Position numbers and translations under genes: made by a program
In this document: piece by piece, positions 1 to 7,552 of the stretch
How the letters are laid out: the number at the start of each line of letters is the position of its first letter
How positions within the stretch are numbered: position 1 is the stretch's first letter
The notes under the pieces: generated by a model
Database searches by the model: none
Told to the model about the DNA's origin: nothing
The model's input: only the letters and a program-made list of their open reading frames with translations
Origin: a virus
Lineage: Duplodnaviria > Heunggongvirae > Uroviricota > Caudoviricetes
DNA length: 7,552 nt
Reading direction: 5' to 3' (one strand)
Virus record (IMG/VR): IMGVR_UViG_2744054627_000013

Positions 1-330
1 TGGCATGGAATCGAAATCAGTCGATACCCGCAGTATATATCGTGAACTGGGTGCAACGCTGAGTTACAACATGCGTCTGGGGAACGGTATGGAAATTGAA
101 CCCTGCCTGAAGGCGGCTGTGCGCAAAGAATTTGTCGATGATAACCGGGTGAAAGTGAATAGTGACGGTAATTTCGTCAATGATTTGTCGGGCAGACGTG
201 GAATATACCAGGCAGGTATTAAAGCCTCATTCAGCAGTACGTTAAGCGGGCATCTTGGGGTGGGGTATAGCCATGGTGCCGGTGTGGAATCCCGTGGAAC
301 GGGGTAGCTGGTGTGAACTGGTCGTTCTGA
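1..330 (+). CDS. 3' end of an autotransporter / outer-membrane beta-barrel gene (5'-partial, continues off the left edge); frameshifted about 12 codons before the natural stop as sequenced
   Basis: ORF 5-307 is Gly/Ser/Tyr-rich with alternating beta-strand pattern (...GIYQAGIKASFSSTLSGHLGVGYSHGAGVES). In the given frame it ends ...SRGTG, but shifting -1 at the CCC run at 291-293 gives ...ESPWNGVAGVNWSF-stop (TGA 328-330), a typical terminal-aromatic beta-barrel signature. Family assignment is from memory. Confidence 0.5.
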
Positions 331-342
331 CCATCAACGAAA

Positions 343-366
343 AAGCCCACATCTGTGGGCTTTCAT
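343..366. terminator. Hairpin between the autotransporter gene and the att core, possibly a bidirectional intrinsic terminator
   Basis: Inverted repeat AGCCCACA-TCT-TGTGGGCT (343-361) followed by TTTCAT on the + strand; on the minus strand the same stem is followed by TTTTCGTT. A second perfect palindrome GGAGCCGCGGCTCC lies at 374-387. Confidence 0.45.
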
Positions 367-488
367 GTCACCAGGAGCCGCGGCTCCTTTGCGTATCCTT
401 TTATGTCTCTTCACCGTCTGGTCGGTGTCCTGCTGAGACTGCTAACTTCCTGTTTTTATTGGTGTTGTCCTTATACCGTCCAATCATG

Positions 489-520
489 ATTGGTGGAGCT
501 GGCGGGAGTTGAACCCGTGT
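489..520 (-). other. ssrA: Attachment-site core: partial copy of the 3' end of the tmRNA gene ssrA (T-arm, acceptor strand and CCA); no ssrA body in the window
   Basis: Reverse complement of 489-520 reads GGACaCGGGTTCAACTCCCGCCAGCTCCACCA, matching the remembered E. coli ssrA 3' terminus (GGACGCGGGTTCAACTCCCGCCAGCTCCACCA) with one mismatch. Sequence to the right (521-860) is AT-rich and not tmRNA-like. Confidence 0.7.
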
Positions 521-732
521 CCATAGTTATGTAATTCATTGAATTTAAATAGCCAAATATTGTTGATTTTACAAGCGGCTCTTTTGCGGAACTTTTTCTG
601 TCCTGTTACTGTCTTACTATTTATTTTAAAATAGTTTCATTTGGAATTAATGGTTTGTGGTTGCAGTTTCGGAGATAGATAGCATTTTTTGCTAAAAAAT
701 ATTTTTATAAAAAAATGTGTGTAAAAATGATG

Positions 733-755
733 TTATGCACAGATTTATGCACAGA
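733..755 (+). promoter_or_regulatory. Tandem direct repeat TTATGCACAGA x2 (12-bp period), each with a DnaA-box-like TTATNCACA core, in the cargo-operon upstream region
   Basis: 733-743 and 745-755 are identical 11-mers separated by one T. An imperfect palindrome TTGTCAACAATATTATTGACTC (804-825) lies 50 bp downstream, about 125 bp before the ATG at 949. Confidence 0.3.
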
Positions 756-948
756 GGCTTTGTGATAAACCAGATTGTTTTGGATAAGTTTGTTTTTTGT
801 GATTTGTCAACAATATTATTGACTCTTGTTACTAAAGTGAGTGTTTTCTAAGGTGGTCAGAAGTTGTCCCTTCATGTAATCTTATTAGCCATAAAGAACA
901 AAAAATAATTCAACATCATTACCAACTATTTGTAAGATAAGGTTTTTA

Positions 949-1764
949 ATGTTGCAGCCAGCAAAAAAAGCATCAGTTATTAGCGCGCGGCTAACTAAAT
1001 ACCTCAAAGATGGAGTGAGGATTGATGACTTTAGCTTTAGAAGGATGTTACGTGAGATTGAAGCACTTAGAGATCCTGTCTCTGAGGACTATCTTTTAGC
1101 GTTGGTCTATGGTGCACATGGCCAAGTGAATGAGGCGATAGGCTTCTTTGAGCGTTCCTTGCAGGTATGCCATAATGAGGTTGTTGCAAAGAATTTTCTT
1201 GTTTTCTTGTCAGATTACGGTACGTTGAAGAAAAGCTTTGAAACAAGCATTAAGCTTGCTGAAAGCTTCATATCCCCGTTTATTTATCTTCAAGCTTATG
1301 AAAACTCCCTCTTTATGGGGAAGATGGCGTTGGCGGAGAAGTATTTCCAGTCATACTCTAAATTGTTCGGAGATAAGGAGCCTGAAAAAATGGACAACAA
1401 TTTTGATGAAGTTGTTTCCCAGGTCGAATCCTTTAAGCAACGTGCCGATCTTTCTGGTTTAGAATATGAACTTATTTTCAATAATGTAGCCAATGTCATG
1501 GATTCTCAGAAGGTTCATCTTTCGGGAATGCGTTTTTATAATATTTCGGAAGAGAAAGTGAATGCGATTGTATTCATGACAAAGTCTTCTGATGCTGAAC
1601 AAATCGCTGATATGAATATTGAGCTTGCTTTTTCAATGGCTGAGCACGATTGTTTAGTCGGTAAAGATTTTGCTGTTTGGTTTGAATGTAAAGACACACA
1701 TATTGAGCAGAATGCTATCTCCGAATTAGGTCTGATTACCCGGAGGGTTGCACATGCCGGTTAA
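949..1764 (+). CDS. Hypothetical protein, 271 aa, first gene of the att-int cargo cassette; predicted largely helical, no domain recognised
   Basis: Long ORF with ATG at 949 preceded by AAGG about 6 nt upstream; ends with in-frame tandem stops TAA-TAG (1762-1767); sits in an AT-rich segment with its own upstream region and downstream terminator. Confidence 0.6.
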   Translation: MLQPAKKASVISARLTKYLKDGVRIDDFSFRRMLREIEALRDPVSEDYLLALVYGAHGQVNEAIGFFERSLQVCHNEVVAKNFLVFLSDYGTLKKSFETSIKLAESFISPFIYLQAYENSLFMGKMALAEKYFQSYSKLFGDKEPEKMDNNFDEVVSQVESFKQRADLSGLEYELIFNNVANVMDSQKVHLSGMRFYNISEEKVNAIVFMTKSSDAEQIADMNIELAFSMAEHDCLVGKDFAVWFECKDTHIEQNAISELGLITRRVAHAG

Positions 1765-2136
1765 TAGTCAAGATTTTCTCGGTTTTGCAAAGACTGTCAT
1801 CAACGTAATGACGAAATCGGCTATCGAAATGCTATAGCAAGATCCTACTATGGCGCTTACCATCATGTCTTGCCTTGTATGGTAAACGGGCCGAAAGACA
1901 GTCATCAGGGGCTAATCAATTATTTGCAGGGCGATGCTTCAAGAGGAAGTGAAGTATATGAAGCTAGATATCTAAAAGGGATTAGTTTTATCCTGAGTCA
2001 ACTTAAAGCTCAGAGGATTGTTGCAGACTATCGACTTGATCAATCGGTCACTTCTAAACAGTCTGAAGTTGCGATTCTAACAACTGAGAGGCTCTTTGCT
2101 AAGTGTACGGAAATGCTTAAATCGAGAGCCTCCTAA
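1754..2136 (+). CDS. Hypothetical protein, second gene of the cargo cassette, about 127 aa if one -1 frameshift between about 1768 and 1837 is corrected; contains an R-x6-HH motif (RSYYGAYHH)
   Basis: ATG at 1754 with strong SD GGAGGG 6 nt upstream, overlapping the last codons of the 271-aa gene. That frame stops at 1835-1837, but the frame carrying the annotated 88-aa ORF (1870-2136) is open back to 1768, consistent with a single-base deletion. The fusion is an inference. Confidence 0.45.
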
Positions 2137-2142
2137 TTGATA

Positions 2143-2166
2143 AAGCCACTTAAGTGGCTTTTTTTG
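2143..2166. terminator. Intrinsic terminator ending the cargo operon; the stem also contains the integrase stop codon on the opposite strand
   Basis: Perfect palindrome AAGCCACTTAAGTGGCTT (2143-2160) followed by TTTTTTT on the + strand, directly after the cargo stop codon at 2134-2136. Confidence 0.6.
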
Positions 2167-3318
2167 TGATATTGCTGGTCGTATTACCGTCATATTCCTT
2201 TAAATATGAACCATAATGACGAAATAACATTTCCGGCCCTTTATGCCCCATTTGAGCTGCAAGCCAAAACAGGTTTGCTCCCGGCTGATATGGCGGGTGG
2301 CGAATGTATGCCTAGTTTGATATGGATTTCTGTAACGAATACCTGCTTTTCGCAATGTTGGCACCCATGCTTTTTCCTGATTGCATCAGCACTTGCCCAA
2401 GGCTTATTGGTCTTTGGATCTTCAAAGACAGTAGTATCCTTCATGAATGTAAATGGCTTCTGATTTATCAGCGCAACATTGCCTCTTCTGTCAGTTCAAC
2501 TTTCCGAGTACCTGCTTTTGTCTTTGTCCCTTTGATAACACCGACAACACTTGCGCTCTGGACATGGGCAGTTTTTCCAACAAAGTCGATATCACGCCAT
2601 CGAAGGCACATAATTCAGAACTACGCAGGCCTGTATGTATAGCGAACCGGAACAGATTTTCCCATTGTTTGTTTCCGGCTGCTGCTAGTAATGCATCAAC
2701 TTCTGCTGGTGATAGCGGATCAACTACGTAGCTGCTTTCTGCTTCTGACTTATCACTTTGGTAGCGCGAAGCTGTTACTAACGATACGGGGTTAATTTGA
2801 AGTACCCCATCGGTCACGGCTTCATCAAGTGCTGACCGCAGGAAAGATAACTGGTTGCGAATTGTTTTTAAGGTCGTTTTCTGATTTTGAATCCACGCTT
2901 TCAGGGTTGCTGGTGTTAATTCACTTGCAGGGCAAATGTGAAGTGAGGCTAACGCACTACGGCATTTTTTATAGCCACCAATCGTAGAGGGTGAAAGTTT
3001 TCTTGTTTCGCAGATTTCAAGATATTCGTCCAGGTACATCTTTACCGTTTTGCCTGCAGCAGCATTACCAAAAATTTTCAAACGAGCAGAACGGGGAAAA
3101 TATTCTGCATAAATGAATGTTCCCCTTTCGATCTTATTATGGATTTCGCCGAGTGTACGCTCGGCGTATTTAATGTTCTTTGGTGTTACTTCCAGATTGG
3201 AAAGCGGCTCACGACATCTAACTCCTTTGTAGGTGAAAGTTATATTGATCGTTTCTCCCTGGCGGTGTTTCCTGATTGTTACGCCGCGCGGTAGTTTGAG
3301 CAGTTTTGTCTGGCCCAT
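2150..3318 (-). pseudogene. int: Tyrosine integrase (lambda/P22-type with N-terminal arm-binding domain), about 390 aa when intact; interrupted by about 4 single-base frameshifts in the C-terminal half as sequenced
   Basis: ATG at 3318; N-terminal 275 aa in one frame (MGQTKLLKLPRGVTIRKH...HTGLRSSELCA). Integrase-like sequence continues in shifted frames: WRDIDFVGKTAHVQSASVVGVIKGTKTKAGTRKVELTEEAM, then ...FEDPKTNKPWASADAIRKK, then KAWVPTLRKAGIRYRNPYQTRHTFAT, then LFWLAAQMGHKGPEMLFRHYGSYLKEY... to TAA at 2150-2152. Catalytic R, K, H-x-x-R, H and Y are all present after correction. One shift is at a T5 run (2371-2375). Confidence 0.8.
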
Positions 3319-3485
3319 TTTGCAACCTCACTAAGATCAATCCACCTCTCCTTAACGCCTTCAACCTTTAAAACCTGAACACCTTCACGCCAAACACCGC
3401 GCTGTACACGTTTGTTTATTGCTTCAGGAGTTTCGCCAGTTTCTTTGCAATAAGTTGAGATAGGAACACAATCGAGGTTCAGCAT
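3279..3485 (-). CDS. xis: Excisionase (lambda Xis-like), 68 aa from the SD-supported start
   Basis: Directly upstream of int and overlapping its 5' end by about 40 nt, as in lambda. ATG at 3485 has GGAGAA about 5 nt upstream; product MLNLDCVPISTYCKETGETPEAINKRVQRGVWREGVQVLKVEG... resembles Xis-family winged-helix proteins. Longer N-terminal extensions (starts at 3497 or 3524) lack an SD. Confidence 0.6.
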   Translation of the reverse strand: MLNLDCVPISTYCKETGETPEAINKRVQRGVWREGVQVLKVEGVKERWIDLSEVAKWARQNCSNYRAA

Positions 3486-3526
3486 ACGTTTCTCCATTAT
3501 CCCGTCTGCACACGGGAGCAACATTA

Positions 3527-4393
3527 TTAACGAATAGTGTCGTTACTTTGAAGTACAGCAAATGCCATTAATACTTCTAAAGTATATCTTCTATAAAATT
3601 TAACAAAACCAACATAGAAAACATAGACGAAGAAAAAGCTAAGCATTATTGAAAGTAAACTATAAAGATAATCACTATGAGTACATAATCGATAAATAAA
3701 GGTTGGAACTGATACCCAAAATGAAATTATAAAGATTAAACATATGTTTCTGCAAAAACCATATAATGCAACATAGTTTTGAATTTTTGTTTGATGTTGT
3801 TTTGAAAACTCATAAACATAATGATATGCCAATCTGAAGAGATCATCATCAAGTCCGTTTTTATCTTGTAATAATTGGCGATTTGTTATGAACTTTTTCT
3901 CATAACCTTCTTTGATCATTAACCATGTTGTATTAGCTAAATGAAATGGTAGAGATTGAGAATAACATAGTTTTTGTGTTATAAAATCCCATAGTATTAT
4001 TGGACATAATACGCATTTGATTATGCGATTCTTTATTTTTGTTTTTTTATCAGCGCTTCTCTCATCGCATGATGGGCTACAAATGCTTTCTGAGGTATCT
4101 ATCAATTTTTTAAATAGATATTTGGAAGGATATCCTAATTCTTTATTCATGTATTTTTCGATAAAAAATGCTGACGTGATAGAAATAAAATGTCCAGCTA
4201 TATAAGATATAATAACTATTGAAGCGTAGTTCAAAATGCCAAAGATTTGACTTTGACCTCTGAGCAATTCACTTAAGTCAATAACAATATCTAGATCGAA
4301 TGTCAAACCACAGAAATACATTAATAGGATAAAAAAACCACCTGGTATTAAATATCCAAGAAAGTCATAGAATGAGAATGGATTTTGATTCAT
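3527..4393 (-). CDS. Hypothetical integral membrane protein, about 288 aa with about 5 predicted transmembrane helices, in a strongly AT-rich moron
   Basis: Long minus-strand ORF; ATG at 4393 preceded by GGAGA about 6 nt upstream (the TTG at 4417 in the ORF track is a less likely start). Hydrophobic stretches such as FFILLMYFCGLTF, IFGILNYASIVIISYIAGHFISITSAFFI, LIFIISFWVSVPTFIY and LLSIMLSFFFVYVFYVGFV. Composition is much more AT-rich than the flanking genes. Confidence 0.6.
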   Translation of the reverse strand: MNQNPFSFYDFLGYLIPGGFFILLMYFCGLTFDLDIVIDLSELLRGQSQIFGILNYASIVIISYIAGHFISITSAFFIEKYMNKELGYPSKYLFKKLIDTSESICSPSCDERSADKKTKIKNRIIKCVLCPIILWDFITQKLCYSQSLPFHLANTTWLMIKEGYEKKFITNRQLLQDKNGLDDDLFRLAYHYVYEFSKQHQTKIQNYVALYGFCRNICLIFIISFWVSVPTFIYRLCTHSDYLYSLLSIMLSFFFVYVFYVGFVKFYRRYTLEVLMAFAVLQSNDTIR

Positions 4394-4501
4394 TGTTGCT
4401 CTCCAATAATTTTTCAATTTGTAATATAACCTATATCTATATGTTAATAAATTACTTATATGTTCTTTTATGGCAGAGTTTGAATTCGTACGTGCTGATT
4501 T

Positions 4502-5024
4502 TTACGACTCAGTTAACTCTTTAAAGCGTTCCATAAACATCCCATAGGTATGGCCTGGCGACAGTGGAATAACTTTGAACATCTCTGTTGCCGGGATACC
4601 TTCCAGTACGGGCCAGAAAGAGCCATCATCAAGCCCGAGATCGCGGCGTTCGGTTGCCAGCATGATGAGATCGGCATATTTCACGGGCGTACTCATAACC
4701 GGGGTAACCCGTATTTCTCACGGATTACGGCGTCTATTTTTCTTCCATCCGTTTATAGTCAGGAAGAAGGCGTTTCAGTGGAGCCGGGATGTCCTGGCAA
4801 TACGCTTCTGTTGCATCATGCATTAACGCTTCAAAAGCAAATTCCTGCGGTACCAGCTGGCTGCAAAGCACCGCATGTTGGGCGACGCTGTAGAAGTGTG
4901 AAAGATGGCCGGCAAAGCGACAGATATTTGAAAGGGAAACCGCGATATCGTTAATATCGATGTTGTCTTTATTTATCCTGTCATAATAAAAATGTTTCCC
5001 GGAAAAAGTTTTAATAAATGACAT
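4502..5024 (-). pseudogene. yfdR: HD-domain phosphohydrolase, YfdR-like (5'-deoxynucleotidase family); split by two single-base homopolymer deletions as sequenced
   Basis: N-terminal part (ORF ending 4734) carries the HD signature region (...RFAGHLSHFYSVAQHAVLCSQLV...HDATEAY...) and ends ...KRMEEK-stop at a T5 run (4737-4741). The C-terminal part (4696-4502, MSTPVKYADLIMLATERRDLGLDDGSFWP...) is in another frame, restored after a G4 run at 4701-4704. ATG at 5024 has GGAG 6 nt upstream; a GTG at 5036 is an alternative start. Gene name is from memory of the CPS-53 yfdPQR module. Confidence 0.65.
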
Positions 5025-5157
5025 TTTGTTCTCCACTGTTTTATATGCGCTGCACCGCGCTGAATTTTGGTTAAAGAAAACCCTCCTCGCCTTCAGGCAT
5101 TATTGAGTCAATTACGTTTCCATAAATGCCCCCGCAGGGGCATTTGCAGTAATGAAA

Positions 5158-5982
5158 TCAGGCGGTGAAAGTCCCAATAAAGGTTTCTACTTTGCTGTCC
5201 TTGAATTTCTCAACAAGCAGATCACGAAATTCGTTAGCCATATCTTCCTGCACCGCTTCCAGCTGAATAATGCGCAGAACCAGTACAGGACGATCGCCAG
5301 TGATAATGCTGAGGCGTAATTTAAACGGACGTTCTTTCAGACCTTCAAACGGAACGCATTTAAACTCAAATGCCACTGGCATAATGTCTTTGGTCTTCGC
5401 TTCGACAGACTCCATCAGGGAGCGTTTGCCGCTGAAGTCATTATCTTCAAAATCAGCAGTCTGGTTTGCTTCAATCGTGATTTTACGGACCGCCGCAGCC
5501 GCTTTTGTTGCCTGAATGGTGTCACCATTAGCATCAAAGCCCACAAGGTAGTCGGCCCAGTCTTCGATCCATTCTGCCAGTGACTTCTGGGAGTTACGCT
5601 CGCCGTTAACAGACAACAGAGCAGAGAACGGTGCTGTCTTTTTCAGTTTGAGAGTGGCAGTGTTATCTGCGTGACCTGGCTCATCAATAGTACCCAGGTT
5701 AAGCACACTGACGGCACGCATATTATCGGCATCGATAAAGCAGCGGGTGCCTTCATCTGCAAGATCTTTAGAATAACGGGTAAAATCATCGATGCTGGCA
5801 GTGGAAAGTGCACCACGGAAACGGAAGCGATTTAAATTAAATTTTTCCAGATCATGAATGCGGAAATTCTCAGGCAATGCCACAGCATCGGCACCAATCT
5901 TACTGATAATTTCATTAACACCCTGAGCAGAAATAAGGGCATGGATTTGATTAATTGCGGTTGCGTCTAAGTTCTGAGACAT
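5158..5982 (-). CDS. yfdQ: YfdQ-like phage early protein (DUF2303-type), 274 aa
   Basis: Intact ORF with ATG at 5982 and GAGGA about 6 nt upstream; size and position directly upstream of the yfdR-like gene match the CPS-53 yfdQ-yfdR arrangement as remembered. Confidence 0.7.
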
Positions 5983-6047
5983 AATAAGTCCTCACTATAT
6001 AAAGATATTCAGTGATGAGATAAATAATCAGTTTATTACGAACGATA

Positions 6048-6410
6048 TTAACGACCTGCTGCGCGGAGTTTTCCGTCAGGTTCACCGGCAAGAGTCAGTA
6101 ATTGTCCCTGGTCTTCCTGCAGAATAGTCAGGCGACCACCGCGATTGACATACATCGGCGTTTCGGTGGTGTCTTCTTCGGAAATTTTCCCGCGGTTAGT
6201 TGGGCGAACATATGAGAGTTTGTGTTTGATTTTCACACGGTTCTCATCAAACGGTTCGATTTCCAGGTTGAGCGAGACCTTACCTTTGGTTTTCGTGTTC
6301 ATCACACCGGAAGCGACTTCACTGAGAACTGCGCCGATTTTGGTTTCAAATACGCCGCCGTCCAGCTCCCCGATAAATGCCTGCACATCAGTACTGCGTT
6401 CGCTAGCCAT
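6048..6410 (-). CDS. Phage early protein, 120 aa, possibly YfdP-like by size and synteny; first gene of the minus-strand early module in this window
   Basis: ATG at 6410 with GAGGAG about 7 nt upstream (MASERSTDVQAFIGELDGGVFETKIG...). The ORF track's longer 174-aa version starts in G+C-rich sequence without an RBS and has an Arg/Pro/His-rich, non-protein-like N-terminus. Confidence 0.65.
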   Translation of the reverse strand: MASERSTDVQAFIGELDGGVFETKIGAVLSEVASGVMNTKTKGKVSLNLEIEPFDENRVKIKHKLSYVRPTNRGKISEEDTTETPMYVNRGGRLTILQEDQGQLLTLAGEPDGKLRAAGR

Positions 6411-6875
6411 TTTGCTGCTCCTCATCATATCGACCCTGCAAGGTCGGTTAGTTTCTCCACAAAACAGAGAAGAACACCTGCGGTGACTGCCGCCCGGATG
6501 GATTGGGTTATGAGCCGTCGTCCGGTGATGCTCTTCTCTGTTTTGTAAAAGGACGGTACCAGCCGGAAGCAAGGGTACAAGCTGGTACCGCCAGGACTAC
6601 ACACAGCATAAAGTTGTGGTGCCGGGTGCCTCCCGGTGCCTGGCGAAGGTTGCACACCAGGCGGGTGGGTATCCACAGAAGGTCGACTGTCAGCCTCAAC
6701 CTTAACCCGCGTGCGCTGAGCCGCATTCACCACAACGCTAAGGATTCTCTCTGGTTGAAAATACTTAGCTGTTATGTGCCTGCTTTTAGCCACATCAGGC
6801 GAGGTGGACCTGGTTATTCCCCAACAACAAGGATTCGGTTAATCTGGTTATCCCCAACAACGCAAAAGGAAAGAA
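6411..6875. other. G+C-rich, hairpin-dense non-coding block between divergent genes; candidate structured RNA or complex regulatory region
   Basis: No ORF with a credible start or protein-like composition. 13-bp inverted repeat AAAACAGAGAAGA (6461-6473) / TCTTCTCTGTTTT (6532-6544) encloses 58 nt; 12-bp stem GACGGTACCAGC (6552-6563) / GCTGGTACCGCC (6581-6592) with one mismatch; further CCGGG/CCCGG hairpin at 6622-6636. Confidence 0.35.
6810..6861 (+). promoter_or_regulatory. Two direct repeats CTGGTTAT(T)CCCCAACAAC spaced 34 bp apart, immediately upstream of the + strand small gene; candidate operator or iteron sites
   Basis: Copies at 6810-6828 and 6844-6861, with a related CTGGTT at 6751-6756; the second copy ends 15 bp before the ATG at 6876. 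Confidence 0.35.
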
Positions 6876-7100
6876 ATGTCCGGTAATATCTATACGCTGT
6901 ACAAATCCCACTGTGAAAATGTTGGAAAGTATCGGGGCATTGAAATCAGTGGGGTAGTGTCATCAGTCGAAATAAGCAAAGTTGAATCAAGGGCAACATT
7001 ACTTACTCTTTTGGACCTTGTCTTACATGAGCACCGGAAGAAATTCGGCACTCCCTATAATCAGTTGAATGGGAAAAGGCTCTGGTTCACCTTATTCTGA
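6876..7100 (+). CDS. Hypothetical small protein, 74 aa, first of an overlapping pair (or N-terminal part of one about 143-aa protein if an A-run at 7074-7077 carries a deletion)
   Basis: ATG at 6876 with AAGGA 5 nt upstream; AT-rich; stop TGA overlaps the next ATG (TGATG at 7098-7102). Confidence 0.45.
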   Translation: MSGNIYTLYKSHCENVGKYRGIEISGVVSSVEISKVESRATLLTLLDLVLHEHRKKFGTPYNQLNGKRLWFTLF

Positions 7101-7309
7101 TGAAGCATCACTGGATGCCAAAACAGATTAATGAGATGAAATTTGATGAACTTCTTCTTTCAATTCAGGATGAACTCACACTTGATAAAATAAGCGTAAC
7201 CGCCCAGAAATTTTTAGATTATCGAGACTGGAGATCACAAATTCATCACTTTGATGATTTTGACGAAAATGAATGGGATCCTAATTTGTCTGCACAATAT
7301 CTAAAGTAA
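7100..7309 (+). CDS. Hypothetical small protein, 69 aa, acidic C-terminus (DDFDENEWDP); overlaps the upstream gene by one base
   Basis: ATG at 7100 within TGATG; its frame is open upstream to 7061, so fusion with the 74-aa ORF cannot be excluded; 3' end overlaps the convergent minus-strand gene by 29 nt. Confidence 0.45.
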   Translation: MKHHWMPKQINEMKFDELLLSIQDELTLDKISVTAQKFLDYRDWRSQIHHFDDFDENEWDPNLSAQYLK

Positions 7310-7487
7310 CATCCTGTGATAAAACCGTGATTTCCTGATCCAGTTTTTTTAAGGAGTCTATTGTTTCCTGTCGATAAGACAGCACTTCACGAAGCTGGTT
7401 TATAGCTGCCAGCTTCTTTGTCATCCACTCATAAATTTCCTCATCTGTGTAGCCAGGCGCGACGATTTTGGGTTCTGTTTTGTGCAT
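7281..7487 (-). CDS. Hypothetical small phage protein, 68 aa
   Basis: ATG at 7487 with GAGGAG about 7 nt upstream (MHKTEPKIVAPGYTDEEIYEWMTKKLAAINQLREVL...); the track's start at 7502 is a TTG without an RBS. Confidence 0.5.
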   Translation of the reverse strand: MHKTEPKIVAPGYTDEEIYEWMTKKLAAINQLREVLSYRQETIDSLKKLDQEITVLSQDVTLDIVQTN

Positions 7488-7552
7488 TTCACATCTCCTC
7501 AAGTTATCAGTTACTTGTTGATGGGACCAGATTGTTAAGAGCTAAGCGTCGT

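What the first reader, a model, noticed from the sequence alone, without database searches (positions are those of the whole stretch)
291..4741. Recurrent single-base deletions, several in homopolymer runs, break multiple genes: sequencing artefact versus genuine decay
Frame corrections are needed at a C3 run (291-293) in the autotransporter, at about four sites in the integrase (one at a T5 run, 2371-2375), and at a G4 run (4701-4704) and a T5 run (4737-4741) in the yfdR-like gene. All are -1 events and the encoded proteins are otherwise well conserved including catalytic residues. This favours homopolymer-biased sequencing error over slow pseudogenisation, although a recently inactivated cryptic prophage is possible. 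It matters because an intact int and xis would mean a potentially mobile element.
Basis: seen in the sequence. Interest (0 to 1): 0.5.

Follow-up and report, generated by a model that had tools for sequence, protein, structure and literature searches.

The report
Homopolymer sequencing errors, not gene decay
The broken integrase, yfdR and autotransporter genes are almost certainly damaged by single-base under-calls at runs of identical bases in a low-quality draft E. coli assembly; restoring one base per site gives back an ordinary, intact prophage integration module already known from many genomes.

Summary
The window is a whole contig (LSBR01000823.1) of NCBI draft assembly GCA_001641855.1. 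It lacks one base at 16 sites relative to every accurate E. coli relative examined. Fifteen of the 16 sites are homopolymer runs. There are no single-base homopolymer insertions. The hit rate per run rises from 0.03% for single bases to 10-22% for runs of 5-7.

Nine deletions break five genes: the ypjA-type beta-barrel, a 127-aa gene, the integrase (four sites), yfdR (two sites) and an ECs1072-family gene. Seven lie in non-coding DNA.

Against strain 1500 the window has one substitution and 15 deletions. The relatives differ from each other by about 45 substitutions per indel. None of 344-4,309 complete genomes shares the deletions tested at sites 291, 2371 and 7074, or any of the four integrase deletions. 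Only SCU-306 shares the two yfdR deletions, and that assembly used nanopore reads and has its own cluster of homopolymer deletions. Restoring the bases reproduces four RefSeq proteins exactly.

The underlying feature is a known lambdoid prophage int-xis module at a tmRNA-type att site. Interest is low.

The parts
5..330 (+). C-terminal beta-barrel segment of a ypjA/EhaD-type autotransporter. As given, the ORF stops early at 307. With one C restored it ends ...ESPWNGVAGVNWSF* at about 330.
   Evidence: Pfam Autotransporter PF03797, E = 2.8e-11, on the E14 version. Annotation in E14 and EcE. Alignment.
291..293 (+). Deletion site 1: C3 here, C4 in all relatives. Frameshifts the autotransporter tail.
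   Evidence: None of 4,309 complete genomes has C3; the best identity is 76/77.
491..538 (-). tmRNA (ssrA) 3'-end fragment. This is the att core marking the left boundary of the prophage.
   Evidence: Rfam RF00023, 21.1 bits, E = 1.9e-5. ARAGORN finds no whole gene. Homology with five relatives begins at 483-491, with another integrase-bearing island upstream.
793..798 (.). Deletion site 2: T6 here, T7 in 10 of 10 relatives. Intergenic.
949..1764 (+). 271-aa hypothetical cargo gene between att and int. Intact.
   Evidence: Identical to WP_045171897.1 of strain 1500. phrog_17809, function unknown.
1754..2136 (+). 127-aa hypothetical gene (WP_001145022.1 in relatives). Split here by deletion site 3.
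   Evidence: phrog_5176.
1789..1791 (+). Deletion site 3: A3 here, A4 in 10 of 10 relatives.
2150..3318 (-). Tyrosine integrase, 390 aa when corrected. Broken into five frame segments by four deletions, all inside the catalytic domain.
   Evidence: Pfam Arm-DNA-bind_2, Phage_int_SAM_5 and Phage_integrase on the strain 1500 version. The corrected window encodes a protein identical to WP_032206590.1.
2280..2282 (-). Deletion site 4: C3 here, C4 in relatives (integrase).
   Evidence: 28 genomes match 411/415 and none matches better.
2371..2375 (-). Deletion site 5: T5 here, T6 in relatives (integrase).
   Evidence: 0 of 344 genomes share it.
2474..2474 (-). Deletion site 6: C here, CC in relatives (integrase).
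2605..2606 (-). Deletion site 7: GG here. Nine relatives have GGG; CFT073 also has one extra base, of a different kind (integrase).
3279..3485 (-). Excisionase, 68 aa. Intact in the window.
   Evidence: phrog_2917 excisionase, E = 7.7e-44. Identical to WP_001331174.1.
3527..4393 (-). 288-aa hypothetical protein of unknown function, probably membrane-spanning (inferred from its hydrophobic sequence, not tested). Intact.
   Evidence: Identical to WP_001075212.1. phrog_12528.
4502..5024 (-). yfdR, an HD-domain 5'-deoxynucleotidase, 174 aa when corrected. Broken by two deletions.
   Evidence: PGAP annotation in relatives. phrog_318, E = 1e-106. The corrected protein is identical to WP_021530638.1.
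4701..4704 (-). Deletion site 8: G4 here. Eight relatives have G5 and two have a different extra base.
   Evidence: Shared only by SCU-306.
4737..4741 (-). Deletion site 9: T5 here, T6 in 10 of 10 relatives.
   Evidence: 1 of 2,880 genomes shares it (SCU-306). Also seen in Logan ERR2235316.
5037..5099 (.). yfdQ-yfdR intergenic stretch with private changes: +T and +TT (5037-5041), +CCT (5082-5084), and deletion site 10, the loss of a non-run G between 5098 and 5099.
   Evidence: No complete genome among 2,775 shares them; the best full-length identity is 94.7%.
5158..5982 (-). yfdQ (DUF2303), 274 aa. Intact.
6048..6410 (-). yfdP, 120 aa. Intact.
6515..6516 (.). Deletion site 11: C2 here, C3 in 10 of 10 relatives. 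Non-coding.
6547..6550 (.). Deletion site 12: A4 here, A5 in 7 of 10 relatives. At the 3' edge of the STnc100-like hit.
6870..6872 (.). Deletion site 13: A3 here, A4 in relatives. Lies a few bases upstream of the ECs1072-family start codon.
6876..7309 (+). ECs1072-family phage-associated gene, 144 aa when corrected. Split into 74-aa and 69-aa ORFs.
   Evidence: phrog_5286.
7074..7077 (+). Deletion site 14: A4 here, A5 in relatives.
   Evidence: 0 of 420 complete genomes share it. Also seen in Logan ERR2235316.
7523..7525 (.). Deletion site 15: G3 here, G4 in relatives. Intergenic.
7537..7538 (.). Deletion site 16: A2 here, A3 in relatives. Intergenic.

Best explanation
The frameshifts are consensus errors of the assembly, not mutations of the organism. 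The window is the whole 7,552-base contig LSBR01000823.1 of draft assembly GCA_001641855.1; the contig number implies at least 823 contigs.

The sequencing chemistry or consensus step under-called the length of homopolymer runs by one base at 15 sites and dropped one further base. This behaviour is typical of flow-based platforms (454, Ion Torrent) and of nanopore consensus. That attribution rests on my own knowledge, and the platform used for this assembly is not known.

The real DNA most likely carries C4, T7, A4, C4, T6, CC, GGG, G5, T6, C3, A5, A4, A5, G4 and A3 at these runs. It would then encode an intact ypjA-type beta-barrel, an intact 390-aa tyrosine integrase next to an intact excisionase, and intact yfdR, 127-aa and ECs1072-family genes. 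Together these form the left arm of a lambdoid prophage sitting at a tmRNA 3'-end att site.

Shown: the error pattern, its absence from accurate genomes, and exact restoration of known proteins. Inferred: the platform-level cause, and that the element can still excise.
For: 1. Source. The truncated 275-aa integrase ORF occurs on exactly one contig in the collection, and that contig is the window.

2. Pattern. Sixteen one-base deletions are seen against E14, and 11-16 against each of the ten complete-genome relatives, depending on how much of the window each covers. Every covered site shows an extra base in every relative.

3. Run dependence. Fifteen of 16 sites are in runs. The hit rate per run is 0.03, 0.1, 0.9, 5.2, 10, 22 and 14% for lengths 1 to 7. 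P(at least 14 of 16 in runs of 3 or more) = 2.8e-8. The split is 16 deletions to 0 single-base homopolymer insertions.

4. No substitutions to match. Against strain 1500 there is 1 substitution and 15 deletions over 7,060 bases. The ten relatives differ among themselves by 3,325 substitutions and 74 indel events; Fisher p = 1.8e-28.

5. No sign of selection or of targeting. Nine deletions lie in the 80% of bases that are coding and seven in the 20% that are not. One of them is in chromosomal ypjA, outside the prophage.

6. Population check in 5,426 complete genomes.
- C3 at 291: 0 of 4,309.
- T5 at 2371: 0 of 344.
- All four integrase sites: the best match is 411/415, in 28 genomes.
- A4 at 7074: 0 of 420.
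- T5 at 4737: 1 of 2,880.

7. The one sharer is itself suspect. SCU-306 has six missing bases (five deletion events), all but one in homopolymer runs, against 8 substitutions in 3 kb versus CFT073, and PGAP flags two adjacent genes as frameshifted. Its chromosome was assembled from nanopore plus MiSeq reads (PMC7407071). A Logan contig (ERR2235316) on a third allelic background shares the deletions at 4737, 6547 and 7074 and adds private ones. The same runs therefore fail repeatedly in error-prone assemblies.

8. Restoration. Adding the 16 bases gives integrase, YfdR, the 127-aa protein and the ECs1072-family protein 100% identical to the RefSeq proteins of strain 1500.
Against: - No reads, quality values or platform metadata could be inspected, so the attribution is indirect.
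- One deletion (G at 5098/5099) is not in a run.
- The same 62-base intergenic stretch carries private insertions (+T, +TT, +CCT) that simple under-calling does not explain.
- Three deletions hit very short runs (C2, G3, A3).
- Two yfdR deletions recur in a RefSeq genome labelled complete. Taken at face value, that could be read as natural recurrence.
- Only one contig of the assembly was available, so I could not show that the error rate is genome-wide.
Confidence: 0.93

Rival explanations
1. Genuine recent inactivation of a cryptic prophage. Real slipped-strand deletions accumulated in a no-longer-selected element, knocking out int, yfdR and other genes.
For: The affected genes are dispensable prophage or accessory genes. 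ypjA is a pseudogene in some accurate genomes, such as E14 and R18. Homopolymer runs are also the natural hotspots for slippage (PMC8510543).
Against: - Sixteen indels with about one substitution is roughly 600-fold off the natural ratio at this very locus.
- There are no larger deletions and no IS insertions. The only insertions are three short private ones at 5037-5084.
- Seven of the 16 hits are in non-coding DNA, and one is outside the prophage.
- No accurate genome shares any tested site.
- The broken genes have zero amino-acid changes once the frame is restored.
Confidence: 0.03
2. A mismatch-repair-deficient (mutator) lineage in which homopolymer slippage is greatly elevated, giving real frameshifts genome-wide.
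For: In MMR-deficient E. coli, indel rates rise exponentially with run length (PMC8510543). This resembles the run-length dependence seen here.
Against: - MMR-deficient mutation-accumulation lines give 30,061 base substitutions to 5,324 indels, about 5.6 to 1 (PMC8510543). Here the ratio is 1 to 15; P = 6e-12 under that spectrum.
- At 2.1 frameshifts per kb, almost every gene would be broken if the rate were genome-wide, which is not viable (inference).
- There is a strict deletion-only bias in runs.
Confidence: 0.02
3. Functional frameshifting. The runs would be phase-variation switches (contingency loci) or programmed ribosomal or transcriptional slippage sites, so that full-length proteins are still made.
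For: Autotransporter adhesins are sometimes phase-variable, and homopolymer tracts can mediate switching (my own knowledge).
Against: - The runs are short (1-6 bases in the window) and scattered, four of them within one integrase gene.
- They are monomorphic in hundreds to thousands of accurate genomes.
- Orthologues encode the proteins in a single frame.
- Seven sites are non-coding.
Confidence: 0.01

Closest known systems
Homopolymer-length indel errors in draft and long-read bacterial assemblies (454 or Ion Torrent flow-space under-calls; nanopore consensus deletions), which create false frameshifted pseudogenes
   Same: The events are single-base, deletion-only and confined to homopolymers. 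Their rate rises with run length and is blind to coding status. They are absent from accurate assemblies of the same sequence and recur at the same runs in other error-prone assemblies.
   Different: The platform of GCA_001641855.1 is not known to me. One non-run deletion and a small cluster of private insertions at 5037-5084 do not fit the simple model.
Lambdoid prophage left arm carrying int, xis, yfdR, yfdQ and yfdP, as annotated in E. coli E14, 1500, SFE8, CFT073 and others. The yfd gene names come from the K-12 cryptic prophage CPS-53/KpLE1 (my own knowledge).
   Same: Gene order and sequence match: 99.7% identity to strain 1500, and all differences but one are indels. The corrected proteins are identical to RefSeq entries.
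   Different: Nothing biological can be shown to differ. The window differs only by the artefactual deletions and the private intergenic changes.
Islands integrated at ssrA (tmRNA), such as CP4-57 of E. coli K-12, which lies between ssrA and ypjA (my own knowledge)
   Same: The att core equals the 3' end of tmRNA. The element neighbours ypjA. In several genomes a second integrase-bearing island abuts the same att fragment, giving tandem occupancy.
   Different: Both the integrase and the gene content differ. Here the element is a lambda-like early-left operon rather than the CP4-57 gene set. The full ssrA gene is not in the window.

Membership tests
Homopolymer sequencing/consensus artefact | Indels are confined to homopolymer runs, and their frequency rises with run length | tested here: met
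   15 of 16 are in runs. The rate per run goes from 0.03% (length 1) to 22% (length 6). P = 2.8e-8 for runs of 3 or more.
Homopolymer sequencing/consensus artefact | Systematic direction (under-call), with no matching excess of substitutions | tested here: met
   16 deletions and 0 single-base homopolymer insertions. 1 substitution against 15 deletions versus strain 1500.
Homopolymer sequencing/consensus artefact | Errors fall in coding and non-coding DNA alike, inside and outside the mobile element | tested here: met
   9 lie in CDS (80% of bases) and 7 in non-coding DNA. One is in chromosomal ypjA.
Homopolymer sequencing/consensus artefact | Absent from independent accurate assemblies of the same sequence | tested here: met
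   10 of 10 relatives have the extra base at every covered site. 0/4,309, 0/344 and 0/420 genomes share sites 291, 2371 and 7074. The best integrase match is 411/415. The only sharer of the yfdR sites is SCU-306, which has its own cluster of homopolymer deletions.
Homopolymer sequencing/consensus artefact | Raw reads or quality values show ambiguous run length at the sites | not testable with these tools
   No reads or assembly metadata for GCA_001641855.1 are available here, and no paper mentions the accession.
Genuine pseudogenes / decaying cryptic prophage | Inactivating lesions are inherited, that is, shared by related loci on the same haplotype | tested here: not met
   The closest haplotypes (strains 1500 and 98208, 1-2 substitutions away) have none of the deletions. 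The partial sharers sit on different haplotypes.
Genuine pseudogenes / decaying cryptic prophage | A mixed lesion spectrum: substitutions, stops, larger deletions, IS elements | tested here: not met
   The lesions are almost all one-base deletions. The corrected proteins are 100% identical to the intact RefSeq proteins.
Mismatch-repair-deficient mutator spectrum | Base substitutions outnumber small indels, about 5.6 to 1 in E. coli mutation-accumulation lines | tested here: not met
   Observed 1 to 15. P = 6e-12 (PMC8510543).
Phase-variable contingency locus / programmed frameshift | Run length is polymorphic in populations, or the frameshift is conserved in orthologues | tested here: not met
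   The runs are monomorphic in accurate genomes and the orthologues read in a single frame.
Tyrosine-recombinase integration module (int + xis at a tRNA/tmRNA att site) | Integrase with an arm-binding N-terminal domain, a SAM-like core-binding domain and a Phage_integrase catalytic domain | tested here: met
   PF12167 (E = 9e-24), PF13102 and PF00589 (E = 8e-17) hit the strain 1500 protein, which equals the corrected window protein. As given, the window ORF retains only the N-terminal part in frame.
Tyrosine-recombinase integration module (int + xis at a tRNA/tmRNA att site) | An adjacent excisionase, and an att core matching the 3' end of the target RNA gene | tested here: met
   phrog_2917 excisionase, E = 7.7e-44, overlapping the start of int. 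tmRNA 3'-end fragment at 491-538.
Tyrosine-recombinase integration module (int + xis at a tRNA/tmRNA att site) | The element actually excises and integrates | not testable with these tools
   Only indirect evidence exists: the same module occurs next to three different left flanks in different genomes.

The most novel reading that the evidence does not exclude
The deletions are real and reflect an unusual, strongly deletion-biased slippage process that produces frameshifts with almost no base substitutions. One example would be a replication or repair defect with a -1 homopolymer signature acting in this strain. The same runs in yfdR would then be natural hotspots that also mutated independently in SCU-306 and in the ERR2235316 sample.
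Probability: 0.02. Interest if true: 0.5.

Novelty: not a real feature. Interest (0 to 1): 0.05.

Why it matters
The importance is mainly practical.

Taken at face value, the contig would be annotated with five false pseudogenes, including a dead integrase, and the prophage would be scored as immobile. In fact the element is the ordinary intact int-xis module found in dozens of accurate E. coli genomes.

The same runs fail in other public assemblies, including a RefSeq genome labelled complete (SCU-306) and a Logan assembly. Pseudogene or "decaying prophage" counts drawn from such data are therefore inflated. At 2.1 indels per kb, this whole draft assembly should be treated as unreliable for any frame-dependent analysis.

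No new biology is indicated.

Tried and rejected
- Pseudogenisation by descent. I looked for any relative with the same frameshifts among ten fetched loci and by site-specific megablast in 5,426 complete genomes. Only SCU-306 (the two yfdR sites) and a Logan contig (three sites) share any. Both are on other haplotypes and both carry their own homopolymer deletions.
- Mutator spectrum. Rejected on the substitution-to-indel ratio.
- Phase variation or programmed frameshifting. Rejected because the runs are short, scattered and monomorphic.
- Platform of origin. Searches for papers naming LSBR01, GCA_001641855 or ERR2235316 found nothing. I could not establish the sequencing technology of the source assembly.
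- Footnote in PMC7407071. I tried to learn whether the SCU-306 chromosome had a special caveat. The table lists Unicycler with nanopore plus MiSeq reads, and the meaning of the footnote mark stayed unclear.
- yfdR N-terminal ORF. An exact-protein look-up of the GTG-started 100-aa fragment found nothing, because the gene caller used a different start.
- Substitution cluster at 95-106. This is not an error. It matches a paralogous autotransporter remnant next to minE.
- Defence-system annotation. PADLOC and Pfam scans of the att-int cargo genes and of the 288-aa protein gave only weak hits, and I did not pursue them.

Full report
**What the window is.** The 7,552 bases are E. coli DNA. The features, left to right, are:

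| Coordinates | Strand | Feature |
|---|---|---|
| 5-~330 | + | C-terminal beta-barrel of a ypjA/EhaD-type autotransporter |
| 491-538 | - | 48-base fragment matching the 3' end of tmRNA |
| 949-2136 | + | two hypothetical genes |
| 2150-3318 | - | tyrosine integrase |
| 3279-3485 | - | excisionase, overlapping the start of int |
| 3527-4393 | - | 288-aa protein, function unknown |
| 4502-5024 | - | yfdR |
| 5158-5982 | - | yfdQ |
| 6048-6410 | - | yfdP |
| 6544-6766 | - | STnc100-like stretch |
| 6876-7309 | + | ECs1072-family gene |
| 7281-7487 | - | 68-aa gene |

From 949 onward this is the left arm of a lambdoid prophage. An exact-protein look-up with the truncated integrase ORF shows that the window is the complete contig LSBR01000823.1 of NCBI draft assembly GCA_001641855.1, and that this ORF exists nowhere else in the collection.

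**Checking the observation.** Megablast against 5,426 complete E. coli genomes found 42 genomes carrying at least 80% of the window. The best is strain E14, where 7,550 window bases correspond to 7,560 bases. Pairwise alignment to E14 shows 16 positions where the window lacks exactly one base. I fetched ten relatives (E14, 1500, CFT073, UID2309220027, 98208, SFE8, EcE.CRE.COL, R18, YF-1, FEX669). Every relative has an extra base at every site its homology covers.

The sites, in window coordinates with the run length in relatives, are:

| Window site | Window | Relatives | Location |
|---|---|---|---|
| 291-293 | C3 | C4 | autotransporter |
| 793-798 | T6 | T7 | non-coding |
| 1789-1791 | A3 | A4 | 127-aa gene |
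| 2280-2282 | C3 | C4 | integrase |
| 2371-2375 | T5 | T6 | integrase |
| 2474 | C | CC | integrase |
| 2605-2606 | GG | GGG | integrase |
| 4701-4704 | G4 | G5 | yfdR |
| 4737-4741 | T5 | T6 | yfdR |
| 5098/5099 | (none) | G, not in a run | non-coding |
| 6515-6516 | C2 | C3 | non-coding |
| 6547-6550 | A4 | A5 | non-coding |
| 6870-6872 | A3 | A4 | non-coding |
| 7074-7077 | A4 | A5 | ECs1072-family gene |
| 7523-7525 | G3 | G4 | non-coding |
| 7537-7538 | A2 | A3 | non-coding |

**Is it more than chance?** In the E14 reference, 21% of bases lie in runs of 3 or more, yet 14 of 16 deletions do (P = 2.8e-8). The hit rate per run climbs steeply with length: 0.03, 0.1, 0.9, 5.2, 10, 22 and 14% for lengths 1 to 7. 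There are 16 deletions and no single-base homopolymer insertions (p = 3e-5).

**What kind of process does this?** Four observations separate sequencing error from real mutation.

1. The substitution background is essentially nil. Against strain 1500 the window has one substitution and 15 one-base deletions over 7,060 bases. Against strain 98208 it has two substitutions, one of them at the edge of homology.
   - The ten accurate relatives differ from one another by 3,325 substitutions and only 74 indel events, about 45 to 1 (Fisher p = 1.8e-28).
   - Even mismatch-repair-deficient E. coli accumulate 30,061 substitutions per 5,324 small indels (PMC8510543). Under that spectrum, 15 or more indels among 16 events has P = 6e-12.

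2. The deletions ignore function. Nine fall in the 80% of bases that are coding and seven in the 20% that are not. One lies in chromosomal ypjA, outside the prophage.

3. Accurate genomes do not have them.
   - C3 at 291: 0 of 4,309 genomes.
   - T5 at 2371: 0 of 344.
   - A4 at 7074: 0 of 420.
   - Integrase stretch 2240-2650: 28 genomes match 411/415, and none matches better.

4. Adding the 16 bases makes the window encode integrase, YfdR, the 127-aa protein and the ECs1072-family protein 100% identical to the RefSeq proteins of strain 1500. The damaged genes carry no other change at all.

**The apparent exceptions.** One complete genome, SCU-306, matches the window exactly across the T5 site of yfdR.
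- That locus is of the CFT073 haplotype: 8 substitutions from CFT073, about 50 from the window's haplotype.
- It lacks six bases in five deletion events over 3 kb, including both yfdR sites plus T6 to T5, A7 to A5 and one further T.
- PGAP marks yfdR and the neighbouring 288-aa gene as frameshifted.
- The chromosome was assembled from nanopore and MiSeq reads (PMC7407071).

A Logan assembly of run ERR2235316 sits on a third haplotype. It shares the deletions at 4737, 6547 and 7074 and adds its own in yfdQ and elsewhere.

Shared deletions on unrelated haplotypes, found only in assemblies that also carry private homopolymer deletions, are what systematic under-calling of the longest runs predicts. 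They are not evidence of inheritance.

**Best explanation.** The frameshifts are homopolymer under-calls in a low-quality draft. The density, 2.1 per kb, would break nearly every gene if it applied genome-wide, which is incompatible with a living cell. I could not examine other contigs, so this last step is an inference. The platform is unknown. A contig number of at least 823 and a 7.5-kb contig suggest a short-read flow-based technology rather than long reads, but that is only my inference. Confidence in the artefact reading is about 0.93.

**What does not fit neatly.** Within 5037-5099, the yfdQ-yfdR intergenic region, the window has +T, +TT and +CCT and lacks a non-run G. None of 2,775 complete genomes shares this configuration. 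These may be local consensus errors of another kind, such as low coverage or a mixture of paralogous prophage copies, or they may be real private changes. I cannot tell which.

**What is really there biologically.** The underlying feature is a known prophage integration module.
- The integrase has Arm-DNA-bind_2, SAM-like and Phage_integrase domains.
- The adjacent 68-aa protein is a PHROG excisionase (E = 7.7e-44).
- The left boundary coincides with the tmRNA 3'-end fragment. In five relatives the homology starts at 483-491, with another integrase-bearing island upstream. In others ypjA or glaH lies upstream.

**Novelty and scores.** This is not a real biological feature, and the underlying module is already known. 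Interest is about 0.05. The most novel reading still open is a genuine deletion-only slippage process. I give it about 2% probability.

Noticed in passing
window 1-140 (substitution cluster at 95-106): The first ~140 bases carry the allele of a paralogous autotransporter remnant next to ymgJ/minE (strain 120899), including a Trp-to-Cys codon change. From about 145 onward the sequence is ypjA-type. Either the contig end is chimeric at a repeat, or this is natural gene conversion.
   Followed up: partly
window 5037-5099: Private +T, +TT and +CCT insertions and the loss of a non-run G lie in the yfdQ-yfdR intergenic region, just upstream of the yfdR ribosome-binding site and in a short hairpin after yfdQ. 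None of 2,775 complete genomes has them, and simple homopolymer under-calling does not explain them.
   Followed up: partly
window 6544-6766 (-); L002 7558-7781 (-): A sub-threshold match to the sRNA family STnc100 (RF02076) scores 39.4 bits in the window and 42.4 bits in an accurate relative, against a gathering score of 47. PGAP annotates a 'frameshifted hypothetical protein' over this stretch in nine of the ten relatives, which may be a spurious pseudogene call over an RNA gene.
   Followed up: partly
window 949-2136 (+): A two-gene cargo sits between the att core and int. It comprises a 271-aa protein (phrog_17809, weak TPR hit) and an overlapping 127-aa protein (phrog_5176, weak PADLOC HEPN_IX hit, E = 1e-3). 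The position is typical of prophage-borne defence or moron genes. Function is unknown.
   Followed up: partly
window 3527-4393 (-): A 288-aa hydrophobic, probably membrane-spanning protein lies between xis and yfdR. It has a weak PADLOC hit to Csx27 (a type VI-B CRISPR-associated membrane protein, E = 1.4e-5) and no Pfam domain.
   Followed up: no
L014 (NZ_CP053231.1, 1998059-2001125): The RefSeq 'complete genome' of E. coli SCU-306 lacks six bases (five deletion events, all but one in homopolymer runs) in 3 kb of the homologous prophage. They break yfdR and the 288-aa gene and include the same two yfdR sites as the window. This is probably residual long-read error.
   Followed up: partly
L013 (Logan ERR2235316 contig 10772): Another public assembly of a related prophage has homopolymer deletions that split yfdR and yfdQ. 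It shares the window's deletions at 4737, 6547 and 7074.
   Followed up: partly
window 483-538; L002 1-1500, L005, L006, L009, L010: In five relatives a different integrase-bearing island abuts the same tmRNA-type att fragment. In others ypjA or glaH is the left neighbour. This points to tandem or alternative occupancy of the ssrA attachment site.
   Followed up: no

What the first reader, a model, noticed from the sequence alone, without database searches (positions are those of the whole stretch)
489..520. Partial ssrA 3' end marks the prophage boundary; integrase sits at the ssrA-distal end with cargo between att and int
Only the last roughly 32 nt of the tmRNA gene are present, in minus orientation and with one mismatch in the T-stem (GGACa versus GGACG), so this is the displaced or duplicated att core rather than the functional gene. 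The intact ssrA, if present, should lie further right beyond the window. The int gene is transcribed toward this partial copy. A tandem array of elements at ssrA is another possibility.
Basis: partly seen in the sequence, partly recalled or inferred. Interest (0 to 1): 0.45.

Follow-up and report, generated by a model that had tools for sequence, protein, structure and literature searches.

The report
Prophage end at the tmRNA gene
The 32-base piece of the tmRNA gene is real and marks the far end of a lambda-like prophage inserted into E. coli's ssrA gene, an arrangement already catalogued for strain CFT073 and phage LLS, so it is ordinary.

Summary
Confirmed and already known. Window 1-517 is identical to an unoccupied ypjA-ssrA locus. 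Base 518 differs, and from 523 the sequence is prophage.

No third copy exists, so this is not a tandem array here, although tandem arrays occur in other strains.

The repeat is 183 bp, not 32. The phage also carries a copy of the 151-nt ssrA trailer and its terminator. The mismatch is the phage's own base at the inner edge of the att homology. It is not decay. Crossover is confined to window 478-517, which holds the T-loop.

The integrase, excisionase and att geometry match free phage LLS (Int 87% identical) and the CFT073 element Ecoc48X. The slot between att and int holds variable cargo; here it is a TPR-like protein plus a HEPN protein.

In the window int carries four single-base deletions. 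These are probably sequencing errors.

Side lead: a 40-nt module lies on both att arms and differs between phage lineages. It is a candidate integrase arm-binding site.

The parts
1..330 (+). 3' end of the ypjA/ehaD autotransporter gene (beta-barrel C-terminus). This is native chromosomal flank and not part of the prophage. The reading frame is broken at about 290 by a 1-nt deletion relative to E14.
   Evidence: E14 annotation; identical to the empty-site strain FXCREC004; indel list.
340..490 (-). Native 151-nt 3' trailer of ssrA, ending in its rho-independent terminator hairpin (342-363). This is the chromosomal copy of a segment that the phage also carries on its other att arm, so the prophage is flanked by 183-bp direct repeats (340-522).
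   Evidence: BLAST of the window against the E14 ssrA junction: 175/184 identical. Alignment A1. Hairpin I7. About 4,140 E. coli genomes carry it, mostly once and next to intact ssrA.
491..522 (-). Displaced 3'-terminal 32 nt of ssrA (T-stem, T-loop, acceptor 3' strand, CCA) with one mismatch at 518. This is the ssrA-distal att junction. The acceptor end CGCCAGCTCCACCA is undamaged.
   Evidence: The same variant 32-mer heads related prophages in UMNK88, O157:H7 493/89, CP55, 1500 and CFT073.
478..517 (.). Interval to which the integrative crossover is confined. It is the 40-bp block identical in attB, the left junction and the right junction. It contains the T-loop (507-513, AGTTGAA) flanked by the inverted T-stem arms CGGG/CCCG.
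   Evidence: Alignment A1. The last phage/host difference on the trailer side is at 477 and the first on the inner side is at 518. That the crossover is in the T-loop itself is inference.
523..948 (.). Phage P' arm: an AT-rich (29-33% GC) non-coding stretch upstream of the cargo operon.
   Evidence: Divergence from ssrA after 522; composition; 98-100% conserved in 44 E. coli genomes.
380..419 (+). Copy 1 (trailer / P-arm side) of a 40-nt module, GCGGCTCYTTTGCG-N-TGTCY-N-YGTCT. Candidate integrase arm-type or accessory-protein site.
   Evidence: Direct repeat D1; E about 9e-5; the 14-mer occurs exactly twice in the window and 0/200 shuffles give two; same positions and lineage-specific sequence in UMNK88.
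575..614 (+). Copy 2 (P' arm) of the 40-nt module, 30/40 identical to copy 1.
949..1764 (+). Cargo gene 1: a 271-aa all-helical TPR-like repeat protein with a small C-terminal alpha/beta domain. Function unknown.
   Evidence: phrog_17809. Only 10 homologue clusters; the two that carry an organism name are enterobacterial (E. coli, Citrobacter sedlakii). AlphaFold2 model pLDDT 86.8. Only generic TPR fold matches, E >= 0.015.
1754..2136 (+). Cargo gene 2: a 127-aa HEPN (UPF0332-like) protein that overlaps gene 1 by 11 nt. It is frameshifted at about 1788 in the window.
   Evidence: phrog_5176; 9 of 20 family members hit Pfam HEPN PF05168; profile hits PDB HEPN proteins 9xbd and 9xbc; invariant residues; indel.
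2142..2161 (.). Terminator-like hairpin between the convergent 3' ends of the cargo operon and int.
2150..3318 (-). int: tyrosine integrase (390 aa in E14) with an N-terminal arm-DNA-binding domain, transcribed toward the att fragment. In the window it is interrupted by four 1-nt deletions (about 2279, 2370, 2473, 2604).
   Evidence: Pfam PF12167 + PF13102 + PF00589 on the E14 copy; 87% identical to phage LLS Int; 67-98% identical to the integrases of related ssrA prophages; indels.
3279..3485 (-). xis: excisionase (68 aa), overlapping the start of int.
   Evidence: phrog_2917 excisionase, E = 7.7e-44.

Best explanation

The free phage's attP carries a copy of the last 32 nt of ssrA, the 151-nt ssrA trailer and its terminator. 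Recombination with the chromosome inside the shared 40-bp block (window 478-517, most likely in the T-loop) splits ssrA. The gene body is rejoined to the phage-borne 3' end, trailer and terminator, so tmRNA stays wild type. The original chromosomal 3' end, still attached to its native trailer and ypjA, is displaced about 41 kb away. There it abuts the phage P' arm, a cargo operon, int and xis.

The single mismatch at 518 is the phage's allele just inside the crossover block. Because attP lies downstream of int in the same orientation as the ssrA fragment, int always ends up at the ssrA-distal end, transcribed toward the fragment. The interval between attP and int is an accessory-gene slot that differs between related phages.

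Shown here: the fragment, the junction position, the empty site, the second repeat at intact ssrA in near-identical genomes, the integrase and excisionase identities, and the same layout in a free phage.

Inferred: the exact crossover point, activity of this particular copy, and the function of the cargo.
For: - The 31/32 match is unique in the window and absent from 200 shuffles.
- The window is 99.5% identical to E. coli E14. In E14 the intact ssrA lies on the minus strand 41,176 bp to the right, with a complete prophage between (int, xis, regulatory, lysis, head, tail and tail-fibre genes). There are only two copies of the 32-mer in that interval, even allowing 6 mismatches.
- The two ends share a 183/184-bp direct repeat, 95% identical.
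- The empty site in strain FXCREC004 has ypjA directly followed by ssrA. It is identical to the window up to base 517.
- Free phage LLS carries an annotated 'tmRNA pseudogene / attP' with the trailer homologue, then one cargo gene, int, xis, and yfdR/Q/P-like genes in the same order and orientation. Its Int is 87% identical. Its authors infer integration into the ssrA 3' end (PMC12315714).
- The CFT073 prophage is 97.9% identical over window 340-6847 and spans about 48.4 kb from ssrA. This fits 'Ecoc48X', listed with an undamaged CGCCAGCTCCACCA fragment in Table 1 of PMC10107115, citing Williams 2003.
- Int has arm-binding, SAM-like and catalytic domains. Xis matches phrog_2917.
- The same variant 32-mer and a 67-98% identical Int head prophages with different or no cargo in UMNK88, O157:H7 493/89 and CP55.
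Against: - The window itself does not reach the intact ssrA, so the second copy is inferred from relatives.
- In the window int has four frameshifting 1-nt deletions, and the HEPN cargo gene, yfdR and ypjA also carry frameshifting 1-nt deletions. If these are real, this copy cannot excise by itself.
- No experimental excision or integration data exist for this element. LLS integration at ssrA is itself a sequence-based inference.
Confidence: 0.9

Rival explanations
1. The fragment is an internal boundary of a tandem array: another ssrA-targeting island lies to its left and the fragment separates two elements.
For: Such arrays exist. In strains 1500, O157:H7 493/89 and CP55 a P4-type integrase gene and a small island lie immediately left of the same 32-mer. 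In those genomes the match to the window begins at 491.
Against: In the window the left flank (1-490) is the native ssrA trailer and ypjA, identical to an unoccupied locus. E14 has only two copies of the 32-mer between ypjA and smpB.
Confidence: 0.03
2. The element in this genome is a decaying, immobile remnant: int and several other genes are truly frameshifted, and the fragment is a fossil boundary.
For: Relative to E14 the window has 17 single-base deletions. Four are in int and others are in the HEPN cargo gene, yfdR and ypjA. No full-length int ORF exists in the window.
Against: All 17 are 1-nt deletions, with no 1-nt insertions. Almost all fall in short runs of one base, and they occur in coding and non-coding DNA alike. 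This is the usual signature of read or assembly error. The same element has an intact 390-aa int in E14, 1500 and CFT073. The att repeat region 340-522 is 100% identical to E14.
Confidence: 0.12
3. The repeat arose by homologous recombination or a local duplication of the ssrA 3' region, not by integrase-mediated site-specific integration.
For: The repeat is long (183 bp, 95% identical), enough for RecA-dependent exchange.
Against: A free phage carries the same segment next to a cognate int-xis module. The junction falls at the T-stem edge, as in other tRNA and tmRNA integrations. The pattern of phage and host alleles switches once, inside a 40-bp block that holds the T-loop. Prophages with quite different trailers (UMNK88, about 60% identical) use the same core.
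Confidence: 0.03

Closest known systems
[quoted passage not shown]
   Same: 97.9% nucleotide identity over window 340-6847. Same fragment, P' arm, cargo pair, int, xis and yfdR/Q/P genes. About 48.4 kb between ssrA and the fragment. The displaced fragment keeps an undamaged CGCCAGCTCCACCA end.
   Different: CFT073 lacks ypjA next to the trailer; its match starts at 340 and glaH is nearby. The late regions of the CFT073 and E14 prophages differ. I could not read Williams 2003 itself. The equation with Ecoc48X rests on the strain, the site and the 48-kb size.
Escherichia phage LLS (PQ299149; Genome Res 2025, PMC12315714)
   Same: Int is 87% identical. The attP is annotated as a tmRNA pseudogene with the trailer homologue. 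The order is attP, cargo, int, xis, then yfdR/Q/P-like early-left genes. Orientation is the same.
   Different: Its cargo gene is unrelated. Its inner core variant is GCGCCC where the window has GTGTCC. Its P' arm is short and different. Its virion module is lambda-like, whereas E14 has an HK97-type head with a contractile Mu-like tail. The authors report a 29-bp identity and do not mention the 150-nt trailer homology.
CP4-57 of E. coli K-12 and other P4-type integrase islands at ssrA
   Same: Same target gene. They also leave a displaced ssrA 3' fragment next to the same ypjA-side trailer (K-12-type genomes match window 340-513).
   Different: The P4-type IntA is unrelated (17% identity to LLS Int according to PMC12315714). 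Its int lies next to the intact ssrA, not at the distal end. Its displaced fragment lacks T357, so excision inactivates tmRNA (PMC10107115). The fragment here is undamaged in that region.
Phage lambda Int/Xis/attP paradigm (heterobivalent integrase with arm-type sites)
   Same: int is transcribed toward attP, xis overlaps the int start, and Int has an N-terminal arm-binding domain. Repeated modules lie about 120 nt on one side and about 70 nt on the other side of the core.
   Different: The target is an RNA gene whose 3' end the phage must replace. One att arm is homologous to the host flank. Cargo genes sit between attP and int. The arm sites are only candidates.

Membership tests
Integrative element in a tRNA/tmRNA gene (Islander signature, PMC4383910) | A 3' fragment of the target gene displaced downstream of the intact gene, in the same orientation | tested here: met
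   In E14 the fragment and the intact ssrA are both on the minus strand, and the fragment is 41,176 bp downstream in the ssrA sense. In the window itself only the fragment is visible.
Integrative element in a tRNA/tmRNA gene (Islander signature, PMC4383910) | A tyrosine integrase gene inside the interval | tested here: met
   PF00589, PF12167 and PF13102 on the E14 copy. The window copy is broken by four 1-nt deletions.
Integrative element in a tRNA/tmRNA gene (Islander signature, PMC4383910) | The target gene is regenerated intact by element DNA, and an unoccupied site exists in other strains | tested here: met
   The E14 ssrA 3' 32-mer is wild type. The empty site in FXCREC004 is identical to the window up to base 517.
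Ecoc48X / LLS-type ssrA-specific integrase module | Integrase closely related to that of an element shown or inferred to use ssrA, with the same core sequence | tested here: met
   87% identity to LLS Int; 98% to CFT073 Int; shared core TGGTGGAGCTGGCGGGAGTTGAACCCG.
Ecoc48X / LLS-type ssrA-specific integrase module | Demonstrated integration and excision at ssrA | not testable with these tools
   No experimental data were found. The LLS site is a sequence inference.
Lambda-type heterobivalent Int system | N-terminal arm-DNA-binding domain and an adjacent excisionase | tested here: met
   PF12167, E = 9e-24; phrog_2917 excisionase.
Lambda-type heterobivalent Int system | Arm-type Int binding sites on both sides of the core | tested here: inconclusive
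   A 40-nt module sits at about -111 and +86 from the ssrA end, with lineage-specific sequence shared by both arms in the E14 type and in UMNK88. In LLS the two arms match less well. No binding data exist.
Tandem array of ssrA islands | Each member has its own integrase and its own fragment, and a second element abuts the fragment | tested here: not met
   The left flank is native trailer plus ypjA, and E14 has two copies only. The feature is met in strains 1500, O157:H7 493/89 and CP55.
HEPN-MNT toxin-antitoxin pair (considered for the cargo) | HEPN-domain protein | tested here: met
   9 of 20 homologues hit PF05168. The profile hits PDB HEPN proteins at E = 1.5e-5. The window/E14 copy itself is below Pfam threshold.
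HEPN-MNT toxin-antitoxin pair (considered for the cargo) | Adjacent minimal nucleotidyltransferase partner | tested here: not met
   The partner is a 271-aa TPR-like repeat protein with no nucleotidyltransferase match by Pfam, NCBIfam, PADLOC or fold search.

The most novel reading that the evidence does not exclude
The 151-nt 'native' trailer of ssrA may double as one arm of the phage attachment site. It is homologous to the phage P arm. It carries the same 40-nt module that the phage has on its P' arm. That module changes in concert on both arms between phage lineages. The trailer is also conserved from Escherichia to Photorhabdus.

If the module is an integrase arm site, then the chromosomal target already contains arm-type sites and the ssrA-distal junction seen in the window is almost a complete attP. 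That could change how directionality of integration and excision is controlled. It could also mean that the enterobacterial ssrA trailer has been shaped by, or derived from, ssrA-targeting phages.
Probability: 0.2. Interest if true: 0.5.

Novelty: already known. Interest (0 to 1): 0.15.

Why it matters
The result places a prophage boundary to the base and shows that the tmRNA gene stays intact in the lysogen. This contrasts with CP4-57-type islands, whose excision damages ssrA. It is useful for annotation but adds no new biology.

The modestly interesting residue has three parts:
- The phage mimics the whole ssrA trailer and terminator, not only the 3' 32 nt.
- Candidate arm sites are also present in the host flank.
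- The att-int interval is a variable accessory-gene slot, here holding an uncharacterised TPR-like plus HEPN pair.

Tried and rejected
- ARAGORN on the window found no tmRNA or tRNA gene, as expected for a 32-nt fragment.
- The Rfam hit suggested the match might extend to 538. Alignment with intact ssrA shows it ends at 522.
- I looked for a decayed second ssrA fragment or a longer trailer relic in the P' arm. Only the 40-nt module is significant.
- The equal length (816 nt) of the window cargo gene and LLS gene 31 suggested homology. The proteins are unrelated.
- PADLOC, NCBIfam and Pfam gave nothing for the 271-aa cargo protein beyond a sub-threshold TPR hit. Foldseek against the PDB gave only generic TPR matches.
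- RNAalifold on the trailer alignment gave an uninformative consensus. A hand-drawn three-hairpin structure did better, but the sample was selected by a sequence pattern, so the result is only suggestive.
- Williams 2003 could not be read. Its content is cited second-hand from PMC10107115.
- Polyubiquitin hits to the HEPN profile are short-stretch artefacts with no stretch passing on its own.

Full report
**Observation**

The last 32 nt of E. coli tmRNA occur once in the window, at 491-522 on the minus strand. There is one mismatch (GGACaCGGG, window 518). None of 200 shuffles gave a match even with 3 mismatches allowed. ARAGORN finds no gene. Rfam gives only a sub-threshold 3'-end hit.

**Where the window comes from**

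The window is 99.5% identical over its full length to four chicken E. coli strains (E14 and relatives) and 97.9% identical over 340-6847 to CFT073.

In E14 the gene order is:
- ileY, ypjCB, ypjA;
- the fragment;
- two hypothetical genes on the + strand;
- int, xis, a membrane protein, yfdR, yfdQ and yfdP on the minus strand;
- a lambdoid regulatory region, lysis genes, an HK97-type head and a contractile Mu-like tail, tail fibres, and an invertase fragment;
- a large SMC/LmuB-like ATPase and a fragment of an SOS-response peptidase gene;
- intact ssrA on the minus strand, then smpB.

The 32-mer of intact ssrA lies 41,176 bp to the right of the fragment. No third copy exists between them, even allowing 6 mismatches.

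**The boundary**

Strain FXCREC004 has an unoccupied site in which ypjA is followed directly by ssrA. Alignment of this attB with the window and with the E14 ssrA-side junction shows three things:
- The window is identical to attB from ypjA up to base 517. It has T where ssrA has C at 518, and it diverges completely after 522.
- The ssrA-side junction is phage DNA up to a point 151 nt downstream of ssrA. It then runs parallel to the native trailer with nine differences, and it is identical to attB from window-equivalent 478 onward.
- The flanking repeat is therefore 183/184 bp and 95% identical. It comprises the ssrA 3' 32 nt, the 151-nt trailer and the terminator hairpin (342-363).

The allele pattern switches once, inside the 40-bp block 478-517. 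This block contains the T-loop AGTTGAA flanked by the inverted T-stem arms. All related prophages carry it. It is not decay. tmRNA stays wild type in the lysogen because the sequence from the crossover to CCA is identical in phage and host. That the crossover lies in the T-loop itself is inference.

**The free phage**

Escherichia phage LLS carries the same arrangement in a virion genome. After the tail fibres, invertase and several small genes come the trailer homologue and an annotated 'tmRNA pseudogene / attP'. Then follow one cargo gene, int, xis, an exonuclease, and yfdR/Q/P-like genes, all in the orientation seen in the window. LLS Int is 87% identical to the E14 Int. Its authors infer integration into the ssrA 3' end without loss of function (PMC12315714).

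The CFT073 prophage spans about 48.4 kb from ssrA to the fragment. This fits 'Ecoc48X', listed in Table 1 of PMC10107115 (citing Williams 2003) as an ssrA prophage whose excision does not alter ssrA. The element type is therefore already catalogued.

**Why int is at the distal end**

In attP the ssrA-like segment has the same polarity as int and lies downstream of it. Integration therefore places the int side next to the displaced fragment. UMNK88 shows the basic layout, with int starting 127 nt from the fragment. Other relatives hold different genes in that interval:
- a DUF4760 protein in O157:H7 493/89;
- two small genes in CP55;
- gene 31 in LLS, unrelated to the cargo here.

The integrases of these elements are 67-98% identical. 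The interval is thus a variable accessory-gene slot.

In the window the slot is AT-rich (29-42% GC) and ends at a hairpin shared with the 3' end of int. It encodes two proteins:
- A 271-aa protein predicted with confidence (pLDDT 86.8) to be a TPR-like helical repeat with a small C-terminal domain. It has no specific structural or family match.
- An overlapping 127-aa HEPN/UPF0332-like protein.

A toxin-antitoxin or exclusion role is a reasonable guess. It is not a HEPN-MNT pair, because the partner is not a nucleotidyltransferase.

**State of this copy**

Relative to E14 the window has 17 single-base deletions and no single-base insertions. Nearly all lie in short runs of one base, in coding and non-coding DNA alike. 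Four fall in int, and others fall in the HEPN cargo gene, yfdR and ypjA. This looks like sequencing or assembly error. It cannot be settled from the window.

**Tandem arrays**

In strains 1500, O157:H7 493/89 and CP55 a P4-type integrase island sits immediately left of the same 32-mer. The window has the native flank instead.

**Side lead: the trailer and a repeated module**

A 40-nt segment of the trailer (380-419) recurs at 575-614 in the P' arm, 30/40 identical. Its 14-mer core occurs exactly twice in the window, and none of 200 shuffles gave two matches.

In UMNK88 the phage-borne trailer is only about 60% identical to the E. coli one. Its Int is 68% identical. A different roughly 20-nt sequence occupies the same positions on both arms (about -111 and +86 from the ssrA end). 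In both arms it is followed by two GTCY elements at the same spacing. P' arms of four further elements fit the same plan.

Position, repetition on both arms and concerted lineage-specific change are what arm-type or accessory sites of a heterobivalent integrase would show. In LLS the two arms agree less well, and no binding data exist.

The native chromosomal trailer carries the P-arm copy, so the junction in the window resembles a whole attP.

A pattern scan of one genome per species found the ssrA end plus this motif at exactly the same 97-nt spacing in 20 genomes. These include ten Photorhabdus species, Klebsiella, Leclercia, Trabulsiella, Mangrovibacter, E. ruysiae and E. whittamii. The match lies mostly next to intact ssrA. 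The trailers align throughout and roughly follow taxonomy. A hairpin at +14 to +30 and the terminator show compensatory changes. That sample was selected by the pattern itself.

Two explanations remain open. The trailer may be a functional pre-tmRNA element that phages copy, or it may be a phage arm that hosts have inherited.

**Verdict**

The phenomenon is a known kind of element at a known site.

Noticed in passing
window, whole length (e.g. 290, 792, 1788, 2279, 2370, 2473, 2604, 4700, 4736, 5098, 6514, 6546, 6869, 7073, 7522, 7536): Relative to E14 there are 17 single-base deletions and no single-base insertions, nearly all in short runs of one base. They break ypjA, the HEPN gene, int and yfdR. 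This pattern is typical of read or assembly error.
   Followed up: partly
window 340-490; loci L013-L032: The 151-nt ssrA trailer is conserved at the same length from Escherichia to Photorhabdus, Klebsiella, Leclercia and Mangrovibacter. A hairpin at +14 to +30 from the ssrA end and the terminator show compensatory changes. No Rfam family covers it.
   Followed up: partly
window 380-419 and 575-614; L010, L012, L004, L009, L011: A 40-nt composite module lies on both att arms at fixed distances from the core. Its sequence is lineage-specific and changes in concert on both arms (E14 type against UMNK88). It is a candidate integrase arm or accessory site, and the host's own flank carries one copy.
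   Followed up: partly
window 949-2136 (+): The cargo operon encodes a 271-aa TPR-like repeat protein and an overlapping 127-aa HEPN/UPF0332-like protein. The first has few homologues; the two with an organism name are enterobacterial. The pair matches no known defence system in PADLOC.
   Followed up: partly
window 3527-4393 (-): A very AT-rich (27-31% GC) gene between xis and yfdR encodes a 288-aa predicted membrane protein. It matches phrog_12528 and gives a weak hit to Csx27-type membrane proteins. It may be a second accessory or exclusion gene.
   Followed up: no
window 6544-6766 (-): Sub-threshold full-length match to the Rfam sRNA family STnc100 (39.4 bits against a gathering score of 47, E = 5.5e-6). 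It lies between yfdP and the ECs1072-family gene, where E14 annotates a frameshifted hypothetical CDS.
   Followed up: no
L002 1469-4504 (E14, ssrA-proximal end of the prophage): The other att arm also carries cargo. There is an 870-aa SMC/LmuB-like AAA ATPase (PADLOC LmuB E = 9e-27) and a fragment of an SOS-response-associated peptidase gene, both directly next to the phage-borne ssrA trailer.
   Followed up: no
L006 7606-8835; L009 3606-4835; L011 3554-4795: In strains 1500, O157:H7 493/89 and CP55 a P4-type integrase island abuts the same displaced 32-mer. These are tandem arrays at ssrA.
   Followed up: partly
L004 about 5010-5035 compared with window 342-363: The terminator hairpin in the phage LLS trailer copy differs from the host's by compensatory changes (GCCCGC...GCGGGC against GCCCAC...GTGGGC). 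UMNK88 has a different hairpin at the same place. This suggests the phage-borne terminator is under selection.
   Followed up: partly

What the first reader, a model, noticed from the sequence alone, without database searches (positions are those of the whole stretch)
949..2136. Self-contained two-gene cargo cassette between the att core and the integrase: candidate undescribed defence or toxin-antitoxin-like system
A 271-aa protein and a downstream roughly 127-aa protein sit in the cargo position between att and int, on the strand opposite to all phage genes. The cassette has its own AT-rich upstream region with operator-like repeats, and a strong terminator whose stem contains the integrase stop codon. 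The second gene has a strong SD (GGAGGG) inside the last codons of the first and an ATG at 1754 overlapping it by 11 nt, implying translational coupling. I recognise no domain in either protein; the second carries an R-x6-HH motif (RSYYGAYHH) that could hint at a HEPN-type RNase, but its near-N-terminal position is atypical. att-int junctions are known hotspots for anti-phage cargo.
Basis: partly seen in the sequence, partly recalled or inferred. Interest (0 to 1): 0.8.

Follow-up and report, generated by a model that had tools for sequence, protein, structure and literature searches.

The report
Prophage TPR–HEPN two-gene toxin-like cassette
This is a real, mobile two-gene module found in prophages, a plasmid and chromosomes, pairing an uncharacterised TPR protein with a small HEPN-fold (probable RNase) protein; it looks like a new variant of HEPN toxin-antitoxin/anti-phage systems, but in this window its second gene is broken by a one-base deletion.

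Summary
The cassette is real. Gene A (949-1764, 271 aa) is intact. Gene B (ATG 1754, stop 2136) is not an open 127-aa frame in this window: one A is missing at 1789-1791 and the frame stops at 1835-1837. Close E. coli relatives carry an intact 127-aa B. The window has 17 single-base, homopolymer-type deletions, so assembly error is likely.

B is a HEPN-fold protein of the HEPN-T/UPF0332 type. Its motif is R88-x3-D92-Y93, not Rx4-6H. Ten polar or aromatic residues are invariant across 66 distinct sequences.

A is a TPR protein with an acidic C-terminal alpha/beta domain that has no known relative. A has no invariant residue.

A lies directly upstream of B in 91 of 92 loci from Enterobacterales, Aeromonas, Gilliamella and a betaproteobacterium, and also in a Klebsiella phage and an Acinetobacter plasmid (L093-L094). 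The start usually overlaps the stop. The two proteins co-diverge (r=0.92).

The module carries its own conserved leader and terminator and sits in varied accessory sites. A convergent integrase follows in 26 of 88 loci.

Best reading (about 0.5): B is an RNase toxin or abortive-infection effector, and A, standing where the MNT antitoxin normally is, neutralises or senses. No described system matched. Function is untested.

The parts
865..948 (+). Conserved non-coding leader/promoter region that travels with the cassette. Conserved blocks are GGTGG...TTCATGTAATCTTA...TAAC..TGT.AGATAAGG, about 6 nt before the ATG.
   Evidence: A MAFFT alignment of the 260 nt upstream of gene A shows conserved blocks in the last ~85 nt in the window, L002 (Mixta chromosome, no integrase), L020 and L053. 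No sigma-70 consensus site was found on the + strand here, so the promoter is not located.
949..1764 (+). Gene A, 271 aa. It has TPR-like helical hairpins (~43-140), two helices (152-187) and a beta-beta-alpha-beta domain (191-247) with a conserved acidic patch.
1742..1747 (+). Shine-Dalgarno GGAGGG for gene B, inside the 3' end of gene A
   Evidence: Sequence. Purine-rich SD-like sequence lies upstream of the B start in nearly all of 92 pairs.
1754..2136 (+). Gene B, a HEPN-T/UPF0332-type HEPN protein. It is 127 aa when intact. Here it is frameshifted, with a premature TAG at 1835-1837.
   Evidence: AF2 pLDDT 93.8. Foldseek top hit 2hsb, TM 0.67. Profile to 9xbd E=1e-5. 34 of 49 family members touch PF05168. 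Invariant E21, R25, R30, Y32, Y33, H37, H51, R88, D92, Y93.
1789..1791 (+). A3 run where relatives have A4; the one-base deletion that breaks gene B
   Evidence: window 1789 versus L001 8271. It is one of 17 single-base deletions, nearly all in homopolymer runs, relative to L001.
2142..2161 (+). Intrinsic-terminator-like hairpin (8-bp stem, TTAA loop, T-run) closing the cassette. The convergent integrase stop codon (2150-2152) lies in its loop.
   Evidence: Homologous or analogous hairpins directly follow B in L002, L020, L053, L004 and L007, but not in the Acinetobacter plasmid L093.
494..525 (-). Context: att core, a 32-nt copy of the 3' end of ssrA (tmRNA)
   Evidence: Rfam tmRNA partial match at 491-538 (-), E=1.7e-6, below gathering score. 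In island-free strains the flanking autotransporter gene abuts ssrA.
733..755 (.). Context: tandem 11-mers TTATGCACAGA x2. They are probably integrase arm-type sites of attP rather than a cassette operator.
   Evidence: They are conserved in L020 and L053 (same integrase family) but not in L002, which has no integrase. The integrase has an Arm-DNA-bind_2 domain. The role is inferred.
2150..3318 (-). Context: tyrosine integrase (390 aa in relatives), broken here by four single-base deletions
   Evidence: deletions at 2280, 2371, 2474, 2605. Pfam Arm-DNA-bind_2 plus Phage_integrase on the L001 copy.

Best explanation
The cassette is a mobile, self-contained two-gene HEPN module of the toxin-antitoxin / abortive-infection kind, carried as prophage accessory cargo. 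B is a small HEPN-T (UPF0332-like) domain protein and is most likely the enzymatic effector, an RNase. Its proposed active site is built from R88/D92/Y93 on helix 4 together with histidines elsewhere in the fold (H37, H51). A is a non-enzymatic TPR protein with an acidic C-terminal domain. It occupies the upstream position that the MNT nucleotidyltransferase antitoxin holds in classical MNT-HEPN systems. It is made first and, through stop/start overlap, in fixed ratio with B.

A is proposed to bind and mask B. It would release or activate B when its TPR surface meets a trigger (for example a phage protein) or when A is lost, arresting translation in the infected cell.

Shown: the HEPN fold of B, the TPR fold of A, obligate adjacency, coupling geometry, co-divergence, mobility, and the cassette's own leader and terminator.

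Inferred: RNase activity, toxicity, neutralisation by A, any trigger, and any anti-phage effect.

In this window B is frameshifted, most likely through sequencing or assembly error.
For: B is HEPN:
- AF2 model pLDDT 93.8, helical bundle.
- Best Foldseek PDB hits are 2hsb (TM 0.67, prob 1.0), 2q00, sacsin HEPN, 1ufb, 1o3u and HepT.
- The family profile aligns colinearly over most of the domain (profile positions 27-121 of 127) to 9xbd 'HEPN domain-containing protein' at E=1e-5, and to 2hsb at E=0.017.
- 34 of 49 members touch Pfam PF05168.
- Some sources name relatives UPF0332/HEPN.

B looks enzymatic: E21, R25, R30, Y32, Y33, H37, H51, R88, D92 and Y93 are 100% invariant across 66 distinct sequences, some pairs of which share only 20-35% identity. 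The HEPN census states that HEPN-T proteins with D in place of H have a conserved H elsewhere that could contribute to activity. It also states that the upstream MNT is the antitoxin of downstream HEPN toxins (PMC3710099).

A is a non-enzymatic binder:
- TPR fold.
- No invariant residue across 66 sequences, and a conserved acidic patch in the C-terminal domain.

Obligate pair:
- A lies immediately upstream of B on the same strand in 91 of 92 loci.
- The B start overlaps the A stop in 82 of 92 pairs, and the other gaps are 16 nt or less except one disrupted copy.
- Pairwise identities of A and B correlate at r=0.92. A diverges faster than B in 98% of comparisons.

Mobility typical of TA/defence morons:
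- A convergent integrase follows in 26 of 88 loci, from two unrelated integrase families. Elsewhere the neighbours are methylases, UmuC, endolysins or tail genes.
- Chromosomal sites in Mixta and Gilliamella.
- A 10-kb MOBQ Acinetobacter plasmid.
- A Klebsiella phage.
- The cassette keeps its own leader and terminator across contexts.
Against: - There is no experimental evidence of toxicity, RNase activity or phage defence for any member.
- B lacks the canonical Rx4-6H motif, and I found no report showing that this HEPN-T subtype is an active nuclease.
- Neither protein matches a PADLOC v2 defence model, apart from a weak HEPN_IX hit at E=1.3e-3.
- A has no DNA-binding or antitoxin domain. The VapB15 hit at E=0.043 is noise.
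- A-B physical interaction was not modelled because no multimer tool was available.
- Enrichment next to known defence systems was not measured.
- Foldseek E-values for B are weak (best 0.029). The fold call rests on TM score and probability plus the sequence-profile hits.
- The copy in this window is disrupted.
Confidence: 0.5

Rival explanations
1. It is a plain addiction (post-segregational killing) toxin-antitoxin module that stabilises the prophage, plasmid or island carrying it, with no dedicated anti-phage role. B is the toxin and A is a labile antitoxin.
For: It has the same anatomy as the best explanation. It occurs on a small mobilizable plasmid and at prophage ends.
Against: A is large (271 aa) and carries a TPR array, which is unusual for a simple labile antitoxin and more typical of sensors or adaptors. 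No DNA-binding autoregulatory domain was detected in A. This reading is not mutually exclusive with defence.
Confidence: 0.2
2. It is a non-toxic accessory pair. B is a catalytically inactive HEPN acting as a nucleotide- or RNA-binding subunit, and A is its adaptor. The pair would serve a phage-beneficial or regulatory role, such as counter-defence, signal sequestration or lysogeny control.
For: The canonical Rx4-6H motif is absent. The HEPN census notes that HEPN domains lacking catalytic residues act as binding domains (PMC3710099). The cassette sits among phage morons such as methylases, which often serve anti-restriction roles.
Against: Ten invariant polar or aromatic residues in a 127-aa protein fit a catalytic or tight ligand site better than a passive scaffold. 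The conserved upstream-partner arrangement and stop/start overlap mirror TA logic.
Confidence: 0.15
3. The roles are reversed. A is the effector, acting through its unknown C-terminal alpha/beta domain, and B is the regulator or antitoxin.
For: A's C-terminal domain (~150-250) has no match in PDB or Pfam, so its activity cannot be excluded. Early predictions for MNT-HEPN systems also had HEPN as the antitoxin (PMC3710099).
Against: A has no invariant residue and no conserved catalytic-type constellation, whereas B has many. The upstream gene is usually the antitoxin, and HEPN was later shown to be the toxin in MNT-HEPN systems (PMC3710099).
Confidence: 0.07
4. In this particular genome the cassette and its prophage are decaying pseudogenes. 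The frameshifts in B, the integrase and the yfdR-like gene would then be real.
For: There are 17 single-base deletions relative to L001, and they disrupt B, int (x4) and the yfdR-like gene.
Against: All 17 are one-base losses and nearly all fall in homopolymer runs, which is the signature of long-read or pyrosequencing assembly error. Substitutions are few and clustered at 4544-4574. All 25 listed E. coli relatives span two more bases than the query over 520-2200, which matches the two window deletions at 793 and 1789.
Confidence: 0.15

Closest known systems
[quoted passage not shown]
   Same: It is a two-gene operon with the partner upstream and a small HEPN protein downstream. The genes are tightly coupled and the module is mobile. 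A conserved Tyr lies next to the helix-4 Arg motif (Y93 here). In HepT the equivalent Tyr is the AMPylation site (PMC13000451; PMC3710099).
   Different: The upstream gene is not a nucleotidyltransferase. It is a 271-aa TPR protein with an unknown acidic domain, no NTase match and no invariant acidic pair. B has R-x3-D-Y instead of R-phi-x3-H. Neutralisation by AMPylation is therefore unlikely.
HEPN-T / PF05168 / UPF0332 HEPN proteins (PDB 2hsb AF0298, 1o3u TM0613, 9xbd)
   Same: These are the best fold and profile matches. They share the 'sRAYYa.f(H/Y)' helix-2 element, the loop His ('SH') and the 'R..(s)DY' helix-4 element.
   Different: Those proteins are typically paired with or fused to MNT (PMC3710099). 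The window's B sequence scores below the reporting limit on the Pfam and NCBIfam models on its own. This clade is strictly paired with the TPR protein.
RnlA-RnlB / LsoA-LsoB HEPN toxin-antitoxin anti-phage systems of E. coli
   Same: They are HEPN RNase toxins neutralised by a non-enzymatic protein antitoxin. They are carried on a prophage or plasmid and act as abortive-infection systems (PMC8266594, abstract; prophage/plasmid carriage and the abortive-infection mode are from general knowledge).
   Different: From general knowledge, RnlA is a large multidomain protein with a canonical HEPN motif, the toxin gene precedes the antitoxin, and RnlB is small and unrelated to TPR. No sequence comparison with RnlA or RnlB was run here; no such family surfaced in the Pfam, NCBIfam or PADLOC scans of A and B.
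DefensePredictor DS-28 (E. coli two-gene HEPN system)
   Same: It is an E. coli two-gene system with a small HEPN protein and a ~250-aa partner of unknown function, and it was experimentally validated as anti-phage (PMC13092281).
   Different: It is unrelated in sequence. There were no significant blastp or profile hits for either protein. In DS-28 the HEPN gene comes first and carries a canonical RNSVAH motif.

Membership tests
HEPN superfamily (protein B) | Up-and-down helical-bundle HEPN fold | tested here: met
   AF2 pLDDT 93.8 with five helices. Foldseek top hit 2hsb at TM 0.67 and prob 1.0, followed by other HEPN structures. Profile to 9xbd E=1e-5 and 2hsb E=0.017. 34 of 49 family members hit PF05168 at E<=0.1, best 2e-5.
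HEPN superfamily (protein B) | Canonical Rx4-6H catalytic motif at the helix-4 position | tested here: not met
   The homologous position reads R88-I-V-A-D92-Y93, with Tyr where His is expected. It aligns to RNRSDY of 9xbd.
HEPN-T (PF05168-type) subgroup | D replaces the motif His, with a conserved His elsewhere (Anantharaman et al. 2013, Table 1) | tested here: met
   D92, H37 and H51 are 100% invariant across 66 distinct sequences. Subgroup description from PMC3710099.
HEPN-T (PF05168-type) subgroup | The protein itself passes the curated Pfam HEPN model | tested here: not met
   The window/L001 B sequence gives no Pfam or NCBIfam hit, even at E<=10. Only relatives and the family profile connect it to HEPN.
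Type VII HepT/MntA (MNT-HEPN) TA system | Upstream minimal nucleotidyltransferase antitoxin | tested here: not met
Type VII HepT/MntA (MNT-HEPN) TA system | Conserved Tyr adjacent to the Arg motif that accepts AMP | tested here: inconclusive
   Y93 is invariant and adjacent to R88/D92. Whether it is modified cannot be tested here, and no NTase is encoded in the cassette.
Type II-like toxin-antitoxin module | Two small adjacent co-directional genes, partner upstream, translationally coupled, mobile | tested here: met
   91 of 92 loci are adjacent. 82 of 92 have start/stop overlap. Contexts are varied.
Type II-like toxin-antitoxin module | Toxin arrests growth; antitoxin binds and neutralises it | not testable with these tools
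   This requires expression and rescue experiments or complex modelling.
Known anti-phage defence systems (PADLOC-DB v2.0.0) | Significant match of the component proteins to a system model | tested here: not met
   A has no hit. B has only HEPN_IX at E=1.3e-3 over residues 74-113 and a spurious oMTase hit.
TPR proteins (protein A) | Tandem helix-turn-helix TPR hairpins | tested here: met
DefensePredictor DS-28 | Sequence homology of both components | tested here: not met
   blastp E>=2 and profile E>=0.1 for all four comparisons.

The most novel reading that the evidence does not exclude
The TPR protein is a direct sensor of a phage protein, and it holds a HEPN-T RNase inactive through its acidic C-terminal domain. 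On infection it releases B, whose active site combines the helix-4 R-x3-D-Y element with histidines from helix 2 and the following loop. This would define a new family of prophage-, plasmid- and chromosome-borne abortive-infection systems. It would also be the first demonstration that 'D-for-H' HEPN-T/UPF0332 proteins are active nucleases that can be regulated without an MNT nucleotidyltransferase.
Probability: 0.3. Interest if true: 0.7.

Novelty: new variant of a known kind. Interest (0 to 1): 0.55.

Why it matters
HEPN-T/UPF0332 proteins are widespread but functionally obscure, and they have been viewed almost entirely through their MNT partners. This clade has swapped the enzyme partner for a TPR protein while keeping an invariant polar core, including the Tyr that MNTs modify in related systems. 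Testing it could show whether non-canonical HEPNs are real nucleases and how they are restrained without AMPylation. It could also add a compact two-gene system (about 1.3 kb) to the list of prophage-encoded immunity or addiction modules in Enterobacterales, Aeromonas and Acinetobacter. The intact version is present in 44 of 5426 complete E. coli genomes, so it is easy to clone and test.

Tried and rejected
- Single-sequence Pfam and NCBIfam scans of B gave nothing. Single-sequence phmmer of B against PDB also gave nothing. Only profiles connect B to HEPN.
- The top PDB profile hits to polyubiquitin are an artefact. A 25-residue 'L.D.R.LSDY' coincidence is summed over ubiquitin repeats, each at about 3.8 bits.
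- The word-indexed homologue search recovers few A relatives, even with a profile. The exhaustive HMMER search was needed.
- The search for related loci with the 66-sequence A alignment failed because no stretch was conserved enough.
- The AFDB50 fold library was unavailable. BFVD gave only two unannotated phage look-alikes.
- DS-28 from DefensePredictor was considered as the same system and rejected.
- The NCBIfam VapB15 hit on A residues 8-42 (E=0.043, 14 bits against a cut-off of 80) was judged noise.
- The Rfam fstAT hit at 830-914 (E=0.78) was judged chance.
- The sigma-70 scan found no + strand promoter between 480 and 948.
- I considered A's C-terminal domain as a degenerate MNT. The predicted order of secondary-structure elements (alpha-alpha-beta-beta-alpha-beta) and the lack of conserved acidic motifs do not fit. 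A domain-only fold search could not be run.

Full report
**1. What is in the window**

The window is E. coli chromosome at the end of a lambdoid prophage.
- An autotransporter C-terminus (5-307, +) is followed by a 32-nt copy of the 3' end of ssrA on the minus strand (494-525). The tmRNA model matches 491-538 at E=1.7e-6. In island-free strains the autotransporter abuts ssrA.
- Next comes a region of about 420 nt at ~30% GC, then the two-gene cassette on the + strand.
- After the cassette lie a convergent integrase, an xis/alpA-like ORF, a low-GC membrane-protein ORF and yfdPQR-like genes.

Gene A (949-1764) is intact. However, the frame runs into TAG at 1835-1837. The rest of the protein, including RSYYGAYHH, is in another frame.

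Comparison with E. coli SFE8 (L001) shows the window lacks one A in the run at 1789-1791.
- It also lacks 16 other single bases, nearly all in homopolymer runs. Four of these fall in the integrase and two in the yfdR-like gene.
- L001 has an intact 127-aa B, annotated as a hypothetical protein.
- All 25 listed E. coli matches carry two extra bases over 520-2200.
- I read the frameshift as probable assembly error. A real pseudogene cannot be excluded.
- The cassette occurs in 44 of 5426 complete E. coli genomes.

**2. Protein B is a HEPN protein of the HEPN-T/UPF0332 kind**
- On its own B matches no Pfam or NCBIfam model and only weakly PADLOC HEPN_IX.
- Its relatives (50 clusters) are occasionally named UPF0332 or HEPN.
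- 34 of 49 family members touch PF05168.
- The family profile aligns colinearly over most of the domain (profile positions 27-121) to PDB 9xbd 'HEPN domain-containing protein' (E=1e-5), and it also matches 2hsb.
- The AF2 model (pLDDT 93.8) is a helical bundle. Its best PDB matches are HEPN structures: 2hsb at TM 0.67, 2q00, sacsin, 1ufb, 1o3u and HepT.
- In the alignment, R30-x-Y-Y-x2-Y-H37 pairs with SRAYYAMFY, H51 pairs with the loop 'SH', and R88-x3-D92-Y93 pairs with RNRSDY.
That position carries R-x3-D-Y.
- The HEPN census lists exactly this situation for HEPN-T: D in place of H, with a conserved H elsewhere (PMC3710099).
- Across 66 distinct sequences, some pairs of which share only 20-35% identity, E21, R25, R30, Y32, Y33, H37, H51, L81, R88, D92 and Y93 are invariant. 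That argues for a catalytic or tight ligand-binding site.

**3. Protein A is a TPR protein with an unknown acidic C-terminal domain**
- AF2 (pLDDT 81.6) gives helical hairpins at ~43-140, two helices at 152-187 and a beta-beta-alpha-beta unit at 191-247.
- An exhaustive HMMER search finds about 100 full-length standalone clusters of 245-290 aa, plus unrelated long TPR proteins.
- A 66-member profile matches only TPR/PPR repeats in PDB and Pfam, over residues 50-147.
- BFVD gives two unannotated phage look-alikes.
- No residue is invariant. An acidic patch in the C-terminal domain is conserved by class.

**4. The two genes are an obligate, coupled, co-evolving and mobile unit**
- I examined 92 loci: 1 annotated E. 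coli genome, 11 species genomes and 80 viral contigs. An A-family gene lies immediately upstream of B on the same strand in 91 of them. The one exception is cut by a contig end.
- The loci span Enterobacterales, Aeromonas, Gilliamella and a betaproteobacterial MAG.
- Two further records carry the same adjacent pair. In a 10-kb MOBQ Acinetobacter plasmid the partner is annotated 'tetratricopeptide repeat protein'. In a Klebsiella phage B is intact but mis-annotated as two small ORFs.
- The B start overlaps the A stop in 82 of 92 pairs, typically by 11, 10, 4 or 1 nt, with SD-like purines upstream.
- Pairwise identities of A and B correlate at r=0.92. A diverges faster in 98% of comparisons, with mean identity 29% against 44%.
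- The flanks vary. A convergent integrase follows in 26 of 88 loci, from two unrelated integrase families. Elsewhere the neighbours are DNA methylases, UmuC, endolysins, tail genes, flgN or an MFS transporter.
- About 85 nt upstream of A are conserved even in the Mixta chromosomal copy.
- A terminator-like hairpin follows B in five other loci examined, though not in the Acinetobacter plasmid.
- The tandem 11-mers at 733-755 are conserved only with the same integrase family. They are better explained as Int arm-type sites (inference).

**5. Mechanism**

The anatomy matches MNT-HEPN toxin-antitoxin logic, with partner upstream and HEPN downstream (PMC3710099). The difference is that a non-enzymatic TPR protein replaces the nucleotidyltransferase.
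- I propose that B is an RNase effector.
- I propose that A is its stoichiometrically co-translated inhibitor and/or sensor, with the acidic domain masking B's basic face and the TPR array available for a trigger.
- Fold, pairing, coupling and mobility are shown. Activity, toxicity, neutralisation and defence are inferred.
- Rivals are pure addiction, a non-toxic binding pair, reversed roles, and a decayed copy in this genome.

**6. Comparison with the known, and novelty**
- It is not a member of HepT/MntA, because there is no MNT and no R-phi-x3-H motif.
- It matches no PADLOC v2 system.
- It is unrelated to DefensePredictor DS-28.
- It is not described in the hotspot, embedded-system or NetFlax papers checked.
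- I rate it a new variant of a known kind: a HEPN two-gene toxin/defence module with a novel partner. Interest is moderate, because it is well supported as a unit, easy to test, and functionally unproven.

Noticed in passing
window 793, 1789, 2280, 2371, 2474, 2605, 4701, 4737, 5099, 6515, 6547, 6870, 7074, 7523, 7537 and others: There are 17 single-base deletions relative to E. coli SFE8, nearly all in homopolymer runs. They frameshift gene B, the integrase (x4) and the yfdR-like gene. The pattern is typical of long-read or pyrosequencing assembly error, so any ORF call in this window should be checked against relatives.
   Followed up: partly
window 3527-4417 (-): A 296-aa ORF with several hydrophobic stretches lies in a very low-GC segment (0.27-0.31), between the xis/alpA-like gene and the yfdR-like gene. 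It is annotated hypothetical in L001 (WP_001075212.1). It is another possible moron or cargo gene.
   Followed up: no
window 733-755: The tandem 11-mers TTATGCACAGA (spacing 12) lie about 220 nt from the att core. They are conserved in prophages with the same integrase family (L020, L053) but not in the integrase-less Mixta copy. They are probably Int arm-type binding sites.
   Followed up: partly
window 556-566 and 807-817: A perfect 11-nt inverted repeat, AATATTGTTGA / TCAACAATATT, sits 240 nt apart and brackets the AT-rich intergenic region between the att core and the cassette.
   Followed up: no
window 4544-4574: Seven substitutions relative to L001 cluster within 31 nt inside the yfdR-like gene, whereas the rest of the 7-kb alignment has only one substitution. 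This may be a local recombination patch or a mis-assembly.
   Followed up: no
L001 1582-6806: In E. coli SFE8 a second island is inserted in tandem at the same ssrA-derived att. It carries its own integrase-domain gene and a pair annotated 'ATP-binding protein' plus 'response regulator receiver domain'. This resembles the HATPase+REC candidates named in a DefensePredictor supplementary figure legend.
   Followed up: no
L091 171-1368 and 4222-5405: One viral contig carries two divergent copies of the A-B pair about 3 kb apart.
   Followed up: no
L094 4252-4647 (Klebsiella phage ST405-OXA48phi1.3, MK416008.1): An intact 131-aa B homologue (motif RNEADY) overlaps the A homologue's stop. In GenBank it is annotated as two small hypothetical ORFs (19128-19259 and 19256-19471).
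   Followed up: yes
L052 4176-5351: This is one viral-contig copy in which B appears disrupted. Only a 62-aa fragment matches, 204 nt after A. It is a possible example of real decay of the effector gene.
   Followed up: no

What the first reader, a model, noticed from the sequence alone, without database searches (positions are those of the whole stretch)
1754..1880. Second cargo gene appears split by a -1 frameshift; in-frame tandem stops TAA-TAG end the first gene
The SD-supported ATG at 1754 opens a frame that stops at 1835-1837, while the frame of the annotated 88-aa ORF is open back to 1768 and has no RBS for its own ATG (1879) or TTG (1870). One missing base in the 1768-1837 overlap would give a single roughly 127-aa protein. 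The 271-aa gene ends with two consecutive in-frame stops, so readthrough into the downstream ORF is unlikely and coupled re-initiation at 1754 is the more plausible design.
Basis: seen in the sequence. Interest (0 to 1): 0.5.

Follow-up and report, generated by a model that had tools for sequence, protein, structure and literature searches.

The report
Sequencing-error frameshift in prophage HEPN gene
The "split" second gene is one ordinary 127-codon prophage gene for a small HEPN-fold protein, and it looks broken only because this draft contig dropped one A from a run of four, one of 16 such dropped bases in the contig.

Summary
Gene 1 (949-1764) ends TAA-TAG. An ATG at 1754, with a good ribosome-binding site, opens a frame that stops at 1835-1837. 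The downstream frame is open from 1768 to 2136.

All 44 complete E. coli genomes that carry this locus have AAAA where the window has AAA (1789-1791). They encode one 127-aa protein whose start overlaps gene 1 by 11 nt. None of 5,426 genomes has the AAA version.

The break is almost certainly a sequencing or assembly artefact:
- The window is the whole of draft contig LSBR01000823.1.
- Against its nearest relative it has 16 one-base deletions and no one-base insertions.
- All but one of the deletions lie in homopolymer runs, and their frequency rises with run length.
- They also break the integrase (four times), yfdR, another phage gene, and an autotransporter gene outside the prophage.

The restored protein has a confident HEPN fold of the AF0298/UPF0332 type and lacks the canonical Rx4-6H motif. 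It is always preceded by a homologous 245-271-aa partner with TPR-like repeats and sits in variable accessory slots of different prophages. The pair is an uncharacterised candidate toxin-antitoxin or defence module. The frameshift itself is of low interest.

The parts
490..522 (.). Copy of the 3' end of ssrA (tmRNA gene). It is the attachment-site repeat that marks the prophage end.
   Evidence: this stretch matches the annotated 'ssrA: transfer-messenger RNA' in other E. coli genomes. In the window no ssrA body follows it. The alignment to prophage relatives starts at 491.
949..1764 (+). Gene 1: a 271-aa partner protein with N-terminal TPR-like repeats and an unassigned alpha/beta C-terminal domain. 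It is intact in the window and ends TAA (1762-1764), followed by TAG (1765-1767).
1742..1747 (+). Shine-Dalgarno sequence GGAGGG for gene 2, located inside the 3' end of gene 1.
   Evidence: Sequence. Serratia has AGGAGG at the equivalent place.
1754..1837 (+). True start of gene 2 (HEPN). Codons 1-13 (MPVNSQDFLGFAK) are authentic. After the dropped base the frame reads 14 wrong codons and stops at TAG 1835-1837.
   Evidence: The relatives read ...FAKDCHQRNDEIGYRN... from the same ATG.
1789..1791 (+). A3 run where one A is missing (A4 in all relatives). This is the cause of the apparent frameshift.
   Evidence: alignments; A3 probe: 0 of 5,426 genomes; A4 probe: 44 of 44 carriers.
1792..2136 (+). 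Codons 14-127 plus the stop of the HEPN gene, in the frame that is open from 1768. The record annotates only 1879-2136 (85 aa).
   Evidence: The restored protein is identical to WP_001145022.1, which is found on at least 1000 contigs.
2142..2171 (+). Intrinsic-terminator-like hairpin and T run, 6 nt after the gene 2 stop. It ends the two-gene operon.
   Evidence: 8-bp stem AAAGCCAC/GTGGCTTT followed by TTTTGTGATA.
2146..3318 (-). Prophage tyrosine integrase, convergent with the cassette. In the window it is broken into several ORFs by four more one-base homopolymer deletions (after 2279, 2370, 2473 and 2604).
   Evidence: The relatives have an intact 390-aa CDS with Arm-DNA-bind_2 and Phage_integrase domains. 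Deletions are listed.

Best explanation
The split is not biological. Window 1754-2136 is a single gene for a 127-aa HEPN-fold protein. The draft contig reports one A too few in an A4 run (window 1789-1791), a typical homopolymer under-call. That shifts the frame after codon 13 and leaves a 27-codon stub plus an 85/88-codon remnant.

In the real genome, gene 2 is very probably translated from ATG 1754. It uses the GGAGGG inside the end of gene 1 and is coupled to gene 1 through an 11-nt overlap.

The two genes form a mobile accessory cassette of temperate phages. The upstream partner has TPR-like repeats plus an unknown alpha/beta domain. The downstream gene is an AF0298/UPF0332-type HEPN protein.

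Inferred function (not shown): the HEPN protein is an RNA-targeting or RNA-binding toxin or effector. The TPR partner holds it in check or activates it on sensing a phage protein. That would make the pair a toxin-antitoxin-like or abortive-infection module.
For: Shown:
1. All 40 listed E. coli hits span 1302 nt against the 1301-nt query, and the CDS is intact in SFE8, CFT073 and E14.
2. A 48-nt probe carrying A3 hits 0 of 5,426 complete genomes. The same probe with A4 hits 44 of 44 carriers.
3. The truncated 85-aa product is on record on exactly one contig, which is this window (the whole of LSBR01000823.1, assembly GCA_001641855.1). The intact 127-aa sequence is on at least 1000 contigs.
4. 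Against strain E14 (99.5% identity, same flanks) the window has 16 one-base deletions and 0 one-base insertions. Of these, 15 lie in homopolymer runs.
5. The contraction rate climbs with run length: 0.1% of 2-mers, 0.9% of 3-mers, 5% of 4-mers, 10% of 5-mers, 22% of 6-mers.
6. Only 13 substitutions are present, and 12 of them cluster in two short patches.
7. The same deletions are private to the window when it is compared with the more distant CFT073.
8. They break the integrase four times, yfdR twice, an ECs1072-family gene once, and an autotransporter gene outside the prophage (window 290).
9. The family is conserved as one ORF. Thirty homologues are 121-131 aa, with invariant D20, E21, R25 and N26 just after the break. 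Of the 150 best cluster representatives, 145 are 115-149 aa, nearly all matched from residue 1. phrog_5176 matches residues 1-123.
10. HEPN fold: pLDDT 93.6. The top Foldseek hits are AF0298, sacsin HEPN, TT1696, SsR10 and TM0613. The profile hits HEPN chains 9xbd/9xbc at E 9e-6.
11. The pair is conserved in 9 of 9 contexts examined, at four different accessory slots in phage genomes.
Against: No raw reads or quality values could be inspected, and the sequencing platform of the assembly is unknown to me. A true mutation at this one site therefore cannot be formally excluded.

Replication slippage in real genomes also favours homopolymers. A toxin gene is also the kind of gene that picks up inactivating mutations.

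The functional part is inference only:
- The protein lacks the canonical Rx4-6H catalytic motif.
- The partner's C-terminal domain matches nothing known.
- No known defence model matches beyond a weak HEPN_IX hit (E 1e-3).
Confidence: 0.9

Rival explanations
1. A genuine one-base deletion in this strain has made the HEPN gene a pseudogene. One scenario is selection against a toxic effector within a decaying prophage.
For: The sequence as deposited has the break. Homopolymer slippage is a common natural mutation. The neighbouring integrase is also disrupted, as expected for a decaying prophage.
Against: The window carries 16 one-directional contractions in 7.5 kb but only 13 substitutions, and their frequency scales with run length. 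One of them lies in a gene outside the prophage (window 290). At that density nearly every gene of the genome would be broken. Four independent hits in one 1.2-kb integrase without any substitution is not how decay looks. No other genome or contig shares the allele.
Confidence: 0.07
2. The two frames are joined during expression by programmed -1 ribosomal frameshifting or by transcriptional slippage.
For: A -1 shift anywhere in 1768-1834 would produce a full-length product.
Against: The overlap contains no X_XXY_YYZ slippery heptamer and no run longer than 4. Every relative encodes the protein in a single frame, so there is no conserved two-frame architecture.
Confidence: 0.01
3. Two real, separate small genes: a 27-aa peptide and an 85-88-aa protein.
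For: The deposited record calls an 85-aa gene.
Against: Neither downstream start has a ribosome-binding site. The 85-aa product would lack helix 1 and most of helix 2 of the HEPN bundle, including invariant residues. The 27-aa stub's last 14 residues are out-of-frame sequence with no counterpart in homologues.
Confidence: 0.01

Closest known systems
Homopolymer-length errors of flow-based or nanopore sequencing that create spurious frameshifts in draft assemblies (general knowledge, not a cited result)
   Same: The indels are one-directional single-base changes. All but one lie in homopolymer runs, their rate rises with run length, they are scattered over unrelated genes, and they are unique to one fragmented draft assembly.
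   Different: Nothing differs in kind. The platform and the reads could not be checked here.
AF0298-like / UPF0332 'HEPN-T' proteins (PDB 2hsb; Anantharaman et al. 2013, PMC3710099)
   Same: Both are small standalone four-helix HEPN domains. 2hsb is the best Foldseek hit and a profile hit. JGI labels homologues UPF0332. The arginine of the motif is kept (R88), but the histidine 4-6 residues later is missing. An invariant His (H51) lies at the start of the helix after helix 2. The paper describes this same pattern for this class, with the His in the insert between helices 2 and 3.
   Different: Identity to 2hsb is only about 16%. The protein is phage-borne and has a dedicated TPR-type partner instead of the nucleotidyltransferase that the 2013 survey links to these HEPN families in toxin-antitoxin pairs. 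No activity is known for either.
HepT/MntA (HEPN/MNT) type VII toxin-antitoxin systems (PMC7641770)
   Same: Both are two-gene operons with a small HEPN protein downstream of its partner. Here the two genes also overlap. HepT (7bxo) is among the fold matches.
   Different: The partner here is not a nucleotidyltransferase: it gets no Pfam, NCBIfam or PADLOC hit of that kind and has a TPR fold. The Rx4-6H RNase motif is absent. AMPylation is untested.
HepS, the solo HEPN abortive-infection protein of the Gifsy-1 prophage (PMC13043305)
   Same: Both are small HEPN proteins encoded in an accessory slot of an enterobacterial prophage. HepS shows how such a protein can be an anti-phage anticodon nuclease triggered by a phage structural protein.
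   Different: HepS has the canonical R100-H105 motif and no conserved partner gene. The present family lacks the motif and always has the partner. No sequence match to HepS structures appeared in the PDB searches.

Membership tests
Homopolymer under-call sequencing artefact | The indel lies in a homopolymer run and is a contraction. | tested here: met
   A4 to A3 at window 1789-1791.
Homopolymer under-call sequencing artefact | There are many indels of the same kind across unrelated genes in the same contig, in one direction, with a rate that rises with run length. | tested here: met
   16 deletions and 0 single-base insertions. Rates are 0.1, 0.9, 5, 10 and 22% for runs of 2, 3, 4, 5 and 6. 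One lies in a non-prophage autotransporter gene.
Homopolymer under-call sequencing artefact | The allele is absent from all independent assemblies. | tested here: met
   0 of 5,426 complete genomes. The truncated product is on 1 contig only, against at least 1000 for the intact one.
Homopolymer under-call sequencing artefact | Raw reads or quality values show ambiguity at the run, and the platform is prone to such errors. | not testable with these tools
No paper mentions the assembly.
HEPN superfamily | A four-helix up-and-down bundle with HEPN topology. | tested here: met
   AlphaFold2 pLDDT 93.6 with helices 5-17, 21-42, 51-64, 71-93 and 101-126. HEPN structures dominate the top Foldseek hits. 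Profile E 9e-6 to HEPN chains.
HEPN superfamily (catalytic RNase type) | The Rx4-6H motif. | tested here: not met
   The invariant residues are R88, D92 and Y93, and no His lies 4-6 residues after R88. This fits the AF0298-like class, which has an alternative conserved His, here H51.
HEPN/MNT (HepT-MntA) type VII toxin-antitoxin | An adjacent minimal nucleotidyltransferase partner. | tested here: not met
   The partner is a TPR-like protein of 245-271 aa with no nucleotidyltransferase match.
Programmed -1 ribosomal frameshift | A slippery heptamer in the overlap and a two-frame architecture conserved in relatives. | tested here: not met
   No heptamer. All relatives read in a single frame.
Known anti-phage defence systems (PADLOC-DB 2.0) | A significant match of either protein to a system model. 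| tested here: not met
   The HEPN protein gets only HEPN_IX at E 1.3e-3 over 40 residues, and the partner gets nothing. The accessions are absent from the DefensePredictor supplements, some of which are truncated as stored.
Toxin-antitoxin / abortive-infection module (functional class) | Toxicity of one component, neutralisation by the other, and a phage-resistance phenotype. | not testable with these tools
   Only context supports it: a conserved overlapping pair sitting in accessory slots beside ApeA, SNIPE, HicB and methyltransferase genes.

The most novel reading that the evidence does not exclude
Once the artefact is set aside, the intact pair may be a previously undescribed phage-borne defence or toxin-antitoxin module. 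It consists of a TPR-like/alpha-beta partner and an AF0298-type HEPN protein that lacks Rx4-6H. In this reading the TPR protein senses a phage component and controls a non-canonical HEPN effector. The pair moves between unrelated temperate phages: lambdoid or P22-like, P2-like, and siphovirus tail-gene slots.
Probability: 0.35. Interest if true: 0.5.

Novelty: not a real feature. Interest (0 to 1): 0.1.

Why it matters
The finding mainly matters as a caution. The contig carries about one homopolymer deletion per 470 bases. Any apparent pseudogene, split gene or frameshift in this assembly should therefore be distrusted, including the broken integrase, yfdR and the autotransporter gene in this window.

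There is a secondary point. The restored gene pair is a widespread, uncharacterised prophage accessory cassette built around a non-canonical HEPN protein. It would be a reasonable candidate for a toxicity and phage-defence screen.

Tried and rejected
- **Programmed frameshift or transcriptional slippage.** No slippery heptamer and no long run in the overlap. All relatives read in one frame.
- **Two separate small genes.** No homologous locus shows that pattern. The Klebsiella phage record that annotates two small CDS in fact has one open 132-codon ORF.
- **Genuine prophage decay.** Rejected as the main explanation because the same error type hits a non-prophage gene and scales with run length.
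- **Tandem stop as a designed feature.** Not conserved.
- **Pfam and NCBIfam for the HEPN protein.** No hit.
- **PADLOC.** Only a weak partial HEPN_IX hit.
- **Literature.** No hits for the protein accessions or the assembly. The PDB codes 9xbd/9xbc returned only unrelated papers. The DefensePredictor supplements contain neither protein.
- **Exact look-up of the 88-aa TTG-start product.** Found nothing. The record uses the 85-aa ATG start.
- **Rfam at gathering threshold.** Nothing in the window.

Full report
**Observation.** The window was read in full and its ORFs listed.
- Gene 1 occupies 949-1764 (271 aa). It ends TAA (1762-1764), followed in frame by TAG (1765-1767).
- GGAGGG at 1742-1747 precedes an ATG at 1754.
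- That frame reads MPVNSQDFLGFAK, then TVINVMTKSAIEML, and stops at TAG 1835-1837.
- The other frame is open from 1768 to the stop at 2134-2136. Its first start codons are TTG 1870 and ATG 1879, and neither has a ribosome-binding site.

Every coordinate in the finding is correct.

**Comparison with relatives.**
- A megablast of window 900-2200 against 5,426 complete E. coli genomes found 44 carriers. All are at least 99% identical, and every listed hit spans 1302 nt against the 1301-nt query.
- In SFE8, CFT073 and E14 the second gene is annotated as one 384-nt CDS (WP_001145022.1, 127 aa). It starts at the equivalent of 1754 and overlaps gene 1 by 11 nt.
- Base-level alignment places the difference in the run GCAAAAGAC, which is GCAAAGAC in the window, that is A3 at 1789-1791.
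- A 48-nt probe with A3 matches 0 of 5,426 genomes. The A4 probe matches 44 of 44 carriers.

**Artefact or mutation.**
- The exact truncated 85-aa product is on record on a single contig of the whole gene-position index. That contig is the window itself, the entire 7,552-bp contig LSBR01000823.1 of draft assembly GCA_001641855.1.
- The exact intact 127-aa protein is on at least 1000 contigs.
- Against E14, which shares both flanks at 99.5% identity, the window shows 16 single-base deletions and no single-base insertions. Of these, 15 fall in homopolymer runs.
- The fraction of runs that are contracted rises from 0.1% (length 2) through 0.9%, 5% and 10% to 22% (length 6).
- Only 13 substitutions exist, and 12 of them sit in two short patches.
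- The same deletions are private to the window when compared with the more divergent CFT073.
- They break the integrase four times, yfdR twice and an ECs1072-family gene once. At window 290 they also break the C-terminus of an autotransporter gene that lies outside the prophage, beyond the ssrA-derived attachment repeat at 490-522.

This pattern is one-directional, dependent on run length and indifferent to which gene it hits. That is the signature of homopolymer under-calling, not of evolution. I could not see the reads or the platform, so a real mutation keeps a small residual probability.

**Other readings.**
- Programmed frameshifting is excluded. The overlap has no slippery heptamer and no run longer than four, and no relative has a two-frame layout.
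- Two separate small genes are excluded for the same reason. In addition, the 85-aa remnant would lack helix 1 and most of helix 2 of the fold.

**What the gene is.**
- Thirty homologues (42-87% identity; Citrobacter, Leclercia, Lelliottia, Klebsiella, Enterobacter, Serratia, Hafnia, Yersinia, Pectobacterium) are single ORFs of 121-131 aa. Their invariant residues lie on both sides of the break: M1, A12, D20, E21, R25, N26, R30, Y32, Y33, Y36, H37, P47, H51, R88, D92 and Y93.
- An exhaustive profile search found 429 cluster representatives at E <= 1e-10. Of the best 150, 145 are 115-149 aa, nearly all matched from residue 1.
- phrog_5176 matches residues 1-123.
- The AlphaFold2 model is confident (pLDDT 93.6) and is a helical bundle.
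- Its top Foldseek matches are dominated by HEPN domains: AF0298 2hsb, sacsin, TT1696, SsR10, TM0613 and HepT. The family profile hits HEPN chains 9xbd/9xbc (E 9e-6) and 2hsb.
- The canonical Rx4-6H motif is absent. The motif region reads R88-IVA-D92-Y93, and an invariant H51 lies at the start of the helix that follows helix 2. Anantharaman et al. 2013 describe this same pattern for AF0298-like HEPN-T proteins, with the conserved His in the insert between helices 2 and 3, and suggest an alternative active site (PMC3710099).

**The partner and the cassette.**
- Homologous partners of 245-271 aa sit immediately upstream of the HEPN gene in every context examined. They overlap it by 0-20 nt. Three of them were compared with gene 1 and are 25-36% identical.
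- The contexts are:
  - between the attachment site and the integrase (E. coli, Enterobacter);
  - between antiterminator Q and the lysis genes (Serratia fonticola, Yersinia enterocolitica);
  - among the tail genes, upstream of the tape-measure gene (Serratia marcescens, two metagenomic contigs, Klebsiella phage ST405-OXA48phi1.3);
  - next to replication gene A of a P2-like Vibrio phage.

- Neighbouring genes in these slots include ApeA, a SNIPE/T5orf172 nuclease, a HicB-like antitoxin and DNA methyltransferases.
- A hairpin with a T run at 2142-2171 ends the operon.
- The TAA-TAG tandem stop is specific to the E. coli version. It follows from the Asn-Ser codons of gene 2 and is not a conserved signal.

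**Mechanism.**
- Shown: one gene, an HEPN fold, a conserved overlapping partner, and a mobile cassette in phage accessory slots.
- Inferred: translational coupling from the internal Shine-Dalgarno sequence and the overlap.
- Inferred: the pair acts as a toxin-antitoxin-like or abortive-infection module. The HEPN protein would be the RNA-directed effector, and the TPR protein its regulator or sensor.
- It is not a member of the HEPN/MNT family, because the partner is not a nucleotidyltransferase. It is not HepS, which is solo and has the canonical motif. It matches no PADLOC system.

**Verdict.** The frameshift is an assembly artefact of low interest. The only mildly interesting residue is the uncharacterised TPR-HEPN prophage cassette.

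Noticed in passing
window 290, 792, 2279, 2370, 2473, 2604, 4700, 4736, 6514, 6546, 6869, 7073, 7522, 7536: Fourteen further one-base homopolymer contractions relative to strain E14. They split the integrase (four hits), yfdR (two), the ECs1072-family gene (7073: 74 aa + 69 aa instead of 144 aa), and the autotransporter C-terminus (290). A fifteenth deletion, after 5098, is not in a run and lies in a variable intergenic patch. Apparent pseudogenes in this contig are unreliable.
   Followed up: yes
window 490-522: Copy of the 3' end of ssrA (tmRNA gene). The prophage sits at the ssrA attachment site, next to a ypjA/ehaD-like autotransporter gene (1-307).
   Followed up: partly
window 6544-6766 (- strand): A GC-rich (54-57%) stretch between yfdP and the ECs1072-family gene gives a full-length but sub-threshold match to the Rfam sRNA STnc100 (39.4 bits against a gathering score of 47, E 4e-7). 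RefSeq annotates a 'frameshifted hypothetical protein' pseudogene here in all three relatives inspected, which may be a misread RNA locus. The E14 copy does not reach the gathering score either.
   Followed up: partly
window 3527-4393 (- strand): A 288-aa predicted membrane protein lies in a strongly AT-rich island (27-31% GC) between the xis-like gene and yfdR. It has no Pfam hit and a weak PADLOC match to Csx27, a type VI-B CRISPR-associated membrane protein (E 1.4e-5). It may be another accessory or defence-type gene.
   Followed up: partly
L012 3001-3399 (Klebsiella phage ST405-OXA48phi1.3, MK416008.1): The HEPN homologue is annotated as two small CDS (3053-3184 and 3181-3396), although a single 132-codon ORF from an ATG at 3001 is open and aligns full-length. 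This looks like an annotation error in the public record.
   Followed up: yes
window 5037-5098 and 4544-4574: These two short patches hold most of the genuine variation against the relatives: multi-base indels in the yfdR-yfdQ intergenic region, and 7 clustered substitutions near the yfdR 3' end. They look like small recombination tracts.
   Followed up: no
window 1748: Some records, including CFT073 c3205 (129 aa), start the HEPN gene two codons earlier at a TTG (MHMPV...). The ATG at 1754 has the better spacing to GGAGGG and matches the conserved MPV/MSV N-terminus of the homologues.
   Followed up: partly

Follow-up and report, generated by a model that had tools for sequence, protein, structure and literature searches.

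Single-gene membrane exclusion proteins of the kind carried by temperate phages include SieA and SieB of P22, RexB of lambda, lactococcal Sie2009, and Imm of T4. Another membrane protein with a role in immunity, Csx27, is an accessory protein of type VI-B1 CRISPR-Cas systems, and represses Cas13b interference in E. coli by up to 1e5-fold (Smargon et al., 2017). A computational study of the wider Csx27 family is reported to have proposed that its members form ssDNA channels, and to have tied the family to natural competence, ubiquitin-like systems, and WYL proteins (Makarova et al., 2019, as summarized in PMC7642515 and PMC11662929). For P2, it has been shown experimentally that the hotspot between gpA and gpQ holds anti-phage systems (Rousset et al.; PMC9122126).

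Here we analyze a Csx27-like gene located next to the integration module of a prophage, within a window (the whole 7,552-nucleotide stretch of DNA that was analyzed) that corresponds to the left arm of a lambdoid prophage of E. coli. We compare the gene, its predicted product, and its relatives with these systems.

The locus, its base composition, and its expression signals

The window matches E. coli strain E14 over its full length with 99.5% identity, and the region around the Csx27-like gene is 100% identical in ATCC 11775, UTI89, S88, APEC O1, IHE3034, and many others. In plus-strand order, the window begins with the 3' end of a ypjA-type autotransporter gene (positions 5–307), followed by a short tmRNA-like fragment (491–538) that is probably the attachment core, and by two cargo ORFs (949–1764 and 1870–2136). 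On the minus strand the window carries, in window order, integrase, xis, the Csx27-like gene, and homologues of yfdR, yfdQ, and yfdP. The downstream flank of the Csx27-like gene is the excisionase gene xis (3279–3485, minus strand; PHROG 2917 excisionase, E = 8e-45; 207-nt CDS in RefSeq), and the upstream flank is a yfdR-like 5'-deoxynucleotidase gene (4502–5036, minus strand; Pfam YfbR-like and HD_3, PHROG matches, RefSeq annotation), which is broken in the window by two single-base deletions, at positions 4700 and 4736. The Csx27-like gene is the last gene before xis-int and has the same orientation as yfdP-yfdQ-yfdR and xis-int. The lysis cassette is located ~11 kb from it in the ATCC 11775 prophage, and an Rfam scan of the whole window gave no match in or near it.

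The open reading frame extends over positions 3527–4417 of the minus strand. With the plausible start codon, ATG at 4393–4391, the ORF list and the sequence define a coding sequence, stop codon included, at 3527–4393 (minus strand), which encodes a protein of 288 aa and is preceded by a GGAG ribosome-binding site (4404–4401) with a 7-nt spacer to the ATG. RefSeq lists an identical protein, WP_001075212.1, as a 'hypothetical protein'; a literature search for WP_001075212 returned no papers. Two opposite-strand ORFs inside the gene (4017–4205 and 4372–4524) are short and without support, and were rejected.

The coding sequence has a GC content of 28.4% (34, 30, and 21.5% at the three codon positions), as compared with 46% for xis, 46% for yfdQ, 43–50% for the pieces of yfdR, and 41.7% for the whole window. 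The difference extends to third codon positions, at which the gene has 21.5% GC vs. 41% for xis and 45% for yfdQ, indicating that its AT bias is more than an effect of amino-acid composition. The 108-nt leader that separates the yfdR stop codon from the start codon (4394–4501, minus strand) is likewise AT-rich, with 26% GC. The results bear out an earlier sequence-only reading of this DNA in several respects: the ORF and the coordinates identify a real gene of ~288 aa between the yfdR-like gene and xis; the segment is, as had been claimed, far more AT-rich than its neighbours (28% GC vs. 43–50%); and the AT-rich non-coding leader is present at 4394–4501.

A consensus scan of the leader, from which weak or non-canonical promoters could escape, detected no sigma-70 site with 9 of 12 matches, and a consensus scan detected no intrinsic terminator after the gene (position 3527). 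In the leader, and likewise in the region upstream of a homologue in P2-like phages, promoter and terminator sites were no more numerous than in shuffled sequence. A 5-bp hairpin without a T-run (CCCGT-GTGCAG-ACGGG; 3501–3516, minus strand), not called as a terminator by the scan, follows the stop codon ahead of the ribosome-binding site of xis; it is kept at the locus of a second E. coli allele, 78% identical to that of the window, despite a different downstream excisionase gene. Since the scans detected no promoter-like site and no terminator, the Csx27-like gene could be read through from the early-left operon into xis-int, and in lambdoid prophages its transcription may start from the early-left promoter only, leaving the gene silent in the lysogen.

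Family, predicted topology, and similarity to Csx27

The 288-aa protein belongs to PHROG 12528 ('unknown function'; E = 8e-174). Pfam and NCBIfam give no assignment for the protein, and Pfam gives no consistent family for 129 relatives. A profile search of 1.84 billion representative proteins identified 958 family clusters (50% identity) at E ≤ 1e-3, and 210 at E ≤ 1e-30; among the best 150 matches listed, most are full length, at 260–320 aa. The family spans at least 12 phyla, including Proteobacteria, Bacteroidota, Bacillota, Chloroflexota, Acidobacteriota, Gemmatimonadota, Spirochaetota, and Verrucomicrobiota. Where the sequence-only reading recognized no family, these searches find one: PHROG 12528, a large, unnamed family that is remotely related to Csx27. 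That reading had also named in advance, as evidence that would count against it, homology to a housekeeping transporter or to a lysis or structural protein; such homology was searched for in Pfam, NCBIfam, PHROG, and PDB, and is absent. Searches of PADLOC-DB 2.0 and PHROGs gave no match to a known exclusion or abortive-infection model.

Hydropathy, an AlphaFold2 model, and family-wide charge together predict four transmembrane helices, at about aa 13–33, 53–77, 208–233, and 243–264. The model, built on an alignment of 129 sequences, has a pLDDT of 90.4 and a pTM of 0.89. According to hydropathy, the model, and charge counts, TM1 (aa 13–33), an acidic periplasmic loop (aa 34–52), and TM2 (aa 53–77, bearing Y64, G67, H68, and S74) are encoded at 4163–4357 (minus strand), and the corresponding helices of the model comprise residues 8–31 and 52–86. 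The next ~130 residues (aa 78–207; 3773–4162, minus strand) form a basic domain that is cytoplasmic by family charge counts and all-helical in the model, and that contains E79, Y88-P89-S90, H191, H200, K203, and N206. A motif NYVALYGFxR, with the invariant R215, precedes TM3. Hydropathy, the model, and family charge place TM3 (aa 208–233), a periplasmic turn of 7–9 aa, and TM4 (aa 243–264) at 3602–3772 (minus strand), and family conservation and charge define a cytoplasmic C-terminal helix with a KFYRRxxLE motif at 3530–3601 (minus strand).

Hydropathy and the model also reveal a hydrophobic helix-Pro-helix element of 16 residues (aa 123–138; 3980–4027, minus strand) that is broken at a conserved proline, P131, around which the AlphaFold2 model has helices 116–128 and 130–139. 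The element has a family mean hydropathy of 2.19 and has Lys/Arg-rich segments on both sides. Because it comprises only 16 residues and is bounded on both sides by Lys/Arg-rich segments, it is probably a re-entrant hairpin and not a fifth membrane span. The earlier count of about five hydrophobic helices is therefore correct for hydrophobic elements, of which there are five, and incorrect for spans, of which four are predicted in addition to the probable hairpin.

Family-wide charge further defines the predicted orientation. The central domain has family means of 18.4 Lys+Arg vs. 12.7 Asp+Glu, and the C-terminal tail has family means of 5.0 Lys+Arg vs. 2.9 Asp+Glu; the excess of Lys+Arg in both implies that both are cytoplasmic. 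The remaining two loops, of 17 and 7 residues across the family, are short, acidic or neutral, and variable, implying that they are periplasmic. Both termini are thus predicted to be cytoplasmic. A sequence-profile search of PDB chains with the 288-aa protein identified no solved relative, its matches to growth hormone (E = 0.013) and to a designed protein (E = 1.5) being rejected as chance matches, and a Foldseek search with the whole model against the PDB and the viral BFVD libraries returned nothing at E ≤ 0.001.

An alignment of 129 diverse members defines the conserved features of the family. All members have in common an N-terminal motif QNPFSxYDFLGYxxPG, encoded by codons 3–18 of the gene (4340–4387, minus strand; QNPFSxYDFLGYxIPG). 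Eight residues, F6, Y14, Y64, G67, S74, E79, R215, and K265, are invariant across the 129 members. Residues at least 90% conserved are, in the N-terminal segment, P5, S7, Y9, D10, F11, L12, G13, P17, and G18; beyond the N-terminal motif, H68, Y88-P89-S90, P131, H191, H200, and K203; and, in the C-terminal part, N206-G212, F263, F266, E273, and M276. When conservation is placed on the predicted topology, every conserved residue falls in the inner leaflet or on the cytoplasmic side of the membrane, a location that argues for a general ligand or substrate being bound within the cell and against recognition of phage parts in the periplasm.

Similarity to Csx27 was detected with profile models. The PADLOC Csx27 model matches the 288-aa protein with E = 1.4e-5, aligning aa 6–268 with model positions 4–188 of 206, and matches 72 of the 129 diverse members at E ≤ 1e-3 (best match, 2.2e-10); tm_4, a second type VI-B-associated PADLOC model, matches 15 of the 129. 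Csx27 and tm_4 are the only PADLOC models that match the 288-aa protein. The NCBIfam Csx27 equivalog, NF040557, yields 14.9 bits vs. a cut-off of 65, and aligns only with residues 5–43 (the N-terminus and TM1). Since PADLOC matches occur across the family but the NCBIfam score is far below the cut-off, we conclude that, by profile similarity, the 288-aa protein is a remote Csx27 homologue and not Csx27 proper.

Distribution and genomic context

The Csx27-like gene is present in 205 of 5,426 complete E. coli genomes (matches over at least 80% of the query), always in one copy. About 179 of these genomes have the allele of the window, 177 with a match of ≥99% identity, and 24 have the 78%-identical allele; the coding sequence of the window is 100% identical in at least 177 E. 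coli genomes. The 3' end of the yfdR flank is present in 2,959 of the 5,426 genomes, i.e., in over half. In strain elppa10, the same xis and yfdR flanks enclose two small, unrelated ORFs; in strains ECAMP047 and O157:H7 2159, the slot contains a gene for a 120-aa protein together with exonuclease, methyltransferase, or other early genes. The results from these three strains agree with the expectation that the slot holds variable cargo in related prophages. The opposite finding, presence in the same slot of all relatives with uniform composition, had been named in advance as one that would speak against a horizontally acquired moron, and is not what is seen: the gene is present in 205 of 5,426 genomes and deviates in GC content. 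The slot is, however, not random cargo space, since the Csx27-like family recurs there, before xis-int, in several lambdoid lineages having different integrases.

Purifying selection acts on the gene: comparison of the allele of the window with the 78%-identical allele gives a dN/dS of 0.23. The alleles form a mosaic, with ~100% identity over yfdR, the leader, and the initial 165 nt of coding sequence, and ~78% identity over the rest. We considered and rejected the possibility that the leader is a conserved regulatory element, because its 100% identity belongs to a longer block that also includes yfdR and 165 nt of coding sequence. The extent of the block, across yfdR, the leader, and the start of the coding sequence, indicates that identity of the leader reflects recombination between prophages.

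Homologues in Enterobacteriaceae, with 47–100% identity, are almost always located directly upstream of excisionase and integrase genes at the end of a prophage, and the homologue of Klebsiella phage P7641 is likewise located upstream of xis-int. In lambdoid prophages, the family adjoins at least four recombination modules: Arm-DNA-bind_2 integrases, lambda-type Arm-DNA-bind_1 integrases, Phage_int_M integrases paired with a DUF4224 excisionase, and a PrtN-type excisionase alone. P2-like phages have a 42%-identical homologue between gpA and gpQ, and the genes to either side of it are encoded on the opposite strand. Elsewhere, homologues are found inside type I R-M operons (Fulvivirga and an Acidobacteria MAG), next to an MkoA/C-like helicase gene (a Clostridiaceae MAG), next to a gene for a nuclease-like protein that matches defence models (Serratia), and, at other individual loci, beside integrases, nrdAB, or polysaccharide genes. 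Integrases are the commonest neighbour family, and defence genes make up only a minority of the neighbours in non-phage genomes.

All 80 loci from the genome collection are on chromosomal or MAG contigs and not in phage records. BLAST clustering of ORFs within 5 kb in the 80 genomes yielded no cluster present in more than 4 loci, and Pfam and PADLOC scans of the 259 neighbours in these genomes (136 immediate and 123 second) identified no conserved partner gene, so the protein probably works alone. None of the large neighbours that were examined as possible Cas13b proteins was one, and the listed top 25 Pfam families of each neighbour set include no competence (DprA, ComEC, ComF), ubiquitin-like, or WYL genes. 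In 75 of 76 genomes, the family gene is more AT-rich than its flanks, by a mean of 10 GC points, a pattern that fits persistent horizontal transfer. We conclude that the Csx27-like gene is accessory, foreign in composition, and maintained by selection, and that its product is an inner-membrane protein that stands alone and belongs to a large, mobile family.

Candidate functions and comparison with known systems

The genomic context weakly favours phage exclusion, and as the best explanation we put forward, tentatively, that the protein may exclude phages as a stand-alone factor, working on the cytoplasmic side of the inner membrane. According to this hypothesis, the protein would act alone on that side; a cluster of invariant polar and aromatic residues (proposed to comprise the QNPFSxYDFLGY motif, H68, S74, E79, H191, H200, K203, N206, R215, K265, and E273) would bind a general cue or substrate; binding would then have one of two effects, gating the passage of incoming phage nucleic acid into the cell, as in superinfection exclusion, or perturbing the membrane, as in abortive infection; and the lysogen and its prophage would be protected from competing phages. 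The defence reading draws support from the P2 gpA-gpQ hotspot, the R-M operons, and the helicase and nuclease-like neighbours of homologues. Against exclusion, the only relative to have been tested, Csx27, lowers immunity when expressed with Cas13b, and a cytoplasmic polar cluster conserved across phyla would also fit an enzyme. The moron and exclusion reading is weakest in that it presumes expression in the lysogen, while the consensus scan found no promoter. A broader proposition, that the protein is the E. coli member of a single-gene membrane immunity module that spans at least 12 phyla, has a fold without solved relatives, and senses or gates incoming nucleic acid from the cytoplasmic side, strikes us as rather doubtful.

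Four other explanations have to be weighed against exclusion. The gene could serve the phage in early lytic growth, as the last early-left gene, with a product that, from its place in the membrane, damps some function of the host or an immune effector and leaves the lysogen unprotected. Co-orientation with yfdP-yfdQ-yfdR and xis-int, the lack in consensus scans of a promoter-like site in the leader and of a terminator after the gene, and the position of the family in lambdoid prophages, always last before xis-int with at least four integrase/excisionase types, would all suit such a role, as would the ability of Csx27 to damp Cas13b interference by up to 1e5-fold; but the P2-like homologue is flanked by opposite-strand genes inside a defence hotspot, 80 of 80 collection loci are chromosomal or MAG (with a few inside R-M operons), and E. 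coli has no type VI CRISPR system to regulate, so we consider early lytic service unlikely. We rate as distinctly unlikely a membrane enzyme of lysogenic conversion, which would alter the cell surface by modifying, in the cytoplasmic leaflet, a lipid or a lipid-linked precursor of the envelope. The invariant or near-invariant His, Glu, Asp, Ser, Asn, Arg, and Lys residues clustered at the membrane-cytoplasm interface, the probable re-entrant hairpin, and the glycosyltransferase, epimerase, or WecG-type genes next to some non-phage homologues could be expected of an enzyme of this kind, and conversion genes such as gtrABC and oac typically adjoin int and att; yet the protein has no sequence or fold similarity to transferase or hydrolase families, its periplasmic exposure is minimal, and polysaccharide genes make up a few percent of neighbours, none of them conserved.

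It is improbable that the protein is an oligomeric nucleic-acid conduit of the kind proposed computationally for the Csx27 family, serving uptake or export of DNA and not exclusion: E. coli is not naturally transformable in ordinary conditions, the monomer model has no evident pore, and competence, ubiquitin-like, and WYL genes are missing from the top 25 Pfam families listed per neighbour set, even though the homology to Csx27 is remote yet consistent, the cytoplasmic domain is basic, and the ssDNA-channel hypothesis of Makarova et al., 2019, has been advanced (summarized in PMC7642515 and PMC11662929). Finally, the very low GC content would make the gene a likely H-NS target, and the consensus scan found no promoter in the leader, as would be expected for an AT-rich remnant that has no function, is silenced by H-NS, and is carried along with the prophage. 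The dN/dS of 0.23, the full-length ORF wherever a complete copy was seen, the conservation of family motifs across phyla, and the intactness of the gene despite single-base deletions that break neighbouring genes in the window make this last explanation highly implausible.

If the protein excludes phages, it would represent a new single-gene mechanism of defence or superinfection exclusion, and would make a very large family that has no Pfam model (958 clusters) accessible in a tractable host. Carriers of the gene include the type strain, ATCC 11775, as well as common pathogenic lineages of E. coli (UTI89, S88, APEC O1, IHE3034), and the recurrence of the family before xis-int in several lambdoid lineages marks this position as one in which to seek further accessory functions. 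If the protein is part of an immunity module of the broader kind, work in E. coli would also reveal the role of Csx27. We regard the Csx27-like gene as a good experimental lead rather than a surprise.

Comparison with known systems defines what the gene shares with each. Like lambdoid morons (Hendrix and colleagues), it is present in some relatives only, lies between conserved modules, and has a deviant base composition; unlike a classical moron, it has no flanking promoter and terminator detectable by consensus scan, and its family recurs at the same position in several lineages. The earlier proposal of a horizontally acquired moron accordingly holds as regards an accessory, compositionally foreign gene; the promoter and terminator that a strict moron would have were not found by consensus scan. 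With stator proteins of the MotA/PomA/ExbB/TolQ type and with ZorA of Zorya, the 288-aa protein shares a similar size and the order of two TM helices, a large cytoplasmic domain, two TM helices, and a cytoplasmic tail. MotA/PomA/ExbB/TolQ-type stators recur among the weak Foldseek matches, which are not significant (E ≥ 1, TM-score about 0.2); the 288-aa protein has neither sequence similarity to stators nor a MotB/ExbD-like partner gene, and the resemblance is one of layout only.

With SieA/SieB, RexB, Sie2009, and Imm, the protein has in common that it is a small integral inner-membrane protein, encoded by a temperate-phage accessory gene without an obvious partner, and, like phage exclusion genes, the genes of the family are found near an integration module or in a hotspot. 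It differs from these proteins in that no sequence similarity to them was detected (PADLOC, PHROGs), and its family differs from phage-restricted exclusion proteins in being present in at least 12 phyla, with 80 of 80 collection loci being chromosomal or MAG. With Csx27, it has in common four predicted transmembrane helices and a model match that begins at the common N-terminal motif and covers nearly the whole model. The 288-aa protein is longer than the Csx27 model (about 206–223 positions) and has a correspondingly larger predicted cytoplasmic domain. In contrast to Csx27, it has no cas13b or CRISPR array nearby, the genes around it in the window and in E. coli relatives being prophage genes only, and members of its family occur in temperate phages and in scattered islands of chromosomes. 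The 288-aa protein is a CRISPR-independent, phage-borne variant of a Csx27-like membrane protein family, with a confident model for which the PDB and BFVD searches gave no structural relative, and such a relative of Csx27 in E. coli would make the basic activity of Csx27, mechanistically unexplained since 2017, directly testable.

Mosaic structure and edges of the cassette

To compare the two E. coli versions of the gene for the 288-aa Csx27-like membrane protein (3527-4393, minus strand), we aligned window positions 4229-4700 with positions 5630-6165 of the locus carrying the second version (L088). The two alleles are mosaic: identity is ~100% from the 3' end of yfdR through the leader and into the coding sequence, as far as its first 165 nt, and is ~78% across the rest of the coding sequence. 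Because identity drops in this way within the coding sequence, a recombination breakpoint lies inside the gene. On the downstream side, the two loci have in common a hairpin (CCCGT-GTGCAG-ACGGG; 3501-3516, minus strand) followed by the xis ribosome-binding site (3492-3495), whereas the excisionase genes that come next are unrelated: xis of the phage protein family PHROG 2917 in the window vs. PrtN at the 78%-allele locus. The shared hairpin and ribosome-binding site mark where the exchanged cassette ends on its downstream side.

Prophage boundary, second variable slot and frameshifts

A match to the 3' end of tmRNA (491-538, minus strand; Rfam RF00023, E 1.9e-5, under the gathering score) probably represents an attachment core derived from ssrA and marking the prophage boundary. 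A second variable slot (949-2136, plus strand) is located between the integrase gene and this site. It contains a gene for a 271-aa protein (PHROG 17809) with a weak TPR match, together with a shorter ORF that weakly matches HEPN_IX (PADLOC, E 0.01). In strains ATCC 11775 and elppa10, the same slot instead contains genes for a STAS-like protein and two hypothetical proteins. The slot could be a further accessory or defence cassette.

The tmRNA fragment lies directly past the end of a ypjA-type autotransporter gene. Upstream of the yfdP-like gene, positions 6544-6766 (minus strand) match STnc100, a gammaproteobacterial sRNA (39.4 bits vs. a gathering score of 47, E 5.5e-6); the match overlaps frameshifted ORFs of the window.

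Relative to E14, the closest complete genome, the window has 16 single-base deletions (290, 792, 1788, 2279, 2370, 2473, 2604, 4700, 4736, 5098, 6514, 6546, 6869, 7073, 7522 and 7536), which fragment the integrase gene, yfdR and further genes; the membrane-protein gene contains none of the 16. In their pattern, the deletions resemble long-read assembly error, not real pseudogenes.

Homologues outside lambdoid prophages

In the P2-like Escherichia phage vB_EcoM-705R2, the homologue (L087, 5001-5843) has a GTG start codon, lies between genes on the opposite strand and occupies a cos-proximal hotspot, between the gpA and gpQ sides, that also carries a recombinase gene and a gene for a small protein with a plasmid-partition annotation. 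The closest non-prophage homologue, in Serratia proteamaculans (L006), is 39% identical, and 37 bp beyond it begins a gene for a 363-aa protein (8917-10005) with an N-terminus matching the PADLOC models PDC-M68A, CBASS endonuclease effector and SduA; the pair may represent a two-gene variant of the system. Three further loci, L019 (5161-8002), L043 (1001-3538) and L029 (1276-3999), also contain family members. Within type I restriction-modification operons, one sits 3' of hsdM-hsdS in Fulvivirga and another, in an Acidobacteria MAG, precedes an HsdR-like gene; in a Clostridiaceae MAG, a family member adjoins an MkoA/C-like helicase gene.

What the first reader, a model, noticed from the sequence alone, without database searches (positions are those of the whole stretch)
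6411..6875. About 460-bp G+C-rich, hairpin-dense non-coding block at the head of the early module
Between the divergent starts at 6410 and 6876 there is no credible ORF (translations are Arg/Pro/Gly-rich without RBS), yet the segment is G+C-rich against AT-rich flanks and contains several long inverted repeats (13-bp stem 6461-6473 with 6532-6544; 12-bp stem 6552-6563 with 6581-6592; shorter GC hairpins near 6620-6640). A plain divergent promoter region would normally be AT-rich. It could be a structured non-coding RNA, an antitermination or processing element for the early transcript, or an origin-like element. I cannot assign it to a known RNA family from memory.
Basis: seen in the sequence. 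Interest (0 to 1): 0.65.

Follow-up and report, generated by a model that had tools for sequence, protein, structure and literature searches.

The report
Structured prophage leader RNA, STnc100-like
The G+C-rich gap upstream of yfdP encodes no protein: on the reverse strand it specifies a conserved, pseudoknotted RNA that is a divergent, unrecognised branch of the STnc100/PasD prophage small-RNA family, followed by a terminator and a long hairpin, and homologous DNA occurs in more than half of complete E. coli genomes, sometimes mislabelled as a gene.

Summary
Window 6411-6875 is non-coding, 53% G+C (window mean 42%), and carries the stated inverted repeats.

It is not a divergent promoter block. 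It is a mosaic of three modules:
- **6770-6875:** the upstream region of the + strand ECs1072-family gene.
- **6593-6769, minus strand:** a structured RNA.
- **6411-6592, minus strand:** a terminator-like hairpin (T1), a 25-bp hairpin and the yfdP ribosome-binding site.

The RNA core (6613-6736) has helices P1, P2, P3, P5 and P6 plus a pseudoknot. P1, P3, P5 and the pseudoknot show compensatory changes across relatives.

Rfam finds it as a full-length but sub-threshold STnc100 match (39.4 bits, threshold 47). Canonical copies score 52-132 bits and lie downstream of Q. The window type forms a separate "left-operon" subfamily. Wherever a cI or integrase gene could be recognised, it lies co-oriented between the two, in several genera of Enterobacteriaceae and Erwiniaceae.

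Coding is excluded. There is no codon-position bias, relatives differ by frame-shifting indels, and no protein family matches. The e14 "ymfH" ORF of K-12 overlies a decayed copy.

Function is inferred only. Most likely it is a leader RNA that ends at a leaky terminator ahead of yfdPQ. Rivals are a trans-acting Hfq sRNA or an aptamer-like control element.

Verdict: new variant of a known kind, moderate interest.

The parts
6770..6875 (+). Upstream region (probable promoter and 5' UTR) of the + strand ECs1072-family gene. It holds two 18-19-nt direct repeats, 6803-6821 and 6837-6855. This is a separate mosaic module, not part of the RNA domain.
   Evidence: The repeats are reported. The same about 92-bp module lies immediately 5' of a + strand gene in e14 (ymfI), in an O157 Rac-like prophage (L253) and next to sieB in a Hafnia phage (H55). 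It is found without the RNA domain in those genomes.
6737..6769 (-). P0 hairpin directly 5' of the core domain (GCUAAG...CUUAGC).
   Evidence: Inverted repeat I3; present in the minimum-free-energy folds. Relatives keep a hairpin at this place with different sequences (ST64B, phiES15; alignment A1). One G.U pair makes it valid only on the minus strand.
6613..6736 (-). Core RNA domain, the L-type STnc100-like fold:
- P1: 6613-6621 with 6728-6736
- AAU junction: 6725-6727
- P2: 6709-6724
- P3: 6663-6666 with 6705-6708
- Pseudoknot: 6646-6652 with 6697-6703
- P5: 6638-6643 with 6657-6662
- P6 (CCGGG-AGGCA-CCCGG): 6622-6636
   Evidence: - Rfam STnc100 matches 6544-6766 (-) at 39.4 bits, E = 5.5e-6.
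- My own model R1 gives 116.1 bits and a single hit in the window.
- P1 covariation on 85 family members: 7 of 9 pairs changed on both sides, 0 of 500 shuffles reach the observed score.
- P3, pseudoknot and P5 on 13 lineages: 95-98% paired, 13 of 15 pairs changed on both sides (blocks aligned by hand).
- Only 2 of 124 positions are polymorphic among 10 close relatives, against 15 of 360 in yfdP.
6593..6612 (-). Single-stranded linker UUUAUGCUGUGUGUAGUCCU between P1 and the terminator hairpin. The motif GCUGUGUGUAGUC is conserved.
   Evidence: The motif is kept in SfIV, e14, ST64B, phiES15, phiNP and F1055. In F1055 it persists even though the inner core is different. Related forms (GUGUGGAGUAA, ACGUGAAGUC) occur in other L-type members.
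6547..6592 (-). T1: an intrinsic-terminator-like hairpin (12-bp stem, 17-nt loop) followed by CCUUUUAC. The window has only 4 U; relatives have 5-7.
   Evidence: Inverted repeat I4; it is the 3' end of the Rfam match. Relatives have a hairpin plus U-run at this position with different sequences (ST64B, phiES15, L105). 14 of 33 distinct L-type copies have a detectable terminator within 90 nt.
6459..6546 (-). Long hairpin in the yfdP 5' UTR: 25-position stem with 23 pairs (2 of them G.U) and a 38-nt apical region. Candidate RNase III site or second terminator; its 3' arm ends in GUUUUGU.
   Evidence: Inverted repeat I1; present in the fold. Conserved in e14, ST64B, sal3, Stx2a_1447, phiNP and F1055, with one G-C to A-U double change in ST64B and sal3. 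In F1055 it precedes a different gene. G.U pairs make it minus-strand specific.
6408..6448 (-). Small hairpin (6429-6448), Shine-Dalgarno GAGGAG (6418-6423) and the yfdP start codon (6410-6408).
   Evidence: Read from the sequence and the hairpin scan. RefSeq annotates yfdP at the homologous place.

Best explanation
**What it is.** The block is the transcribed, non-coding leader of the leftward early operon of a lambdoid prophage, read on the minus strand. Its centre (6613-6736) is a compact RNA domain:
- A 9-bp closing helix P1 encloses hairpins P2, P5 and P6, a short helix P3, and a pseudoknot between the strand after P3 and the loop of P5.
- Two motifs are almost invariant: GGUGAAU and CACCGGGAGGCACCCGGCACC.
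- It is a divergent 'left-operon' (L-type) branch of the STnc100/PasD family of prophage RNAs.

A hairpin P0 precedes the domain. A conserved single-stranded linker and an intrinsic-terminator-like hairpin T1 follow it. Then come a 25-bp duplex, a small hairpin and the yfdP ribosome-binding site.

**How it most likely works (inferred).**
1. RNA polymerase coming from the left early promoter, or from an unidentified promoter upstream of 6769, transcribes the domain.
2. T1 has a short U-run and stops only part of the polymerases. This releases a stable, highly structured RNA ending near 6547.
3. Read-through transcripts become the yfdP-yfdQ mRNA.
4. The long duplex in that mRNA's 5' UTR is a likely RNase III target that separates leader from message.

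**Shown here:** non-coding status, strand, fold with covariation, family relationship, conserved genomic position.

**Inferred:** the start of transcription, termination at T1, processing, and whether the released RNA also acts in trans.
For: **Family and fold**
- Rfam STnc100 matches full length at E = 5.5e-6.
- P1 covaries across 85 distinct members.
- P3, the pseudoknot and P5 covary across 13 L-type lineages. Many distinct complementary pseudoknot strand pairs (well over a dozen on inspection) are tabulated across the family.
- Model R1 separates L-type copies (89-123 bits) from canonical ones (30-70 bits).

**Strand**
- Fold z = -5.96 on the minus strand against -2.65 on the plus strand.
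- Four G.U pairs are valid only on the minus strand.

**Non-coding**
-.

**Position**
- In all eight L-type loci where a cI-like or integrase gene was recognised, the element is co-oriented with it: downstream of cI, upstream of int.
- The same holds in the annotated phages SfIV, ST64B, phiES15 and sal3, and in e14.
- No promoter-like site lies on the minus strand between 6767 and 6875.
- P0 and conserved sequence extend upstream of P1.
- Candidate pL with TTGC-N7-GCAA operators lies about 0.9 kb upstream in L001, and directly upstream of a roughly 700-nt ORF-free leader in ST64B.

**Terminator**
- A hairpin plus U-run is kept with different sequences in relatives.
Against: - No transcript data were available, so no 5' or 3' end is known.
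- T1 in the window has only four U. The simple terminator scan did not call it: its 17-nt loop exceeds the scan's 3-8-nt limit and its tail has four T where five are required.
- 18 of 33 distinct L-type copies have no detectable terminator. Ten of these are followed within 25-50 nt by a Shine-Dalgarno sequence and ATG. A released terminated RNA is therefore not a universal feature.
- Transcription from pL would have to cross the ECs1072-family gene antisense.
- Canonical relatives are reported as Hfq-bound, independently made sRNAs (PMC4104026, PMC5331693, bioRxiv 10.64898/2026.05.13.724894). That favours a trans-acting role which this explanation leaves open.
- The P3/pseudoknot/P5 counts rest on blocks I aligned by hand. 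The MAFFT-only alignment gives 50-64% pairing there.
Confidence: 0.6

Rival explanations
1. A stand-alone, trans-acting, Hfq-dependent small RNA gene with its own promoter and terminator, like canonical STnc100/EcOnc27 and PasD. It would be made in the lysogen and base-pair with host or phage mRNAs, perhaps through the conserved linker GCUGUGUGUAGUC.
For: - Family relationship.
- Canonical copies are expressed, Northern-positive and Hfq-bound (PMC5331693; PMC4104026; PMC12711010; bioRxiv 10.64898/2026.05.13.724894).
- Canonical tandem units each carry a strong terminator and an AT-rich spacer.
- The window copy has a terminator-like hairpin, and a conserved single-stranded stretch just 5' of it, which is the usual seed position.
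Against: - No sigma-70-like promoter lies on the minus strand upstream of P0. Canonical copies have a TTGAC box about 35-40 nt before P1; the window type does not.
- The U-run is only 4-5 nt, short for Hfq binding.
- About half of L-type copies lack a terminator and run straight into an ORF.
- The element is always co-oriented inside the left operon.
Confidence: 0.3
2. A cis-acting sensor or control domain, aptamer-like. It would bind a small molecule, a protein or RNA polymerase and decide whether transcription or translation proceeds into the delayed-early left genes. It would be analogous in role, though not in sequence, to nutL/N or HK022 putL.
For: - Near-invariant junction and loop sequences sit between covarying helices, with a pseudoknot.
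- The same domain is joined to two kinds of 3' platform: a terminator hairpin, or a ribosome-binding site 25-50 nt away.
- It always sits in the leader of the left operon, ahead of varied small genes including kil.
- ST64B has no ORF between the candidate pL and the element, and the small ORF in that position in the window prophage is not arginine-rich (by inspection of its translation), so no N-like gene is evident there. Terminator-like hairpins nevertheless precede the first gene.
- Different inner cores occupy the same P1 frame in Stx2a_1447 and F1055, as expected for specificity variants.
Against: - I found no convincing mutually exclusive antiterminator pairing by inspection.
- Downstream genes share no function that would point to a ligand.
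- Canonical relatives behave as separate sRNA genes.
- HK022, the put paradigm, has no related sequence.
- No experiment supports this.
Confidence: 0.25
3. A decayed protein-coding gene: the 'ymfH' ORF of K-12 e14, or the 'frameshifted hypothetical protein' of RefSeq.
For: RefSeq annotates ymfH over the homologous e14 DNA, and a frameshifted hypothetical CDS in NZ_AP021944. Open frames of 122 and 72 aa exist.
Against: - No Pfam or NCBIfam family matches.
- Substitutions against ST64B are 25/32/36 by codon position, and against phiES15 32/31/28.
- Polymorphisms are 6/9/7, against 1/2/12 in yfdP.
- 1-nt indels change the frame between window, SfIV, e14 and ST64B.
- Annotators place different ORFs on both strands, or none.
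- Variation is compensatory for RNA helices.
Confidence: 0.03
4. A plain divergent promoter/operator region or an origin-like DNA element.
For: - The part 6770-6875 probably does hold the promoter of the + strand gene, and has two direct repeats.
- Four one-mismatch DnaA-box-like 9-mers lie in 6453-6856. The window holds 8 in total against 2.3 expected.
Against: - None of the four fits TTWTNCACA.
- The site at 6669 falls in the segment that differs in ST64B.
- There is no AT-rich unwinding stretch.
- In L001 the genes rightward of cI are regulators and a Q gene; no replication gene is near the element.
- No promoter-like site serves yfdP in the gap.
- Conservation is highest in the G+C-rich helices, with G.U asymmetry.
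Confidence: 0.05

Closest known systems
Rfam RF02076 STnc100 (EcOnc27 of E. coli O157) and the related PasD1/PasD2 sRNAs of EPEC
   Same: - Closing helix P1, the GGUGAAU junction, and the core CACCGGGAGGCACCCGGCACC, which is exact in every member collected because that 17-mer was the search pattern.
- A P5 hairpin whose loop pairs with the strand after P2, forming a pseudoknot.
- Usually a terminator hairpin at the 3' end.
- Carried by lambdoid prophages of Enterobacterales, co-oriented with an antitermination-controlled operon.
   Different: - Scores 30-41 bits on the Rfam model, against 52-132 for canonical copies.
- P2 is GCGGCUNAGCGCNCGC instead of CCCCCUGUGCGGAGGGG, and an extra helix P3 is present.
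- It lies in the leftward early operon between cI and int, not downstream of Q.
- No TTGAC promoter box precedes P1.
- About half of the copies have no terminator.
- Neither the pseudoknot nor this location is mentioned in the 2026 Pas preprint.
HK022 putL/putR RNA (processive antitermination by nascent RNA)
   Same: A structured RNA in the leader of the early operon of a lambdoid phage with no evident N gene, placed upstream of terminators.
   Different: put is about 74 nt, with two stem-loops and a triplex, and starts at the pL transcript's 5' end (PMC9378689). HK022 has no match to STnc100 or to model R1, and I saw no sequence similarity on reading its pL leader. The window element lies about 0.9 kb from the candidate pL.
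Lambda left-operon terminators (tL) and the RNase III site in the N leader
   Same: An intrinsic terminator inside the pL operon ahead of delayed-early genes, and a long duplex in a 5' UTR that could be cut by RNase III. The opposite-strand gene sits where lambda sieB sits.
   Different: Lambda's terminators are not attached to a conserved pseudoknotted domain. The only lambda relative found is a weak one between tR' and S: record 44850-44952, 16.2 bits, E = 0.013.
Transcriptional and translational riboswitches
   Same: A conserved aptamer-like core with a pseudoknot, found with either a terminator or an adjacent ribosome-binding site.
   Different: No ligand, no switching helices identified, no shared downstream pathway, and no Rfam riboswitch match.

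Membership tests
Rfam RF02076 STnc100 | Bit score at or above the curated gathering score (47 bits) | tested here: not met
   The window scores 39.4 bits. Its close relatives score 29-41 bits. Canonical copies score 52-132 bits.
Rfam RF02076 STnc100 | Significant full-length alignment to the model | tested here: met
   Model positions 1-206 align to 6766-6544 (-), E = 5.5e-6.
Rfam RF02076 STnc100 | Closing helix P1 next to the GGUGAAU and CCCGG-CACC motifs, with covariation | tested here: met
   Alignment A3, 85 distinct members including the window: 85% of cells paired, 7 of 9 pairs changed on both sides, 0 of 500 shuffles as high, slid controls 19-58% paired.
Rfam RF02076 STnc100 | Core hairpin CCGGG-AGGCA-CCCGG | tested here: met
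   Exact match at 6622-6636.
Rfam RF02076 STnc100 | Own promoter directly upstream; made as a separate sRNA | tested here: inconclusive
   No promoter-like site on the minus strand in 6767-6875. The scan is a crude consensus match, and no transcript data were available.
Rfam RF02076 STnc100 | Rho-independent terminator at the 3' end | tested here: met
   A 12-bp stem at 6552-6592 followed by CCUUUUAC. The U-run is weak (4 U), and the simple terminator scan did not call it.
Rfam RF02076 STnc100 | Location in the late region downstream of Q / pR' (the moron site) | tested here: not met
   In 60 of 62 canonical-copy/Q pairings the copy is on the same strand as, and downstream of, the Q gene. The window type is in the left operon between cI and int.
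Rfam RF02076 STnc100 | Hfq binding and expression | not testable with these tools
   Reported only for canonical copies (PMC4104026, PMC5331693).
PasD1/PasD2 (EPEC) | Near-identity to the E2348/69 PasD sequence; neighbours Q and LpxR | not tested
The described context (Q, LpxR, esterase, holin; bioRxiv 10.64898/2026.05.13.724894) differs from the window's.
HK022 put RNA | About 74-nt two-stem RNA at the start of the pL or pR transcript | tested here: not met
   HK022 has no STnc100 or R1 match. I read the putL sequence from the genome and saw no resemblance to the element; no alignment of the two was run. The BLAST compared the separate pL-proximal leaders of L001 and ST64B with HK022 and found only chance-level matches.
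Protein-coding gene (YmfH-like) | Reading frame conserved among relatives and excess variation at third codon positions | tested here: not met
   (uniform substitution by codon position; 1-nt indels). (no protein family).
Riboswitch | Conserved aptamer joined to alternative expression platforms | tested here: inconclusive
   Both terminator and ribosome-binding-site platforms are seen. No alternative pairing was demonstrated.
Riboswitch | A defined ligand | not testable with these tools
   No ligand is known, and nothing in the downstream genes suggests one.
Replication origin / iteron array | Three or more iterons or consensus DnaA boxes next to an AT-rich stretch | tested here: not met
   Only two 18-19-nt repeats. 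The DnaA-like 9-mers each have a mismatch outside TTWTNCACA. The region is G+C-rich.

The most novel reading that the evidence does not exclude
The whole STnc100/PasD superfamily, including this left-operon branch, may not be an ordinary base-pairing sRNA. It may be a pseudoknotted, aptamer-like control domain that binds a ligand, a protein or RNA polymerase. It would gate read-through or translation at the entry to phage operons: the early-left operon here, the late operon downstream of Q for canonical copies. The 3' platform would be interchangeable (terminator or ribosome-binding site), and alternative cores in the same P1 frame would act as specificity variants. That would be a new class of phage cis-regulatory RNA, present in many Enterobacterales prophages.
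Probability: 0.22. Interest if true: 0.8.

Novelty: new variant of a known kind. Interest (0 to 1): 0.55.

Why it matters
- **Prevalence.** DNA matching part or all of this block is present in 3093 of 5426 complete E. coli genomes, and 1844 genomes carry at least 80% of it. Some of those matches cover only the yfdP-leader module, not the RNA core. The L-type RNA itself was also found in prophages or phages of Shigella, Salmonella, Klebsiella, Cronobacter, Citrobacter, Lelliottia, Buttiauxella, Scandinavium and Pantoea.
- **Annotation.** Genome records label it as nothing, as a hypothetical protein or pseudogene, or as the gene ymfH in K-12. Rfam's threshold misses it.
- **Family boundary.** Recognising it extends a known prophage sRNA family into a second genomic niche: the leader of the early-left operon, which in different phages runs into kil, recombination, yfdPQR-type, excision or integration genes.
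- **Fold.** It adds a covarying pseudoknot to the family's structure.
- **Mechanism.** The evidence raises the possibility that these RNAs act in cis.
- **Practical steps.** It argues for removing ymfH-type ORFs from annotation and for adding an L-type seed to Rfam.

Tried and rejected
- **Protein-coding pseudogene (ymfH, PGAP 'frameshifted' CDS).** Rejected by codon-position tests, indels and the absence of protein families.
- **HK022 put RNA.** No similarity by Rfam, by my own model, or on reading the putL sequence.
- **svsR and C0293/co293 of e14-like prophages.** These lie elsewhere: svsR at the 3' end of cI (PMC12803456), and C0293, to my recollection of the K-12 map, near icd and ymfD.
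- **SrsR boxes of the K-12 yfdO/yfdP spacer.** None lie in the region.
- **tRNA-like element.** ARAGORN finds none in eight related loci. A T-arm-like CUGGUUCGAUUCCAG upstream in sal3 and Stx2a_1447 remains unexplained.
- **Origin or DnaA boxes.** See the rival explanation.
- **Promoter for the RNA in 6767-6875.** None found.
- **Self-versus-non-self duplex-energy test of the pseudoknot.** Only weakly discriminating: mean -13.6 against -11.7 kcal/mol, z about -0.8. Many lineages share similar pseudoknot sequences and the windows include other helices, so I relied on tabulated strand pairs and curated blocks instead.
- **MAFFT and covariance-model alignments.** Both put P3, the pseudoknot and P5 out of register between lineages.
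- **Literature searches.** Searches for ymfH, yfdP, ECs1072 and EcOnc found no description of an RNA at this site.
- **Antiterminator pairing.** Looking for one between the core and T1 by inspection gave nothing convincing.
Full report
**1. What is in the sequence**

The interval 6411-6875 lies between the start of yfdP (minus strand, ATG at 6410) and the start of an ECs1072-family gene (plus strand, ATG at 6876).
- Its G+C content is 53.1%, against 41.7% for the window. That is the top 3% of 465-nt windows. yfdP itself is 50.7% and only the right flank is AT-rich.
- The RNA of the minus strand folds far better than shuffled sequence (z = -5.96). The plus strand does not do as well (z = -2.65).
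- Four G.U pairs in the helices become A.C mismatches on the plus strand.

The transcribed strand is therefore the minus strand, the same as yfdP.

**2. It is not coding**

Mechanical ORFs of 122 and 72 aa (minus) and 127 aa (plus) cross the region. RefSeq annotates a 'frameshifted hypothetical protein' there in a 99.6%-identical genome, and 'ymfH' over the homologous DNA of the K-12 e14 prophage. The evidence against coding is as follows.
- None of these translations matches Pfam or NCBIfam.
- Against ST64B (77% identity), substitutions fall 25/32/36 on codon positions 1/2/3. Against phiES15 they fall 32/31/28.
- Single-base indels shift the frame between window, SfIV, e14 and ST64B.
- Among ten near-identical loci, yfdP shows 1/2/12 polymorphic sites by codon position. 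The three ORFs show 6/9/7, 4/4/4 and 12/12/10.
- Annotators of related phages place ORFs on either strand, or none at all.

The core 6613-6736 has only 2 polymorphic positions in 124. That is tighter than yfdP, with 15 in 360.

**3. Three mosaic modules**

BLAST against phages and E. coli genomes breaks the block into pieces that occur independently.
- **6411-6593** travels with yfdP-type genes in many Stx phages.
- **6595-6807** occurs in Cronobacter phage phiES15 next to kil and gam.
- **6769-6861** occurs in Klebsiella phages and in an O157 Rac-like prophage.

The third piece always sits immediately 5' of a + strand gene:
- the ECs1072-family gene here;
- ymfI in e14;
- a 171-aa gene in O157;
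- sieB in a Hafnia phage.

So 6770-6875, with its two 18-19-nt repeats, is best read as that gene's upstream region. In the window the ECs1072-family gene is itself split by a frameshift near 7100.

**4. The RNA domain**

An Rfam scan gives one relevant match: STnc100 (RF02076) on the minus strand, 6766-6544. It is full length at 39.4 bits and E = 5.5e-6, below the gathering score of 47.

The genome hits are a mixture. Many come from Enterobacterales. The others come from G+C-rich Actinobacteria and assorted phyla, and I take them for chance matches, because they lack the rest of the motif.

Comparison of these sequences gives the following fold, in plus-strand coordinates:

| Element | Coordinates |
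|---|---|
| P0 | 6737-6769 |
| P1 | 6613-6621 with 6728-6736 |
| AAU junction | 6725-6727 |
| P2 | 6709-6724 |
| P3 | 6663-6666 with 6705-6708 |
| Pseudoknot | 6646-6652 (in the P5 loop) with 6697-6703 |
| P5 | 6638-6643 with 6657-6662 |
| P6 | 6622-6636 |

Support for each helix:
- **P1.** I tested it without fitting. The two strands were taken only by adjacency to the invariant AAU and CCCGG motifs in 85 distinct family members. 85% of cells pair, 7 of 9 pairs change on both sides, and none of 500 shuffles reaches the observed score. Slid controls pair at only 19-58%.
- **P3, pseudoknot and P5.** MAFFT and covariance-model alignments were out of register between lineages. I therefore cut the strands by their position relative to P2 and P5 in 13 lineages. 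95-98% of cells pair, 13 of 15 pairs change on both sides, and 0 of 500 shuffles reach the score. This alignment is hand-made and leans towards the structure.
- **Independent support for the pseudoknot.** Many different complementary strand pairs occur across the family: AAGGUUG/CAACCUU in the window, AAGGCUG/CAGCCUU, GACUGACAAA/UUUGUCAGUC, AACUGGCA/UGCCAGUU, CAGUUAA/UUAACUG, GGCAAA/UUUGCC, AGCUGGC/GCCAGCU. Canonical copies show AUCAGC/GCUGGU, CCAGUC/GACUGG and GGUGAUACC/GGUAUCAC.
- **P2 and P6.** These are almost invariant, so covariation says little about them.

**5. A distinct subfamily in a distinct place**

Canonical STnc100 copies have P2 = CCCCCUGUGCGGAGGGG.
- They score 52-132 bits on the Rfam model.
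- In 60 of 62 element/Q pairings they lie on the same strand as, and 281-4857 nt downstream of, a Q antiterminator gene.
- This agrees with published descriptions of EcOnc27/STnc100 and PasD at the moron site after pR' (PMC4104026; PMC12711010; bioRxiv 10.64898/2026.05.13.724894).

Window-type copies have P2 = GCGGCUNAGCGCNCGC.
- They score 29-41 bits on the Rfam model.
- A model built from 16 of them (R1; only P1, P2 and P6 specified) gives 89-123 bits for this type and 30-70 bits for canonical copies. The window has a single hit.
- In all eight window-type loci where a cI-like or integrase gene was recognisable, and in the annotated phages, the element is co-oriented with cI and int and lies between them.
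- One viral contig (L024) has one window-type copy in the left operon and two canonical copies after Q.

Hosts of the window type, from phage records and genome titles:
- Enterobacteriaceae: E. coli, Shigella, Salmonella, Cronobacter, Klebsiella pneumoniae, Citrobacter, Lelliottia, Pseudescherichia, Scandinavium and Buttiauxella.
- Erwiniaceae: Pantoea.

The e14 copy has a damaged core (CCGGG-GGCACCCGA) and scores lowest on the Rfam model.

**6. Surroundings and likely transcription**

- **L001, the near-identical prophage.** The cI-like repressor gene is followed by a terminator, TTGC-N7-GCAA operator repeats and a candidate pL. These lie about 0.9 kb to the right of the element, just beyond the window end. 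Next comes a boxA-like GCUCUUUAACAA (GCUCUUAACAA in the window, about 7527-7538, minus strand), then a 68-aa ORF, then the opposite-strand ECs1072-family gene. The layout matches pL-N-sieB of lambda.
- **ST64B.** No ORF lies between the candidate pL and the element. The leader is about 700 nt, G+C-rich, and contains a further terminator-like hairpin.
- **Promoter.** No promoter-like site lies on the minus strand between 6767 and 6875. The P0 hairpin and conserved sequence extend upstream of P1.

I therefore infer that the element is transcribed as part of a longer leftward transcript. This is not shown.

**7. Downstream parts**

After P1 comes a conserved single-stranded stretch (GCUGUGUGUAGUC). 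Then comes T1: a 12-bp stem, a 17-nt loop, and CCUUUUAC. Relatives keep a hairpin plus U-run here with other sequences.

The window's U-run is one U shorter than in most relatives, and the simple scan did not call T1. I read it as a leaky terminator.

Next is a 25-position duplex (6459-6546), conserved from E. coli to Salmonella and Citrobacter phages. ST64B has one G-C to A-U double change. The duplex is also present before a different gene in phage F1055. From established knowledge of RNase III, which cuts duplexes of roughly two helical turns (as in the lambda N leader and sib), it is a plausible processing site. Its 3' arm ends in GUUUUGU, so it could also act as a second terminator.

**8. 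What speaks for a cis role**

- Of 33 distinct window-type copies, 14 have a detectable terminator within 90 nt. Ten are followed within 25-50 nt by a Shine-Dalgarno sequence and ATG. Eight have a hairpin without a U-run, or nothing detectable.
- The first downstream genes are varied small proteins: membrane peptides, Kil, acidic proteins, Cys-rich proteins.
- In Stx2a_1447 and F1055 the same P1 frame, linker, T1 and long hairpin enclose a different inner core.

These features fit a leader or control element better than a self-contained sRNA gene. Against that, canonical relatives are reported as Hfq-bound sRNAs. In tandem arrays each unit has its own terminator.

I could not find alternative pairings that would make a switch, and I had no expression data. 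My estimates are:

| Claim | Confidence |
|---|---|
| Identity: conserved structured RNA, minus strand, STnc100 superfamily, new left-operon branch | about 0.9 |
| Leader-plus-leaky-terminator mechanism | about 0.4-0.5 |
| Purely trans-acting sRNA | about 0.3 |
| Aptamer-like control element | about 0.2-0.25 |

**9. Comparison and novelty**

The family is known, but I found three things undescribed in the papers I could search:
- this branch of the family;
- its position in the left operon;
- the pseudoknot.

Rfam's threshold misses the branch, and genome records annotate it as protein or leave it blank. HK022 put RNA, the known RNA antiterminator of N-less lambdoid phages, is unrelated. I rate the finding a new variant of a known kind, of moderate interest.

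Noticed in passing
window 491-538 (-) and 5-307 (+): A 48-nt copy of the 3' end of tmRNA (Rfam E = 1.9e-5) lies next to the C-terminus of an autotransporter beta-domain ORF. This looks like an ssrA-type attachment-site remnant marking the end of the island or prophage.
   Followed up: no
window 2491-3318, 4734-5036, 6876-7309: This copy of the left arm is decaying. The integrase ORF has only the Arm-binding and SAM-like domains. Only a fragment of the yfdR-like 5'-deoxynucleotidase remains. The ECs1072-family gene is split by a frameshift near 7100 into ORFs of 74 and 69 aa.
   Followed up: partly
window 3527-4417 (-): A 296-aa ORF in a stretch of 26-30% G+C with no Pfam match. It replaces part of what is present in the related prophage L001 and is possibly a recently acquired cargo gene.
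   Followed up: no
window 733-741 and 745-753 (+): Two DnaA-consensus boxes (TTATGCACA, fitting TTWTNCACA) 12 bp apart, with a third near-match at 779-787, in the AT-rich stretch beside the att remnant.
   Followed up: no
window about 7527-7538 (-); L001 9231-9242: A boxA-like sequence, GCUCUUAACAA (GCUCUUUAACAA in L001), on the leftward transcript. It lies just after the hairpin that serves as terminator of the + strand gene and just before a 68-aa ORF in the position of lambda N. That ORF is not arginine-rich.
   Followed up: partly
L001 9283-9342 (-) and L003 (ST64B) about 3100-3160 (-): A 60-nt element just downstream of the candidate pL, 88% identical between an E. coli prophage and Salmonella phage ST64B, with a compensatory change in one stem (CCUGG/CCAGG against CCGG/CCGG). 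It is a candidate early-leader RNA element with no clear similarity to HK022 putL.
   Followed up: partly
L129 about 2700-2830 (-), L127 2679-2815 (-): In Stx2a_1447 and Salmonella phage F1055, the same P1 helix (GUUGUGGU/ACCACAAC), T1 and long hairpin (plus the linker in F1055) enclose a different inner core, for example CCGG-AGAUCAGCA-CCGG. It looks like cassette-style exchange of the RNA's interior.
   Followed up: partly
L026 342-1038; L016 2265-3380; L079; L211 1100-2000 (Pantoea plasmid): Tandem arrays of three to five canonical STnc100 units. In L026 each unit is 253 nt and has its own strong terminator and an AT-rich spacer. tRNA genes lie next to the arrays in L026 and L016.
   Followed up: partly
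L252 11851-11953 (lambda record 44850-44952): Phage lambda has a weak relative between tR' and gene S: P1 GUUGUGCUG/CAGCACAAC, a GAAU junction and a CCGG-AAGCAGAA-CCGG hairpin (model R1 16.2 bits, E = 0.013).
   Followed up: partly
L003 5232-5308 (+): ST64B carries an isrK RNA (RF01394, 64.3 bits, above the gathering score) in its right operon.
   Followed up: no
window 6441-6403 (-): A possible 12-codon upstream ORF (UUG CAG GGU ... GGC UAG) preceded by GGAGAAAC. It overlaps the yfdP start codon in another frame and might couple translation.
   Followed up: no
L128 about 2880-2900 (-) and L129 about 2905-2925 (-): A tRNA T-arm-like sequence (CUGGUUCGAUUCCAG) lies upstream of the RNA element in sal3 and Stx2a_1447. 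ARAGORN finds no tRNA there.
   Followed up: partly

Follow-up and report, generated by a model that had tools for sequence, protein, structure and literature searches.

A single ECs1072-family gene is split into two open reading frames

The two short open reading frames (ORFs) found at positions 6876–7309 on the plus strand of the DNA analysed here, a stretch of 7,552 nucleotides referred to below as the window, correspond to one gene of the ECs1072 family (NCBIfam NF033230, PHROG 5286) that was very probably split by the under-calling of a homopolymer, and the intact gene is probably a moron expressed in the lysogen. As judged from its sequence, it belongs to a prophage family that is already in the catalogues, with unknown function, and comes from a lambdoid, SfIV/CPS-53-like prophage of E. 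coli. It spans 434 nt in the window and 435 nt when intact, and its frame is broken once, at positions 7074–7077, where the window carries a run of four A (A4) and every reference carries five (A5).

ORF1 (6876–7100, plus strand; 74 aa) runs from an ATG at 6876 to a TGA at 7098–7100, and ORF2 (7100–7309, plus strand; 69 aa) runs from an ATG at 7100, corresponding to the internal Met76 of the intact protein, to a TAA at 7307–7309. The junction between them, TCTGATGAA, contains a TGATG overlap in which the single base 7100 is common to stop and start. The reading frame of ORF2 is closed upstream by a TAA at 7058–7060 and is thus open from 7061, and the AAAA run at 7074–7077 is located inside ORF1. 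A first-pass annotation made from the sequence alone had already described these coordinates, the overlap, the open frame and the A run, and all of them were found as it had them. The good ribosome-binding site that it had also assigned holds for ORF1, which is preceded by the Shine-Dalgarno sequence AAGGA at 6866–6870 of the plus strand (6866–6875 with its spacer), but not for ORF2, since no Shine-Dalgarno was found in the sequence preceding its start, CACCTTATTCTG. The GC content of the ORF pair is 38%, compared with 41.7% for the window. ORF1 is basic (pI 9.46), and ORF2 is acidic (pI 4.93, net charge −6), with the acidic C-terminus noticed before corresponding to the tail DDFDENEWDP.

Comparison of positions 6700–7552 with 5,426 complete E. 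coli genomes by megablast revealed full-length matches in 410 of them. The best E. coli matches are 99.5% identical, and their annotation shows one CDS at the locus, under the name 'ECs1072 family phage-associated protein'. In E. coli THO-003, the intact CDS has 435 bp (protein WP_000016389.1), and pairwise alignment within the gene showed no substitution, the change from A5 to A4 at 7074–7077 being the sole difference. A second homopolymer deletion lies upstream of the start codon, in the spacer of the ribosome-binding site (6870–6872; A3 in the window, A4 in the references). As deposited, the window does not encode a single polypeptide of about 144 aa, its frame being broken; the insertion of one A in silico restored the exact 144-aa protein. 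This protein occurs on at least 1000 contigs and, with no difference, as gp36 of Shigella phage SfIV (YP_008766900.1) and in several E. coli phages. Both the SfIV and the THO-003 copies have the position (between yfdP and the early-left genes on one side and a cI-like repressor on the other) and the orientation of the gene in the window, and a single ORF was observed in SfIV and in the E. coli prophages examined; the window copy differs from the family in being one base shorter, which results in two ORFs. The alternative raised by the first-pass annotation, that loss of one base from the A run had split one gene of roughly 143 aa, was therefore correct, including the site.

Searches with the NF033230 model (142 positions, curated cut-off of 70 bits) led to the same result. 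The repaired 144-aa protein matched positions 2–142 with 157.8 bits, above the cut-off, whereas ORF1 (positions 2–66, 62.5 bits) and ORF2 (positions 74–142, 65.3 bits) each remained below it, their matches being contiguous on the model. PHROG 5286 was matched end to end. In terms of the intact protein, ORF1 (6876–7100) contains true residues 1–67 followed by seven out-of-frame residues (RLWFTLF) and a stop, and ORF2 (7100–7309) contains true residues 76–144. Residues 68–75 (KALVHLIL) are encoded by neither ORF; the codons for A69–L75 (ALVHLIL), at 7079–7099 of the plus strand, lie in the second frame upstream of the ORF2 ATG and are translated by neither. Because both halves match one curated family model, the ORFs, at the level of sequence, are not a chance pair, and whether the base was lost by artefact or by mutation, the locus is one broken gene.

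Family conservation and predicted structure

The stop-start overlap, together with a basic (pI 9.5) and an acidic (pI 4.9) product, gives the pair a superficial likeness to type II toxin-antitoxin (TA) systems, which likewise consist of two small overlapping ORFs, one basic and one acidic. A TA or anti-defence pair was in fact the headline of the first-pass annotation, and would imply a module of two genes translationally coupled through TGATG. We find this interpretation scarcely credible. The homologues of ECs1072, unlike TA pairs, are single genes, and the ORFs of the window are fragments of one domain: both are halves of the NF033230 model, their products lack residues 68–75 with the nearly invariant A69 and H72, and ORF2 has no ribosome-binding site of its own. 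Close and intermediate relatives (72%, 56% and 52% identity) have 144–151 aa, and a profile search of 1.84 billion representatives identified about 76 family clusters (clusters at 50% identity), most of them with 143–157 aa and matching in one stretch; representatives spanning the break point are single polypeptides. A conserved gene pair was also considered and discarded, since the E. coli prophages examined, SfIV, ST64B, Serratia and the relative with 56% identity each have one ORF, as do most of the 76 representatives. Furthermore, no TA family (Pfam, NCBIfam, PADLOC) and no defence family was matched.

Members and relatives of the family were found in prophages of Escherichia, Shigella, Salmonella, Serratia and Klebsiella; a profile search with a 4-sequence alignment recovered 3 related loci only. 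The nearly invariant residues are L50, R54, L64, G66, A69, H72 and W134 (47/48-sequence alignment), and four of them (L64, G66, A69 and H72) belong to a conserved L64–H72 motif that straddles the break. The structure predicted by AlphaFold2 from 47 sequences is one compact all-alpha domain (pLDDT 94.3, pTM 0.88) in which a helix, residues 67–78, sits at the break. Both halves thus fall in one predicted domain, which argues further against two separate products, and on this model the contrast between a basic and an acidic half is a charge asymmetry of that domain. Altogether, the intact protein is predicted to be soluble and to fold into a single compact all-alpha domain, and its C-terminal tail is acidic, contains a Trp and is conserved.

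Searches for a known function gave little. Pfam was not matched by either ORF or by the intact protein, and a Pfam scan of 47 family members showed no shared family. In NCBIfam and PHROGs, the ORFs and the intact protein matched only NF033230 and phrog_5286, both of unnamed function, and no defence family of PADLOC-DB 2.0 was matched by the intact 144-aa protein at E ≤ 1. Sequence searches of the PDB with the 4- and 47-sequence profiles gave no match, and Foldseek comparisons of a first model with the PDB and of a second model with BFVD returned nothing with E < 0.6; the modelled protein would then be without recognisable structural relative in the PDB and BFVD.

The all-alpha phosphohydrolase fold of the HD, HD-GYP and HDOD proteins was evaluated as a candidate and rejected, with scores in the noise range of helical proteins and about half of the domain aligned. 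The metal-binding residues H...HD...D of the HD phosphohydrolase superfamily were not found either: the ECs1072 family has a conserved H53-R54 in place of the HD dyad, and is not a member.

Origin of the missing base

The frequency of the A4 allele was determined with a query of 84 bases centred on the A run. All 420 complete E. coli genomes that matched it carry A5 and none carries A4. In addition, a 30-mer holding A4 was absent from 185,579 species-representative genomes, and, of about 15 billion proteins, a single entry has the exact 74-aa product of ORF1: OAF30411.1 (locus tag AXK30_03375), on a 7552-bp contig that is the window itself.

These observations bear on a programmed event, in which the A run would be slippery and the full-length protein would be made by recoding, or switched on and off by phase variation. 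The break does fall in an A run, where slippage occurs. On the other hand, the zero-frame codons at the site are AAT GGG AAA AGG, with no in-frame X XXY YYZ heptamer, and the presence of A5 in 420 of 420 complete genomes leaves no length polymorphism for phase variation. Neither transcriptional slippage nor phase variation is known to be efficient on runs as short as four or five A. The probability of such a mechanism appears negligible.

To compare the window with its closest relative, strain 98208, 7,078 bases were aligned, and 2 substitutions and 16 one-base deletions were found. In each of the 16, it is the window that lacks the base (binomial p = 3e-5), and runs of 3 or more account for 14 of them (p = 3e-8). 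The sites are 290, 792, 1788, 2279, 2370, 2473, 2604, 4700, 4736, 5098, 6514, 6546, 6869, 7073, 7522 and 7536, nearly all of them homopolymers. The deletion rate per run increased with run length, from 0.03% for single bases to 0.1%, 1.3%, 4.4%, 10.7% and 22% for runs of 2, 3, 4, 5 and 6, respectively. One-base losses also break the integrase gene (~2190–3360), yfdR (4507–5036), a gene for a 127-aa protein (~1754–2136) and an ORF in the ypjA remnant (5–307).

The same data allow a genuine frameshift to be weighed, in which the ECs1072 gene truly lost one A, leaving a pseudogene behind as the prophage decays. Accessory genes of prophages can be dispensed with, other strains have truncated or split copies (for example, pieces of 90 aa and 57 aa on one complete genome), and a neighbouring gene is annotated as 'frameshifted' in all the references examined. 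However, the A4 allele is unique to one contig, and 16 one-directional, length-dependent deletions against 2 substitutions in 7 kb is a ratio unlike natural decay. In quantitative terms, runs of length 5 lose a base in the window at a rate of 7–11%, and the upper bound on the frequency of a natural A4 allele is about 0.7%, which results in a likelihood ratio of at least ~10–15 in favour of an artefact. A genuine frameshift is therefore improbable, if considerably less so than recoding or a two-gene module. Since the losses are length-dependent, one-directional and nearly free of substitutions, they point to under-calling rather than natural decay, and the missing A is most probably a homopolymer under-call in a draft contig and not a mutation.

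The TA-like appearance of the pair, with one small basic and one small acidic ORF, thus most probably goes back to one miscalled homopolymer in a draft contig of low quality, which calls for caution. Because 15 more such errors break the integrase gene, yfdR and other genes, any call of a small ORF, pseudogene or frameshift in this window is suspect and should first be compared with intact relatives.

Genomic context of the ECs1072 gene

In strain THO-003, the ECs1072 CDS is located between the early-left operon with yfdP, yfdQ and yfdR and a LexA/cI-type repressor, and the same gene arrangement was observed in strains E14 and 98208. The gene is counter-oriented to its neighbours in E. coli, in SfIV, in the 56%-identical relative and in the Serratia relative, in the last two cases among early genes. 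More remote relatives (about 30% identity) were found as unannotated 144-aa ORFs on the opposite strand between the Q and holin genes of ST64B and KPP5665-2. In Salmonella phage ST64B, the remote ORF occupies positions 3281–3715 of the plus strand and is unannotated, the overlapping gene on the opposite strand being annotated as sb50; in Klebsiella phage KPP5665-2, the ORF at ~3001–3279 is likewise unannotated and overlaps an opposite-strand gene annotated as GP45.

In every context examined, the orientation of the gene was independent of that of the flanking operon. This context supports the passing remark of the first-pass annotation that the locus resembled a moron: both the intact gene and the more distant relatives run consistently against their neighbours in prophage accessory slots. 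The convergence that it had described with the minus-strand genes applies to the right side only. There, a 68-aa gene of unknown function (7281–7487, minus strand; WP_000549623.1, PHROG 1744) is the sole convergent neighbour and shares 29 nt with the 3′ end of the ECs1072 gene, whereas the minus-strand genes to the left (6425–6793 and yfdP) are divergent. The product of the 68-aa gene is not Arg-rich and thus does not look N-like.

The GC content of the ECs1072 gene is 38%, compared with 46.7% for neighbouring genes, and in a microarray analysis of the O157:H7 Sakai lysogen (PMC2241611), ECs1072 was listed with the genes whose expression changed significantly with growth phase. In the literature, the name 'ECs1072' was found in one microarray table only, that of the same study (PMC2241611). 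Both the lower GC content and the microarray listing fit a moron expressed in the lysogen. From these analyses, the intact gene is real and probably a lysogen-expressed accessory gene ('moron'). It lies within the leftward early operon in antisense orientation, adjacent to the immunity region.

In its general features, the gene resembles the known morons of lambdoid phages. Morons and lysogenic-conversion genes of these phages occupy the immunity-region and Q-lysis slots, as in the case of rexAB and bor of lambda and stx of the Stx phages. Like the ECs1072 gene, they are small, counter-oriented or autonomous cargo of lower GC content, located either next to the immunity region or in the interval from Q to holin, and are detected in lysogen transcriptome data. 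The ECs1072 protein itself shows no sequence or structural relationship to characterised moron proteins.

Regarding transcription signals, a consensus scan revealed no sigma-70 promoter upstream of the gene on the plus strand. A direct repeat, CTGGTTAT(T)CCCCAACAAC, is present at 6803–6862 of the plus strand, immediately upstream of the start codon, with its two copies 34 nt apart; from its sequence and position, it may bind a regulator or serve as a promoter element. Downstream, a terminator-like hairpin with a weak T tail was found by consensus match at 7391–7416 of the plus strand, about 80 nt past the stop codon, and is a possible end of the ECs1072 transcript. Three terminator-like sites were found, against 0.9 expected.

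Possible role of the intact protein

The gene context and the conserved acidic tail are the two grounds for proposing a protein-binding role. In this proposal, the tail, which is C-terminal and contains a Trp, would let the intact protein bind a partner protein in the lysogen and so bring about exclusion or modulate the host. Upon induction, firing of the leftward early operon would shut the ECs1072 gene off by head-on antisense transcription. We suggest, as a tentative possibility, that the family, expressed in the lysogen, could serve in superinfection exclusion, in defence or in modulation of the host, and that its all-alpha fold could be one not described before; such a protein might act through the conserved acidic F-x-D...EW-x-P tail. 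With its wide distribution (at least 1000 contigs) and confidently predicted fold, the gene is a reasonable but unremarkable candidate for screens of prophage accessory genes.

Other features of the window

A search of the whole window against Rfam revealed no RNA family, and a tRNA scan found no tRNA. Two genes are located at 949–2136 (plus strand), between the remnant of the ypjA autotransporter gene and the integrase gene. The first encodes a 271-aa protein with weak TPR matches, and the second, of 127 aa in the references and split here by the deletion at 1788, has a weak HEPN_IX match (E 1.3e-3). By their sequence and location, they may form a cargo module of two genes at the end of the prophage.

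The ORF at 3527–4417 (minus strand) has a GC content of 28% and encodes a predicted multi-pass membrane protein of 288 aa, WP_001075212.1 in the references. It lies between the xis-like gene and yfdR, and THO-003 has different genes at this position. No Pfam match was found, and PADLOC gave a weak match to Csx27 (E 1.4e-5). Csx27 is a membrane protein associated with type VI-B CRISPR systems. The ORF may be a cargo or exclusion gene.

The intergenic region between yfdR and yfdQ (5037–5098) shows multi-base insertions with respect to all the references fetched (TGTT for G, and an extra CTC), and also carries one deletion outside a homopolymer. These differences, unlike the homopolymer losses, look like real sequence variation. 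Finally, the ORF at 6425–6793 (minus strand), upstream of yfdP, is 'frameshifted' in all three RefSeq references, and this may reflect either a genuine widespread frameshift or a difference in annotation; in SfIV, the corresponding region is occupied by one CDS of 681 bp (gp34) that is continuous with yfdP.
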